From: Bifidobacterium breve
GTDB taxonomy: Bacteria > Actinomycetota > Actinomycetes > S36-B12
NCBI GenBank assembly: GCA_945861925.1
Contig: CAMAWO010000003.1
Coordinates: 1-43,583 of the forward strand
Length of the DNA: 43,583 bases
Reading direction: 5' to 3'
Shown: positions 1 through 43,583 of the stretch, one piece after another
Layout: every line of letters starts with the position of its first letter
How positions within the stretch are numbered: position 1 is the first letter of the stretch
The notes under the pieces: model-generated
What the model saw: the letters and a program-made list of their open reading frames with translations, nothing else
Database searches by the model: none
Told to the model about the DNA's origin: nothing
Made by a program: the position numbers and the translations under genes

Positions 1-111
1 ATACACATTTCGCAGGACTTGAAGCGACTCGATGACCTTCTGCGCGCCAACAAGATCCATCTCCGAAAGGCCTCGGTCGCGGACAGCCTTAAGTTCGGCA
101 TCGTCGGTCAT
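1..111 (-). CDS. 5' end of an unknown protein running off the window (MTDDAELKAVRDRGLSEMDLVGAQKVIESLQVLRKCV...)
   Basis: ATG at 111 on the minus strand with upstream GGGAAGG RBS; frame open to the window edge; divergent from the DUF3494 gene. Confidence 0.5.
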   Translation of the reverse strand, partial: MTDDAELKAVRDRGLSEMDLVGAQKVIESLQVLRNVY

Positions 112-134
112 TTGGGCCTTCCCTTTTGCGGTTG

Positions 135-150
135 CGCATCATTTGATGCG
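135..150. promoter_or_regulatory. Inverted repeat CGCATCA-tt-TGATGCG, candidate operator between divergent genes
   Basis: Perfect 7-bp palindrome in the divergent intergenic region. Confidence 0.35.
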
Positions 151-203
151 TCGGCCTATTGCTTGGACGCTACCGCATCCTCGAATTGGCAGGAGGTGAT
201 CAC

Positions 204-1949
204 ATGAAGGGATCCTGGGCGGGGCGTCCATGGCGAGTCGTCGCCCTCGTCACCGCATGCGCCGTCATGACCACGGGACTCGCAATGGCGGCGAGTGCCT
301 GGGCCGTCACGACGCCAACGATGTCGATGGGCGCCGCGAGCGGATACGCGATCATCGCTCGCACCAGCATCACCAACGTTGGGACCACAGCGCTGATAGG
401 CGCGACAGGGAAGAACAACGTCGCTTTGAGCGACGCGGGGACCGCCTCGTGGGCGGTACCGGGCGGCTCGATCACCGGACTGGAGTTGACGTCTCAGGCG
501 GATGCCGCTGCAGGGAACGCCCAGATCGCTGGATCCTCAGCCTCGAGTTACGCCGCGTCCCTTGCCCGCGACTACGGGCTCGGTGCTGTCCTCGACGCGC
601 TGACGCTCATTCCGGGTGTGTACGACGCCTCCGCGGCAGTGAACATGGCGGCCAGCCAGACACTGACCCTTGATGGACAGGGCAACTCGAATGCAGTCTT
701 CGTGCTTCGCATTCATGGCGCGCTCACACTGGGGGCGAATGATGGTGTGAACTTGGTGAATGGCGCCCAGCCCGCGAATGTCTTCTGGATCGTCGACGGC
801 GCGGTGACGATCGGCGCCCACACATCGATCGCGGGCGTCATGATCACCCCGGCCGCCATCACACTGGGCGCGAATGCGAGCGTGCGAGGGCAAGTAGTCA
901 GCACGAGCGGCGCGATCACGCTTGATTCGAACACCATCGCGAACATATCGAGCACTGTCGGGACGTCGACTCCCACGGCCACCTCGAGCGCCACCCCCTC
1001 CTCGAGCGCCAGCCCGAGCGTGAGTTCGACCGCGAGTCCGTCGGCTAGTGGTTCAGGGGCAGTCGTGGTCTGGCTCGACGATCGACTATCCGGTGACCTA
1101 AAAGTCGGGGTTCCCTATTCGGACGAACTCTCAGTGTCGAGTTCCCTCGCGCCCACGGTCGAGATCAACAGCGCCGTGTTCAGCGTATCGGCTGGCAGAT
1201 TGCCGACGGGCATGTCGCTGGAACCGTCAACGGGCGTCATCTCCGGCACTCCTGGCGCGACGGGAACGTTCCCGTTCACGATTGAGGCATCGATTGCGGG
1301 GCTACCCCGCTCCTCGCGGCACTACGTCCTCACGACGTCGGCTGGAGCGAGCCCCGCGACCGTGTGGATCGATCATTCGCTTGCGAGCGATGCCACCGTC
1401 GGCATCTCCTTTGGTGATCGACTCACTGCTGGGAGCGCTGATCAGCCGACTATTGAGCACCCGAATGTCAGCTACTTCGTCGATTTCGGTGCACTTCCCC
1501 CCGGCCTGACGCTCACCGACGGCATCCTGCACGGCACGCCCACAGCGCCGGGGGTTTACCTGTTCGGCATCGACGCCAAGGTTCCCGGCCACTCCGTGGC
1601 GACCGAGGCGTTCAACATGAGGGTGGCCGATAGGAACGGCCAGGTGGCTTCGGCTGCACCAGGGTCCGAGCGCATCACCACGTCGGACATTGCATCGGCC
1701 CGCGTCATCTACCGAATGCGACGGTCGGGCAAATGGGTCGTCGTGCCACGCTTCCTCAAGGCCTCCAAGTCGATCCCCGTGTACGCCCATTTCACCGTGG
1801 TCCGATCCCCAGTGGGTCGACAGTCCAAGAACATCCCTGCAGCGCGGGCGAAGGCCAAAGCCTTGGCCAATGCGAATCAGGGACGAACTGGACCGGTGAT
1901 CAAAGGCAAGTTGTGGCGCGGCCCGGCTCGCATCATCGTGAACTGGTGA
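204..1949 (+). CDS. Secreted ice-binding-like protein (DUF3494) with Ser/Thr/Pro linker, two putative Ig (He_PIG) domains and a basic C-terminus
   Basis: AGGAGGTGAT RBS before ATG 204; signal peptide; DUF3494-type motifs LTLIPGVY, LTLDGQGNSNAVFV, VNLVNGAQPANVFW, GAITLDSNTI; He_PIG-type motifs LPTGMSLEPSTGVISGTP and LPPGLTLTDGILHGTP. Confidence 0.85.
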   Translation: MKGSWAGRPWRVVALVTACAVMTTGLAMAASAWAVTTPTMSMGAASGYAIIARTSITNVGTTALIGATGKNNVALSDAGTASWAVPGGSITGLELTSQADAAAGNAQIAGSSASSYAASLARDYGLGAVLDALTLIPGVYDASAAVNMAASQTLTLDGQGNSNAVFVLRIHGALTLGANDGVNLVNGAQPANVFWIVDGAVTIGAHTSIAGVMITPAAITLGANASVRGQVVSTSGAITLDSNTIANISSTVGTSTPTATSSATPSSSASPSVSSTASPSASGSGAVVVWLDDRLSGDLKVGVPYSDELSVSSSLAPTVEINSAVFSVSAGRLPTGMSLEPSTGVISGTPGATGTFPFTIEASIAGLPRSSRHYVLTTSAGASPATVWIDHSLASDATVGISFGDRLTAGSADQPTIEHPNVSYFVDFGALPPGLTLTDGILHGTPTAPGVYLFGIDAKVPGHSVATEAFNMRVADRNGQVASAAPGSERITTSDIASARVIYRMRRSGKWVVVPRFLKASKSIPVYAHFTVVRSPVGRQSKNIPAARAKAKALANANQGRTGPVIKGKLWRGPARIIVNW

Positions 1950-2041
1950 TGGTTTCTCCTCCCCAACGACACCGACCTCGGGGCGCACTCCGTTCGACCC
2001 GATGCACATCGATGAGCACGAACTAGGTGAAGGAGATTCAC

Positions 2042-2386
2042 ATGCACCACAACTCACGTTTGGCCAGCATCACCGTTGCACTCGGGTTGGCGGTGACGGC
2101 GATGGCTGGTTGCTCCGTCAGTGGGAGCATTGGAGGAAATTCAGTCGACAAGGGAGAACTCGCGGTGCAAGCCGTGGCCGCTCTGGAAGCGCAGACGGGT
2201 ACGACCATGGACCCGTCCGAGTCGGTGACCTGCCTCGAGGATCTCAACACGGATGCCGGCAGCATCGCGATGTGTGAATACAAAACGGCAAGTGGAGGCG
2301 TCTTCGACGTGACGGTGACCTCCGACGGTATTGGGTCAGATGACAAGGTGGCCTTCTCTGTCGTGGTGAGCGACACGCCCCGATAG
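2042..2386 (+). CDS. Lipoprotein, DUF4333-like
   Basis: GAAGGAG RBS; lipobox MAGC; VTCxxDL...C pattern of actinobacterial DUF4333 lipoproteins. Confidence 0.7.
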   Translation: MHHNSRLASITVALGLAVTAMAGCSVSGSIGGNSVDKGELAVQAVAALEAQTGTTMDPSESVTCLEDLNTDAGSIAMCEYKTASGGVFDVTVTSDGIGSDDKVAFSVVVSDTPR

Positions 2387-2477
2387 GTCAGCATGGCGGC
2401 GGATCGACGGCGGCGGAGATCGGCTTTACGTCGTTTCAATGCCGCGCTGACGAGGCTGAAGCACGCATACTCAGTGG

Positions 2478-3287
2478 GTGCATCGACTCCTCCAGCGACT
2501 GCGCGCCGCGCCCCGGCGTCTCGTGGTCGTCGTCCTCGTCGCGAGTGTAGGGATCGTTGGGATTCCGGTGGCAGCCACGGGTACCTCGTTACTGGTCCGC
2601 CTCGCGAGCACGGGTGCGCAGGCAGCCTCCTACACGCCAATGGCTGAGCTCGCCAAGCGCCGCGACCCTCGGTGGCCAAACCGCATCGGCTGGCAGGGCT
2701 GCCCGGCCCCGATCTGGCCCTCGAACGTGGCCGAGGGCGCGCCGGGCAACGGCAGGAGGGTCCTCGTCGTGGGGGATTCCCTCGTTCGCGAGTCGAGGAC
2801 CCGCCTCATGACCCTGCTTCGCGACAGTGGCTGGGCGCCCACTGTTCGATGCTGGGGTGGTAGGCGGCTGGACTGGGTAAGCGACCAGATCAGCCGTGCC
2901 AAGAAGATCGATCAGCTCCCGAGCACCGTCATCGTGGTGGTCGGAACGAATGACATGCGCTGGGTCTCCAGGCCGGTCACGAAGGCGCGGATGCGATCAC
3001 TCGTCGAGCAGATTGGTTCGGACCGCGAGATCCTTTGGGTCAATACCTATGCATCCGGCGCAGACCGGTTCACTCGGCCGAAGGAGCGTTGGTTCAATCG
3101 TCAGCTGCGAAGGTTGGCGCGACAGCATGACAACGTCACGATTGTCGATTGGTCGTCTCAGGCACGGACACGCGGTGTTCGATTTGCAGATGGCCTTCAC
3201 TATCGCCCAAAGGGTCGACGGTTGTTGGCGGAGGTCATCGCAGATGACCTTGACCGAATCCAGAGCACGAGCGACGGCCGAGGTTAA
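2478..3287 (+). CDS. Membrane-anchored SGNH/GDSL-type hydrolase
   Basis: VGDS, GTND and DGLH blocks; N-terminal hydrophobic segment. Confidence 0.8.
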   Translation: MHRLLQRLRAAPRRLVVVVLVASVGIVGIPVAATGTSLLVRLASTGAQAASYTPMAELAKRRDPRWPNRIGWQGCPAPIWPSNVAEGAPGNGRRVLVVGDSLVRESRTRLMTLLRDSGWAPTVRCWGGRRLDWVSDQISRAKKIDQLPSTVIVVVGTNDMRWVSRPVTKARMRSLVEQIGSDREILWVNTYASGADRFTRPKERWFNRQLRRLARQHDNVTIVDWSSQARTRGVRFADGLHYRPKGRRLLAEVIADDLDRIQSTSDGRG

Positions 3288-3299
3288 GCCCCCGGTCAG
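3171..3299 (+). repeat. Direct repeat copy 1 (SGNH 3' end plus tRNA acceptor-end remnant AGCCCCCGGTCAG)
   Basis: Matches 3979-4053 apart from an internal deletion in copy 2. Confidence 0.85.
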
Positions 3300-3455
3300 A
3301 TTTGTCGATGGGGCCCGAAGCACGTGGCGAATTGAGCCGTCATGAGTGCTGGGTGTGTCGGGTCGAACTGGGTTGCCAATGAGTGTGAGGGGAGTGCCCT
3401 CTTGCCCTGTGGGGGTCCTGCCCGTAGAGTGAAGAGGGACGAAAGGACGCGACCC

Positions 3456-3686
3456 ATGACCTCAGCTCGCCTTGTGACAGCAGATCAGCGCGGCCGCATG
3501 ACCGTCGGTCTTGCAGAAAGGTCTTACCTCGTTCACGAGGAACCTGACGGCACGGTCGTTCTCGAGCCTGCGGTCGTCATCACAGCACTTGAGCGCAGGT
3601 TCCTCGAGAACGCCGCACTTCAGGCAAGTATCGAGCACGCCCGCCAGCATCCTGAGGGACGCGTGAGCCGCCGGCCTCGCCCGTGA
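3456..3686 (+). CDS. Putative antitoxin, AbrB/MazE-like
   Basis: GAAAGG RBS; VTADQRGRMTV pattern; GTGA overlap with the downstream toxin-like ORF. Confidence 0.6.
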   Translation: MTSARLVTADQRGRMTVGLAERSYLVHEEPDGTVVLEPAVVITALERRFLENAALQASIEHARQHPEGRVSRRPRP

Positions 3687-3943
3687 AGGTAGAGCTCGAT
3701 CCTGCTGCCGCAGCACAGTTGGACGCGCTCTATGGCCGTGACCCGAACGGTGGAGCTCGAATCGATGAATGCCTCGACTAGATCGAAGTGGAACCTATGG
3801 ACCCCCGCGCGTATCGGCGCATGTTCAGTGGTGGTGTCCGCGCGATCACACGAGACGTCAACGGCGAACCGTGGATCGTCCTGTGGGAACCAGATGGAGA
3901 CGTAGCTGTCATCCGCGCTGTCATGCCCGCCGATCAGCTGTGA
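3683..3943 (+). pseudogene. RelE/ParE-like toxin with in-frame TAG at 3779-3781
   Basis: Reads MKVELDPAAAAQLDALYGRDPNGGARIDECLD*IEVEPMDPRAYRRMFSGGVRAITRDVNGEPWIVLWEPDGDVAVIRAV...; size and pattern resemble RelE/ParE; translationally coupled to the antitoxin. Confidence 0.6.
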
Positions 3944-3978
3944 CCGCTCAGCCCTGCAAGCACCCGCCCAAGCGTACT

Positions 3979-4053
3979 CGCGGTGTTCGATTCGCAGATG
4001 ATCTCAACCGAGCTCAGAACACGAGCGACGGCCGAGGTTGAGCCCCCGGTCAG
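3979..4053 (+). repeat. Direct repeat copy 2: deleted, diverged copy of the SGNH 3' end fused to the tRNA-Thr fragment
   Basis: CGCGGTGTTCGATT..GCAGATG joined directly to ..CACGAGCGACGGCCGAGGTT-AGCCCCCGGTCAG. Confidence 0.85.
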
Positions 4054-4087
4054 GATTGAACTGACGACCTACCGCCAACAAGGCGGA
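4038..4087 (-). pseudogene. 3' half of a tRNA-Thr (att-like remnant)
   Basis: Minus strand reads TCCGC-CTTGTTG-GCGGT-AGGTC-GTCAG-TTCAATC-CTGAC-CGGGGGC-T: anticodon arm, T-arm and acceptor strand, with no D-arm or 5' strand. Confidence 0.85.
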
Positions 4088-4102
4088 TGACAACCGATGT
4101 TG

Positions 4103-4178
4103 AGTTAGGAAATCTGTGAAGGGTAACTCACTTTCTAGGCATGTTTCCTAACGAATATTGCCCAACTATTTCCTAACT
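4103..4178. promoter_or_regulatory. AT-rich att/promoter region with repeated GTTAGGAAA motif (candidate integrase arm sites)
   Basis: AGTTAGGAAAT 4103-4113, TTTCCTAAC 4144-4152, ATTTCCTAACT 4168-4178; GAGTTAGG again at 5641-5648. Confidence 0.5.
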
Positions 4179-4204
4179 ATCACCAGACCTCGTATGGTGA
4201 CCGG

Positions 4205-5641
4205 ATGAGGGGACTGCCTGGCGGTGCGGAACCAACGCCCTACAGGCACGCTGATGGCACGCAGCGGACCGATGCGAAGGGTGTGCCGGGATGGCGGCTG
4301 AGGTGGACTCCGATGGGCGGTGGCAGCCAGCGGTCACGGACGTTTTACGGCACTGAAGTCGCCGCTGCTCAGGAACTTTCACGCCTGACAGCAAAACGTG
4401 CCGTTGTTGCGGTGAGTCGGCGCAGGGTGACGCTCTATGACTACTTGGGTGCCTGGCAGGAGGAATACCGCCAGCGGTGTGAGCGCATGACGATGGCACG
4501 GTCGTCGTGGAAGGAGCACGAGTCAAACGTCCGACTGTATCTGCGCCCCGCATTGGAGGATTCTGAGTGGAAGGACAGGCGGCTCGGTTCCTTCGAGGCG
4601 GATGAACTCGTTGATCTCGCGAATGGCTTCAGGCTGGCAGGTGGTGGGGAACCCTCCAATTCGATGCGCCGGTCTGTGCGAAAGACCCTCGTCATGTCGT
4701 TAGGCCAGGCCGTTGAGGACGGCATCATCTCTACGAATCCGTTGAACGGCATGGCTGACTGGTCTATCGGTCAGCCGACGGTGTTCGTTCCAGACCTCGT
4801 CCAATTGCACAAGGTGGCAGCAATCATGGGGTCGATGCCCTCGCTGGTGACTGCGACAGAGTCGGTGCAGGCGAAGAAGGCTCGATTGAAGGCCAGACGT
4901 GAAGGCGAGCCGGCGAGGATGGTGTCTCGCGTACGTGAGGGTGCGGCGCGTCCGTGGCTGGAATGGATGCTGCTTGTAACGGGTTGGACGGGGCTGCGGA
5001 TCGGCGAACTTCTCGGCTTGCGGCTGGAAGATGTGGATTCAAACAACCGATTCTTGCGGGTGCGACAGTCGGCGACGGTGAGCGGCGGGCGTTACCGGGA
5101 AGGTGACACGAAGTCGAAGGCAGGTGTGAGGATCGTGCCGATCCTCCCCGACGCCGAATCTGCGATTAGCGCGTTGGAGGACAGGGCGTATGCGATGCCA
5201 TCGAAGCCGACGCACCTGTTCGCAGGCGGGGGGAGGCGTGCATCTCGGCTTGCCGCCGATGGAAGCCGCAAGACGGTGAGCCGGCCGGCCGCCATCGGCT
5301 ACTCGGAGATATCTCGGGAACTGCGAGAGGCATGCCGCATCGCAGTTGAGCAGGGCGTTATCCCCGAGCCATTCACCCTGCATGCTCTTCGCCACACGTT
5401 CTGCTCAGCCTTGTTGTCGGCAGGTGTCTCCGAGGAAAAGGTGTCGGTATGGGCTGGTCATTCAAGTCCGATAGTGACCCGGAATGTTTACGCGGTTGCG
5501 ATGCCCGGCAACATGGAAACGGTCGCGGCGGAGGTGGGAGCGCAGGTGGCTGACTACTTCGGACGTCAGCGAACGCCGTACGGAGTTCGAGTCGCCAAAC
5601 TGGAAGAGATGCGCAAGCGTGGACCCGAGGGCGTCAAGTAG
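4205..5641 (+). CDS. Tyrosine recombinase/integrase, phage/ICE type with N-terminal arm-binding region
   Basis: TGLRIGELLGL (box I R), TKSKAGVR (K), HALRH, WAGHS..VTRNVY (catalytic Y). Confidence 0.95.
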   Translation: MRGLPGGAEPTPYRHADGTQRTDAKGVPGWRLRWTPMGGGSQRSRTFYGTEVAAAQELSRLTAKRAVVAVSRRRVTLYDYLGAWQEEYRQRCERMTMARSSWKEHESNVRLYLRPALEDSEWKDRRLGSFEADELVDLANGFRLAGGGEPSNSMRRSVRKTLVMSLGQAVEDGIISTNPLNGMADWSIGQPTVFVPDLVQLHKVAAIMGSMPSLVTATESVQAKKARLKARREGEPARMVSRVREGAARPWLEWMLLVTGWTGLRIGELLGLRLEDVDSNNRFLRVRQSATVSGGRYREGDTKSKAGVRIVPILPDAESAISALEDRAYAMPSKPTHLFAGGGRRASRLAADGSRKTVSRPAAIGYSEISRELREACRIAVEQGVIPEPFTLHALRHTFCSALLSAGVSEEKVSVWAGHSSPIVTRNVYAVAMPGNMETVAAEVGAQVADYFGRQRTPYGVRVAKLEEMRKRGPEGVK

Positions 5642-5655
5642 AGTTAGGCATCACC

Positions 5656-5732
5656 GCCCCTGTAACTCAGTTGGCCAGAGTGCCGCACTTGTAATGCGGG
5701 AGTCGACGGTTCGAATCCGTCCGGGGGCTCCA
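5656..5732 (+). tRNA. tRNA-Thr(TGT) with encoded CCA
   Basis: GCCCCTG/CGGGGGC acceptor; ACTC/GAGT D-stem; CCGCA-CTTGTAA-TGCGG anticodon arm; GACGG-TTCGAAT-CCGTC T-arm. Confidence 0.95.
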
Positions 5733-5909
5733 ATTCAAGAAAGGCGATTGCGGTCTCACTCGAGCAATCCCATGAAGCGGTCTCACCGGTAGGCGCGTAA
5801 GTGGCGGACGAATCCGAGTCCTCGGCTCCGAGCAGCCTTCCGTTCGCGTTCAGGGTGGCGAGGGTCGGGCGACGATTTTGGCTCGGCTGTCCGGTGTCCG
5901 TCGACTGAT

Positions 5910-6491
5910 TCACGCGGCTACTTCGGCGAGGTAGCGGTTGAGGGTGCGGCCGCTCACACCGACTCGTGCCGCCGCTGCGGGCACGGACATCCCCTCAGTC
6001 TCGATATAGGCACGGGCTCGGGCCACCATCGTGGAAGTAAGGACGCGGGCGCGCCCCCCGATTGCTGACTTGCCCTTCGCCTTCTTCGCCTCGGCAACCC
6101 GATTCATCATCAAGGTGCGTTCATAACTCGCCGCTGCAGAAAGCACGGCTATGACCAGCATTGACGAGGCAGAACCATCGAGGGTGACCCCGGCCTCCGT
6201 GAGCGACCTGAATCGGACGCCACTCTCCTGAAGGCGGGTGAGTGTGGAAATGACATCGGGGAGGCTCCGGCCCCAGCGGTCGAGGCGAACGACGACGACC
6301 TCGATGTGCTCACCCGCTGCGGCGGCGGTGATGGCCTCCTCGACGAGGGACACGAACACGGCGCGGTCGGATTTCGCCCCCGACCCGATCTCGACGCGGA
6401 TGTCGATAATGCCTTCGGCGGTCAGGAGTGCGTGCTGTGTCGCGAGGTCTTGTGACCCGCTGCTGACTCGTGCATAGGCGATTCGACGCAT
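5910..6491 (-). CDS. Serine recombinase (resolvase/invertase family) with C-terminal HTH
   Basis: YARVSS, RLDRWGRS, YER, C-terminal VGVSGRTLNRYL. Confidence 0.93.
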   Translation of the reverse strand: MRRIAYARVSSGSQDLATQHALLTAEGIIDIRVEIGSGAKSDRAVFVSLVEEAITAAAAGEHIEVVVVRLDRWGRSLPDVISTLTRLQESGVRFRSLTEAGVTLDGSASSMLVIAVLSAAASYERTLMMNRVAEAKKAKGKSAIGGRARVLTSTMVARARAYIETEGMSVPAAAARVGVSGRTLNRYLAEVAA

Positions 6492-6553
6492 TTCTGGGTT
6501 CCCCGTTTCGTCTCGTGTTTCGTCCCTCTGGAAACAGTGTCGTTCAGGGGTCT

Positions 6554-6575
6554 GACATAACTCGTGAGTTACGTC
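6554..6575. promoter_or_regulatory. Palindrome upstream of the resolvase, candidate res subsite
   Basis: GACATAACTC-GT-GAGTTACGTC (9/10 match, 2-bp spacer). Confidence 0.5.
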
Positions 6576-6914
6576 CTCGGTGTTCGACAGAGGTGTGCCG
6601 TGTGACAGCCCTGGAGGCGATGCACGTGGGCGGGCACCTGATGACTTTGTGGTGGTGGGTGTCGCGTCCTGCGGCGGCCGATCTGCACGCAGTCGCCATG
6701 CCGTTTCTCAAGCGGAGGCGTATTGTCGGGGTCCTTGCTGCCGTGGCTGTGCCGCCTCTGTCTCCCCCGTCAGTGGCTGGACTCCCGGCAGCGACATTGT
6801 TTGTGCCGGCTTTCTCCTGCGTAGCGTTCATTGCTGGCATTCGGACTGAACAGCGGACACTGGCCGGTAGGTTCGCACGAGGACCGTCAATGGCCGAGGA
6901 GTACGGGGGAGCGC

Positions 6915-7301
6915 ATGAGTAAGAAGGCTTTTGGCGGTATGACACTGAAGTTGGCGGGTGTCCTGGCAGTGACGGGGATGCTGCTTGCGGGATGCGCGAC
7001 CGGCAGCACTGAGGGCGATGTGCAGGCTCCAGTTCCGGCTGCGGACACGAACGCCGGCACCACGACGACTGGCACCGGCGGACAACTGATTCAGATTCAG
7101 TCTGACAATGTTGCTGCTGCGGGCTACGACGCTGCGTCCCGCACGATGCTCGTCGAGTTCGATGACGGGTCGTTGTATGAGTACGCGCCGGTGCCGGTAT
7201 CAGTTTGGATGGATTTCGTTGCGGCGCAGCCGCATCCGTGGAGCCGAGTTGGCAATCCGGTTCTGGTCCAGGGCGGGGTCCCGTATCGGAAAGTCCGCTG
7301 A
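6915..7301 (+). CDS. Lipoprotein with C-terminal KTSC domain
   Basis: Lipobox LAGC; IQSDNVAAAGYDAASRTMLVEFDDGSLYEYAPVP matches the KTSC pattern. Confidence 0.8.
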   Translation: MSKKAFGGMTLKLAGVLAVTGMLLAGCATGSTEGDVQAPVPAADTNAGTTTTGTGGQLIQIQSDNVAAAGYDAASRTMLVEFDDGSLYEYAPVPVSVWMDFVAAQPHPWSRVGNPVLVQGGVPYRKVR

Positions 7302-7440
7302 CTTTGTGTTCCGGGGGTGGTTAGGCACTCTTCTGGGTGCCTCTTTTTGGTCGGCGGGGGAGCGCGGGGTGCGCTCGTTGACTTTCCCTTCTCAGCCTGT
7401 CGAGTGTCTGCTTCCTGAAATGCGCCCCTCCTGAAGTCCA

Positions 7441-7686
7441 CTGGGCGTGCTCTGGGCGACTGAGCGTGCTCCCTTGTTGGCAGCGAGTCCTTGCTGGCTG
7501 CTCATTTCATTGAAGTCGTCGTGCGCACTTCAGCGAACGAGGCCGGCCTAGAGACGGCTTTCGGTCGTAGTCCGACCATTGGTAGTAGGGGAGTTTCCTT
7601 CGTCATCTGAGGACACTCGGGCGCACTCGTTGACCGGGTTCCGGGCCCGCATGTCCCCCATGTAGGCGAGCATGCGGGCACGCCAG
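7441..7686. repeat. Structured non-coding repeat, copy A (~245 nt)
   Basis: Colinear with 8766-9011; ends are complementary (GGCGTGC/GCACGCC). Confidence 0.85.
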
Positions 7687-7691
7687 ATGCC

Positions 7692-8357
7692 TCATGCGGC
7701 GGCCGACCGCCGCGCTGCAGTCGTAGGACCACTCATGGCGTACAGAAAGTTCATGCTTACTCCGGATGGGGACGAAGGCATGACTGTCTCCCTCGGCGCG
7801 GTCGGCGGCTGCGCGGACGTCGTCGGATTCGATGTCGCCGCCGCACTGTCCTGCTTGCCGTTCGACAGCATCACTGCGGTCATCCCCTCCTCGCCCGGAG
7901 TGAGCATGATCGTTCCGGTTGCACCCACCCCGTACACGACGCCTTTGGGATTCATGACCATCAGGACTCGCGTCGGAGCCGTCCAGTTGGACTCGGTGAA
8001 CTTTCCTTCTTTAGCCGCTTTGCACTCGGTCGCTTGCACCGCGCAGTCCACCCACTGCTCCCACGCAACCGCAGCCGACCCCAACACCTTGCGAACGGTC
8101 AGCAGATGCTGCCAACTGACCGGTTGGCCGTCCTGGAATCCCGTCAACGACGTCCACCACGTACCTTTCATATCCGTCATCGAATCAATCGGCCCGGACG
8201 TCGGTGCGGCCACCGCTGACCCCGCCCCACCGACCGACAACGACACCGCGAACAGCGCCGCACCGACGACCGCCACCCCTCGACGTGCGGACCTACTCAC
8301 GTTCAAGCCTGTTCCCATAGCCGTACTCCGCTCCGTAACGATGAGGATCCGACTCAT
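7692..8357 (-). CDS. Secreted hypothetical protein (start may be ATG 8318)
   Basis: Signal peptide ending AVAA; Trp-rich body, one Cys pair; no family recognised. Confidence 0.65.
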   Translation of the reverse strand: MSRILIVTERSTAMGTGLNVSRSARRGVAVVGAALFAVSLSVGGAGSAVAAPTSGPIDSMTDMKGTWWTSLTGFQDGQPVSWQHLLTVRKVLGSAAVAWEQWVDCAVQATECKAAKEGKFTESNWTAPTRVLMVMNPKGVVYGVGATGTIMLTPGEEGMTAVMLSNGKQDSAAATSNPTTSAQPPTAPRETVMPSSPSGVSMNFLYAMSGPTTAARRSAAA

Positions 8358-8675
8358 CCCGATGCCTCTTAGACGGACGATATCCCGTCAAGGTTCCCGG
8401 ACAGGTGAACAATTTCAATTTGTGACCTGAATAGCCGATTCCCCCAAGGGGATGTGGTGCCTGAACGGTCGACTTGCCCTCCCTTCGACCTATCTGCCTT
8501 CATTAATTGCGCCACCGGGGGGTCAAAGGCAGCGTACGTTGGCGAACGAGGTCGCTCCCTTTGAGTGCAACCTCATGCTCATGACTGTCACTGTTCGCAA
8601 AGAGTCAACTCGTGCACGCTTGAGCATGCTGAGCGTGCTGCCCTTCGACGGCCAGGCGAACTTCGGTTCGCCCTG

Positions 8676-8715
8676 TAGGCAGCCGGCTCGGGCGAACGGT
8701 TCGCTGAGTAGACGG
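8676..8715. repeat. Truncated repeat fragment D (deletion derivative of copy C)
   Basis: TAGGCAGCCGGCTC.GGCGA...GGTTCGC matches 9030-9059; GTTCGC..AGTAGACGG matches 9119-9135. Confidence 0.6.
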
Positions 8716-8765
8716 TCCCCGTGTCATCGCAACTCTTCTATGTAGGGGACGTCCCCTTGGGCCGG

Positions 8766-9011
8766 CTGGCGTGCTTTCGGCGACCAGCGTGCTCCTTGTT
8801 GACGGCGAGTCCGTCCGTCCTGGCAGTTGGGTTCATTGAAGTCGTCGAGCGCACTTCAGCGAACTAGGTCGGCCTAGAGACTTCTTTCGGACGTAGTCCC
8901 ACCATTGGTGGCAGGGGAGTTTCCTTCGTCGTCTGAGGACGCAGGGCGCACTCGCTGGCTGGTCTCCTTGGCACGCTCGTCGCCCACGTAGACGAGCATG
9001 CAGGCACGCCC
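8766..9011. repeat. Structured non-coding repeat, copy B
   Basis: Shares TTCATTGAAGTCGTCG.GCGCACTTCAGCGAAC, AGGGGAGTTTCCTTCGTC.TCTGAGGAC and GAGCATGC.GGCACGCC with copy A. Confidence 0.85.
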
Positions 9012-9029
9012 GTCGCCCCCGTCAACGAG

Positions 9030-9267
9030 TAGGCAGCCGGCTCCGGCGACTCGGTTCGCCTCTTTCAGGGTTGACCTCGTGCTGGCTGCTCAGTTCATTG
9101 CAGCCGACTAGCGACCACGTTCGCCTAGTAGACGGAACTCCGCCGGCTAGAGCGCACTGGCGATCTCGGTAGACGGGTCGTCACGAGGACTCGGCGCTCT
9201 TGGTAGGCAAGGAGGCTCGAGCGAACATGTCGCCCCCGTAGGCGAAAGCGAGAAGGCATGCCCGTCA
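9030..9267. repeat. Structured non-coding repeat, divergent copy C
   Basis: TGCTGGCTGCTCA.TTCATTG, GAGGAC.CGGCGC, CATGTC.CCC..GTAGGCGA and GGCA.GCCCGTC blocks in the same order as A/B. Confidence 0.65.
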
Positions 9268-9295
9268 TCCCGTCTACGTGAGCGTCCCCGGCGTG

Positions 9296-10081
9296 TTAAC
9301 CGGTGACAGGGCCGATGAGGAGATTCGCGAGTTCCTGCTCGGGCTTGCGCTGACCGCCGTGCTGCGCTGTGAAGGCCGCGCTGGCGTCGGTCCCACACAT
9401 CCCGAGGATGACGCCCTGCCCCCCGGGATGCGCGGCGATCCATGAGGTGAGGTCGTACGCGCTGCCGTTGACCGCCGACCAGCAGTCGGTGGGCGAGTTG
9501 TGCTGGGCAACCTCGGCCATGGTGACGCTGCCGTCGCTGGTCGTGGTGGTGGCCGCCGATGCATCGCTCAATGACGTCGTGGCCGGCTGTCCTGTCGCGA
9601 GGGTGCGTCCCCACACGGCCTCAGCGCCCGTGTGCCCGACGAGGACCGTCATGACAATGGTTGCCATTGCGAGCAGCACGCCCACAATGGCGGTGAGTGT
9701 CGTGAGGAGCGATCGGCCCTCAGCACTACGAAAACGTGTGAGCCACACCCAGATCGCCGCGACCACGAGGAGGATGGCCGCGAGGTACACGAGGATCGAT
9801 CCCCAGTCCGCATGCTGCTGGGGCTGGCCGACGAGACCGGACAGGGCTTGACCGGACTGCTTCGCGAGGACGGAGCCGACCGCCCCGATCGCCAGACCCA
9901 CGAGGGCGATGAGGTCAAATGGTCGACGCCACTTCTTGACAAGCACGACAAAGATGAATAGCAGCGCAGCTAGTGGCAGGACAACGACCACGAGATGGAC
10001 GACGAGGGGGTGTAGGGGAAGTCCCGCGAACGACTCAAACGCCCCTTCGGACAATAAAGCCATCGCCGACCTCGGGATCAT
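9296..10081 (-). CDS. DUF2231-type membrane protein fused to a cytochrome b5-like heme-binding domain
   Basis: GLPLHPLVVH...GHTGAEAVW; EVAQHNSPTDCWSAVNGSAYDLTSWIAAHPGG...FTAQH. Confidence 0.88.
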   Translation of the reverse strand: MIPRSAMALLSEGAFESFAGLPLHPLVVHLVVVVLPLAALLFIFVVLVKKWRRPFDLIALVGLAIGAVGSVLAKQSGQALSGLVGQPQQHADWGSILVYLAAILLVVAAIWVWLTRFRSAEGRSLLTTLTAIVGVLLAMATIVMTVLVGHTGAEAVWGRTLATGQPATTSLSDASAATTTTSDGSVTMAEVAQHNSPTDCWSAVNGSAYDLTSWIAAHPGGQGVILGMCGTDASAAFTAQHGGQRKPEQELANLLIGPVTG

Positions 10082-10173
10082 GACGGATTCCTTCCTGTCG
10101 ATCTGTTGCTTTGAGGCTACAGGGGTCGGGCCTCAATCGCAGCGCGGCCGGTTCTCACACCCGGCGATGCGGA

Positions 10174-12225
10174 TCACCGACTGATGAGTTCCTTGTCGGA
10201 CTGGCGCTGGCCAACCAAGACAGCGATGAGGTAGAGGCCGGCCGCGACGGCGAGGAGCCACTGGTAGCCGAGCACGAGCGATAGGTACTCCAGGCATCCG
10301 CCAACCATGGCCCCGAACAGGTTGGCCGCAAATGCAGCGGTTGGGTTCGCGGCATTCTTGAATCGCGAGGTGAAGAGCAGGTTCGCGAAGAACACCGGAG
10401 CGAAGGCGATCGCGACCGCGAAGAGCAGTCGAAGCGGTACGGCGAGGCCCAGGAGCGTCTCGTTCGGGATGAGGAAGGCGACGAGGAGTGACGCGAACAG
10501 AGCGGTGATGATGAAGGGTCTGGGAATCGGCCCGCGGGCGCGCTGGGTCACCTCGATAGCGAGGAGGACGGCGACGAGGACGCCCGTGAATACCAGCGCA
10601 TTCACGAGCCACGTTGTGCCGAAGAGTAGGGCGAATGTCGTGATCGACCTCGTCTCAAGGAGAAGGAAGGCCGCTCCCATGAAGAACAGGTCGCCGTATC
10701 CGCGCATCGCTTTGAACGGCCCACCAAAGACGCGGATGCCGATGAGTGACACACCGAGGATGAGGGCGATGACGATGAGGTAGATCGGCGGGATCGTCTG
10801 CGTTTTGAGATACAGGAACGGCCGGTCGTCGACGGCTGGCACGGGAATCTCCTGTGCAGCAGCAGCGATGGCGACTCGGTCCCACGTGGCACCAGGGGCA
10901 CACACCGCGTTGTCGGCGTTCTTGCCGATGGTGATCGCGGCGAGCGACTGCACGGCGGTGAAGGTGTCGAGGCAGGGCGCATGCCCGAAGACCTCGTCGA
11001 GGGTGCCGGCGAGCCGGTTGATGAGCCACGGCTCGCGGTAGTAGTTGTACATCGCGAACACGCCATCGTCCGTCAGATGATCGCGTGCAGCGGTGATGGA
11101 CTCCTCGGTGAACAGGTACGACTCGAGCCGCAGCTGGCTCGCCCCGGAGACAAGGGTGAGGGAGTCGGGGAGGGCGAAGAGGATGAGGTCGTACTTGTTG
11201 TCGTTGCCGGACAGGAAGGCGCGTCCATCATTGATATGGACCGAGACGCGCGGATCGTCATAGGGCTTATTGGGATTGACCTGACTGCCGATCTGCTGGA
11301 TCCGAGGGTCGATCTCGACGGCGTCGACATGCTTGGCGCCGCGGGAAAGAGCGAGGGCGACATCGGTTCCGGTGCCGGCGCCGACAACGAGCACGTTGCC
11401 CAGCGGGTTGTCGATCGCGCGCTCGTAGGGACGGCCGTAGACGGGCTCGGCCTTGAGCCGCTGCTCGACATCCATGACGTTTTGGTGCGGGATGCCGTTC
11501 ACCTGGATATTCGTGAACTCATTGATGGTGCCGGCATTTTGGATCTGGGTTTGGACCTTGTAGTACGGGGACCATGAGATGCCCGCCATGAGCGATTCGA
11601 CGACAAGGGTGCCGATGATGAGCACCATGGCGATTCGTGAGACCCACGGAAGGCCAGGGCCGTAGAGGAGCCACAGTGCGATGAGAGTGATGATCGGCCA
11701 GACCCACGACGGCGCCCGCAGGAACGCAATAAGGGTGAACGAAAGGGTGCCGAGAATCGAGCCGATGATGTCCCACCGGTAGGCGTCGAGGGCCTTGAAC
11801 TCGCGGAAGGCGCGGCCGGTGATCTCGCCGAAGCCGGTCATCGTGATGGCGATGACGATGAAGACGAGGGGGAGCGAGACCCAGGTGGGCAGGCCGGTCG
11901 GGCGAACCTCGGTGAAGAAGATGAGATCGGTTGACGAGCCCTCGATGCGGGCGGGGAAGAGCATGATGAAGGCGACGAGCAGGACAAGGCCGAGGGGGAC
12001 GTAGCGGCCGAAGTCGTTTGAGGTGCGTGAGCGCAAGAAGCCCAGGCCGATGCCGAGGAAGCTCGCGAGCAGGATGAGGTTTGAGAAGTAGGAGAGGTGG
12101 ACGAGGTTGGCACCCGACCATCTGATGAGGGCGAGCTGGACGAACAGCATGAGGGCGCTCGCCACGATGAGGCGGGCACGACCAGTGAGAACTCGTTCGC
12201 CTCGCAGCAAGGATGTGGTACTCAC
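10174..12225 (-). CDS. Membrane-bound spermidine synthase-like SAM-dependent transferase
   Basis: VLVVGAGTGTD, AVEIDP, DGRAFL, YDLILFALPDS; TM helices on both sides. Confidence 0.85.
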   Translation of the reverse strand: MSTTSLLRGERVLTGRARLIVASALMLFVQLALIRWSGANLVHLSYFSNLILLASFLGIGLGFLRSRTSNDFGRYVPLGLVLLVAFIMLFPARIEGSSTDLIFFTEVRPTGLPTWVSLPLVFIVIAITMTGFGEITGRAFREFKALDAYRWDIIGSILGTLSFTLIAFLRAPSWVWPIITLIALWLLYGPGLPWVSRIAMVLIIGTLVVESLMAGISWSPYYKVQTQIQNAGTINEFTNIQVNGIPHQNVMDVEQRLKAEPVYGRPYERAIDNPLGNVLVVGAGTGTDVALALSRGAKHVDAVEIDPRIQQIGSQVNPNKPYDDPRVSVHINDGRAFLSGNDNKYDLILFALPDSLTLVSGASQLRLESYLFTEESITAARDHLTDDGVFAMYNYYREPWLINRLAGTLDEVFGHAPCLDTFTAVQSLAAITIGKNADNAVCAPGATWDRVAIAAAAQEIPVPAVDDRPFLYLKTQTIPPIYLIVIALILGVSLIGIRVFGGPFKAMRGYGDLFFMGAAFLLLETRSITTFALLFGTTWLVNALVFTGVLVAVLLAIEVTQRARGPIPRPFIITALFASLLVAFLIPNETLLGLAVPLRLLFAVAIAFAPVFFANLLFTSRFKNAANPTAAFAANLFGAMVGGCLEYLSLVLGYQWLLAVAAGLYLIAVLVGQRQSDKELISR

Positions 12226-12314
12226 CGGGTCAGGCTAGTGCCTGCCGGCTTGGGGGCGGAATGGCCCGTCCCGGTTGGCTGAACAGTGCATCCCCACCCG
12301 CACCCAACGTCCAG

Positions 12315-12579
12315 CCCCCTTGTCATTTCAGCCGGAATCCGGCTGAAATGACCAGAAGAGTGGTTACTTGACGCTCTTCTTGGTCATTTCGACCAGAAAC
12401 AACGCTGATGGTGCGAATTGGCCCGTCGAACGCCTGCCATTGAGCGGACTCTCGTCGAATTCGATGCCGCGGTGTCTGGGGGTGGCGCCCTTGAGCAGTG
12501 GGATGAAATGACCTGGTTGTGAGTGATTTGACCAGATATTCGGTCGTTTCAGCCGGATGCTGGATGAAACGACGGGGGG
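12315..12579. repeat. MITE/REP-like palindromic element
   Basis: Terminal hairpins GTCATTTCAGCCGG-aat-CCGGCTGAAATGAC and GTCGTTTCAGCCGG..GATGAAACGAC that are also mutual inverted repeats; internal GGTCATTTC/GAAATGACC copies. Confidence 0.75.
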
Positions 12580-12614
12580 TGGGAAGGGGTGGGTCGCGAA
12601 CTTAGACTTCAGGG

Positions 12615-13364
12615 GTGTTTTCGATCATTGCGCCAGAGCAGGTGTCAGGCCTGGCCTGGTGGCCACCGCTGGCAGTTGTCGTTCTCCTCGTCGTCATCAA
12701 CATCGTGAACAACAGGGTGGCGCCGCAAACGCACTACCTGCTGTGGTCCTTTGGAGGCTCAGTCCTCCTCCTCGCGGTGGGCTTTCTCGACGGAAACTCC
12801 TGGACGGACATGGGCTTGGGTTGGCGGTTCCTCCTTCCGGGCCTCATCTGGGCGGCGGCCTCCATCGGGATCATCACCGCCGTCTACGTCATCGGGTCGC
12901 TCTTTCGCCGAACCCGTGCAGCGTTCCACGACGAGCGGATGGCCGAGATGTCTGCTGGCCGCCTGATGTTCCAAGCGTTGATCGAGGTTCCGTTTGGGAC
13001 CGTGCTCTTTGAGGAGATCGCCTTTCGCGGGGTGCTGTTCGCGATGCTCGCCCGCCGATACGGGCTTGTCTGGGCACTTGTGGGCTCAGCGCTGCTGTTC
13101 GGGCTGTGGCACATCCTGCCGTCGATCGGCACGCACGAGCAGAATCCGGCGCTCGGTTCGGTCGTCGGGGAGGGGCGCAGGGGCAACATTCTCGCGGTGC
13201 TCCTCAGCGTGTTCACGACCGCGCTCGCCGGCATTCTGTTCGGCGGACTGCGCGTGCTCTCGGGCAGCGTGCTCGCCCCGATGGGCTTCCACTGGGGGAC
13301 GAATGGGCTCGGCTACGCGTTCAGTTGGGTTCTTATCAGGGCGCGGGAACGTCGCGCAAGGTGA
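12615..13364 (+). CDS. CPBP (CAAX/Abi) family intramembrane metalloprotease
   Basis: EEIAFRG, FGLWH, HWGTN motifs. Confidence 0.9.
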   Translation: MFSIIAPEQVSGLAWWPPLAVVVLLVVINIVNNRVAPQTHYLLWSFGGSVLLLAVGFLDGNSWTDMGLGWRFLLPGLIWAAASIGIITAVYVIGSLFRRTRAAFHDERMAEMSAGRLMFQALIEVPFGTVLFEEIAFRGVLFAMLARRYGLVWALVGSALLFGLWHILPSIGTHEQNPALGSVVGEGRRGNILAVLLSVFTTALAGILFGGLRVLSGSVLAPMGFHWGTNGLGYAFSWVLIRARERRAR

Positions 13365-13534
13365 CCGGATTGTACGTGGCGGCCGCGACCGGCCCCGTAT
13401 GCTGGAAATCGATAATACGCGAAGGACGTGGATAAATGACATCGATGGGATTCAGCGTCTACGATAACGTTGCCGTCGTGGGGATGCCGCCAAGCCAAGC
13501 CGCGCCCGCATTGGAGCCAACGGAGGAAGCCGCC

Positions 13535-13837
13535 ATGGAAGCCGCGCGATCGAGTGTCGACGAGCATGGCGCGGAGGCCCTGCTCTCCGATCGTGATCGC
13601 GGGATTCTCGAGTTCGAGCGCCAGTGGTGGAAGTACGCGGGGGCCAAGGAGCAGGCGATTCGCGACCTATTCGACATGAGCGCGACTCGTTACTACCAGA
13701 TCGTCAACGCCCTCATCGATACCCCGGAGGCCATGGCCTTCGACCCGATGCTCGTGAAGCGCCTGCGCCGACTGCGGGCCACTCGGCAGCGGGCGCGCTC
13801 GGCCCGGCGTCTCGGCGTCGAACTCGACCAGCGCTGA
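13535..13837 (+). CDS. DUF3263 domain protein
   Basis: LEFERQWWKYAGAKEQAIRDLFDMSATRYYQ; GGAGG RBS before ATG 13535. Confidence 0.9.
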   Translation: MEAARSSVDEHGAEALLSDRDRGILEFERQWWKYAGAKEQAIRDLFDMSATRYYQIVNALIDTPEAMAFDPMLVKRLRRLRATRQRARSARRLGVELDQR

Positions 13838-13920
13838 AACGTCCGAAACTCTTCTCTTCGGTTCCTCGTCGGGCGATCGATGGGGCATGATTGCCCTGTT
13901 CGCGATCTAGGGAGCCCCTC

Positions 13921-15138
13921 ATGCGTTTTCGAATCCTCGTCACTACCTGCCTCGCCCTCACCGGCGCCCTTGTAGGCGCTCTAGGGGCCGCGCCAGGATC
14001 TCAGGCGGCAACGACCCCAATCGTCGTGTGGACGGATGCAACGCGCGCGCCCCTGCTCCAGCAGGCGTTCGCGAGTGGGTATGACGGCCACCCGGTGACC
14101 TTTGTCGTGAAGGAACTTCCGGCAATTCGCTCCGAGCTCAAGACTGTGGCCGCCGCTGATGCGCCCGATGTCATTTGGGCGGAGCACGACTGGACCGGCG
14201 AACTCGCCTCGGCGGGCCTCGTTCGCAAGCTTCCTCTCTCGGCGAAGCTCAAGGCACAGTTCGAATCGCGAACCCTCGATGGCTTCAAGTTCGGCTTCAG
14301 TTACTACGGCGTGCCCGTCATGGTCGAGAACGTGGCACTCATCACGAACGCGGCGCTCGTCCCGACTCCTCCGAAGACGTTTACTGCCCTGAGCAAGTCC
14401 GCACTGGCACTCAAGGCGGCCGGCAAGGTCGACGTCGGCCTCGCGGTGGCGCAGGGCTCTGCCGGCAATGCGTACTTCATGAACCCACTTTTCACCGGGC
14501 TGGGCGGGTACGTGTTCGGCAAGAACGCGGCCGGCAGCCTCGACCCGTACAACATCGGCATCACGAACCCGACCTTCCAGGCGAATATGCCCAAGATCAA
14601 CAAATGGAATTCGACCGGCCTCATCAACTCTGCTCTTGACGAGAAAGCGGCCACCGCGGCATTTGTCTCAGGCCGTGCTGCCTACTGGATCACCGGGCCT
14701 TGGAACCGAAATGAGCTCAAGACGCTCACCTTCCAGTACCGGGTCTCGTCGATTCCGGAGATCAAGAAGGGCATCGCACCGTCGCCATTCCTCACGATCA
14801 AGGGCTTCATGGTGACGGCATACGCGGACCAGCACGGCGTGCTCACTGCGGCGCAGGGTCTCGTGCGTAAGGGATTGACCCCGGCTCCGATCCAGTCGCA
14901 GATCGCGGCCATTACTGAACGCGCGCCGGCAAACATCGCCGGGACGATGGCACGTCTGCCGCAGGCATTCGCCGTGGCAGGCATGGCCGGTGCGCCGACG
15001 CCGAATATTCCTCAGGCAAGCGCTATCTGGGCGCCCCTCGGAAAGGCTTGGGCGACGTCAACGATGGGTGCGGGGGCCGTACCCGCGCAGACATCCTTCG
15101 CGGAGGCTCAGGCGACCGTCGCCGCTTCGGTGGGGTAG
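13921..15138 (+). CDS. Maltose/maltodextrin-type ABC substrate-binding protein, no permeases adjacent
   Basis: APDVIWAEHDWTGEL, YGVP..ENVALITN, ITGPWN; signal peptide. Confidence 0.82.
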   Translation: MRFRILVTTCLALTGALVGALGAAPGSQAATTPIVVWTDATRAPLLQQAFASGYDGHPVTFVVKELPAIRSELKTVAAADAPDVIWAEHDWTGELASAGLVRKLPLSAKLKAQFESRTLDGFKFGFSYYGVPVMVENVALITNAALVPTPPKTFTALSKSALALKAAGKVDVGLAVAQGSAGNAYFMNPLFTGLGGYVFGKNAAGSLDPYNIGITNPTFQANMPKINKWNSTGLINSALDEKAATAAFVSGRAAYWITGPWNRNELKTLTFQYRVSSIPEIKKGIAPSPFLTIKGFMVTAYADQHGVLTAAQGLVRKGLTPAPIQSQIAAITERAPANIAGTMARLPQAFAVAGMAGAPTPNIPQASAIWAPLGKAWATSTMGAGAVPAQTSFAEAQATVAASVG

Positions 15139-15218
15139 TCGGTGGAGTCGCCGGCGCCGTCTCGACGCGCAAATTGAGCGGACAACGGGCGCGAAGGCCC
15201 GATTCGAAGACTCCCACA

Positions 15219-15245
15219 TTTGCACTCACCGGGTGAGAGTGCTAA
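15219..15245 (+). promoter_or_regulatory. CIRCE element 1 (HrcA operator)
   Basis: TTTGCACTC-N9-GAGTGCTAA. Confidence 0.93.
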
Positions 15246-15252
15246 AAATGGG

Positions 15253-16954
<1,702 letters not shown>

Positions 16955-16973
16955 TCCACGCCTACGAACGCTC

Positions 16974-17011
16974 GAAAGGGCGGCTCCCCCGATACGGGGA
17001 GCCGCCCTTTC
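16974..17011 (+). terminator. Intrinsic terminator of groEL
   Basis: GAAAGGGCGGCTCCCC-loop-GGGGAGCCGCCCTTTC. Confidence 0.88.
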
Positions 17012-17079
17012 TGCGTCTTGTTGCCACGTGTGTTTGCTACGGGCCCAGCGTCAGGGATGCCTTGCCTCAGTCATGCGTC

Positions 17080-17108
17080 GGGGCCGACTCACTGAGCGAG
17101 TCGGCCCC
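17080..17108 (-). terminator. Hairpin downstream of the Fn3 gene
   Basis: GGGGCCGACTC-7nt-GAGTCGGCCCC. Confidence 0.6.
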
Positions 17109-17141
17109 AACGTGCATCCGGTGGTCACACCGGCCCGGTGC

Positions 17142-19415
17142 TTAAGACGCTGTGAACGTCCTCCCGGCGGAATTGACTGAGTCGCCGTACTCATTTGTGG
17201 CCTTCATTGTGAAGGTGTACTGAGTTCCAACCGTCAGCCCAGTCACGGTGACTGTTCCTGCGCTTGCGCCGACGGTCACGCTCTTATCTCCAGGGGTAGA
17301 CATGACCGTGTATGCGCTCACAGTCCCGCCCCCCTCCAAACCTGGAATGAAGGAGATGGTCGCCGTTCCTGTTCCTGCCGATCCTTGGACCACATTTGCG
17401 ATTTCGGGAGCCGCAGGTAGACCCTTAAACAGGTGAAGGTAGCCAGCAGATGGGGCTGAGTCGCCCTTTGTATTGGTGGCAGTCATCTGGAACGTATAGC
17501 TGATGCCCCCCATAAGCCCCTCAACGATGCATGTAGATGTGCAGGTCGCGGTGCTCCCTGCCATCGATGGGGACCACGACACGTTGTATCCCGTGATGGT
17601 CGAGCCCCCGTCACTTGACGGCGCGGTGAAGAACACCAAGGCCTTCCCCTGGGTGTTCGTCACGGTAGTGATCGACGGAGCCCCGGGGACGGTTGTGGCG
17701 GTGACAACGGATGTGGACGTGGTGCATGATGAACTTGTTGATCCGCCCGGGCAGGTGGATGCGGGGGTGAACATTGGGGTTCCATATGTGACCGAGGACG
17801 TGACCGCATTCACGAATCTGGGGATAACTTGGAACCCGTATCGCCAGTTAAGGTTGAAATTGTCGTTGGTGCACTGGGTGACAGTCGTGTTGAACGTTGA
17901 TTCACTTCCACACCCGCCACTAAGTGACATGTAGATGGGGGTACCGCCGTCGTCCACTCCGGCGAGGACCGAGTAGCCCTGTGCGCCCGGAACTTCAGTC
18001 CAGTCCACGACTATCGTTCTTGAGCCTGTGCCAGCAGTCGCAGACACGGATCCTGACGACGCTGTGGGCAGTCCCGTCGGAACGGTGACCGCGTTGGAAT
18101 AAATCAAGGGGTCCATTCCTTTTCGCCCACCGAGCCAAGCCTTTACGGAGAACGTGTATTCCGCGCCAGGAGTGAGACTGGAGGCGACGCACTGCGTTGC
18201 AGTTGAGTACATCGAAATTTCGTCCTCGCATAGACCGGTGGCGTTCTCCCAATCATTCCCGCTCTTTTTGAAGTAAATGACATAGCCGACTGCGCTTGCT
18301 GTGCCCGGACTCCACGACACGACCGCCTCGCCGCTGCTGGGGCCAGCGGTCGCCATGACAGCAAATCTCGGTGTGACCGTCCCAGATGGATTGGATGCAA
18401 GTGATGTGTTGCCGTTCGAGTCCGTCGCGGTGACGGTGAATGTGTATGCCTTCCCGAGCGTGAGTCCGGTGACATTTATGTTGCCGGATACCGCCCCGTT
18501 TCGGATGCCGATGATTCCGTCGGGTTCTGACGTCGCCGTGTACTTCGTGATCGTCGATCCGGCTTTAGCTTCCGGTGCCTCGAACGTGACGACAGCCGTC
18601 AATAAGCCTGCCTCAGTCGTAGGTCCTGCGATCGCAGTGACGTTCAATGGAGGATTCGATCCGGAGATGGTTGTGACCGGCCCCGACGCGGCGGACGCCA
18701 CGGAGGTGCCCAACGAGTTCTTCGCGGTGACGGTGAATGTGTAAGTCGTGCCGGGCATCAGCCCAGTGACGTTAATGATTCCGCTGCCCGCCTGTTCCAA
18801 AGTGCCGGACCCGCCAGCGGGGGACGACGTGGCCGTGTAGCTCATGATCGCCGCACCGCCATTCGATGTCGGTGCGGTGAACGCGACCGTCGCCGTCGTT
18901 GCCCCCGTTACGGTCGCAGCCCCAATCACTGGTGCGCCGGGAGCCCCGATCACGGTGACGGATTTCCAACTTGAGTAGGTTCCAGCGCCTCCGTTGCGGT
19001 ACGGCGCCACCCTGAACTTGTTTGTTCCGGTCGGAACGCTGGTGGCGGTGCATTGGAGGGCGGCCGAGAGGTACGTTATTGCATTGGCGCAGGAGCCCGC
19101 AGGATTGCGGTAGCCCGAACTACCCGGCTTCTGGTACTGGACGATGAAACCGGTCCCAGTCCCGATCCACGACACATTCACTTCGTTTGCATTGGCTCCA
19201 GCGACCGCGCAGATCACCGTGGACGTTGGCGTGCACGCCACCACATTGCCCACATTGCCCCTGATGACCGGGGCACTGCTCTCAGGGGCACTGTCCCCCG
19301 TGGCACCGCCACTACACGCAACGAGGACGGTCACCGCGCTCGCGAGGAGCGCGGCCGCGACTGTCCACCTCCCCGCAGTTGTCCGATTAGCCGTGCTTGG
19401 TCGTGCGTTCGGCAT
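17142..19415 (-). CDS. Multi-fibronectin type III surface lipoprotein
   Basis: Lipobox LVAC; repeated PGAP...GL..G..YTFTVTA.N modules. Confidence 0.88.
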   Translation of the reverse strand: MPNARPSTANRTTAGRWTVAAALLASAVTVLVACSGGATGDSAPESSAPVIRGNVGNVVACTPTSTVICAVAGANANEVNVSWIGTGTGFIVQYQKPGSSGYRNPAGSCANAITYLSAALQCTATSVPTGTNKFRVAPYRNGGAGTYSSWKSVTVIGAPGAPVIGAATVTGATTATVAFTAPTSNGGAAIMSYTATSSPAGGSGTLEQAGSGIINVTGLMPGTTYTFTVTAKNSLGTSVASAASGPVTTISGSNPPLNVTAIAGPTTEAGLLTAVVTFEAPEAKAGSTITKYTATSEPDGIIGIRNGAVSGNINVTGLTLGKAYTFTVTATDSNGNTSLASNPSGTVTPRFAVMATAGPSSGEAVVSWSPGTASAVGYVIYFKKSGNDWENATGLCEDEISMYSTATQCVASSLTPGAEYTFSVKAWLGGRKGMDPLIYSNAVTVPTGLPTASSGSVSATAGTGSRTIVVDWTEVPGAQGYSVLAGVDDGGTPIYMSLSGGCGSESTFNTTVTQCTNDNFNLNWRYGFQVIPRFVNAVTSSVTYGTPMFTPASTCPGGSTSSSCTTSTSVVTATTVPGAPSITTVTNTQGKALVFFTAPSSDGGSTITGYNVSWSPSMAGSTATCTSTCIVEGLMGGISYTFQMTATNTKGDSAPSAGYLHLFKGLPAAPEIANVVQGSAGTGTATISFIPGLEGGGTVSAYTVMSTPGDKSVTVGASAGTVTVTGLTVGTQYTFTMKATNEYGDSVNSAGRTFTAS

Positions 19416-19524
19416 GTGTTGGGTCCTTTACATACTCGGGTGTTGTCCGCTTGGGTGCGGTCAACTGCCTTGAAGGTAGAGCCAGGTGAGGGTGCCGCAC
19501 TACCGTGTAAACACGGTGTTCTTC

Positions 19525-19707
19525 GTCGCAAGAACCAGATTCGGGCCGAGATCGACAAGGCTGGTCGGGGCGAACAATTTCGCGTCGCCGTCAGCGCACC
19601 GCTGAAGCACATCGCCGAGAACGCCGGCCTCGATGCCTCGAACGGCGAGTACGTCGACATGATCGCCAAGGGCATCATCGACCCAGCCAAGGTCACCCGC
19701 TCGGCGC
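19525..19707 (+). pseudogene. Internally deleted groEL 3'-region remnant
   Basis: Mosaic of groEL 16341-16375, 16628-16701 and 16748-16829. Confidence 0.92.
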
Positions 19708-19717
19708 GTCCTGCTAC

Positions 19718-20413
19718 TTAGGGCGCTTTGATGGAGGTTCGAAGCAGCACGGTGTTGTCGAGCTCCAAGTCGCTGCTCCAGATCGGTTTCGCGTTGGGGC
19801 TCCAGGTGATGGTGTTATAGCCGTCCTTCACACCGACCTCCTGGGGCGTGTACACGGAGGCGTTCGTCCAGCCGCTGTTCGAGGCACCGGTCCTTGACCA
19901 GTTTGCTGGTTCCGGGGTATTCGAGGATTTGCAGTCGGCGACTGGGTTGCTCGAGGTGACGCACTCGGGGTTCAGTGGCGCCTTGTTTACCACGAGGGCC
20001 TTCCACGACCCACTGGTCACAGCAATGATCTTGCCGGTCTTGTTGTCGCGCACCTGGGCGATGACCCCACCGTCGCCGATCTGCTGGCGACTGGTCCCGA
20101 TGTACTCCAGACCGGAGGCATTCTCAGTGAAGTCCTTGCCCATAATCCCGATGGTTAGGGGGTAGGTCGCGGTGAAGGTGATGGTCTCGGCGTTGAAGGA
20201 TTTCTCAGTCGTGATCGGTACGGAATCTTGGCCGACCTTCTTGCCGTTGACGTAGAGGGCGAACCAGTTGTCAGCCCACACCTGAGCTGTGAACGAGGAC
20301 GTCGGTTTAGCTGGCTGCGCGGCGTTCGCTTGTGTATACGAAAGCGCTGTGAGGCCAAGGAGGCAGACGCTGGCACCCACGGCGCAGCGCTGAATCAGCA
20401 TTCGGCGGTTCAT
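19718..20413 (-). CDS. Secreted hypothetical protein (WADNWFALYVNG...SFNAE type), last gene of the YbhB-YHYH operon
   Basis: Signal peptide; ATG 1 nt after the YHYH stop. Confidence 0.75.
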   Translation of the reverse strand: MNRRMLIQRCAVGASVCLLGLTALSYTQANAAQPAKPTSSFTAQVWADNWFALYVNGKKVGQDSVPITTEKSFNAETITFTATYPLTIGIMGKDFTENASGLEYIGTSRQQIGDGGVIAQVRDNKTGKIIAVTSGSWKALVVNKAPLNPECVTSSNPVADCKSSNTPEPANWSRTGASNSGWTNASVYTPQEVGVKDGYNTITWSPNAKPIWSSDLELDNTVLLRTSIKAP

Positions 20414-20414
20414 G

Positions 20415-21410
20415 TCATGCCTTCCGTGCATAGGTTTGGGTGGACTCTTTTCCATTCGGATCGATGAAGGTCATGGATACCGACTGCAGTGTCGCGGTGT
20501 AGTTGATTCGGTATCGACTGCCGCCCAGCGTGTATGCGAGTGCGAACGCGGAGGATCCGTTCCGGGCGAATTCAGTGATCGTGGCACCCCTGAGCGGTTC
20601 GCCAGCGGGGCGGAATGGGGTGGCAACGGGCTGGGGGTCAACCTGACCGTCCTTCACGGTCACGACCCCGCGCATCCCGCCATTGGCATAGGGGTAGGTC
20701 TTCGTGCCGTGGTAGTGGTACTTGCCCTTGAACATGTGGCCGTTGTACTCGTCCAATGGCTGAAGTGCCGTGCCATTTGGCTCGACGGATCCATACATGG
20801 GATACCCATCGAGGGCGTAGGCGATGGGCTTCGTGGCTCCGATTGTCTTGGACAGGTGGAGCGGCGCCGTGTGGTAGTGGTAGTCGTCGGCGCGACCGCA
20901 GTGGCCGCCCCACTCATCGAGCTCGCCGATGAGATACGAATCCTCGCCACGGTTGTTCAGTGCATTGAAGATCGGGACACCGTTTGCCGCTAGGGCGATG
21001 GCACCGCGAAAGAGATTCGTCTTGGTGGAGATGGGATTGGCGGCCAGTTTCGGTGACACCGGGATCTTCCAGGCGTTGGAGCCTGAGTACGGCTGCGGGA
21101 CCGGCACCTGCTGCTGCCAGTTCGTGATGCCGACCATCATGTTGTGCGGGGGCAAGCCGCCGCTTTCGACGAGGTAGTACTGGCCCGACTTGAGGGTCTT
21201 TACCGATGAGGCGAAGGCACTGAACCCCGGGAGCGTGACGGTCGTTCCAGCGGCGACTGCCTCCTGAGCCGTCACGAGTGATGCGGCGACAGCGGCGCCG
21301 AACCCGAGGGCCATGCCCTGCAGCACCGTGCGCCGGGTGAGGCCGGGATGGCCATGCGGCACATGTGGGTGCACGTGATCGTGCGGGCCGCTAGTGGGCA
21401 TACGTGACAT
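20415..21410 (-). CDS. YHYH domain protein with Tat signal and His-rich leader
   Basis: TRRTVLQG; GHCGRADDYHYH and GHMFKGKYHYH; IAYALDGYPMYG. Confidence 0.9.
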   Translation of the reverse strand: MSRMPTSGPHDHVHPHVPHGHPGLTRRTVLQGMALGFGAAVAASLVTAQEAVAAGTTVTLPGFSAFASSVKTLKSGQYYLVESGGLPPHNMMVGITNWQQQVPVPQPYSGSNAWKIPVSPKLAANPISTKTNLFRGAIALAANGVPIFNALNNRGEDSYLIGELDEWGGHCGRADDYHYHTAPLHLSKTIGATKPIAYALDGYPMYGSVEPNGTALQPLDEYNGHMFKGKYHYHGTKTYPYANGGMRGVVTVKDGQVDPQPVATPFRPAGEPLRGATITEFARNGSSAFALAYTLGGSRYRINYTATLQSVSMTFIDPNGKESTQTYARKA

Positions 21411-21933
21411 TGAGTGCCGCCTTCGAGATGGTGATGCCGGAAATGGATGAGAGAAGCGAATCCCTTGTTACGGATGCGGATGACTTCTTGGGGAGGTTGG
21501 GCGTGCCGGACAGTTCGTACACGGTGATCGTGTACGTCTTGGCTCCCGGGCCCTTTGAGCAAGGGGGAGCGTAGCCGATGTTCTTGTTGACACTGTTTCC
21601 GCCGAGGTAGCCAACCTTTGTTGAGTTGGCAGCGATCGCAGTCGTCTTGGCAGGAATGCCCCACATCAGCCAGTACCAATGGTGCCCACCCTCCGGCGGC
21701 ACGTGATCCATGACGACCGCGTAACCCTTGGCGCCCTTTGGCGCGTTCGTCCACGTGATCGGCGGGCTGGTGCCCACGCCGTCGCAGGTGTACTTGGCTG
21801 GGAGTGCGTTGCCGGCTCCAATACCTGGGCTGGTGAGAGTGAATGCGTCTGCGGCGCGAGCAGGCCCACTCACAGTGAACGCGGTCGCGATGGCGGCCGC
21901 GAGGGCGAGGGATACTCGCAAGGTGGGTCTCAT
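21391..21933 (-). CDS. Secreted YbhB/YbcL (PEBP/RKIP-like) protein
   Basis: YTCDG..SPPITW, AVVMD, YWLMWGIP, YAPPC. Confidence 0.88.
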   Translation of the reverse strand: MRPTLRVSLALAAAIATAFTVSGPARAADAFTLTSPGIGAGNALPAKYTCDGVGTSPPITWTNAPKGAKGYAVVMDHVPPEGGHHWYWLMWGIPAKTTAIAANSTKVGYLGGNSVNKNIGYAPPCSKGPGAKTYTITVYELSGTPNLPKKSSASVTRDSLLSSISGITISKAALNVTYAH

Positions 21934-22019
21934 GCTCCGGATGCTAGCTTCGAACGAGAGTGATCGCTTACTGGACGGTGTGCTGTGCGGAAAGGTCGTT
22001 GCCGTGCAAGGGTTGAGTC

Positions 22020-22517
22020 GTGAAAGCCGAGGAACAGTGGGCAGTTCTGGGCGGCGACAGCACCTATGTTCGCCTTCGCAGTGGGCGGATTGGGCTGATT
22101 TCCATCGATGTGAGGGCACCTGTCACTGCGGGAACGCTGCAGGTCGGGGCTGAGGGCATTCGGTTTTCACTCAGCCTTGCCCTCGATCAACTGAAGACTG
22201 GGAACATCCTCATGCAGGGCGCGGCCCGGTCCCTCCTCCGGCGCAACGACGCGCGGGTGCTCGACTACTCAGGGCATGGCGCGGGAGTCTCGAATCCTTG
22301 GCTGGTAAACGGCCACGCGACGTCTGGTGATGTGAACGTCGAACTCACGTTGACGATCACGGCGGTTGGTCCTGGGATTGACCCGATGGCCGAGATCGAA
22401 TTGGCCGGCGTTGCGAACCTCGGCACGGTCAATGTTCCATTGCCCGGCCTTGGCAGGGTTGACGACTTCTCATTTCAGGTCGACGCACGGCTGGCACTGT
22501 CTCGGATGAGTGACTAG
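22020..22517 (+). CDS. Hypothetical protein, possibly YceI-like beta-barrel
   Basis: LDQLKTGN motif and alternating beta pattern; family call weak. Confidence 0.55.
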   Translation: MKAEEQWAVLGGDSTYVRLRSGRIGLISIDVRAPVTAGTLQVGAEGIRFSLSLALDQLKTGNILMQGAARSLLRRNDARVLDYSGHGAGVSNPWLVNGHATSGDVNVELTLTITAVGPGIDPMAEIELAGVANLGTVNVPLPGLGRVDDFSFQVDARLALSRMSD

Positions 22518-22526
22518 CCGGCCCAC

Positions 22527-23747
22527 TTAGGTGATTGGCTGATCGACACTGCTGGTTGACGTCGAACTCCGGCGTGACTTGAGTCGGTCGACCGCATCTT
22601 TCACGACGAAGCCACTTACGGCGCCGATGATGGCGAAGGGTGCGATGGCTGTACCGGCGACACCGACGAGGAGCATCGCCAGGAGTGCCGACGTGAATGG
22701 AAGCCGTGTCATGACGGTGGCAGTGGCAGCGATGCCAACCGCCGCCATCGCACTGATGGACAGGTCGGTGAGGACGAGAGCGGCGAGGCCTCCACAGGCC
22801 ACTCCGATGAAGGTTGCCGGGAAGATCGGCCCGCCACGGAAGCCAGAGCCGAGTGCGACCCCGTAAACGATGAGCTTGCCGACGATGATGACAAGGAGCG
22901 TGGTGATACTCGTCTCGGTGATGAGTGACGCCATGCCCGTCTGGCCGGAGAACAGGATCTGGTCAACCTCGATGTTGAATCAGGTCACCGCCGATACCGC
23001 GACTGCCGAGGTGATGATCGCGGCGAGCATGATCATGGCGGCGGGTCGCCGCCGGCTAAGAAGTGACGCTCGCTCGCCGATCTCGCGCGCAATGCAGGTG
23101 CCGATACTCACGACGATAGCTAGGACGAGCCCGGCGAAGAGATCACCCGGCTGAACGGATGGATAGTCCGGGAGCCCGGGGACGTTGAGCCCGTGCGTGC
23201 CGATGCCTGACCATGCGCCCCACCCGATCTGCGTGAGATAACCGGCACCGAGGGCAACGAAGGCTGGTAGCAGGATCACCTTTGGTGCGATGCCGCCAAG
23301 GAACATGACCATGCTCAGGACATTCGGCTCGGCCCTGCGCATGAGGAGAGCTGCCGCCGTGGATCCGACGACGATGAGCGGCCCTTCGGGGCCGAGGGAG
23401 GCGCCGAAGATGAGGGTCGCGGTTGCGGCGAGGAGGACCGATGGCACGGTCCGTACCGGATCGTTGAAGTGAAAGCCAGTGAGCGGGCTCTCGCCGGTGT
23501 GCCCGGGGAGGCGCTGGGCAAGGATGATGAGGAGGGCTGAAAGCACAAGGCCGCCGGCGATCCACCACTCAGGCGCCGTCTCCCAGCCGAAGCTGTTCGG
23601 CAGGTCGGTGAAGAAGAGGACCTGCCCCTCCTCGATGAGTCAGAGGAAGAGAGTGGCAACGCTGGCGCAGAGAAGGCCGATGACGAGCGCGAGGGCCAGC
23701 GCCTTGATCGGCAGGGACTCCGGGGGCTCACCTGGAATTGCGTTCAT
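22527..23747 (-). pseudogene. ClC/EriC chloride channel pseudogene
   Basis: GASLGPEGP and GFRGGPIFP motifs; in-frame TGA at 23640-23642 and 22980-22982; apparent internal deletion at LGGIA|PKVILL. Confidence 0.85.
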
Positions 23748-23781
23748 GCGCGCGTCATTCCGTATTCCTGCGGATCTGCAG

Positions 23782-24159
23782 CTAGCGGAGCGTGGTGCCT
23801 CGTCGCAGTTGCTCTGCCACCTCCGCTACCTCGTTCAGGTCACCGCTTGCGACGGAGATGACGAGGTCGTAGGCCTCATCATTCGTCAACGTGAGCGTCC
23901 AGCCGTTGACTCCGAGCATGACGATCGTGCCAGCCAGCGCGAGCCTCTTGTTGCCGTCAATCAGTGCGTGGTTCTTGCAGATTGAAAGGATAAATGCGGC
24001 TGCCTTCGCGTGGACATCGGGATAGGCGTCCTCCCCGAAAATCGTGGTTTGCGGACGGGCGGCCGCGGACTCTAGAAGCCCAGCATCGCGAAGCAGAACC
24101 TCTCCATCGATCACGCGATTGGCGACGATGAGCAGATCCTCGATGGTCAGATAGATCAT
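23782..24159 (-). CDS. Fic/Doc family toxin
   Basis: LLESAAARP, HALIDGNKRLA. Confidence 0.92.
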   Translation of the reverse strand: MIYLTIEDLLIVANRVIDGEVLLRDAGLLESAAARPQTTIFGEDAYPDVHAKAAAFILSICKNHALIDGNKRLALAGTIVMLGVNGWTLTLTNDEAYDLVISVASGDLNEVAEVAEQLRRGTTLR

Positions 24160-24172
24160 TGGCCGACGTCAA

Positions 24173-24376
24173 TCATTGGCCCAGGCGATCAAGCGCTTCG
24201 GCGTAACGCGGCAGTTCGGAGTCCATCACCTGCTCGATGAGGGAGGCCCGGCCTTGACGTTCAATATATTCACGAATGGCGATGAGGACGATGTCGTGTT
24301 GGGAGCGATCCTCGAGGGCGGCGGTGCGCGCAAGGGCGAGGGAATCCTCAGTCGGGAGGCGAAGGGTCATGGCCAT
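24173..24376 (-). CDS. Ribbon-helix-helix antitoxin
   Basis: MAMTLRL...S..DIV..AIREY, YAEALDRLGQ; directly upstream of Doc. Confidence 0.85.
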   Translation of the reverse strand: MAMTLRLPTEDSLALARTAALEDRSQHDIVLIAIREYIERQGRASLIEQVMDSELPRYAEALDRLGQ

Positions 24377-24465
24377 GCAGCCACGCTAGCACAGCGATAC
24401 CACAAGTGATACCAGATGGGCGAGCAAGAGGTGTTCGGGCTCGCCCACGCCGCTGGCGGCGAGGG

Positions 24466-26121
24466 TCAGGTTTCCCAGCTTCCGCTGCGGATGTCGTCTG
24501 CGTCGATGATCCGGTAGGAGTATCCCTGCTCGGCGAGGAACCGCTGCCGATGCTGAGCGAAATCGGCATCGACGGTGTCGCGGGTGACGATCGAGTAGAA
24601 GTGGGCGGTGCGGCCATCAGACTTCGGACGCAGGATCCGCCCGAGTCGCTGCGCTTCCTCTTGGCGTGAGCCGAAGGTGCCGCTCACCTGAATGGCAACC
24701 GAGGCCTCCGGCAGGTCGACGCTGAAATTCGCGACCTTGCTCACGACGAGCACACGAAGGCGCCCCTCGCGAAAGTCGCCGAAGAGTCGCTCACGCTCCT
24801 TCACTGACGATGCCCCGGTGATGACGGGGGCATCGAGCTGCTCGCCGAGCTCGGCCAGCTGATCGAGGTATTGCCCGATAACGAGCACCTGATCGGCGGC
24901 ATGCTTCTCGGCAATCTGCTGAACAATGCTGATCTTCTGCGGTGCGGATGCTGCGAGCCGGTAGCGGTCCTCCGGCTCGGCCATCGCGTAGGTCATCCGG
25001 TCCGAATCAGGGAGCGTGACGCGGACCTCAACGCAGTCTGCAGGGGCGATGTAGCCCTGGTTCTCGATGTCCTTCCACGGGGCGTCATAGCGCTTGGGTC
25101 CGATGAGGCTGAAGACGTCGCTCTCCTGGCCGTCCTCGCGGACAAGGGTAGCGGTGAGGCCGAGGCGCCGACGGCTCTGAATATCTGCAGTAAAACGGAA
25201 AATGGGCGCTGGAAGCAGGTGGACCTCGTCGTAGATGATGAGCCCCCAGTCGCGGGAGTCGAACACCTCAAGGTGGGGATAGATGCCCTGCCGTTTCGTC
25301 GTCATCACCTGATACGTCGCGATGGTGACCGGACGGATCTCCTTCTTCGCGCCCGAGTACTCCCCGATCTCGTCGGCGGTCAGGGTCGTGCGACGCAGGA
25401 GTTCATCGCGCCACTGCCGGGCAGCAACGGTGTTCGTGACGAGGATCAGGGTCGTGGCCTGCGCGAGGGCCATAGCGAGGGCGCCCACGATGGTCTTGCC
25501 GGCGCCGCACGGGAGCACGACGACACCCGAGCCACCGTGCCAAAAGCCCTCCGCTGCCTCGGTCTGGTAAGGCCGGGGCTGCCAGGTGTCGGTATTGAGC
25601 CCGATTGCGTGGCGCTCGCCATCGACGTAGCCCGCAACGTCCTCGGCGGGCCACCCGAGCTTGACGAGCGCCTGCTTGAGGTGTCCGCGCTCGCTCGGAT
25701 GAACGATGATCGTCGTGGCATCGACCCGGGCCCCGAGCAGGGGCGCCACCTTCTTGCTGCGAAGGACCTCCTCGAGGACGGCCTCGTCTAGGGCCTGTAG
25801 CACGAGCCCGTGGACGGGATGGTTGTTCACCTGCAGGCGGCCATAGCGCGACATCGTCTCGGCGACGTCGACGAGCAGCGCGTGGGGCACGGCATACCGC
25901 GAATAGCGAATGAGGGTGTCGATCACCTGCTCCGCATCGTGCCCCGCTGCCCGGGCATTCCACAACCCGAGCGGGGTGAGTCGATAGGTGTGGATGTGCT
26001 CCGGCGCTCGCTCGAGTTCGGCGAAGGGCGCGATCGCCTGCCGACAGGCGGGTGCGAGCGCATGGTCGACCTCGAGCAGGAGCGTCTTGTCGCTCTGCAC
26101 GATGAGCGGGCCGTCAGCCAC
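24466..26121 (-). CDS. DNA repair helicase XPB (Rv0861c-like)
   Basis: LPCGAGKT, DEVH, GLTATL, QRLGRILR. Confidence 0.96.
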   Translation of the reverse strand: MADGPLIVQSDKTLLLEVDHALAPACRQAIAPFAELERAPEHIHTYRLTPLGLWNARAAGHDAEQVIDTLIRYSRYAVPHALLVDVAETMSRYGRLQVNNHPVHGLVLQALDEAVLEEVLRSKKVAPLLGARVDATTIIVHPSERGHLKQALVKLGWPAEDVAGYVDGERHAIGLNTDTWQPRPYQTEAAEGFWHGGSGVVVLPCGAGKTIVGALAMALAQATTLILVTNTVAARQWRDELLRRTTLTADEIGEYSGAKKEIRPVTIATYQVMTTKRQGIYPHLEVFDSRDWGLIIYDEVHLLPAPIFRFTADIQSRRRLGLTATLVREDGQESDVFSLIGPKRYDAPWKDIENQGYIAPADCVEVRVTLPDSDRMTYAMAEPEDRYRLAASAPQKISIVQQIAEKHAADQVLVIGQYLDQLAELGEQLDAPVITGASSVKERERLFGDFREGRLRVLVVSKVANFSVDLPEASVAIQVSGTFGSRQEEAQRLGRILRPKSDGRTAHFYSIVTRDTVDADFAQHRQRFLAEQGYSYRIIDADDIRSGSWET

Positions 26122-26130
26122 GTTGAATCC

Positions 26131-27240
26131 TCACTTGTTGTCGAGCCGTTCATTGAGGAGCCGTTGAACGAGCGCTGCTGCGAGCGCCGTCCTCGGCGCG
26201 AGGTCTGTGATCGACGCCCATTCATGATCTGCGTGGGCACCATCACCCACCGCACCTAAGCCGTCGAGGGTCGCAACACCGGCGGCGGCCGTGAGATTCC
26301 CGTCGCTCGCGCCGCCGACTGACGCTTGGCCCAAAGACGGTAGCCCCAGCGCGCCCGCGCACTCGCTCGCGAGCATGAACAGGCGCTCTGATGATGAAGC
26401 CTCCATGGCAGGCCGGTCGATTCCGCCGTCAAGGATGATGCTGCCCTCAAGGGGGGCCCAGCCGCGGACGGATGCATCGACGCGTTGCTGCTCCGCGGCG
26501 GTCCACGCCCGGACGTCGATCGTGAGGTTCGCCTGTGCCGGAACAGTATTTGCGGTCGTACCAGCGGTGAGAACGGTGGGCGTAACCGTGGTGCCCATGG
26601 CGGGGTCGGCCCAGTCGAGGGTCGCGATTGCCAGCCTTGCGGCGGCGAGCAGTGCGTTGATTCCCCGCTCCGGGTCGAGCCCAGCGTGCGCGGCGCGTCC
26701 AGTGAATTCGGCCTGATACCAGGAGGTCCCCTTGCGGCTGGTCTTGAGTGAGCCGTCAAGTGAGGGTTCGAAGACGAGCACGGCCCTCGCGCTGGTGATG
26801 GCCCGGCTGATGATCGCTCGTGAGCGGTGGGATCCGGTCTCCTCGTCGGTGGTGAGGAGCAATCCCACTCCGTCATCCGGTCCGAGGTTGAGCAGTCCGA
26901 TCGCAGCCATAGCCTGCACGACGCCCGCCTTCATGTCGAACACCCCAGGCCCCGTCATGCGTGCGGCATCGCATGTCCAAGGGAGGCGCTCGAGGGTCCC
27001 GAGCGGCCACACCGTGTCGAGGTGCCCGAGGAGGAGCACCTCGGGATGCTCAGGTCCCCAGCGGAGCACCGGCCGGCCCTCATGCTCCTCGATGCGCGCG
27101 GGGGACGTGACCCATTGCCCGCAGACCTCGTGGGCGGCCGTCACGGCCATCGCGCAGGCGTCGATGTCGGCCGTGGGGGATTCGACGACGACAAGGGCTC
27201 GCACACTCTCAACGAGGGAATCGGTGTCCGGTGCGGTCAT
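26131..27240 (-). CDS. M20 family peptidase/desuccinylase
   Basis: GHLDTV, DMKAG, DEETG, GGASDGN, GAHA..E. Confidence 0.9.
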   Translation of the reverse strand: MTAPDTDSLVESVRALVVVESPTADIDACAMAVTAAHEVCGQWVTSPARIEEHEGRPVLRWGPEHPEVLLLGHLDTVWPLGTLERLPWTCDAARMTGPGVFDMKAGVVQAMAAIGLLNLGPDDGVGLLLTTDEETGSHRSRAIISRAITSARAVLVFEPSLDGSLKTSRKGTSWYQAEFTGRAAHAGLDPERGINALLAAARLAIATLDWADPAMGTTVTPTVLTAGTTANTVPAQANLTIDVRAWTAAEQQRVDASVRGWAPLEGSIILDGGIDRPAMEASSSERLFMLASECAGALGLPSLGQASVGGASDGNLTAAAGVATLDGLGAVGDGAHADHEWASITDLAPRTALAAALVQRLLNERLDNK

Positions 27241-27302
27241 GCGGTTCTCCTCGTGCGCCTTGTGGGACGGGCCTTGTCGGTGTGGTGCTCTACGGTTCGG
27301 GG

Positions 27303-28112
27303 GTGACGAACGAAGCGGCTCGTGCTGCGCTCGATGGCGCGCAGGCGCGCGCCGGCGTCACCGTCCGTACCCTGACAGACCTTAGTGAACTCTCCGATGC
27401 CCGCGAGATCTTCGACACCGTGTGGCCATCGGTGGCCGGTGGCTCGCAGGTGCAGGCGAACCTCCTCCGCGCCATCGTGCATGCCGGGGGCTACGCATCC
27501 GCGGCCTACGCCGGTGATAGGCCGGTGGCGGCGGCGTTTGGGTTCTGCGGCCGACACCGAGGCGCAGATGGTGCCTGGCATGACCTGCTCCACTCTCACA
27601 TGGCGGCGGTTCTCGATGAGGTCCGTGACCGCCACATCGGCACGACCCTGAAGCTGCATCAGCGGCTCTGGGCGCTCGAGCAGTCCATTCCCGTCATCAC
27701 CTGGACGTTCGACCCACTCGTACGTCGCAATGCGCGGCTGAACCTGCTCAAGCTCGGGGTCGAGGTCCGCGGATACGAGGTCAACTTCTATGGCGATATG
27801 GATGACGCCCTGAACTCAGGTGATCCATCGGATCGGGTGTTCGCCTGGTGGGTGGTCGCGTCCGACCGCGCCGAGCGGGCCGCGTGCGGGGGGCTCGAAC
27901 CGCTGACCGATATCGAGATTGAGTCGAGTGACCGCCGCTTCGTCGTCGAACTTCCAGACGACATCGTGGCGCTGCGTTCGAGTGACCCTGATGACGCACT
28001 TCGCTGGCGATTGCTCGTCCGCGACCGGCTCACGAGCGCCTTCGACGAGGGGTCCGTCATCATCGGCACGGACTTCGCCGGTAACTACGTCCTAGAAAGG
28101 CATCGCCTGTGA
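27303..28112 (+). CDS. GNAT family acyl(succinyl)transferase
   Basis: HSHMAAV, LKLHQR, WTFDPL..RNA..NL.KLG. Confidence 0.85.
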   Translation: MTNEAARAALDGAQARAGVTVRTLTDLSELSDAREIFDTVWPSVAGGSQVQANLLRAIVHAGGYASAAYAGDRPVAAAFGFCGRHRGADGAWHDLLHSHMAAVLDEVRDRHIGTTLKLHQRLWALEQSIPVITWTFDPLVRRNARLNLLKLGVEVRGYEVNFYGDMDDALNSGDPSDRVFAWWVVASDRAERAACGGLEPLTDIEIESSDRRFVVELPDDIVALRSSDPDDALRWRLLVRDRLTSAFDEGSVIIGTDFAGNYVLERHRL

Positions 28113-29233
28113 CCATCGACCTCCTGCGTCTCCACCGGCTCAGCATCCCCCTCGTACGCCCGTTCCGGACCAGCTTTGGTACTGAGCGCGTGCGCGACCT
28201 TGTCCTCGTTGAGGCAGTGGCCACTGATGGCATCCGGGGCTGGGGGGAGTGCGTGACGATGTCGTGGCCCGGCTACTCGGCCGAGTACACCGACGGTGCG
28301 ATCGACGTGATGCAGCGGCACCTCCTGCCGGCCCTGCGTGAGCTCCCGTTGGGCGCCGATCCGCAGGCGGTCCGCGAGGCTCTCGACGTCGTCCGGGGTC
28401 ACCCGATGGCGAAGAGCGCGCTGTCGACCGCCCTTCTCGACGCGTGGCTGCGGGCACGCGGGGAGTCGCTCGGTTCCTACCTCGGAGCCACCCGTGACCG
28501 AATCGACTGCGGGGTCTCAGTGGGCATCCCTGCGGCTGAGAGCATCGAGGCGCTGCTCGAGGAGGTTGGGTCGTACATCGATGCTGGCTATCGCCGAATC
28601 AAGCTGAAGATCGAGCCGGGGTGGGATCTCAAGCCCGTTGCGGCCGTTCGGGGCGCCTGGCCCGGGGTGCCCCTTCAGGTCGACGCGAACCAGGCCTACA
28701 CGCGCAGTCACGCCGATCATCTGGCGCAGCTTGATCCCTTCGACCTCATTCTCATCGAGCAGCCGCTCCACGAGGAGGACTGGTACGGCCACGTCATGCT
28801 CAGCGAGGTTTGCGCGACACCGATCTGCCTCGACGAGTCGATTCTTTCGGTCGATTCCGCCGATTCGGCGCTGCGATTCGGGGCCACGACCGTCATCAAT
28901 ATCAAGCCCGGCCGGGTCGGTGGCTACCTCACGGCTCGGGAGATCCACGACCTCTGCCTCGATCGAGGGGTGCCGGTGTGGTGCGGTGGCATGCTCGAAA
29001 CCGGGGTCGGCAGGGCTGCGAACCTCGCCCTCGCGGGCCTGCCGGGTTTCTCCGTCATCGGTGACACGAGCGCGTCCAGCCGTTATTACGAGGTCGACGT
29101 CACCGAACCGTTCGTGCTTGATGACGGCCGGCTAGACGTGCCCACCGGCCCAGGCATCGGCGTCGATCCGCTGCCCGATGTGCTCGCTGACCTCACAGTT
29201 TGGTCCACCGAGATCAGGCTGAACCAGGGCTAG
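28109..29233 (+). CDS. menC: OSBS/N-succinylamino acid racemase (enolase superfamily)
   Basis: RIKLKI, VDAN, EQP, LDES, NIKPGRVGG, WCGGMLE. Confidence 0.9.
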   Translation: MTIDLLRLHRLSIPLVRPFRTSFGTERVRDLVLVEAVATDGIRGWGECVTMSWPGYSAEYTDGAIDVMQRHLLPALRELPLGADPQAVREALDVVRGHPMAKSALSTALLDAWLRARGESLGSYLGATRDRIDCGVSVGIPAAESIEALLEEVGSYIDAGYRRIKLKIEPGWDLKPVAAVRGAWPGVPLQVDANQAYTRSHADHLAQLDPFDLILIEQPLHEEDWYGHVMLSEVCATPICLDESILSVDSADSALRFGATTVINIKPGRVGGYLTAREIHDLCLDRGVPVWCGGMLETGVGRAANLALAGLPGFSVIGDTSASSRYYEVDVTEPFVLDDGRLDVPTGPGIGVDPLPDVLADLTVWSTEIRLNQG

Positions 29234-30079
29234 CCGTCACAAGCCGGCGCCGCTGTCGCAGGGACCGCAGAACATCGCGGCAGATGTCCGGGCGGTAGGG
29301 ACGTGAAGCGGGCCAGTCGAGGACTGGCGCAGTTGCGATCAGGACCTCGTCGAGGACTCGGCTGGCGATCTTCTGGGGCAGGCCGATTGCTTCTCCGAAC
29401 TCGAGCAGTTTCCTTCTTGAGAATCCGGATCTCCCGTCCAGCATCTACAGGGCCATCGTGGTGTCGCGGTAAGGCAAGGTAGACGGCAGGTCGTAGGCAG
29501 GGGAAACGCGCCAATCACCTTCACTCTTGAGGATCGAAAGGTTTTTCGCGTACACATCTCCGTTCCCGGTGAGCCATGCGAACACGAGTTGCCGGCCAGG
29601 GCCACTGGGTCGATAACGCCAGCAGAGTCGAGCAGGTCTTCGAAGGACAATTGGTCGAAATCCCGGTCGGCGACGACGAGTGGTTGCGGCTCATGAGGGA
29701 CCTCTCCCACAGGGAGAATGGTGACGTTGCCAACGGTGTCCGCTCCTACCGCTCGGAGCAGGGACAGGTCGTCATCGGCCGATGTCTTTACTGCCCGCCT
29801 CAGGTTCGACAGCCGCCGACCCTCCGGGAGAATGCCGGCGAAGTACGGAGCAACCGCACCCGCAGGGGTCAGCGTCGGGGTGTCGGACAGCGGGAGCGTG
29901 GTGGCGACTGCTTGACCCCCGTCCGTGAGGTAGTCGGGCAGATACCTGAACTCCACTCCGCCGGGCAGCCGTCGCAGTACTGCGGCGAGCCTGTCGCCCT
30001 TGAACACGTTCGCTTCTCGGACCGACGTCAATTCGTGCAGATTGGACCGAGGACTTCGGGGAGCGCTGACGGCGCTCAC
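29214..30079 (-). pseudogene. HipA kinase toxin pseudogene
   Basis: N-terminal FAGILPEG domain; large deletion/frameshift after ALAG (~29592); GNGDVYAKN (H to Y) and SPAYD; in-frame TAG near 29445. Confidence 0.85.
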
Positions 30080-30288
30080 TCGCAGACTCGCAGTCGCGCG
30101 GTCAGTTCGAGGCCGAGTACCTCAAGAACAGCTTGCACCCTGTCTAGTCGGACGGTGGCCTTGCCTTGCTTGAGACTGCGAATGAACCGAACAGATGTGC
30201 CTCACAGGTCGGCCAAGTCCTCCCGCACGAGTGCCAGGGATGCCCTCCTCGCCCGAACCTGCTCCGCCAGGCTGGCAGCCGAATCCAT
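30076..30288 (-). pseudogene. HipB-like Xre HTH antitoxin with in-frame TGA at 30202-30204
   Basis: MDSAASLAEQVRARRASLALVREDLADL*GTSVRFIRSLKQGKATVRLDRVQAVLEVLGLEL. Confidence 0.82.
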
Positions 30289-30322
30289 GAAACCTCCCTC
30301 GACCGGCACGATCGTGCCTCTC

Positions 30323-32344
30323 TCAGCCCTCGTTCTCGAGCAATGCGACGCCGCTGATTCGCGCGACCATGAATCCGCGAACCTGCTCCGTGCGGTGGTC
30401 AAACGCGGTGACCGTGCCTCCGCCGAGCCGAATCGGATCGATGATCTGCTCGGTCGTTGTCCCATCGGTGTCGGCGTAGCCGATCCACACGGGGGTTGCC
30501 TCGGCGATTGCCGTGCGAAGGGCTGCGACGATGACGGTGCTTGTCGTGGCTTTCACATGACTAACGCCGGCGGGCCCCGCGATGGTCGTCCGTCTCGGAG
30601 CATTGGCCGCTCGGTCTCCTGCCCGCAACCCCTTGATCGCCGCTGCGATGAGTGTTCCCGGGTCGGTGCGCGAAGCGGCGACCTTTCGATGACGCGGGCT
30701 GGCCGATCGATGCTGTCGTGGGTTACGCACGACGATGGTGCCGTCGGGGGACTCGGCTGCGGGCGCGTAACCTGCGCTGCGAAGACCGCTGATGAGTTCG
30801 GCGGACGGGGCCTGGCTCACGATAACCGTGTCGGCGATCCGGGAGAGGTCGAGGTTGCGAAGCCGACGATCGGTGAGAATCGCGGAAATGGTCGCCTCGT
30901 TGTCGCATCGCAGGTAACTCGAAGCCGTTCCGACCCGTACGGCCCCGTGACGTCGGGCGGTGTCATCGATGAGGTAGGCGAGGGGTTGGGGGAGCCCGGT
31001 CGTCGATGCTTCGGTGAGCACCCCGCGAATCTGAGCAGCGTCCCAGCCCGACTCGAGGGCGCGCTGGATAGACGATTCGCTGATTCGGTAGACGGTCGCA
31101 TGCCCCCTGGACTCGATCTCAGCGACCCGGCTCAGCGCCGCGCCAAGTCCCGGTTCGACCGGGCCTGGCGCGATGATCGTCATGTCTGCCTGGATGAGAA
31201 CGTGATCGACCTCCGCGGGCATGGCGCCGGTCATGGCCGCTGCCGCTCGCGCCTCGCGGCCCTTCGGCGACTCGGTGAGGAGTGCCCGCGCCGGACTGCT
31301 GAGCGCACCGCCAACGAGCATGCCGAGGAGCAGGCCCTCCGCAAGGGTTGCTCGAATGGCCTGCTCCCGGAGTTGGCCTGCCCTGCGGGGCTGACGGTCG
31401 TTCAGGACAGCGGATATTGAGGCCGGATCCACCAGGGCCCCGACCGGTGCCTCATTCATGAGGGACAGCACCGCAAGTCGAAGGCCGACGACCGCCTTGC
31501 GATCAAGCTCGTTGGAGAGGATGTTCGTTCGGTCAGAAGCAAGTGACGGCAAGCGCGGCATCGACAACCAGGCGACGGCAAGGGAAACCCATTGAGTGGG
31601 CGCGGTCGCCTCCTCCCAGAGGTCGAAGGCGTCAGTCGGTGTCCATGTCGGCCGCTCGTCCTGATCGTCGGCCAGGAGTCCAGCCGAATGCGCGAGCTCT
31701 ATGGATACCGAGGCGGTCGGGGCGTCAGTGTTGAGGAGTCGAATGGCCGCCGCGAAATCGCGGATGGCGAGCCCCCCGCTTCGCAGCACACCTGGCGGTT
31801 CTGCAGACCACGCCTCAAGCAGATCGCGAAGCTGGGCGATCGCCGCATGCGCGTGGCCGCCGGCCTGTTCGTCGACCTCGACCTGGCTCATGACCGATGT
31901 CCAGGTGAGCTGGGCGAGGGGCCACGCCGGCGCGGTAATGCCAGTCATGGCCTCGCGAACCGGGTGAATCGCCCGAACTGCCGTCGATGACCCCCATAAC
32001 AGGGCGAGGGAAATGAGTCGGTGAATGCTCGACGTGACGTCGCCACGCGCATCCGGGCTGATCTCCGCAACGGAGACCTCCGTCAGGTCGGTGATGCCGA
32101 CCGCGGCATCACCCGAGAGCCGTGCCGCCGTACTCAGGACGAACAGGTCGAGCGCAGTGAGCGAGTCGAGGCATCTGGAGACGGATGGCCCGCTCGTCGC
32201 CCGGGTCGCAAGGGCGGTGAAATCGGATGGCACCGGATGGAGCAGGTCCTGCCGCAAGGCGAGGAGATCGGCGATGTCGACGTCATCGCGCTGCCGCAGG
32301 GCATCGGCCAAGCTTCGCGGGGTTCCCTGCCTCGCCACTGTCAT
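30323..32344 (-). CDS. Helicase-associated domain protein (Rv0862c-like) with C-terminal WYL-like domain
   Basis: LIQADMTIIAPGP, VYRISESSI..AL..G, PQPLAYLIDD.ARRHG, WIGY. Confidence 0.9.
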   Translation of the reverse strand: MTVARQGTPRSLADALRQRDDVDIADLLALRQDLLHPVPSDFTALATRATSGPSVSRCLDSLTALDLFVLSTAARLSGDAAVGITDLTEVSVAEISPDARGDVTSSIHRLISLALLWGSSTAVRAIHPVREAMTGITAPAWPLAQLTWTSVMSQVEVDEQAGGHAHAAIAQLRDLLEAWSAEPPGVLRSGGLAIRDFAAAIRLLNTDAPTASVSIELAHSAGLLADDQDERPTWTPTDAFDLWEEATAPTQWVSLAVAWLSMPRLPSLASDRTNILSNELDRKAVVGLRLAVLSLMNEAPVGALVDPASISAVLNDRQPRRAGQLREQAIRATLAEGLLLGMLVGGALSSPARALLTESPKGREARAAAAMTGAMPAEVDHVLIQADMTIIAPGPVEPGLGAALSRVAEIESRGHATVYRISESSIQRALESGWDAAQIRGVLTEASTTGLPQPLAYLIDDTARRHGAVRVGTASSYLRCDNEATISAILTDRRLRNLDLSRIADTVIVSQAPSAELISGLRSAGYAPAAESPDGTIVVRNPRQHRSASPRHRKVAASRTDPGTLIAAAIKGLRAGDRAANAPRRTTIAGPAGVSHVKATTSTVIVAALRTAIAEATPVWIGYADTDGTTTEQIIDPIRLGGGTVTAFDHRTEQVRGFMVARISGVALLENEG

Positions 32345-32457
32345 GCCGTGCTTGTTTCGCCGTTGTCAAGCCCGACTGCCGCCGGCAGTGGGCGAGGCCG
32401 CATCCCGATGGTCACCCGAGGGAGCCTACGCGCCTGTGAGCCGGGTAGCCTCTGCTC

Positions 32458-32841
32458 ATGCCTACGGGAACTGTGAAGTGGTACGACGCGGACAAGGGTT
32501 TCGGCTTCATCTCATCAGATGAGGGTGACGACGTCTTCGTCCACATGTCGACGCTTCCGGAGGGAGTGGCCGCCCTCAAGCCCGGGAGCAAGCTCGAATT
32601 TGGCGTCGTCGACGGCCGCCGCGGGAAGCAGGCCCTGTCGGTCAAGGTTCTGAGCGCCCCAGCGTCCGTCGTCAAGGGATCTCGCAAGGACGCCGGCGAT
32701 CTTGCGGGCGTCATCGAGGACCTCATCAAGCTCCTCGACGGACTGTCGAATCAACTGCAGCGCGGTAAGTACCCGCCAGACGACATGGCGCGCAAGACAG
32801 CCGCGGTGCTCAGGGCCGTCGCGACCGACCTCGACATCTAA
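32458..32841 (+). CDS. Cold-shock domain protein with C-terminal extension (Rv0871-like)
   Basis: GTVKWYDADKGFGFI, VFVH. Confidence 0.93.
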   Translation: MPTGTVKWYDADKGFGFISSDEGDDVFVHMSTLPEGVAALKPGSKLEFGVVDGRRGKQALSVKVLSAPASVVKGSRKDAGDLAGVIEDLIKLLDGLSNQLQRGKYPPDDMARKTAAVLRAVATDLDI

Positions 32842-32843
32842 CC

Positions 32844-33019
32844 CTCCCCGTTTGTCCCATGAACTGGGGCAACGAGCAGAATTTCGCTGTTTCTGAGTCG
32901 GAGTCTACTGCTTGTCCCAGATTGGCCCTTCGGCGTCTGGACTGGGACAACGAGCAGAATCGGGGTGAAAATTGCTGAAATTGTGCCGGATCTCCCATGA
33001 GATGGGACAAACGGGGGAG
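32844..33019. repeat. MITE-like element with ~17-bp terminal inverted repeats
   Basis: CTCCCCGTTTGTCCCAT / ATGGGACAAACGGGGGAG; internal direct repeat ACTGGG(G/A)CAACGAGCAGAAT at 32863 and 32941. Confidence 0.8.
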
Positions 33020-33039
33020 TGGTGGGGGTTTTGGTTGGT

Positions 33040-34095
33040 ATGGGCCACAATGAGCCTGTGGAGATCCTGAGCGTGGACCTGGCCCTCGATGAGGCGCTTG
33101 CCGCCGCTGTCGAATTTGCTCACGATGCGGTTGCCGCCGAGGTGGGCGCTGACCGAGTGGGCGAGCATCTCGAGGTCGCAATGGAGGACGAACGACTCGC
33201 CACTCATCAGTTCAATTGCACGAGCCCCGGCTACCGAGGCTGGCGCTGGGCCGTGACCTTGGCCCGCACCCCTGACTCCCCGGACCCGACCGTCTGCGAT
33301 GTCGTCCTGCTGCCCGGCCCTGACGCCCTTGTCGCCCCTTCCTGGGTTCCGTGGAGTGAGCGGGTGCAACCTGGCGACCTCGGTGTCGGAGACCTTTTCC
33401 CGACCGGCGCCCAGGACCCTCGACTGGTCGCCGGGTTCACCGATGAAGACGACCTCGATGGCGTCGGTTCGCAGTCCCCGTTGTTGCCGAGCACCTGGGA
33501 GCTTGGCCTTGGTCGTGCTCGGGTGCTCTCCCAGATCGGACGCGACGACGCTGCGGACCGCTGGTATGCGGGCGAAATGGGCCCGGACTCGGCGATGGCG
33601 AAGAGTGCGCCACTCACCTGCCTGACCTGCGGGTTCCTCATGCCGATGGGTGGGGCGTTTGGCCAGATGTTCGCCGTCTGCGCGAACGTTATGGCACCCG
33701 CCGATGGCCGCGTCGTAGCCCTCGATTACGGCTGCGGTGCCCACTCAGAGGTGCAGGTCGACGAGGTAGTAGACGATGTTGTGGACGATGTTGTGGACGA
33801 GGGAGCCGCTGAGGAGGCCCTTGCTGATGAGCTCACGTTCGACGACGAGGTGATGGACGACGCCGCGCTCGCGTTGGATCCGGAGCCAGGTGATGAACAC
33901 GTGGGAAGCGATGCCGGCGAATTGACGCCCGACCCGCACGACGATGATGTCCTCGAGGTCGAAGGCGTGCTCCCTGACGATGCAGGCACGCAGGATGCAC
34001 CTGAGGGGCCGGAAACTGTGACAGAACCTGTCGAACCCGTCGCTCCGGCCAAGCGGCCACGTGGCCGCGGTTGGCTCAGGGGTCGTTCAACCTAG
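33040..34095 (+). CDS. DUF3027 domain protein with acidic tail (start uncertain)
   Basis: PGYRGWRW, WVPWSERV.PGDLG, CxxC, GCGAHSE. Confidence 0.9.
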   Translation: MGHNEPVEILSVDLALDEALAAAVEFAHDAVAAEVGADRVGEHLEVAMEDERLATHQFNCTSPGYRGWRWAVTLARTPDSPDPTVCDVVLLPGPDALVAPSWVPWSERVQPGDLGVGDLFPTGAQDPRLVAGFTDEDDLDGVGSQSPLLPSTWELGLGRARVLSQIGRDDAADRWYAGEMGPDSAMAKSAPLTCLTCGFLMPMGGAFGQMFAVCANVMAPADGRVVALDYGCGAHSEVQVDEVVDDVVDDVVDEGAAEEALADELTFDDEVMDDAALALDPEPGDEHVGSDAGELTPDPHDDDVLEVEGVLPDDAGTQDAPEGPETVTEPVEPVAPAKRPRGRGWLRGRST

Positions 34096-34310
34096 GAGCG
34101 ATGGGCTCGGCGTTGCCTACGCCGAAGGTAGAGGATCCCGCCCACACCGCTGATGATGGCGACGGCGCAGGTTCCGAGCCACCAGTCGCTGCCCTGCGGG
34201 ATTCGATCGCGCAGGACGAGCAGGACAACGCCGACCACCAGCCAGATGATGGTCCCGGTGCTCACTGCGACGAGTGCGTCGTCCTTCGCATGGTTCGTCT
34301 CGGCGGGCAT
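34092..34310 (-). CDS. DUF2530-like small membrane protein
   Basis: Two TM helices, WWLGTC; usual position next to DUF3027. Confidence 0.7.
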   Translation of the reverse strand: MPAETNHAKDDALVAVSTGTIIWLVVGVVLLVLRDRIPQGSDWWLGTCAVAIISGVGGILYLRRRQRRAHRS

Positions 34311-34369
34311 GTTTCCTACGCTACTCTGCGCGCGGTACACCGACCACCATGCGCCGAACAGGAGGAGTC

Positions 34370-35827
34370 ATGGCTGCAGATGCCCCATCCCGGCCTTCGG
34401 GCCGAATCGATATCTGGTTCTCGCTGTCGGCTCGAGGGTCAACATACGGCCGCGAGATTCGCGGGGGACTCGTCACCTTCTTCACCATGGCGTACATCGT
34501 TGTCCTCAACCCCCTCATCATCGGTACCTCCAAGGACATGAACGGCCTCTACGTCGGAGGCACGGACAACATGATCAAGGCGATCACGATGGTGACGGCA
34601 GCGACCGCGCTCGTCGCCGGGCTCATGACGATTCTCATGGGCGCGATTGGCCGGTTCCCGATAGCGGTTGCCGCCGGCCTTGGCCTGAATGGCTTTGTCG
34701 CATTCACCCTGGCCCCCCGGATGACCTGGGCTGATGCGATGGGCCTCGTCGTCCTCGAAGGGGTGCTCATCCTCATCCTCGCGCTCACCGGGTTCAGATC
34801 AGCGGTCTTCACCGCCGTGCCGGAGCCCTTGAAATACGCGATCGGCGTCGGGATCGGCCTGTTCATCACGATTATTGGCCTCGTTGACGCGGGGGTCGTC
34901 CGAACTGGCGTGCCGCTCGTGTCCTTCGGGGTTGCTGGTGAATTGCAAGGCTGGCCGATATTCACCTTCTGTGCTGGCCTCTTCATCACGATTGTCCTCG
35001 TTGTTCGCAAGGTGATGGGAGCCATCCTCATCGGCATCGTTGCGACGACCGTGTTGGCGATCGCCATTGAGGCATTCGTGGGCATTGGCGGCAGGTCAAT
35101 CACCAATGAGGATGGTTGGGGGTTGAACGTTCCGGTCCTCCCCGAATCGGTGCTCGCCGTGCCAGACCTCGGACTCCTTGGGCAGTTCAGCCTCTTCGGT
35201 AGCTTTGAGGTGATTGGCGTCCTCGCCTCACTTCTGGCGATCTTCTCCCTCATGCTCAGTGACTTCTTCGACACGATGGGTACAGCATTCGGCCTCGCCA
35301 CTGAGGCCGACCTCATTGACGATGAGGGAAGGATCCCCCACTTCGAGAGCATCCTCGTCGTCGACTCGATTGCGGCGGCAGCGGGTGGCGCCGCCTCAGT
35401 GTCGAGCAATACGGCCTATGTTGAGTCCGCTTCAGGTATCGCGGAGGGTGCACGCACGGGGGTCGCCTCGCTTGTCACCGGCGCACTCTTTCTCGTCGCG
35501 ATGTTCTTCTCGCCCCTTGTCACGATCATCCCCTACGAGGCGGCGTCGCCGGCACTTGTCGTCGTCGGCTTCCTCATGATGACGCAGATCCGTCATATCG
35601 ACTTCAGCGACTACTCGATCGGGATTCCGGCCTTCCTCACCATCGTGATCATGCCGTTCACCTACTCCATCACCAATGGGATCGGCGCCGGATTCGTCTC
35701 ATGGCTGGTAATCAAGATCTTCACCGGAAAGGCTAGTGAAGTGAACTGGCTGATGTGGGTGATTTCGCTCGCCTTCCTCGCCTACTTCGGGATCTATCCA
35801 ATCGAGTTGGTGCTCGGACTGAAGTAG
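34370..35827 (+). CDS. NCS2 family (AzgA-like) purine permease
   Basis: TFFTMAYIVVLNP, DFFDTMGT, YVES..G..GARTG, PFTYSI; GGAGG RBS. Confidence 0.93.
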   Translation: MAADAPSRPSGRIDIWFSLSARGSTYGREIRGGLVTFFTMAYIVVLNPLIIGTSKDMNGLYVGGTDNMIKAITMVTAATALVAGLMTILMGAIGRFPIAVAAGLGLNGFVAFTLAPRMTWADAMGLVVLEGVLILILALTGFRSAVFTAVPEPLKYAIGVGIGLFITIIGLVDAGVVRTGVPLVSFGVAGELQGWPIFTFCAGLFITIVLVVRKVMGAILIGIVATTVLAIAIEAFVGIGGRSITNEDGWGLNVPVLPESVLAVPDLGLLGQFSLFGSFEVIGVLASLLAIFSLMLSDFFDTMGTAFGLATEADLIDDEGRIPHFESILVVDSIAAAAGGAASVSSNTAYVESASGIAEGARTGVASLVTGALFLVAMFFSPLVTIIPYEAASPALVVVGFLMMTQIRHIDFSDYSIGIPAFLTIVIMPFTYSITNGIGAGFVSWLVIKIFTGKASEVNWLMWVISLAFLAYFGIYPIELVLGLK

Positions 35828-35837
35828 CCTTGAAGAC

Positions 35838-35927
35838 ATGAGTCCCCGAGCGCGACGAATGGTGACGCTCGCTGTGCTCGGCTCGCTGGTGGCGGCGGTG
35901 CTCATCGCCGCCGCGCTTGGGCGTTGA
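35838..35927 (+). CDS. 29-aa single-TM small protein MSPRARRMVTLAVLGSLVAAVLIAAALGR
   Basis: Fills the intergenic gap; its TGA overlaps the TTG start of the next gene; basic N-terminus plus hydrophobic helix. Confidence 0.5.
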   Translation: MSPRARRMVTLAVLGSLVAAVLIAAALGR

Positions 35928-36808
35928 ACGGTGCACGAAGGGCCGCGATCCCTGCGGGGATCATGGCTCTGAGCGCGATCCTTGCCCTCAGTTTGCTCGT
36001 GGCCACACCGGCAATGGCAACTGGCGACGTTGTGTGCCGGTTTTCCGATTCGCGGTTCACCGAGATCAGCGGCATGGCGCCTTCGATTCGTCACCCGGAC
36101 GTCCTGTGGATCCACAATGATTCAGGGGGCGGCCCGCGCCTGTTCGCCGTCGATTCGACAACCTGCGAGACCCTTGCAACAGTCACCGTTCGAGGTGCCC
36201 GGGCCCGGGATTTCGAGGCGATCGCCTCGGGACGCGATGCGCAGGGCAAGCCGGTGCTCTGGCTCGGCGACATCGGCGACAATCTCGACTCCTGGGGCTC
36301 CGTTGAGGTTCTCGCGATCAAGGAGCCTAAGCGACTCCGCACAAGGAGCGTGTCGGCGAAGCCCTTCTCCATCACCTATGACGATCGCCCGCACAATGCC
36401 GAGGCGCTGCTGGCCTCCCCGCGGGACGGACGTCTGTGGGTGGTGACGAAGCAACTGGCCCACGGGTCGCTCTACCGGTTGCCATCCCCGCTGCGTTCGG
36501 GCGCCCTGAACGTGGCGAAGAAGATTCGCGTCGAAGGCGGGCTCATCACCGATGGCGCGGTGTCGCCCCAAGGGGATCGGTACGTCCTGCGCGATTATGT
36601 CGATGCCGTCATCTACCAAGGGTTACCGCCGGGCAGGGAGGTGGCGCGCATCCGCCTGCCCTATCAGACCCAAGGCGAGGCGATCAGTTGGTCCGGTGAC
36701 GGCCGATCGCTCCTGGTGACCAGTGAGCGCGACGATCGCCTTATTCGAGTGTCGGTACCCCTCGTGCTGCGCCCGGCTGATCAGGAACCGGTCGAACGAC
36801 CAGAATAA
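35924..36808 (+). CDS. Secreted beta-propeller-like hypothetical protein
   Basis: EISG, WIHNDSG, DFEAI, GDIGDN, NAEAL, QGEAI motifs; signal peptide. Confidence 0.75.
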   Translation: MNGARRAAIPAGIMALSAILALSLLVATPAMATGDVVCRFSDSRFTEISGMAPSIRHPDVLWIHNDSGGGPRLFAVDSTTCETLATVTVRGARARDFEAIASGRDAQGKPVLWLGDIGDNLDSWGSVEVLAIKEPKRLRTRSVSAKPFSITYDDRPHNAEALLASPRDGRLWVVTKQLAHGSLYRLPSPLRSGALNVAKKIRVEGGLITDGAVSPQGDRYVLRDYVDAVIYQGLPPGREVARIRLPYQTQGEAISWSGDGRSLLVTSERDDRLIRVSVPLVLRPADQEPVERPE

Positions 36809-37952
36809 CGAGCGCGATGACGAGGAATGCAGGAACGAGCAGGAACGCCTCATGGAACCCGATCGCATCGGAAAGTGCACCGAGGCCGAAGGGTGCGAGG
36901 GCAATGGCGATGCTGCCTGCGATGGACGCAGCGGCTGCTGCGTGATCGGTGAGGCCGCCTGACGAGCGAACTGCGCGGGCAAGCCCTAGCGGCCAGTGGA
37001 CCCCGATCCCAATCCCGGTGATGAGCATGCCAAGGATGACGATGGGCCACTCGGTGAAACCCTAGGCGAGTGCGAACCCGAAGAGCGCCAGCACGATCGA
37101 GCCCTTAAGGATGGACTCGGTGTTGAAGCGAATGGCGAGCCTAGACCCGAAGGAGCGTCCGATGAACATGCCTCCGACGACCGCCGCGAGGGAGGAGGCT
37201 GCGGCAGCGGGGCCGAAGTTGCAGCGCTCCCGCAGGAGGTCAGCGCCCCAGAAGGTGAGGGAGAACTCGGTCGCAAGGAAGCACATGAGCGCGGCGAGCG
37301 TCCAGTAGACGCGACGAGGTAGGTGACGCCCGTCGTGATGCCGGGCGACTCCGCCCGCCTGCCCGAACACGGCGACTTGCCTTCCGCGGATGATCTCTGT
37401 GATAACAAAAGCAACCACCACGGACCACATGCCGAATCTCCAGCCCAACAGGGTGGCGACACCGATGCCGACGACCAGCGGAGCGATGAGCCCGGCAAAT
37501 GAGGCCAACGCAGTCGACTCGGTGAGTGAGGAGGGGCCCGCCTCGCCCTGATGGTCGAGGATGAAGGCGTTCAAAGATATAAGGAGAATTGCGCCGGCGA
37601 ATCCGGCGAAGAAGATGCCGGACAGCGTGACGGGGAGGCCACCTGGTGCGGTGTAGACCAAGATCCCGGCAGCGGTCGCGATTGTCGCGATGCGCACGAC
37701 ATGTCCTCGGCCCCACCGATCGATGACCCGGGCCGCGAGTAGGCCACCGAGGAGTCCTCCAAACGCCAGGAGGCTCGCGTGGACCGATGACACCGAGCGT
37801 GACGTGCCCTGCTCGTCACGCAGCAGCGCCAGCGTTGCACCGAAGGAGTAAAGGAACCATGCGTAGCAGCACATTTGCGCATAGGCGATCCACGTGGGAC
37901 GGTCGCGCACCGGGGTCGTGCTGAGTCGCGTGACGACTGCCCCCTCGTTCAT
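36741..37952 (-). pseudogene. MFS transporter interrupted by a single in-frame TAG at 37062-37064
   Basis: FALA*GFTEWPIV continues in frame to APFGLGALSDAIG; IDRWGR loop motif. Confidence 0.8.
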
Positions 37953-37965
37953 GTCGTGAACGCCA

Positions 37966-39090
37966 CTACTGCAACTGCCCAATGACGTGGTCGATCGAGT
38001 GCATGAGCTGGCGGACGTCGTCAGGCTCGACCGCCGGGAAAACCGCGATGCGCAATTGGTTTCTTCCGAGCTTACGGTACGGCTCGGTGTCTAGGATGCC
38101 ATGAGCCCGCAGAGTCTGTGCGATGACGGCTGCGTCGATGGCCTCATCGATATCGATGGTGGCGACGACTCCTGACCGCTTCGCCGGATCGGTGACGAAA
38201 GGGGCCGCGACGCTGCTCGCCTCAGCCCAGTCGTAGACGATGCCTGAGGACTCATTCGTGCGGGCCACGCACCAGTCGAGCCCGCCATTGGCATTGAACC
38301 AGTCGACCTGCTCGGCCATCATGAGGATGGTGGCGAGGGCAGGTGTGTTGTAGGTCTGGTCCTGGCGCGAGTTGTCGATCGCGGTCTGCAGGTCGAGGAA
38401 GGGCGAGATCCACCGGTTGCTCGCCTTGATCCGGGCCGCACGTTCGATCGCGGTCGGCGACATGAGCGCGAACCACAGTCCGCCGTCGGAGCCGAAGCTC
38501 TTCTGCGGAGCGAAATAGTAGGTGTCGAACTGCTCCGGATCGACGGCTAGGCCACCGGCGCCCGAGGTGGCGTCGATGATCATCAGGGAGCCTGCGTCGG
38601 CTTCGGTGACCCGCTGGGGCGTGATCGCGACGCCGGTGGAGGTTTCGTTATGCGGGCTGCAGTAGGCGTCGATGCCAGGCTCGGCTCGGAATGCTGGTGC
38701 GTCGCCCGGGTCCGAGGTGATGATCGTGGGATTGCCGAGGAAGGGTGCTTCCTGAACCCCGCTCGCAAACTTCGCGCCGAACTCGCCGAAGGTGAGGAAC
38801 TGGGCGCGGTCCTCGATGAGCCCGAAGGCTGCGATGTCCCAGAAGGCGGTGGACCCGCCGTTGCCGAGGACGACCTCGTAGCCCTTGGGGAGGGAGAAGA
38901 ACGAGGCGAGCCCGGTACGAAGTCGCCCGACCTGCGACTTCACGGTTGGCTGGCGGTGTGATGTGCCGAGGTATGACTGCCAGACGCCAGCCAGTGCAGC
39001 GACCTGCTCCTCACGCACCTTTGATGGGCCCGATCCGAACCGGCCGTCGGATGGGAGGAGGTCGGCGGGGATTCGGATTGCGTCGGTCAC
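37966..39090 (-). CDS. serC: Phosphoserine aminotransferase (actinobacterial type)
   Basis: GRFGSGPSKVR, GTSHRQ, HNETSTG, YYFAPQK, QTYNTP. Confidence 0.95.
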   Translation of the reverse strand: MTDAIRIPADLLPSDGRFGSGPSKVREEQVAALAGVWQSYLGTSHRQPTVKSQVGRLRTGLASFFSLPKGYEVVLGNGGSTAFWDIAAFGLIEDRAQFLTFGEFGAKFASGVQEAPFLGNPTIITSDPGDAPAFRAEPGIDAYCSPHNETSTGVAITPQRVTEADAGSLMIIDATSGAGGLAVDPEQFDTYYFAPQKSFGSDGGLWFALMSPTAIERAARIKASNRWISPFLDLQTAIDNSRQDQTYNTPALATILMMAEQVDWFNANGGLDWCVARTNESSGIVYDWAEASSVAAPFVTDPAKRSGVVATIDIDEAIDAAVIAQTLRAHGILDTEPYRKLGRNQLRIAVFPAVEPDDVRQLMHSIDHVIGQLQ

Positions 39091-39159
39091 GTTGGAGCTC
39101 CGGTCTGTGGGGTCGAGGACATTGCGAGCGAGGTCAGGCGAGGATCGATGCAGTGCTGG

Positions 39160-40287
39160 TCAGAGGCTGGGTGAGTAGCCCTTTGGTGCGACCATGACCG
39201 GATCCCACCCCGGGACGGCCTCGGGCTTTCGGGGTGCCGGGCCGACGTAGCGGGCGGAGGGGCGAATGAGGCGTCCGGTCTTCTTCTGCTCGAGCACATG
39301 AGCACTCCAGCCGGCGAGGCGGGCGCAGGTGAACATGGACGTGAACAGGCGAGCGGGTACCTCGGCAAAGTCGAGCATGATCGCGGCCCAGAATTCGACA
39401 TTCGTCTCGAGGACGCGGTCGGGGCGACGCGCGCGCAACTCGGCGAGAGCAGCCTGCTCGAGTGCGGCCGCCACCTCGTAGCGCGCTGCGCCCAGCTCCC
39501 GGGCGGTGCGGCGCAGCACTCGGGCCCGCGGATCCTCGGCCCGGTAGACGCGATGCCCGAAGCCCATCAGTCGCTCGCCACGGTCGAGGACGCCCCGGAC
39601 GTAAGCATCGGCATCGCCGGTGCGCTCGACCTCCTCGATCATGTGGAGCACCCGGGCAGGGGCGCCGCCGTGCAGGGGGCCGCTCATTGCGCCGATCGCG
39701 CCAGAAATCGCGGCGGCCACATCGGCCCCGGTAGAGGCGATGATGCGGCTGGCGAAGGTCGAGGCGTTCATCCCGTGCTCGGCGGCGGAGACGAAGTAGG
39801 CATCCATGGCCTGAATGTGTCGCGGCTCGGGCTCACCGCGCCAGCGGATCATGAACCGCTCGACGACGGTATCGGCCTGGTCGATCTGAGACTGGGGGAT
39901 CATCGGCTGGCCGAGACCACGGGCCGACTGAGCCACGAAGGAGAGCGCCATGACCGAAACGTGGGCGAGGTTCTCGCGGGCGGTGTCGTCATCGACGTCA
40001 AGCAGTGGCTTCAGACCCCAGGCGGGTGCGAGCATTGCGATCGCCGACTGCACGTCGACCCGTACATCACCTGAGTGGATGGGAATCGGGAAGGGCTCGG
40101 CCGGCGGCAGTCCGGGGTTGAACTCGTTGTCGACGAGGAGACCCCAGACGTTGCCGTAGGAGACCCGCCCGACGAGGTCTTCGATGTCGACACCGCGGTA
40201 GCGCAGGGCACCTCCATCACGGTCTGGCTCTGCGATCTGGGTTTCGAAGGCGATGACACCCTCAAGGCCGGGCACGAATTCAGGCAT
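39160..40287 (-). CDS. citA: Citrate synthase 2
   Basis: EHGMNAST, GPLHGGA, GFGHRVY, NVEFW. Confidence 0.95.
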   Translation of the reverse strand: MPEFVPGLEGVIAFETQIAEPDRDGGALRYRGVDIEDLVGRVSYGNVWGLLVDNEFNPGLPPAEPFPIPIHSGDVRVDVQSAIAMLAPAWGLKPLLDVDDDTARENLAHVSVMALSFVAQSARGLGQPMIPQSQIDQADTVVERFMIRWRGEPEPRHIQAMDAYFVSAAEHGMNASTFASRIIASTGADVAAAISGAIGAMSGPLHGGAPARVLHMIEEVERTGDADAYVRGVLDRGERLMGFGHRVYRAEDPRARVLRRTARELGAARYEVAAALEQAALAELRARRPDRVLETNVEFWAAIMLDFAEVPARLFTSMFTCARLAGWSAHVLEQKKTGRLIRPSARYVGPAPRKPEAVPGWDPVMVAPKGYSPSL

Positions 40288-40320
40288 GCGTCACTCCTCC
40301 AACAGTTATTGGCTCATCCA

Positions 40321-40357
40321 ACCCGACCCGGATGTCCGGGATGTGTCCGGGTCGGGT
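40321..40357. promoter_or_regulatory. 12-bp inverted repeat between divergent citA and pdxH
   Basis: ACCCGACCCGGA-13nt-TCCGGGTCGGGT. Confidence 0.45.
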
Positions 40358-40406
40358 GAACGTGACCTGCGTCGCGTCCTCGGTCATTTCATGGTTGGGT
40401 CGGTGC

Positions 40407-41102
40407 ATGAGCCTTTTGACGCCCCCGCCGGACGATGCACCGCGTCGCTTGGCCGATCTGCGTGTCTCGTATGACACGGGCACCCTCGCTGCAGAGCACC
40501 TTGCGGACAATCCACTCGACGCATTTCACACATGGTTCGACGAGGCGCAGGCGGCCCAATTGCCCGAACCGAATGCGATGATTCTCGCGACGGCGACCCC
40601 AAGCGCAACGCCAAGTGCGCGGACCGTCTTGCTCAAGCAGGCCGACGCTCGCGGATTCGTCCTGTACACGAATCTGGCCTCGCGGAAAAGCGATGAACTG
40701 CGTGAGAATCCGCAAGCCTCGCTCGTGTTCCCGTGGTTCGCCATGCATCGTCAGGTCTGCGTCGTTGGGACTGCGGAGCTCATCGGGCGAGATGAGGTCG
40801 AGGAGTACTTCCGATCCCGGCCGCGAGAGTCGAGGCTCGGAGCCTGGGCGAGCAAGCAGTCGTCGGTGATCGAGGATCGGGGAATCCTCGAGGAGCGGTA
40901 TTCACGTGTGGATGCCGATTTCGGCGACGAGGTTCCGGTCCCCGAGTTCTGGGGTGGCTGGCTCATCAGGCCCATCACGGTTGAGTTCTGGCAGGGACGT
41001 CCCTCGCGGCTCCACGACCGGCTGCGCTTTCGAAGGTCGGGCGCTGCCGTGGCGCCGCTGGACGATCCGGCGCGGTGGCGGGTGGAGCGCCTGTCCCCCT
41101 GA
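40407..41102 (+). CDS. pdxH: Pyridoxamine 5'-phosphate oxidase
   Basis: EPNAM.LAT, RTVLLK, SRK, EFWQGRPSRLHDR. Confidence 0.95.
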   Translation: MSLLTPPPDDAPRRLADLRVSYDTGTLAAEHLADNPLDAFHTWFDEAQAAQLPEPNAMILATATPSATPSARTVLLKQADARGFVLYTNLASRKSDELRENPQASLVFPWFAMHRQVCVVGTAELIGRDEVEEYFRSRPRESRLGAWASKQSSVIEDRGILEERYSRVDADFGDEVPVPEFWGGWLIRPITVEFWQGRPSRLHDRLRFRRSGAAVAPLDDPARWRVERLSP

Positions 41103-41137
41103 CCTCCTTCGGGGCAAGAGCCGCGTAGGTTCGCCCC

Positions 41138-42397
41138 GTGGCCCGCCTTTTCGTCGACCTGACGCCTCTGCGGGCAAGTAAGCCGTACCGCCGGCTGTGG
41201 ACGGCGATGGGGATCAGCAACATCGGGCAGCAAATGACGGCCATCGCCGTCGGCCTTCAGGTGTACGAGCTCACCAAATCGAGCTTCATGGTCGGACTCG
41301 TCGGCCTGTTCCAGCTCGTGCCGCTCGTCGGGTTCGGCCTCTACGGCGGCACGCTCTCCGACGCCTTCGACCGGCGGCTTGTCGGGCTGATCTCCGCACT
41401 CGGCCTGTGGGCGTGCTCGGTGGGTTTCCTCGTGCAGTCCTCACTCGGCTTGGACTCCGTGGCGGTGCTCTACGGGCTCATCGCGATCCAGTCGGGGTTC
41501 TTCGCGGTGGGAAATCCTGCGCGTCAGGCCATCATCCCCCGTCTCGTCGGCCAGGATTTACTGCCGGCTGCGAACGCGCTCGGCATGCTCACCTGGAGTG
41601 TGGGATTCACGATCGGGCCCCTTCTCGGTGGGATTCTCGTCGCGACCTCCGGCACCGTCACCCTGCCCTATCTCGTCGACGTCATCGGGTTCGGTGTTGT
41701 CGTGTGGGCGATGTGGCAACTGCCGAAATTGCCGCCGACCACTGTCCCTGGCGACGCCGTGCCCCGCGCGGGCTGGGCGGCCGTGAAGGAGGGCTTTGTC
41801 TTCCTCAAGGGGAAGCGAAATCTCCAGATGACGTTCTACGAGGACCTCATCGCGATGGTCTTCGGGATGCCGCGCGCGCTCTTCCCGGCCATCGCCGCCC
41901 AGTGGTACGGGGGATCTGTCCGCGATGTCGCGACGGTGCTGGGGCTGCTCGCTGCGGCGCCGGCACTCGGCGCTGTGCTCTCCGGAATCTTCTCCGGTCC
42001 GCTCGGTCGGGTGCGCTGGCAGGGACGGGCGATCGTCATCTCGATCGTGGTGTGGGGCGCTGCGATTGCGGCCTTCGGTGGGGTTCGATGGCTCCCCCTC
42101 GCGCTGCTGTTCCTCGCCATTGCCGGCGCCGCCGATAACGTGTCTGCAGTGTTCCGGGCAACCATCCTTCAGTCGGCCACGCCTGATGAGTACCGGGGAC
42201 GGCTCCAAGGGGTGTTCACGGTAGTCGTGGCCGGCGGCCCGCGACTCGGCGATGTCGAGGCGGGCACGGTGGCGGTCATCTTCGGCGAGACCGTGTCGGT
42301 GATCTCCGGGGGTGTTGCGTGCGTCCTGCTCGCGGTTGGTCTCGCGCGCGCCGTGCCGTCGTTCTGGCAATACGACGCGCATGACCCGGTGCCCTAG
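41138..42397 (+). CDS. MFS transporter (EntS-like)
   Basis: DLTPLR, SDAFDRR, YRGRLQG, GGPRLGD. Confidence 0.88.
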   Translation: MARLFVDLTPLRASKPYRRLWTAMGISNIGQQMTAIAVGLQVYELTKSSFMVGLVGLFQLVPLVGFGLYGGTLSDAFDRRLVGLISALGLWACSVGFLVQSSLGLDSVAVLYGLIAIQSGFFAVGNPARQAIIPRLVGQDLLPAANALGMLTWSVGFTIGPLLGGILVATSGTVTLPYLVDVIGFGVVVWAMWQLPKLPPTTVPGDAVPRAGWAAVKEGFVFLKGKRNLQMTFYEDLIAMVFGMPRALFPAIAAQWYGGSVRDVATVLGLLAAAPALGAVLSGIFSGPLGRVRWQGRAIVISIVVWGAAIAAFGGVRWLPLALLFLAIAGAADNVSAVFRATILQSATPDEYRGRLQGVFTVVVAGGPRLGDVEAGTVAVIFGETVSVISGGVACVLLAVGLARAVPSFWQYDAHDPVP

Positions 42398-43583
42398 CCC
42401 GCCATACCGGGGTAGGGCTTCTTCGTCTCGGCTAGGTCGGCCAACGCGACCTCGCGCTCCACCTTGTGGTCGACCATTCGCCTTGGGTAGGAAAGGTCGT
42501 AGCCGGCCGGCTGGTCCCAGGGCTCGTGTGCGGACGCTCCCGGAAGGTGGGCAAGTTCTGCGACGTAGCGGCGGACGTAGTCGCCGTCGGGGTCGAACCG
42601 CAGGCCCTGGGCCACTGGATTGAACACCCGGTAGAAGGGTGAGGCATCGGTGCCGCAGCCGGCGGTCCACTGCCAGCCGTGCGCATTGCTCGCGAGGTCG
42701 CCGTCGCGCAGCCAGTGCATGAACTCAGCGGCGCCCCGCTGCCAGGGCAGGTGCAGGTCCTTGACGAGGAAGCTGGCGACGACCATCCGGACCCGGTTGT
42801 GGACCCAGCCCTCTGTGCGCAGTTGGCGCATTCCCGCATCGACGAACGGGTAGCCGGTTCGACCCTGTGCCCAGTCGGCGAAGGCATCATCGGCTGCCGG
42901 GCCCGCGTTCCAGCGCATCTGTGTGTCGAAGCGCTCATTGAGCGACACGCGTGCTGAATCGGGCCGCTGCGACATCACCTGCGCATAAAACTCGCGCCAG
43001 CAGATCTCCTTGCGGAACACCTCATCGCTGTCAGTGAGTTCCACGAGCAGGCTGCGTGGATGGATCTCACCCCACTTGAGGTGGTGCCCGAGGGCGCTGG
43101 TGCCCGCGAGGTCGGCGCGGTTCCGGTTCTCGGCGTAGTCGTCGAGGGCCGAGGAACGAAAGGACTCCCAGCGCTCCCAAGCGGCCTCCTCACCGGCCGG
43201 CGGCAGGGTGAGTGCGCCAAGGTCGGCCGCGGCAGGAATGTCGTGGGTCTCAAGCGGCAGCCACCAATTGACCTCGGCCGGGATGTCTGCGGCTGGAGCG
43301 CGCCAACCGTGGCGCATCCAGGCGCGGTAGAACGGCGTGAAGACCCGATATGCAGTGCCGTCGTCCTTCGTAACCCGCCCGGGTGCTACTGCGTAGGGCG
43401 ACCCGGTGCGAATGAGGGGGACGTTCCCGAGGGCCTGCTCGACGGCGACGTCGCGCGCCCGGCCATAGGGCCCGAAGTCCTCGGCGATATGGACGCTTGC
43501 TGCGCCCGCTGCACGAACCACCTCGGGGAGCACGTTCACTGGGTCACCGTGCCGGATGAGGAGCGATCCGCCGAGCGAGGTAC
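42394..43583 (-). CDS. phr: Deoxyribodipyrimidine photolyase (5' truncated)
   Basis: VFTPF, WREFY, GRTGYPFVDAGMR, HNRVRM, WQW.AG.G.D..PFYRVFNP. Confidence 0.93.
   Translation of the reverse strand, partial: TSLGGSLLIRHGDPVNVLPEVVRAAGAASVHIAEDFGPYGRARDVAVEQALGNVPLIRTGSPYAVAPGRVTKDDGTAYRVFTPFYRAWMRHGWRAPAADIPAEVNWWLPLETHDIPAAADLGALTLPPAGEEAAWERWESFRSSALDDYAENRNRADLAGTSALGHHLKWGEIHPRSLLVELTDSDEVFRKEICWREFYAQVMSQRPDSARVSLNERFDTQMRWNAGPAADDAFADWAQGRTGYPFVDAGMRQLRTEGWVHNRVRMVVASFLVKDLHLPWQRGAAEFMHWLRDGDLASNAHGWQWTAGCGTDASPFYRVFNPVAQGLRFDPDGDYVRRYVAELAHLPGASAHEPWDQPAGYDLSYPRRMVDHKVEREVALADLAETKKPYPGMAG

Follow-up and report, generated by a model that had tools for sequence, protein, structure and literature searches.

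The closest described system is tRNA-dependent lysogeny, reported in 2024 from cultured actinobacteriophages, including Fionnbharth (K4), cluster L, Gaia (X) and others (Guerrero-Bustamante & Hatfull, mBio 2024; PMC10865867). As described there, attachment cores of 8–17 bp do not reconstruct the host tRNA gene, and the phage supplies a cognate tRNA, encoded in Gaia downstream of int. The dependent cases in Table 2 of that paper involve Lys-TTT, Ile2-CAT and Leu-CAA, and its authors raised the question of how prevalent the arrangement is. These non-rebuilding integrases with compensating tRNAs make outdated the premise that tRNA-targeting integrases always rebuild their target. A tRNA substitution in Sinorhizobium meliloti has also been tied to tRNA-dependent lysogeny by the authors who described it (PMC11476347).

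Here, we analyse a 43,583-nt stretch of DNA (the window) from the assembly of an uncultured freshwater actinobacterium. It probably, though far from certainly, carries an element of this published kind, which would have inserted into the native tRNA-Thr(UGU) gene of the host (N), left it unrestored and replaced it with a tRNA-Thr(UGU) of its own (E1). The features of the locus are listed in Table 1.

Table 1. Features of the integrase–tRNA locus and its flanks (window coordinates).
Feature	Position	Strand	Details
GDSL-lipase gene	2478-3287		
Older remnant of native tRNA-Thr(UGU)	3287-3299	minus	Last 13 nt; abuts the GDSL-lipase gene stop
Intervening DNA	3305-3972	plus	~0.67 kb, between two repeats of lipase 3' end plus tRNA 3' end
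Second, shortened lipase 3' end	3973-4040	plus	Downstream flank of native tRNA
N fragment, 3' part of native tRNA-Thr(UGU)	4041-4089	minus	N positions 39-73 exact
TTTCCTAAC, three exact copies	4104-4112; 4144-4152; 4169-4177	minus; plus; plus	Between junction and int
Tyrosine integrase (int)	4205-5641	plus	478 aa; PF00589, 2e-15; phrog_1, 7.7e-39
TAGAGT, -10-like hexamer	5639-5644	plus	Overlaps int stop, 11 nt before E1
Complete tRNA-Thr(UGU), E1	5656-5732	plus	CCA encoded; ARAGORN and Rfam, 67 bits
Hairpin GATTGC...GCAATC	5741-5781		Just after E1
Small serine recombinase, resolvase/invertase type	5910-6491	minus	193 aa; C-terminal HTH; PF00239, 1.5e-21

N is the family-wide native tRNA-Thr(UGU), intact in G001, G010, G013 and G016. 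The fragment upstream of int, which the first-pass annotation had recognized as a minus-strand tRNA-Thr 3' half, matches the intact N gene of the same-genus relative G001 at 55 of 57 bases (E 1.9e-21), far beyond chance. On the minus strand, 4041-4075 reproduces positions 73-39 of N in the relatives with no mismatch, and identity picks up again at 4078-4086 (positions 36-28). N is broken at the anticodon arm, between positions 38 and 39, and the element side mimics positions 25-38 with three changes (27, 37 and 38). The fragment loop CTTGTTG had at first been taken for the native one; the native loop is CTTGTAA, and both altered bases lie at the junction. The comparison supports identifying the fragment as a 3' part displaced from the tRNA-Thr(UGU) gene native to the host. 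Judged on sequence, the interval is an att junction of the P-O-B' type, with attB overlapping a host tRNA gene.

The join of fragment, integrase gene and tRNA is spanned by Logan contigs from X1 (4046-5979) and X2 (4078-6002), both with 0 differences. In another study (X5), one contig covers 4046-5589 with 15 differences, and an overlapping second contig (5572-6419) crosses the tRNA and ties E1 to the serine recombinase gene. The int contig of run X1 has a depth of 7.9 and its flanks 9.0 and 9.7; because these depths are similar, the element appears to be near-fixed in that sample.

ARAGORN and Rfam each detect exactly one tRNA in the window, the intact plus-strand tRNA-Thr(TGT) with encoded CCA that had been annotated 14 nt after the int stop codon (TAG, 5639-5641). 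The differences from N noted earlier in the T stem (GACGG/CCGTC in E1, GTCAG/CTGAC in N) and variable loop hold and extend to the D arm, and the shared acceptor 3' strand is CGGGGGC plus T. E1 agrees with N at 61 of 74 bases and with a tRNA of another actinobacterial MAG (L044) at 72 of 74. By these alignments, E1 is a foreign-type gene, of a kind native to other freshwater actinobacteria. When Thr(TGT) genes were counted across the assembly (3.67 Mb, 334 contigs, 87.6% complete, 6.2% contamination) with ARAGORN and Infernal, E1 was the only credible one among the 42-47 tRNAs found. A second Thr(TGT) called by ARAGORN on contig C50 was discarded, having no Rfam match up to E 10 and lying outside the 42 Infernal tRNAs. 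In eight host genes, ACA accounts for 18 of 235 Thr codons.

The geometry of the TAGAGT hexamer is like that of TAGACT before N in G001 and of TAAAGT before the E2 and L054 tRNAs. Since the int stop codon lies within this hexamer, E1 may be under its own promoter; co-transcription with int, which the first-pass annotation had thought likely, would be the alternative. A consensus-based scan of 3900-6000 for promoters and terminators found nothing. The hairpin after E1 could act as a terminator or represent a second junction that has decayed; homology to an int–tRNA remnant in the same-genus genome G005 stops at 5753, within the hairpin region.

No N 5' half was retrieved by sequence search from the entire assembly, and neither the window nor the assembly contained a second junction, where N 5' half, core and element would meet. 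The first-pass annotation had reported no rebuilt minus-strand tRNA in the window. ARAGORN and Rfam likewise gave no regenerated or whole N there, nor did the assembly search, and a direct repeat of the E1 3' end was not found. Two candidates for the missing sequence were rejected. A minus-strand stretch resembling the N 5' half (5741-5765, N 10-34) scored 20, a value that chance alone reaches on one strand roughly every 19 kb. Contigs C192 and C230, tried as the missing host flank, match DNA upstream of N in G001, but they are copies of an IS with a DDE transposase, so these matches are uninformative on the junction. The stretch at 5741-5765 sits where the module common with G005 ends.

An intact or rebuilt N could instead lie in the unassembled 12% of the genome or past a misjoin at 6-9 kb, in which case the fragment would be an ordinary att repeat and E1 an extra copy. 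The assembly is 87.6% complete in 334 contigs, and several common isoacceptors, Asp and Phe among them, do not appear in its tRNA list either. Between 6.0 and 8.9 kb, the window is repeat-rich, contig coverage is patchy and the Logan contigs are short, so a misjoin may affect the right side of the contig. Nevertheless, we consider such a gap improbable. An N 3' fragment with an E-type tRNA and without the N 5' half recurs in G002 (97% complete, 60 contigs) and G005 (92% complete), and a rebuilt N would not account for the conserved linkage of int and tRNA.

This linkage is best seen in the metagenome contig L054, which encodes a 444-aa integrase that is 30% identical to that of the window, collinear with it (E 3e-54). 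There, the int stop is followed by 14 nt, an E1-like tRNA (76 of 78 bases), a 160-nt spacer and N-type positions 27-73. The adjacency of integrase and tRNA, which the first-pass annotation had named as something to look for among homologues, recurs here beside a truncated N-type tRNA. A serine recombinase lies beside int in L054 as well (PF00239, 7.6e-37; 34% identical to that of the window). No N 5' half was found within 650 nt upstream of its int. A 1.65-kb 'mini-element' of int plus tRNA was considered and not adopted, as L054 has a serine recombinase in the place where the N 5' half would be. The G005 remnant retains the last 47 int codons, a 14-nt spacer as in the window, and E1 at 90% DNA identity.

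Within the genus (eight genomes), only G001 has a whole N. In G000, G002, G004 and G005, the N 3' part alone is kept, each time with an E-type tRNA-Thr(UGU), and three same-genus genomes have an N 3' fragment beside another foreign tRNA-Thr(UGU) without an integrase. N-type 3' halves at 87-94% identity were found in 10 of the 30 relatives searched. G002 contains a second copy of the anticodon arm 5.9 kb away in direct orientation; as non-tRNA DNA follows position 45, this far end rebuilds no tRNA. A search of viral contigs with the E-type tRNA pattern returned four hits (35-38% GC, three of them >350 kb), which are unrelated and contain neither an integrase relative nor an N fragment.

The start of int at 4205 is backed by homology at the N terminus to P0002, P0003 and the L054 integrase; among solved structures, the closest is 6en0, 'Int protein' (1.3e-11). 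All three copies of TTTCCTAAC lie inside 74 nt, with no other exact copies in the 43.6 kb. We infer that they are putative arm-type binding sites, which, beside the PF00589 and phrog_1 matches, would give the locus both a tyrosine integrase and its arm sites. A sequence within int that resembles the core (5398-5425, inverted, 79%) falls in the conserved HxxRH...LL box and was taken as chance. The family-wide genome search with the integrase at E 1e-40 returned the window only and was rerun order-wide at 1e-12. Relatives of the integrase at 63-65% identity are P0002-P0005, and P0007-P0010 are relatives of the L054-type integrase; both sets lie on short contigs. No integrase relatives were retrieved in searches of genome contigs, metagenome contigs and viral contigs with integrase alignments, in the phage or viral collections, or by tblastn against plasmids. 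A tblastn search found no match at E 1e-8 among 50,697 phage records and no relatedness to the integrase phamilies of Fionnbharth/LeBron or Gaia/Omega.

We propose that a small element entered the single native tRNA-Thr(UGU) gene of the host at its anticodon arm, through the action of the tyrosine integrase. The conserved core of this element would comprise the integrase and E1; the small serine recombinase encoded nearby is probably part of it as well. At the int-side junction, the 3' part of N is kept and followed by element DNA mimicking the anticodon stem and then by the three putative arm-type repeats. With an attP core presumably too short to rebuild it, N would not be restored at the other junction, and E1, if expressed and charged as we expect, would decode ACA in its place. 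A cell losing the element, or at any rate losing E1, would then be expected to die. The first-pass annotation had already suggested that the element destroyed the host tRNA and supplies a replacement. This stands as far as N is displaced and the assembly has no credible Thr(UGU) gene besides E1; the 5' half may have been lost by integration itself or by a later deletion.

The 14-nt mimicry on the element side looks more like the long, imperfect attP cores that rebuild their target (Boilgate type) than like a 10-bp core. It would also fit a classical tRNA-targeting island, in which N was rebuilt and E1 was cargo until a later deletion, tolerated thanks to E1, took the rebuilt tRNA, the far part of the island and ~4 kb of host DNA. 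In G001, N and a Cyt-b5 gene are separated by ~4 kb of host genes (DUF2332 and neighbours), which stand beside the Cyt-b5 gene in G002 too. They are absent here, so a later deletion could have removed a rebuilt tRNA, which counts against our preferred explanation. The right side of the window is moreover a mosaic of multi-copy DNA, and in three of four loci with distant integrase homologues (29-42% identical) the arrangement is classical, with int facing the 3' end of tRNA-Val or tRNA-Leu. However, of the two marks of such islands, a displaced 3' fragment and a regenerated tRNA forming a direct repeat with it, only the fragment was found in the window and the assembly. A classical island would also leave unexplained why a cognate tRNA follows the stop of two 30%-identical integrases at exactly 14 nt, why four genomes of the genus keep the 3' part of N and miss its 5' half, and why the far repeat of G002 does not run into a T arm. 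We therefore regard this history as unlikely, though it carries real weight.

The serine recombinase also matches phrog_125 'DNA invertase' (8.3e-32) and is convergent with int and E1. We infer that it belongs to the element, and it is probably part of the conserved core. Its type recalls another suggestion of the first-pass annotation, an invertible or inverted cassette, in which the int–tRNA segment would flip between the inverted tRNA-like sequences, perhaps through this enzyme. The two tRNA 3' parts are indeed inverted and 76% complementary over 29 nt, and the int–tRNA pair of L054 is turned the other way round with respect to the N fragment. Yet the 'arms' belong to different genes, with distinct T arms, variable loops and D arms, and share only a generic tRNA likeness. 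This likeness is the sole flanking inverted repeat found, whereas Hin/Gin-type systems have short inverted sites flanking the segment. In addition, a crossover would give no foldable anticodon stem, and a single inversion cannot interconvert the layouts of the window and L054. The contigs of four runs showed neither inversion nor excision joints at the element, a weak argument since contigs drop rare variants. The cassette found no support and is highly improbable.

The left flank contains the scar of what appears to be an older insertion. The remnant abutting the GDSL-lipase gene consists of the T-stem 3' strand, the acceptor 3' strand and the discriminator, with a 24-nt match to N. As its break lies in the T loop, it points to a different, earlier insertion. 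A direct repeat (3238-3304 and 3992-4058, 85%) covers both lipase ends, whose C-terminal peptides are alike except for 18 aa missing in the second copy. The same flank follows intact N in G001, which matches 3969-4089 at 94%. The DNA between the repeats is probably a leftover of the earlier element. It contains a small antitoxin-like ORF (3342-3686; phrog_19414, E 1.6e-4) followed by a short ORF, and 3397-3943 recurs at ~74% on other contigs as well as in other genomes.

Profile searches of the window recognized no phage, conjugation or excisionase genes. Structural, lysis or repressor phage genes, as expected of a temperate phage, were not found among the 43 window ORFs, with nine ORFs scanned against PHROGs and NCBIfam. 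The locus acts like a phage system yet cannot be filed as a phage. A more far-reaching reading, which we put forward tentatively and consider possible rather than probable, is that of a compact, non-phage, self-addicting module that replaces for good the essential tRNA-Thr(UGU) of freshwater actinobacteria. Such a module would consist of a tyrosine integrase, a cognate tRNA at a fixed 14-nt spacing with its promoter overlapping the int stop, and the small serine recombinase. After decay of the integrase, as in G002, G004 and G005, the foreign tRNA would be left as the sole copy of the host, driving a genus-wide turnover of an ultra-conserved gene.

If our preferred explanation holds, the logic of breaking and replacing an essential tRNA would extend to uncultured lake actinobacteria, with a different tRNA and an unrelated integrase lineage. 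In the relatives, the native gene seems to be gone for good and the foreign tRNA fixed, with or without integrase remnants. This suggests a route for the horizontal replacement of core tRNA genes, in which a mobile element or its leftover becomes indispensable. The case also matters for island-finding software, which depends on a regenerated tRNA and a displaced fragment to define island ends.

Among described systems, Islander-type tRNA/tmRNA islands (as presented in PMC4383910) share with this locus the integrase beside an att junction, the displaced 3' tRNA fragment at one end and the anticodon-arm crossover. Here, however, the regenerated tRNA is absent, and a whole foreign isoacceptor gene is found instead. 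In Sinorhizobium meliloti, according to the description in PMC11476347, a host-specific tRNA gene likewise gave way, following site-specific integration, to one similar to tRNA genes of other taxa; phylum, integrases and tRNAs differ. The Lj965 prophage of Lactobacillus johnsonii, as cited in PMC10865867, is also reported to leave the tRNA unrestored at a junction and to encode a cognate tRNA, but it is a Firmicute prophage. The closest likeness is to tRNA-dependent lysogeny as set out in PMC10865867: a tyrosine integrase with arm-type sites (putative here), an attB within a tRNA gene of an actinobacterium (essential and single-copy there, probably so here), a host tRNA that is not intact after integration (no whole N was found here), and a tRNA of the same anticodon, downstream of int in Gaia as it is here. 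In contrast to those phages, our locus has no recognizable phage genes and no integrase homologue in the 50,697 phage records. Its target is tRNA-Thr(UGU), its host is an uncultured freshwater actinobacterium, its tRNA lies 14 nt past the int stop, a small serine recombinase accompanies it, and its core is presumably short. Besides the apparent absence of a phage, the comparison suggests that what is new within the tRNA-dependent logic is the target, the host and the integrase lineage.

The 3' part of a tRNA-Thr lies on the minus strand upstream of a tyrosine integrase gene (int), and its T arm (GTCAG/CTGAC) and acceptor strand (CGGGGGC plus T) read as the first-pass annotation had described them. 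The 50-nt fragment was matched at 87–94% identity in 10 out of 30 relatives by DNA search, and in the four loci fetched (from genomes G001, G010, G013 and G016) an intact tRNA-Thr(TGT) of 73 nt, the native, family-wide type (N), has it as its 3' part. The N of G001, which belongs to the same genus, shares 55 of 57 bases with the window (E 1.9e-21), and the downstream flank is common to both (94% over 121 nt). Since N positions 39–73 agree exactly and mere likeness continues to about position 25 (Table), the fragment is the host's own tRNA-Thr(UGU), severed at the anticodon arm. The int-side DNA only mimics the stem-loop of the anticodon, in the manner of an attP core. The window has TTTCCTAAC in exact form only three times, all within 74 nt between the junction and int; these putative arm-type sites comprise two direct copies and an inverted one. 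A core-like sequence within int, CAGCCTTGTTGTCGG, which matches the junction core at 79% over 28 nt in the opposite orientation, was rejected as a meaningful site and is probably due to chance, since it falls in a conserved catalytic box.

Table. Features of the window and agreement of the truncated tRNA with the intact N of G001
Feature	Position	Strand	Remarks
Ice-binding-like protein, 596 aa	159–1949		Ice-binding-like domain (PF11999), putative Ig domain
Lipase and tRNA 3' ends, left copy	3165–3304		Just the last 13 nt of N; T-loop break
Antitoxin-like cassette, 0.67 kb	3305–3972		Antitoxin-like ORF (phrog_19414), short ORF after it
Lipase and tRNA 3' ends, right copy	3973–4058		
N, 3' part	4041–4089	-	
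N positions 39–73	window fragment		Identical to G001 N
N positions 37–38	window fragment		TG, versus AA in G001 N
N positions 28–36	window fragment		Identical to G001 N
N position 27	window fragment		Differs from G001 N; likeness stops past position 25
Tyrosine integrase ORF (int)	4205–5641	+	PF00589 2e-15; phrog_1 7.7e-39
Core-like CAGCCTTGTTGTCGG	5398–5425		Within int
int stop codon (TAG)	5639–5641	+	
tRNA-Thr(TGT), E1	5656–5732	+	67 bits; CCA encoded
Serine recombinase, 193 aa	just past E1	convergent	PF00239; phrog_125 'DNA invertase'
Serine recombinase and KTSC-domain ORF, block	6005–7675		
Direct repeat, ~205 nt	7487–7691, 8813–9017		79–87%, spacing 1326 nt; third partial copy 9080–9113
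ORF, 221 aa	7692–8357	-	Multi-copy part 7786–8275
Adjacent ORFs	22527–22934, 22980–23546	-	Each matches parts of Voltage_CLC family

The intact plus-strand tRNA-Thr(TGT) with an encoded CCA that had been placed 14 nt past the int stop was recovered concordantly by ARAGORN and Rfam, with that spacing. This foreign-type gene (E1) is the sole tRNA of the window. The start of int is backed by N-terminal homology to relatives. No rebuilt minus-strand tRNA had been seen in the window, and indeed the 5' half of N was found neither there (ARAGORN, Rfam) nor in the whole 87.6%-complete assembly (334 contigs, 6.2% contamination), of which the window is one entire 43.6-kb contig; the best matches were 20-nt D-arm likenesses to two tRNA-Thr(CGT) genes. 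ARAGORN called a second 'Thr(tgt)' of 95 nt (contig C50, 5357–5451), which would wrongly imply another Thr(UGU) gene. This call is a false positive: it matches nothing in Rfam at E up to 10 and is missing from the set of 42 tRNAs that Infernal reports for the genome. Once it is discarded, E1 is the sole Thr(UGU) gene found in this incomplete assembly. Reading ACA requires a UGU anticodon under standard decoding rules, and ACA makes up 18 of the 235 threonine codons in eight host genes of the window, so such an anticodon is needed. Two short contigs (C282 and C326) each carry one nearly identical tRNA-Thr(CGT) gene, a pairing for which a mixture of strains in the assembly might be responsible.

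The fragment–int–E1 join is genuine: Logan contigs from lake-water metagenomes span it. Contigs of runs X1 and X2 cover 4046–5979 and 4078–6002, respectively, with 0 differences, and in X5, from a second study, a contig covering 4046–5589 with 15 differences is overlapped by another (5572–6419). In X1, which may be the source sample of the window, contig depth is similar over the integrase piece, at 7.9, and over the flanks, at 9.0 and 9.7. Across 6.0–8.9 kb, Logan contigs are short and the DNA is multi-copy here and in relatives, which lowers confidence in the right-hand part of the contig. The block with the serine recombinase and a KTSC-domain ORF shows 83% DNA identity to contig C215 of G006, where int and E1 are absent; the recombinase there is 96% identical across residues 1–162 and divergent beyond. 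Part of the 221-aa ORF, which had no Pfam, NCBIfam or PHROG match, is repeated at 70–83% in several relatives and, within the assembly, on five or more further contigs; it is a multi-copy gene or mobile DNA. The ~205-nt direct repeat sits in a mosaic extending from the serine recombinase to the first host gene. Elsewhere in the window, the two Voltage_CLC-matching ORFs are probably one chloride-channel gene broken by a frameshift or stop, and the ice-binding-like protein, separate from the tRNA finding, is noteworthy for a lake organism.

Among the eight genomes of the genus searched for N, the whole gene was found only in G001. The window's assembly, G002, G004 and G005 keep the 3' part alone, in each case broken at 38/39 and adjoining the 3' end of a lipase gene, and neither form was found in G003, G006 and G007 (63%, 92% and 61% complete, respectively). 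On the element side of the break, the window, G002 and the pair G004/G005 each have a sequence of their own. G002, G004 and G005 carry a complete foreign-type tRNA, E2, 65–85 nt from the N fragment on the same strand, with its own -10-like box and hairpin and with no integrase found nearby, and a third type, E3, occurs in G007 close to the syntenic DUF4333 gene. At the G002 locus (L012), fragment and E2 lie 65 nt apart on one strand (832–1020), and a second, direct copy of the anticodon-arm core (6743–6770), 5.9 kb away, resembles N positions 18–45 with two changes before unrelated DNA begins. As this copy runs into non-T-arm DNA, that end of the E2-bearing segment rebuilds no tRNA. On the left of the copy, no clear 5' half of N can be made out, so this may be where tandem elements join. 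The intervening segment contains CSD, DUF4396 and DUF1996 genes as well as a 439-aa ORF of repetitive sequence, integrase being absent. In the window, the lipase and tRNA 3' ends are duplicated around the antitoxin-like cassette, which recurs at ~74% elsewhere in the genome and in relatives and has the look of a scar left by an earlier element that targeted the T loop. Given the distinct breaks of the two copies, at least two different elements have used the N gene, at two sublocations.

The int–tRNA pairing is found at two other loci, both times with the 14-nt spacing. Contig C164 of G005 retains the last 47 int codons (77% amino acid identity), the spacer and E1, the remainder of int being gone (90% DNA identity to 5504–5753). 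The metagenome contig L054 (50% GC; positions 1–2335) encodes on one strand a 444-aa integrase collinear with that of the window (30% identical, E 3e-54), an E1-like tRNA (76 of 78 bases) and an N-type tRNA that extends from position 27 through its 3' end (73), 77 nt before the contig stops; the two tRNAs are separated by 160 nt of AT-rich DNA containing short repeats. A divergent serine recombinase (PF00239 7.6e-37), 34% identical to that of the window, adjoins int. The same three genes are thus present in both, whereas the att junction is at the tRNA side in L054 and at the int side in the window. Chance uptake of cargo would hardly put a cognate tRNA at exactly 14 nt from both distant integrases, with a truncated N-type tRNA next to each. 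In all three cases the int stop codon lies inside a -10-like hexamer (TAGAGT or TAAAGT), at the same distance from the tRNA as in native tRNA-Thr genes; a consensus promoter scan called none, and transcription of the tRNA may come through int or start at a promoter of its own. It had also been proposed that int–E1 is an invertible or inverted cassette, and an invertase-like gene does adjoin it, but the sole inverted repeat bracketing it is a 29-nt, 76% likeness between two different tRNA genes, the Logan contigs, which cannot reveal rare forms, contain no strand-changing joint, and one inversion cannot relate the two layouts. We consider this highly improbable.

The native gene was probably split by integrase-mediated insertion and functionally replaced by E1. 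Integration into the anticodon arm would inactivate N, E1 would take over, and the element's tRNA would turn indispensable and outlast the integrase, as in G005 and the E2 loci. A later deletion could instead have removed a rebuilt tRNA along with host genes: ~4 kb of them (DUF2332 and neighbours), located between N and a Cyt-b5 gene in G001 and beside Cyt-b5 in G002, are missing here, the second junction of the element is unseen in an incomplete assembly, and the element-side core mimics N over 14 nt, closer to rebuilding attP sites. Moreover, at three out of four loci, distant int homologues (29–42% identical) are arranged in the classical way, pointing towards a tRNA-Val or tRNA-Leu 3' end. 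On balance we lean towards an attP that does not rebuild the tRNA, rather than later loss of N.

E1 agrees with N at 61 of 74 bases and with a tRNA from another actinobacterial MAG (L044) at 72 of 74; the latter has ordinary genes as neighbours and no integrase relative nearby. An exact-pattern scan of species genomes retrieved 11 loci of this 'E' family, 10 of them from MAGs labelled Nanopelagicales, Actinomycetota or actinobacterium. The E type therefore belongs natively to different lineages within the order, whereas the window's family has N. The integrase is of a rare lineage. Four relatives at 63–65% identity occurred among 8,000 candidates scored from a 5.8-billion-sequence protein database, and the G005 remnant was the only close match besides the window in 390 genomes of the order.

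In tRNA-dependent lysogeny, as outlined in PMC10865867, recombination by a tyrosine integrase takes place between attP and an attB in a single-copy host tRNA gene, the common core of only 8–17 bp does not rebuild the tRNA, and a phage tRNA with the same anticodon compensates, without which lysogens are not viable; phage Gaia carries this tRNA downstream of int. In Sinorhizobium meliloti, too, a foreign tRNA gene is described as having taken the place of a host one (PMC11476347). No title among the matches listed for 'tRNA-dependent lysogeny' mentioned tRNA-Thr or freshwater actinobacteria. No phage genes were recognised in 43 window ORFs scanned, nor in nine compared with PHROGs and NCBIfam, and integrase relatives were absent from 50,697 phage records, IMG/VR and plasmids. 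The described carriers are temperate phages, unlike the window, yet tyrosine integrase, attB in a tRNA and cognate element tRNA are all present. By analogy, the locus would function like tRNA-dependent lysogeny, outside the described phage groups.

Follow-up and report, generated by a model that had tools for sequence, protein, structure and literature searches.

The non-coding repeat family described here (REP) is, in the reading that we favour but hold tentatively, as somewhat short of probable, a set of portable homology blocks at which recombination and gene conversion reshuffle gene modules. Lying between the genes of variable secreted-protein and lipoprotein arrays in flexible, tRNA-linked islands, REP would act at the DNA level, through inter-copy recombination and gene conversion that are most simply of the RecA type, and this exchange would replace, duplicate, delete and re-join the modules lying between REP copies, so that recombination between copies would leave arrays that differ among species at otherwise conserved loci. 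Homologous exchange, rather than a dedicated recombinase, would do the work, as a role of the repeat and not as its mere fate, and it accounts for the observations no less well than a dedicated site would. The support for recombination comes from the comparison of contigs, from which its product is deduced rather than directly seen. If this reading is true, it gives a concrete view of how secreted and surface proteins turn over in a lake group of Actinomycetota, in which conserved non-coding blocks delimit exchangeable modules and can serve as landmarks for island turnover in metagenomes and for junction PCR.

The window (the whole stretch of DNA analysed, 43,583 nucleotides of contig CAMAWO010000003.1) contains the following features in and around the repeat region.

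4205–5641, plus strand: tyrosine integrase of the island (Pfam Phage_integrase, 2e-15)
5656–5729, plus strand: tRNA-Thr, between integrase and resolvase (Rfam tRNA, 67 bits)
5910–6491, minus strand: small serine recombinase of the resolvase/invertase type, 193 aa (Pfam Resolvase, 1.5e-21)
6831–7301, plus strand: KTSC-domain gene, which closes the platform on the side of copy A (Pfam KTSC, 2.4e-12)
7302–7425, no strand assigned: platform junction, consisting of the KTSC terminator hairpin (7323–7342) and a conserved stretch (96–98% identical in three genomes)
7408–7694, plus strand: REP copy A, a full unit standing alone, nearest of the copies to the platform (nhmmer profile positions 2–288, E 4e-79)
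7692–8357, minus strand: secreted protein gene, the sole gene between REP copies (no Pfam or NCBIfam family)
8302–8656, minus strand: leader of the secreted-protein gene, comprising a promoter-like region, 5' UTR and signal-peptide start (88% identity to L036 5587–5938)
8542–8760, plus strand: D-type diverged unit of about 200 nt (aligns colinearly with D-type sequence found ahead of REP at other loci)
8734–9022, plus strand: REP copy B, a full unit (nhmmer profile positions 4–290, E 3e-82)
9030–9284, plus strand: C-type diverged unit (nhmmer profile match 9045–9269, E 1.4e-7)
9296–10081, minus strand: cytochrome b5/DUF2231 gene, the right border of the variable region (Pfam)

Copies A and B, as delimited in a preliminary description of this DNA (7441–7686 and 8766–9011), are colinear, with 81.7% identity over 246 columns (E 4.7e-60) and an ungapped block of 128 nt at 87% identity. 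That description also recognised C as a diverged copy and D as sharing blocks with the others, all of which stands, but the homology exceeds the limits it set: a profile search with nhmmer gives a real unit length of about 290 nt (7408–7694 for A, 8734–9022 for B), and its fragment D (8676–8715) lies inside the D-type unit. The latter, whose sequence extends into the far end of the gene leader, makes up the left-hand third of a conserved D-B-C composite of about 0.74 kb that recurs as a single block at other loci (L028 1242–1714 matches 8542–9019, and L030 matches 8655–9176). A full unit followed by a C-type unit is found at seven loci (the window, L036, L038, L040, L046, L053 and L101), and the final 30 nt of the C-type unit in the window are an inverted copy of the REP right-end motif (8981–9010 against 9255–9284, 73% complementary). 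REP takes two forms, single units of about 290 bp and tandems of two or three diverged units. Units measure 250–290 nt, and three copies lack the centre but retain the ends. Pairwise identity among copies is 59–90%, with 47 invariant columns in an alignment of 12 copies, and each genome carries about 4–8 of them. The repeat also interrupts assemblies, with G000:C55 terminating within a copy and C267 beginning 94 nt short of one.

The ends of the unit are rich in short motifs. GGCGAC-NN-GCGTGC occurs in copy B at 8779–8792, with inverted copies at 8971–8984 and 9004–9017, and 27 nt are directly repeated, at 8970 and 9003; genome-wide the motif is found seven times, five of them inside REP, against 2.6 expected. 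GCRYGC is present four to five times per REP unit, where the 99th percentile is three, and copy B has five occurrences where the genome averages 0.6 per 290 nt.

The family is undescribed and restricted to a few related freshwater actinobacterial genomes of one genus. It was found in four of eight genomes of the genus and in two stray contigs, a small and related sample that amounts to about eight distinct loci. When 173 genomes of the family were searched, those of the genus included, the 165 others yielded no true copy; outside the genus this search returned 13 weak matches of 20–42 nt, of which six were fetched and none was a copy, the two that were inspected being coding DNA. A search of 60 relatives also took in 24 genomes from other families. 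Pattern scans gave 21 matches in metagenomes (three true, one of them new) and 41 in genome contigs (six true, one of them new), while the single match in viral contigs was not a REP copy and the plasmids and phages searched contained none. Except for tRNA, no Rfam family reached its gathering score anywhere in the window, and nothing appeared at E<=10 in 7300–9400. The earlier statement that the family could not be recognised is borne out both by Rfam and by full-text literature searches, which brought up nothing resembling the repeat.

On the platform side of the repeats, the integrase and resolvase proposed earlier are real by their Pfam matches. The anticodon of the tRNA-Thr between them is UGU by our reading of the loop, and its sequence was compared with the native tRNA-Thr of G001; no tRNA-derived att repeats of at least 12 nt were found bounding the island. 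The resolvase, which has a weak C-terminal HTH_23 match (5e-4; 20.2 bits, below the Pfam cut-off of 24.6) and reaches the cut-off of no NCBIfam model, lies about 0.9 kb from copy A with the KTSC gene in between, and in G006 it adjoins the orthologous copy (95.7% amino-acid identity over 162 residues). The KTSC gene is convergent with the array, and its orthologues adjoin REP in L043, L041 and L101. The last 28 nt of the junction (7397–7425) are common to a second platform locus (G005:C200:364–391 and G000:C55:18897–18926). Two platform loci include genes for a serine recombinase and for a tRNA-linked integrase, locus 1 being represented by the window, L043 (which shows the recombinase only) and L101 (a 2.7-kb contig with neither), and locus 2 by G000:C55, G002:C27 and G005:C200 (which begins beside the junction). 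The serine recombinases of the two loci are 28% identical, and that of locus 2 ends about 20 residues past the catalytic domain, with no HTH. In G005, the KTSC platform has no adjoining resolvase. The proposed association of the repeats with variable gene content and, at two loci, with recombinase-bearing islands is upheld.

The one gene between the copies in the window has its probable true start at 8318, as judged from leader alignment. Its product matched only unnamed actinobacterial secreted-protein clusters in the Atlas (best score 0.84), and its paralogues on C114, C162, C34, C231 and C4 (60–75% amino-acid identity) have no REP nearby. The leader is homologous to the leaders of Lcl_C lipoprotein genes, with ten leader matches in G000, and carries on the minus strand the motif GGAAC-N17-CGTC (8372–8397), which we take to be a putative ECF-sigma promoter. 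Followed in the direction of the genes, most loci have a C-type unit after the upstream gene, then a full unit, and then the leader and the next gene. In this direction REP adjoins the start of the leader with its left end, about 100–160 nt before the start codon (G000:C171, L053 and L044), and the right end begins at or just past the stop of the upstream gene (7692–7694 for copy A). Genes antisense to the plus orientation make up 23 of 33 within 1 kb of repeat clusters, a count that depends on our crude gene caller and includes orthologous loci that are not independent; genes were called by codon-usage score, GC3-based calling having missed island genes. At some loci, L036 for one, the between-copy genes lie on both strands.

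At the right border, the cytochrome b5 gene is conserved in three congeners (85–91% DNA identity, with 85–90% in G001 and G005; 91% amino-acid identity in G002), and homology to relatives begins at 9294–9295. Beyond this gene, the fetched 4–6 kb of two congeners contain no repeat, and in the third the nearest lies at 4 kb. From these sequence comparisons, the cytochrome b5 gene is a core gene and not a cassette. The stops reported earlier for the two genes are where they were said to be (7692–7694 and 9296–9298), whereas of the single cargo ORFs pictured between repeats only that at 7692–8357 stands, and the cytochrome b5 gene does not.

Behind the KTSC platform, the content after the first copy differs from genome to genome. 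In the window it is the secreted-protein ORF; in L043 and L101 it is a gene of the F1 family (a BLAST cluster, several members of which carry an Lcl_C domain; the L101 call is from DNA homology to F1 genes); and in L041 a truncated copy is followed by two other ORFs, a full copy and then a homologue of the window ORF. Between species, orthologue identity drops abruptly at the outer edge of REP, from 96–99% to 60–87%, and the break falls within a few bases of that edge in three comparisons at locus 1 and in one at locus 2; for copy A, divergence from the positional orthologues begins at about 7426. At locus 1, identity of the window falls from 96.0% over 7302–7425 to 63.5, 60.6 and 72.6% over the REP thirds against L043, and from 97.6% to 74.3, 86.0 and 69.0% against L101, with the KTSC gene at 84%. 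Because four-fold degenerate sites in the neighbouring genes are 73–78% (KTSC) and 91.6% (resolvase) identical, all three REP thirds lie below the local neutral level against L043, whereas two of the three do not against L101, and relaxed constraint rather than replacement could be behind part of the low identity at this locus. At locus 2, G002 and G005 are 99, 96, 93 and 98% identical in four successive 100-nt windows ending at the junction, 87, 81, 79 and 83% over REP and the C-type unit, and 59% further on.

The copies themselves are mosaic, and those of one genome resemble each other more closely than they do their positional orthologues. Copy A is 83% identical to a paralogue (G000:C171) and 67% to its positional orthologue in G006, and the nearest relative of a copy switches segment by segment. 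A PHI-like test on nine of 13 copies with 58 informative sites (four were omitted for large internal deletions or strong divergence) gave 0.503 against a permuted value of 0.588 +/- 0.020, with none of 2000 permutations as low, and 56% of site pairs were incompatible. In public Logan contigs from four lake-water runs, some joints leap over one or more unit lengths (8811>9078, 8650>9086 and 8252>9091) and others repeat them; at 90% likeness these may equally stem from paralogous loci or other strains, and they speak neither for nor against expression or inversion. Not all of this follows from homology blocks: plain exchange predicts scattered crossovers, but the breaks sit at the outer edge instead, which either the end of homology or a defined crossover point can explain, and homology alone leaves unexplained the conserved inverted end motifs and the lack of a centre, with ends kept, in three copies.

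A defined crossover point would be expected if REP, together with the 28-nt array-terminal element (7397–7425), were the site-specific recombination site at which the neighbouring serine recombinase or integrase inserts, excises or exchanges gene modules, which we regard as quite unlikely; this is the attC-like idea of the preliminary description without the integron. Such a site would fit the two platform loci, where a serine-recombinase gene and an integrase stand beside the first copy and the same 28 nt mark its outer edge, the identity break at that edge in four of four comparisons, the paired inverted motifs at the unit ends and the variable gene content behind the first copy. It fits poorly with G000:C171, G002:C36, G002:C19 and G005:C240 with G006:C178, where no recombinase gene is present in the 3–17 kb seen, with a locus-2 recombinase that lacks an HTH and a G005 KTSC platform that lacks a resolvase, and with mosaic copies that indicate several breakpoints rather than one. 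Moreover, junctions of circles, deletions or inversions at a fixed position were not seen; none of 14 full copies, aligned or profile-matched, has an inverted centre; and the contigs of the four runs hold no strand-changing joint, which is weak evidence as contigs drop rare variants. The same two observations speak against an inverton served by a serine invertase. A resolvase res site is a cluster of dimer-binding subsites next to the resolvase gene, at which two directly repeated copies recombine; REP lies 0.9 kb from the resolvase of the window, across the KTSC gene. Very unlikely indeed is the further possibility that REP and the 28-nt element, which two otherwise unrelated platform loci have in common, are cassette-exchange sites of Actinomycetota, run by the serine recombinase or the tRNA-island integrase; these would parallel integrons in function, with different parts, and would move whole promoter-bearing secreted-protein modules. 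Classical integrons are rare in Actinomycetota, and a dedicated recombinase, if true, would mean a cassette system of new build in this phylum. Unlikely, though with some chance of being right, is that REP is a cis-regulatory DNA or UTR element, whether as an upstream platform on which a regulator of the leader promoter binds, or by insulating neighbouring genes or terminating transcription between them. Its position between an upstream stop and a conserved leader, its conserved blocks without covariation, which fit recognition by a protein, and the motifs clustered at both of its ends are all consistent with this. However, these genes can do without it, as eight of the ten leader matches in G000 lack a REP within 1.2 kb; what follows copy A in gene direction is a leader remnant and a terminator rather than a gene; the end motif was not found upstream of other genes; a sigma-70 scan found no promoter; and terminator-like sites are at chance level (3 against 2.1 +/- 1.6 expected).

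A non-autonomous, MITE-like transposable element or its relic would explain why a 250–290-nt intergenic sequence is multi-copy, carries inverted end motifs with a centre that three copies dispense with, interrupts contigs and is closer to paralogues within a genome than to positional orthologues; we nevertheless consider it very unlikely, since copies are only 59–90% identical, occupy the same loci in different species and point one way with respect to leader and C-type unit, which random insertions would not, while no target-site duplication could be defined, the inverted sub-motifs are not mirrored in order, and searches of plasmids, phages and viral contigs found no copy. The sole adjacent transposase gene, of the ISAzo13 type (L038), is cut off at a D-type unit and has no inverted repeat or ends in common with REP, and a link to it was rejected. 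An undescribed structured ncRNA or a strand-specific folded ssDNA signal, as suggested in the preliminary description, is highly improbable. The helices named there do occur as inverted repeats in A and in B, so that fold-back holds for single copies, which fold somewhat better than shuffles (z-scores of -1.60 and -2.72 for the plus and minus strands of A, and -2.56 and -2.91 for those of B); these values are modest and no better on the plus strand. Across 12 copies, 81.8% of cells in the helices pair, as opposed to 27–40% when the 3' partners are slid, but shuffled partners pair at 80.9% and 68 of 500 shuffles reach the observed value, so the helices are kept because the sequence is kept; the covariation score, reached by 38 of 500 shuffles, is not significant. 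Five of six pairs in helix 3 vary on one side and none on both, and the inner helix said to keep pairing through its changes shows one-sided changes only, via G-T pairs; in the terminal helix 1, one pair changes on both sides, in two related copies. RNAalifold consensus folds are weak (-17.9 kcal/mol on the plus and -7.8 kcal/mol on the minus strand), with covariation terms of +0.22 and +0.8 that do not help, and Rfam offers no match. The registers of the right-end hairpin differ between A and B in our reading of the folds, the strongest inverted motif pairs cross each other and so cannot nest in one hairpin, and Pfam scans of the window and related loci brought up no gene for conjugation, replication or a relaxase, for which an ssDNA signal would be required. 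A more general caution is that 290-nt 'structured' repeats in high-GC genomes can mimic RNA helices, as they do here because of near-palindromic GCRYGC motifs. Finally, we give next to no credence to the copies being decayed protein-coding paralogues: short minus-strand ORFs overlap them (7502–7732 and 8864–9025) but score well below zero on codon usage (-0.28 and -0.34 per codon), no frame is open throughout all 13 copies, and five of 132 internal gap runs are divisible by three. By these sequence measures, REP is non-coding.

The portable homology blocks that we favour resemble several known systems in part. As in integron arrays, REP repeats part varied genes, a recombinase-bearing platform lies at one end, a distinct short element marks the platform edge of the first repeat, and content varies among relatives. 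Integron cassettes, though, are mostly promoterless and read in one direction, away from the integrase and off a platform promoter, whereas in REP arrays each gene brings a promoter-like leader and most genes point towards the platform, and many REP copies have no nearby recombinase. An attC site is an imperfect palindrome of 57–141 nt in which structure is conserved and sequence is not. The attC analogy drawn in the preliminary description, and with it membership among integrons, fails on unit length (290 nt), on conserved sequence without conserved structure, on the promoter-bearing genes, on the cytochrome b5 gene, which is not a cassette, and on the score of the window integrase (34.8 bits against a cut-off of 265 for TIGR02249, and 26.3 bits against 435 for NF011946); the locus-2 integrase matched no integron integrase model.

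Variable surface-protein families offer a second comparison, with the Sma/Cla repeat downstream of Neisseria pil loci and the conserved 5' regions of Mycoplasma vsp/vlp/vsa genes. REP arrays share with them genes whose leader and signal peptide are conserved and whose body varies, along with conserved non-coding blocks and mosaic exchange. In contrast to those families, they give no sign of a single expression site or of phase or antigenic variation, every array gene comes with a leader of its own, most leaders lack REP, and the bacterium is a free-living one from lakes. Lcl_C/DUF1566 domains are frequent targets of diversity-generating retroelements, but such an element was rejected, as no RVT_1 reverse transcriptase was found by Pfam in G000 (87.6% complete) or in 158 translated ORFs from the window and related loci.

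Interspersed intergenic repeats and MITEs such as REP/BIME, ERIC, Correia elements and MIRU are, like the present family, taxon-restricted, multi-copy, intergenic and non-coding, with inverted end motifs, and break assemblies. REP differs from them in its far fewer copies, its confinement to variable islands, its frequent diverged tandems, its fixed orientation to neighbouring genes and the lack of any target duplication found. Aquatic bacteria also carry additive flexible genomic islands beside tRNA genes, and the window region is like these in being tRNA-linked, with an integrase, surface or secreted cargo and content that varies among close relatives. In the order Nanopelagicales, genomic islands carry microdiversity, according to the portion of PMC12817590 considered here, and that portion does not mention a repeat family that marks out modules. 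This repeat family, marking out the modules of an island, is the new point.

Alignment of copies A and B of the repeat gives 81.7% identity along their entire length (E 4.7e-60) and contains a gap-free block of 128 nt that is 87% identical, in line with their description as colinear homologues; the repeats in the window are real, with chance excluded by a wide margin. The preliminary description was right to see a repeat, but its unit of ~245 nt was too short, since a profile derived from the initial copies sets limits that give ~290 nt. It also recognised C correctly as a divergent family copy, whereas its short fragment D, though related, is part of a larger diverged unit. The features of the window are as follows.

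4205-5641: tyrosine integrase, the first element from the left
5656-5729: tRNA-Thr gene, between the integrase and the serine recombinase
5910-6491: serine recombinase, 193 aa
6831-7301: KTSC-domain gene, followed by copy A
7408-7694: copy A, full unit (profile limits)
7692-8357, minus strand: the one secreted-protein gene between copy A and D-B-C
8302-8656: leader preceding the 7692-8357 ORF, with GGAAC-N17-CGTC at 8372-8397 on the minus strand
About 8542-8760: D-type diverged unit of ~200 nt, including fragment D
8734-9022: copy B, full unit (profile limits)
9045-9269: C-type unit (profile match E 1.4e-7)
Right of D-B-C: cytochrome b5 gene, the region border

D, B and C form a single colinear block that is found again at other loci, and the repeat family is real, undescribed, non-coding and restricted to the genus. 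For codon usage, ORFs overlapping the copies score -0.28 and -0.34 per codon, whereas real neighbouring genes score +0.04 to +0.45; no reading frame is open throughout all 13 copies, and of 132 internal gap runs just 5 are divisible by three. Together these results rule out a coding repeat, and it is scarcely credible that the copies are decayed coding sequence.

As a structured RNA, the repeat is neither recognisable nor well supported. Rfam yielded no match at the gathering score or at E<=10, which agrees with the novelty originally claimed. Single-copy folds slightly beat shuffles (z -1.6 to -2.9) without a preference for the + strand, and RNAalifold on 12 copies (an alignment that excludes the later finds L053 and L101) gave -17.9 kcal/mol for the + strand and -7.8 for the - strand, with covariation terms adding nothing. 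On the same alignment the proposed helices do pair, at 81.8% against 80.9% with partners shuffled among sequences (81.8% being reached in 68 of 500 shuffles), but their covariation does not rise above shuffles, 38 of 500 reaching the score, and the inner helix said to change while keeping its pairing shows one-sided changes only, via G-T pairs. A structured RNA or ssDNA signal is thus poorly supported and highly improbable. The apparent helices arise from two sequence features: the near-palindromic hexamer class GCRYGC, present 4-5 times per unit (genome mean 0.6 per 290 nt, 99th percentile 3), and the 14-nt motif GGCGAC-NN-GCGTGC, with one copy at the left end of the unit and two inverted copies at the right; of its seven genome-wide occurrences (2.6 expected), five lie within repeats. 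The motif pairs X'/X and Y'/Y cross, so that a single hairpin could accommodate one of them but not both, and sites in duplex DNA would fit them better than a fold.

The region of the window that holds the repeats is a variable interval running from a tRNA-Thr site to the conserved cytochrome b5 gene. The latter had been proposed as cassette cargo; together with the next gene, however, it is 85-91% identical at the DNA level in three other genomes of the genus (G001, G002 and G005) and hence core genome, and what comes after it there is a 254-aa gene and a DUF2332 gene rather than repeats, so it is no cassette. Compared with loci L038, L085 and L086, the window at 9270-9296 is without the 254-aa and DUF2332 genes, and 27 nt separate the end of the C-type unit from the cytochrome b5 stop; the right island border is therefore a replacement or deletion breakpoint. 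Towards the left, a 3' fragment of the native tRNA-Thr gene, ~47 nt long and starting at the anticodon stem, is found a short way upstream of the integrase (4040-4086, minus strand); in G001 the gene is intact at the corresponding place, with a flank 94% identical. Since the intact tRNA-Thr of the window differs in sequence from the native one and lies on the opposite strand to the fragment, the island has apparently disrupted the native gene and carried in a replacement.

The first repeat of an array adjoins recombinase genes at two platform loci. The order at locus 1 is resolvase, KTSC, first repeat (in the window, L043 of G006, and L101), or KTSC, repeat in L041 of G005. Locus 2 runs gyrA, DUF3566, tRNA-Ile, tRNA-Ala, integrase, second serine recombinase, first repeat, and was found on G000:C55 (G000 being the window's own draft genome), G002:C27 and G005:C200; the gyrA-to-tRNA-Ala side is visible only on G000:C55, and G005:C200 starts beside the junction. 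The serine recombinases of the two loci are 28% identical, and that of locus 2 has no DNA-binding domain beyond the catalytic domain. On G002:C27 (L036, 7615-8247) it ends ~20 residues past the catalytic domain, with no HTH, and the gene may be truncated; the space between this gene and the integrase is occupied, on the opposite strand, by an ORF that weakly matches MmeI_C. The first repeat has the same 28 nt at its outer edge in both loci. The supposed association with recombinases therefore stands for these two loci, but the remaining repeat loci have no recombinase gene within the DNA examined. Integron membership was rejected, and with it the attC analogy in its integron form: integrase type, attC form and cassette organisation all depart from the integron definition.

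At other loci the neighbours of the repeats fall mostly in one BLAST cluster, F1, whose members include lipoprotein-like genes encoding an Lcl_C domain at the C-terminus as well as larger fn3/pentapeptide proteins. An aligned leader is common to F1-type neighbours and the window ORF, and carries the conserved motif GGAAC-N17-CGTC, a putative ECF-sigma-type promoter; downstream come a UTR (~55-60 nt) and a signal peptide. Judged from this alignment, the probable start of the window ORF is 8318 rather than 8357. The usual order in gene direction is gene, C-type unit, full unit, leader, following gene, and 23 of 33 called neighbour genes within 1 kb are antisense to the orientation first assigned to the repeat. 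The leader matches ten times in G000, upstream of secreted-protein and lipoprotein genes, and since eight of these have no repeat within 1.2 kb, the repeat is not tied to every such gene. The 7692-8357 ORF itself belongs to a multi-copy family in G000 (C114, C162, C34, C231, C4; 43-75% amino-acid identity) that matches no Pfam or NCBIfam model; three paralogues stand in tandem on C34 and two lie at contig ends.

Identity between positional orthologues drops sharply at the repeat's outer edge. At locus 1, the window and L043 are 96.0% identical over 7302-7425 and 63.5, 60.6 and 72.6% over successive thirds of the repeat; for L101 the values are 97.6% and 74.3, 86.0 and 69.0%. The neighbouring genes have 73-78% and 91.6% identity at four-fold sites, so that divergence exceeds local neutral sites in all thirds against L043 and in one third only against L101. 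At locus 2, identity between two species is 93-99% before the junction, 79-87% across the repeat and 59% past it. Copy A is 83% identical to a paralogue within G000 and 67% to its positional orthologue, the closest relative of a copy varies by segment, and a PHI-like permutation test run over 9 of the 13 copies was significant (0 of 2000 permutations as low). The genes behind the first copy differ in each genome, as the proposal of variable content between copies predicted. Across three genomes the non-coding stretch 7302-7425, 3' of the KTSC gene, shows 96-98% identity, against 84% for the gene and 73-78% for its four-fold sites; within it lie a terminator hairpin, another hairpin and the 28-nt end common to both platforms.

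The best-supported mechanism, which we favour tentatively, is that the repeats would serve as portable homology inside flexible islands, where recombination and gene conversion would reshuffle promoter-bearing secreted-protein modules. This reading leaves unexplained why the end motifs are conserved and paired, and why identity breaks at the repeat edge in 4/4 comparisons, and for that reason three rivals stay alive: that the repeat is regulatory DNA, which is unlikely; that it is part of a dedicated site-specific system, which is quite unlikely; and that it is a MITE relic, which is improbable. There is a small chance that the repeats mark a cassette-exchange system of new build. The two nearest functional analogues of the repeats are presumably conserved non-coding blocks flanking variable surface-protein gene families and taxon-specific interspersed repeats.

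The family is present in 4/8 genomes of the genus, at ~4-8 copies per genome. In G000, a draft of 334 contigs (87.6% complete), further copies are a full and a C-type unit on C171, a partial unit at the start of C267 and a unit running into the end of C55. Among 165 other genomes of the same taxonomic family there were just 13 short, weak matches, of which six were retrieved and held no copy (the two inspected were coding DNA); 24 genomes from other families of the order gave no match, and the plasmid and phage collections searched no copy. Single exact-pattern scans of large collections reduced 21 matches in metagenome contigs to three true copies (one new, L053), 41 in genome_contigs to six (one new, L101) and one in viral contigs to none. 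Given this narrow occurrence, the family is young or narrow. The literature searched, including text from a paper on Nanopelagicales islands (PMC12817590), describes no such repeat. Repeat-bearing records are titled as Actinomycetota and 'Candidatus Nanopelagicales' MAGs, apart from two discordant labels: L095 and L101 are filed one under a gut bifidobacterium and the other under an acidobacterium (in no stated order), likely through binning or labelling errors. The window stretch is present in lake-water metagenomes, and in four such runs (X1-X4) summed contig depth, a poor measure, is 3-5x that of the flanks over 8152-8739, the leader region, consistent with a community that contains many copies of the leader.
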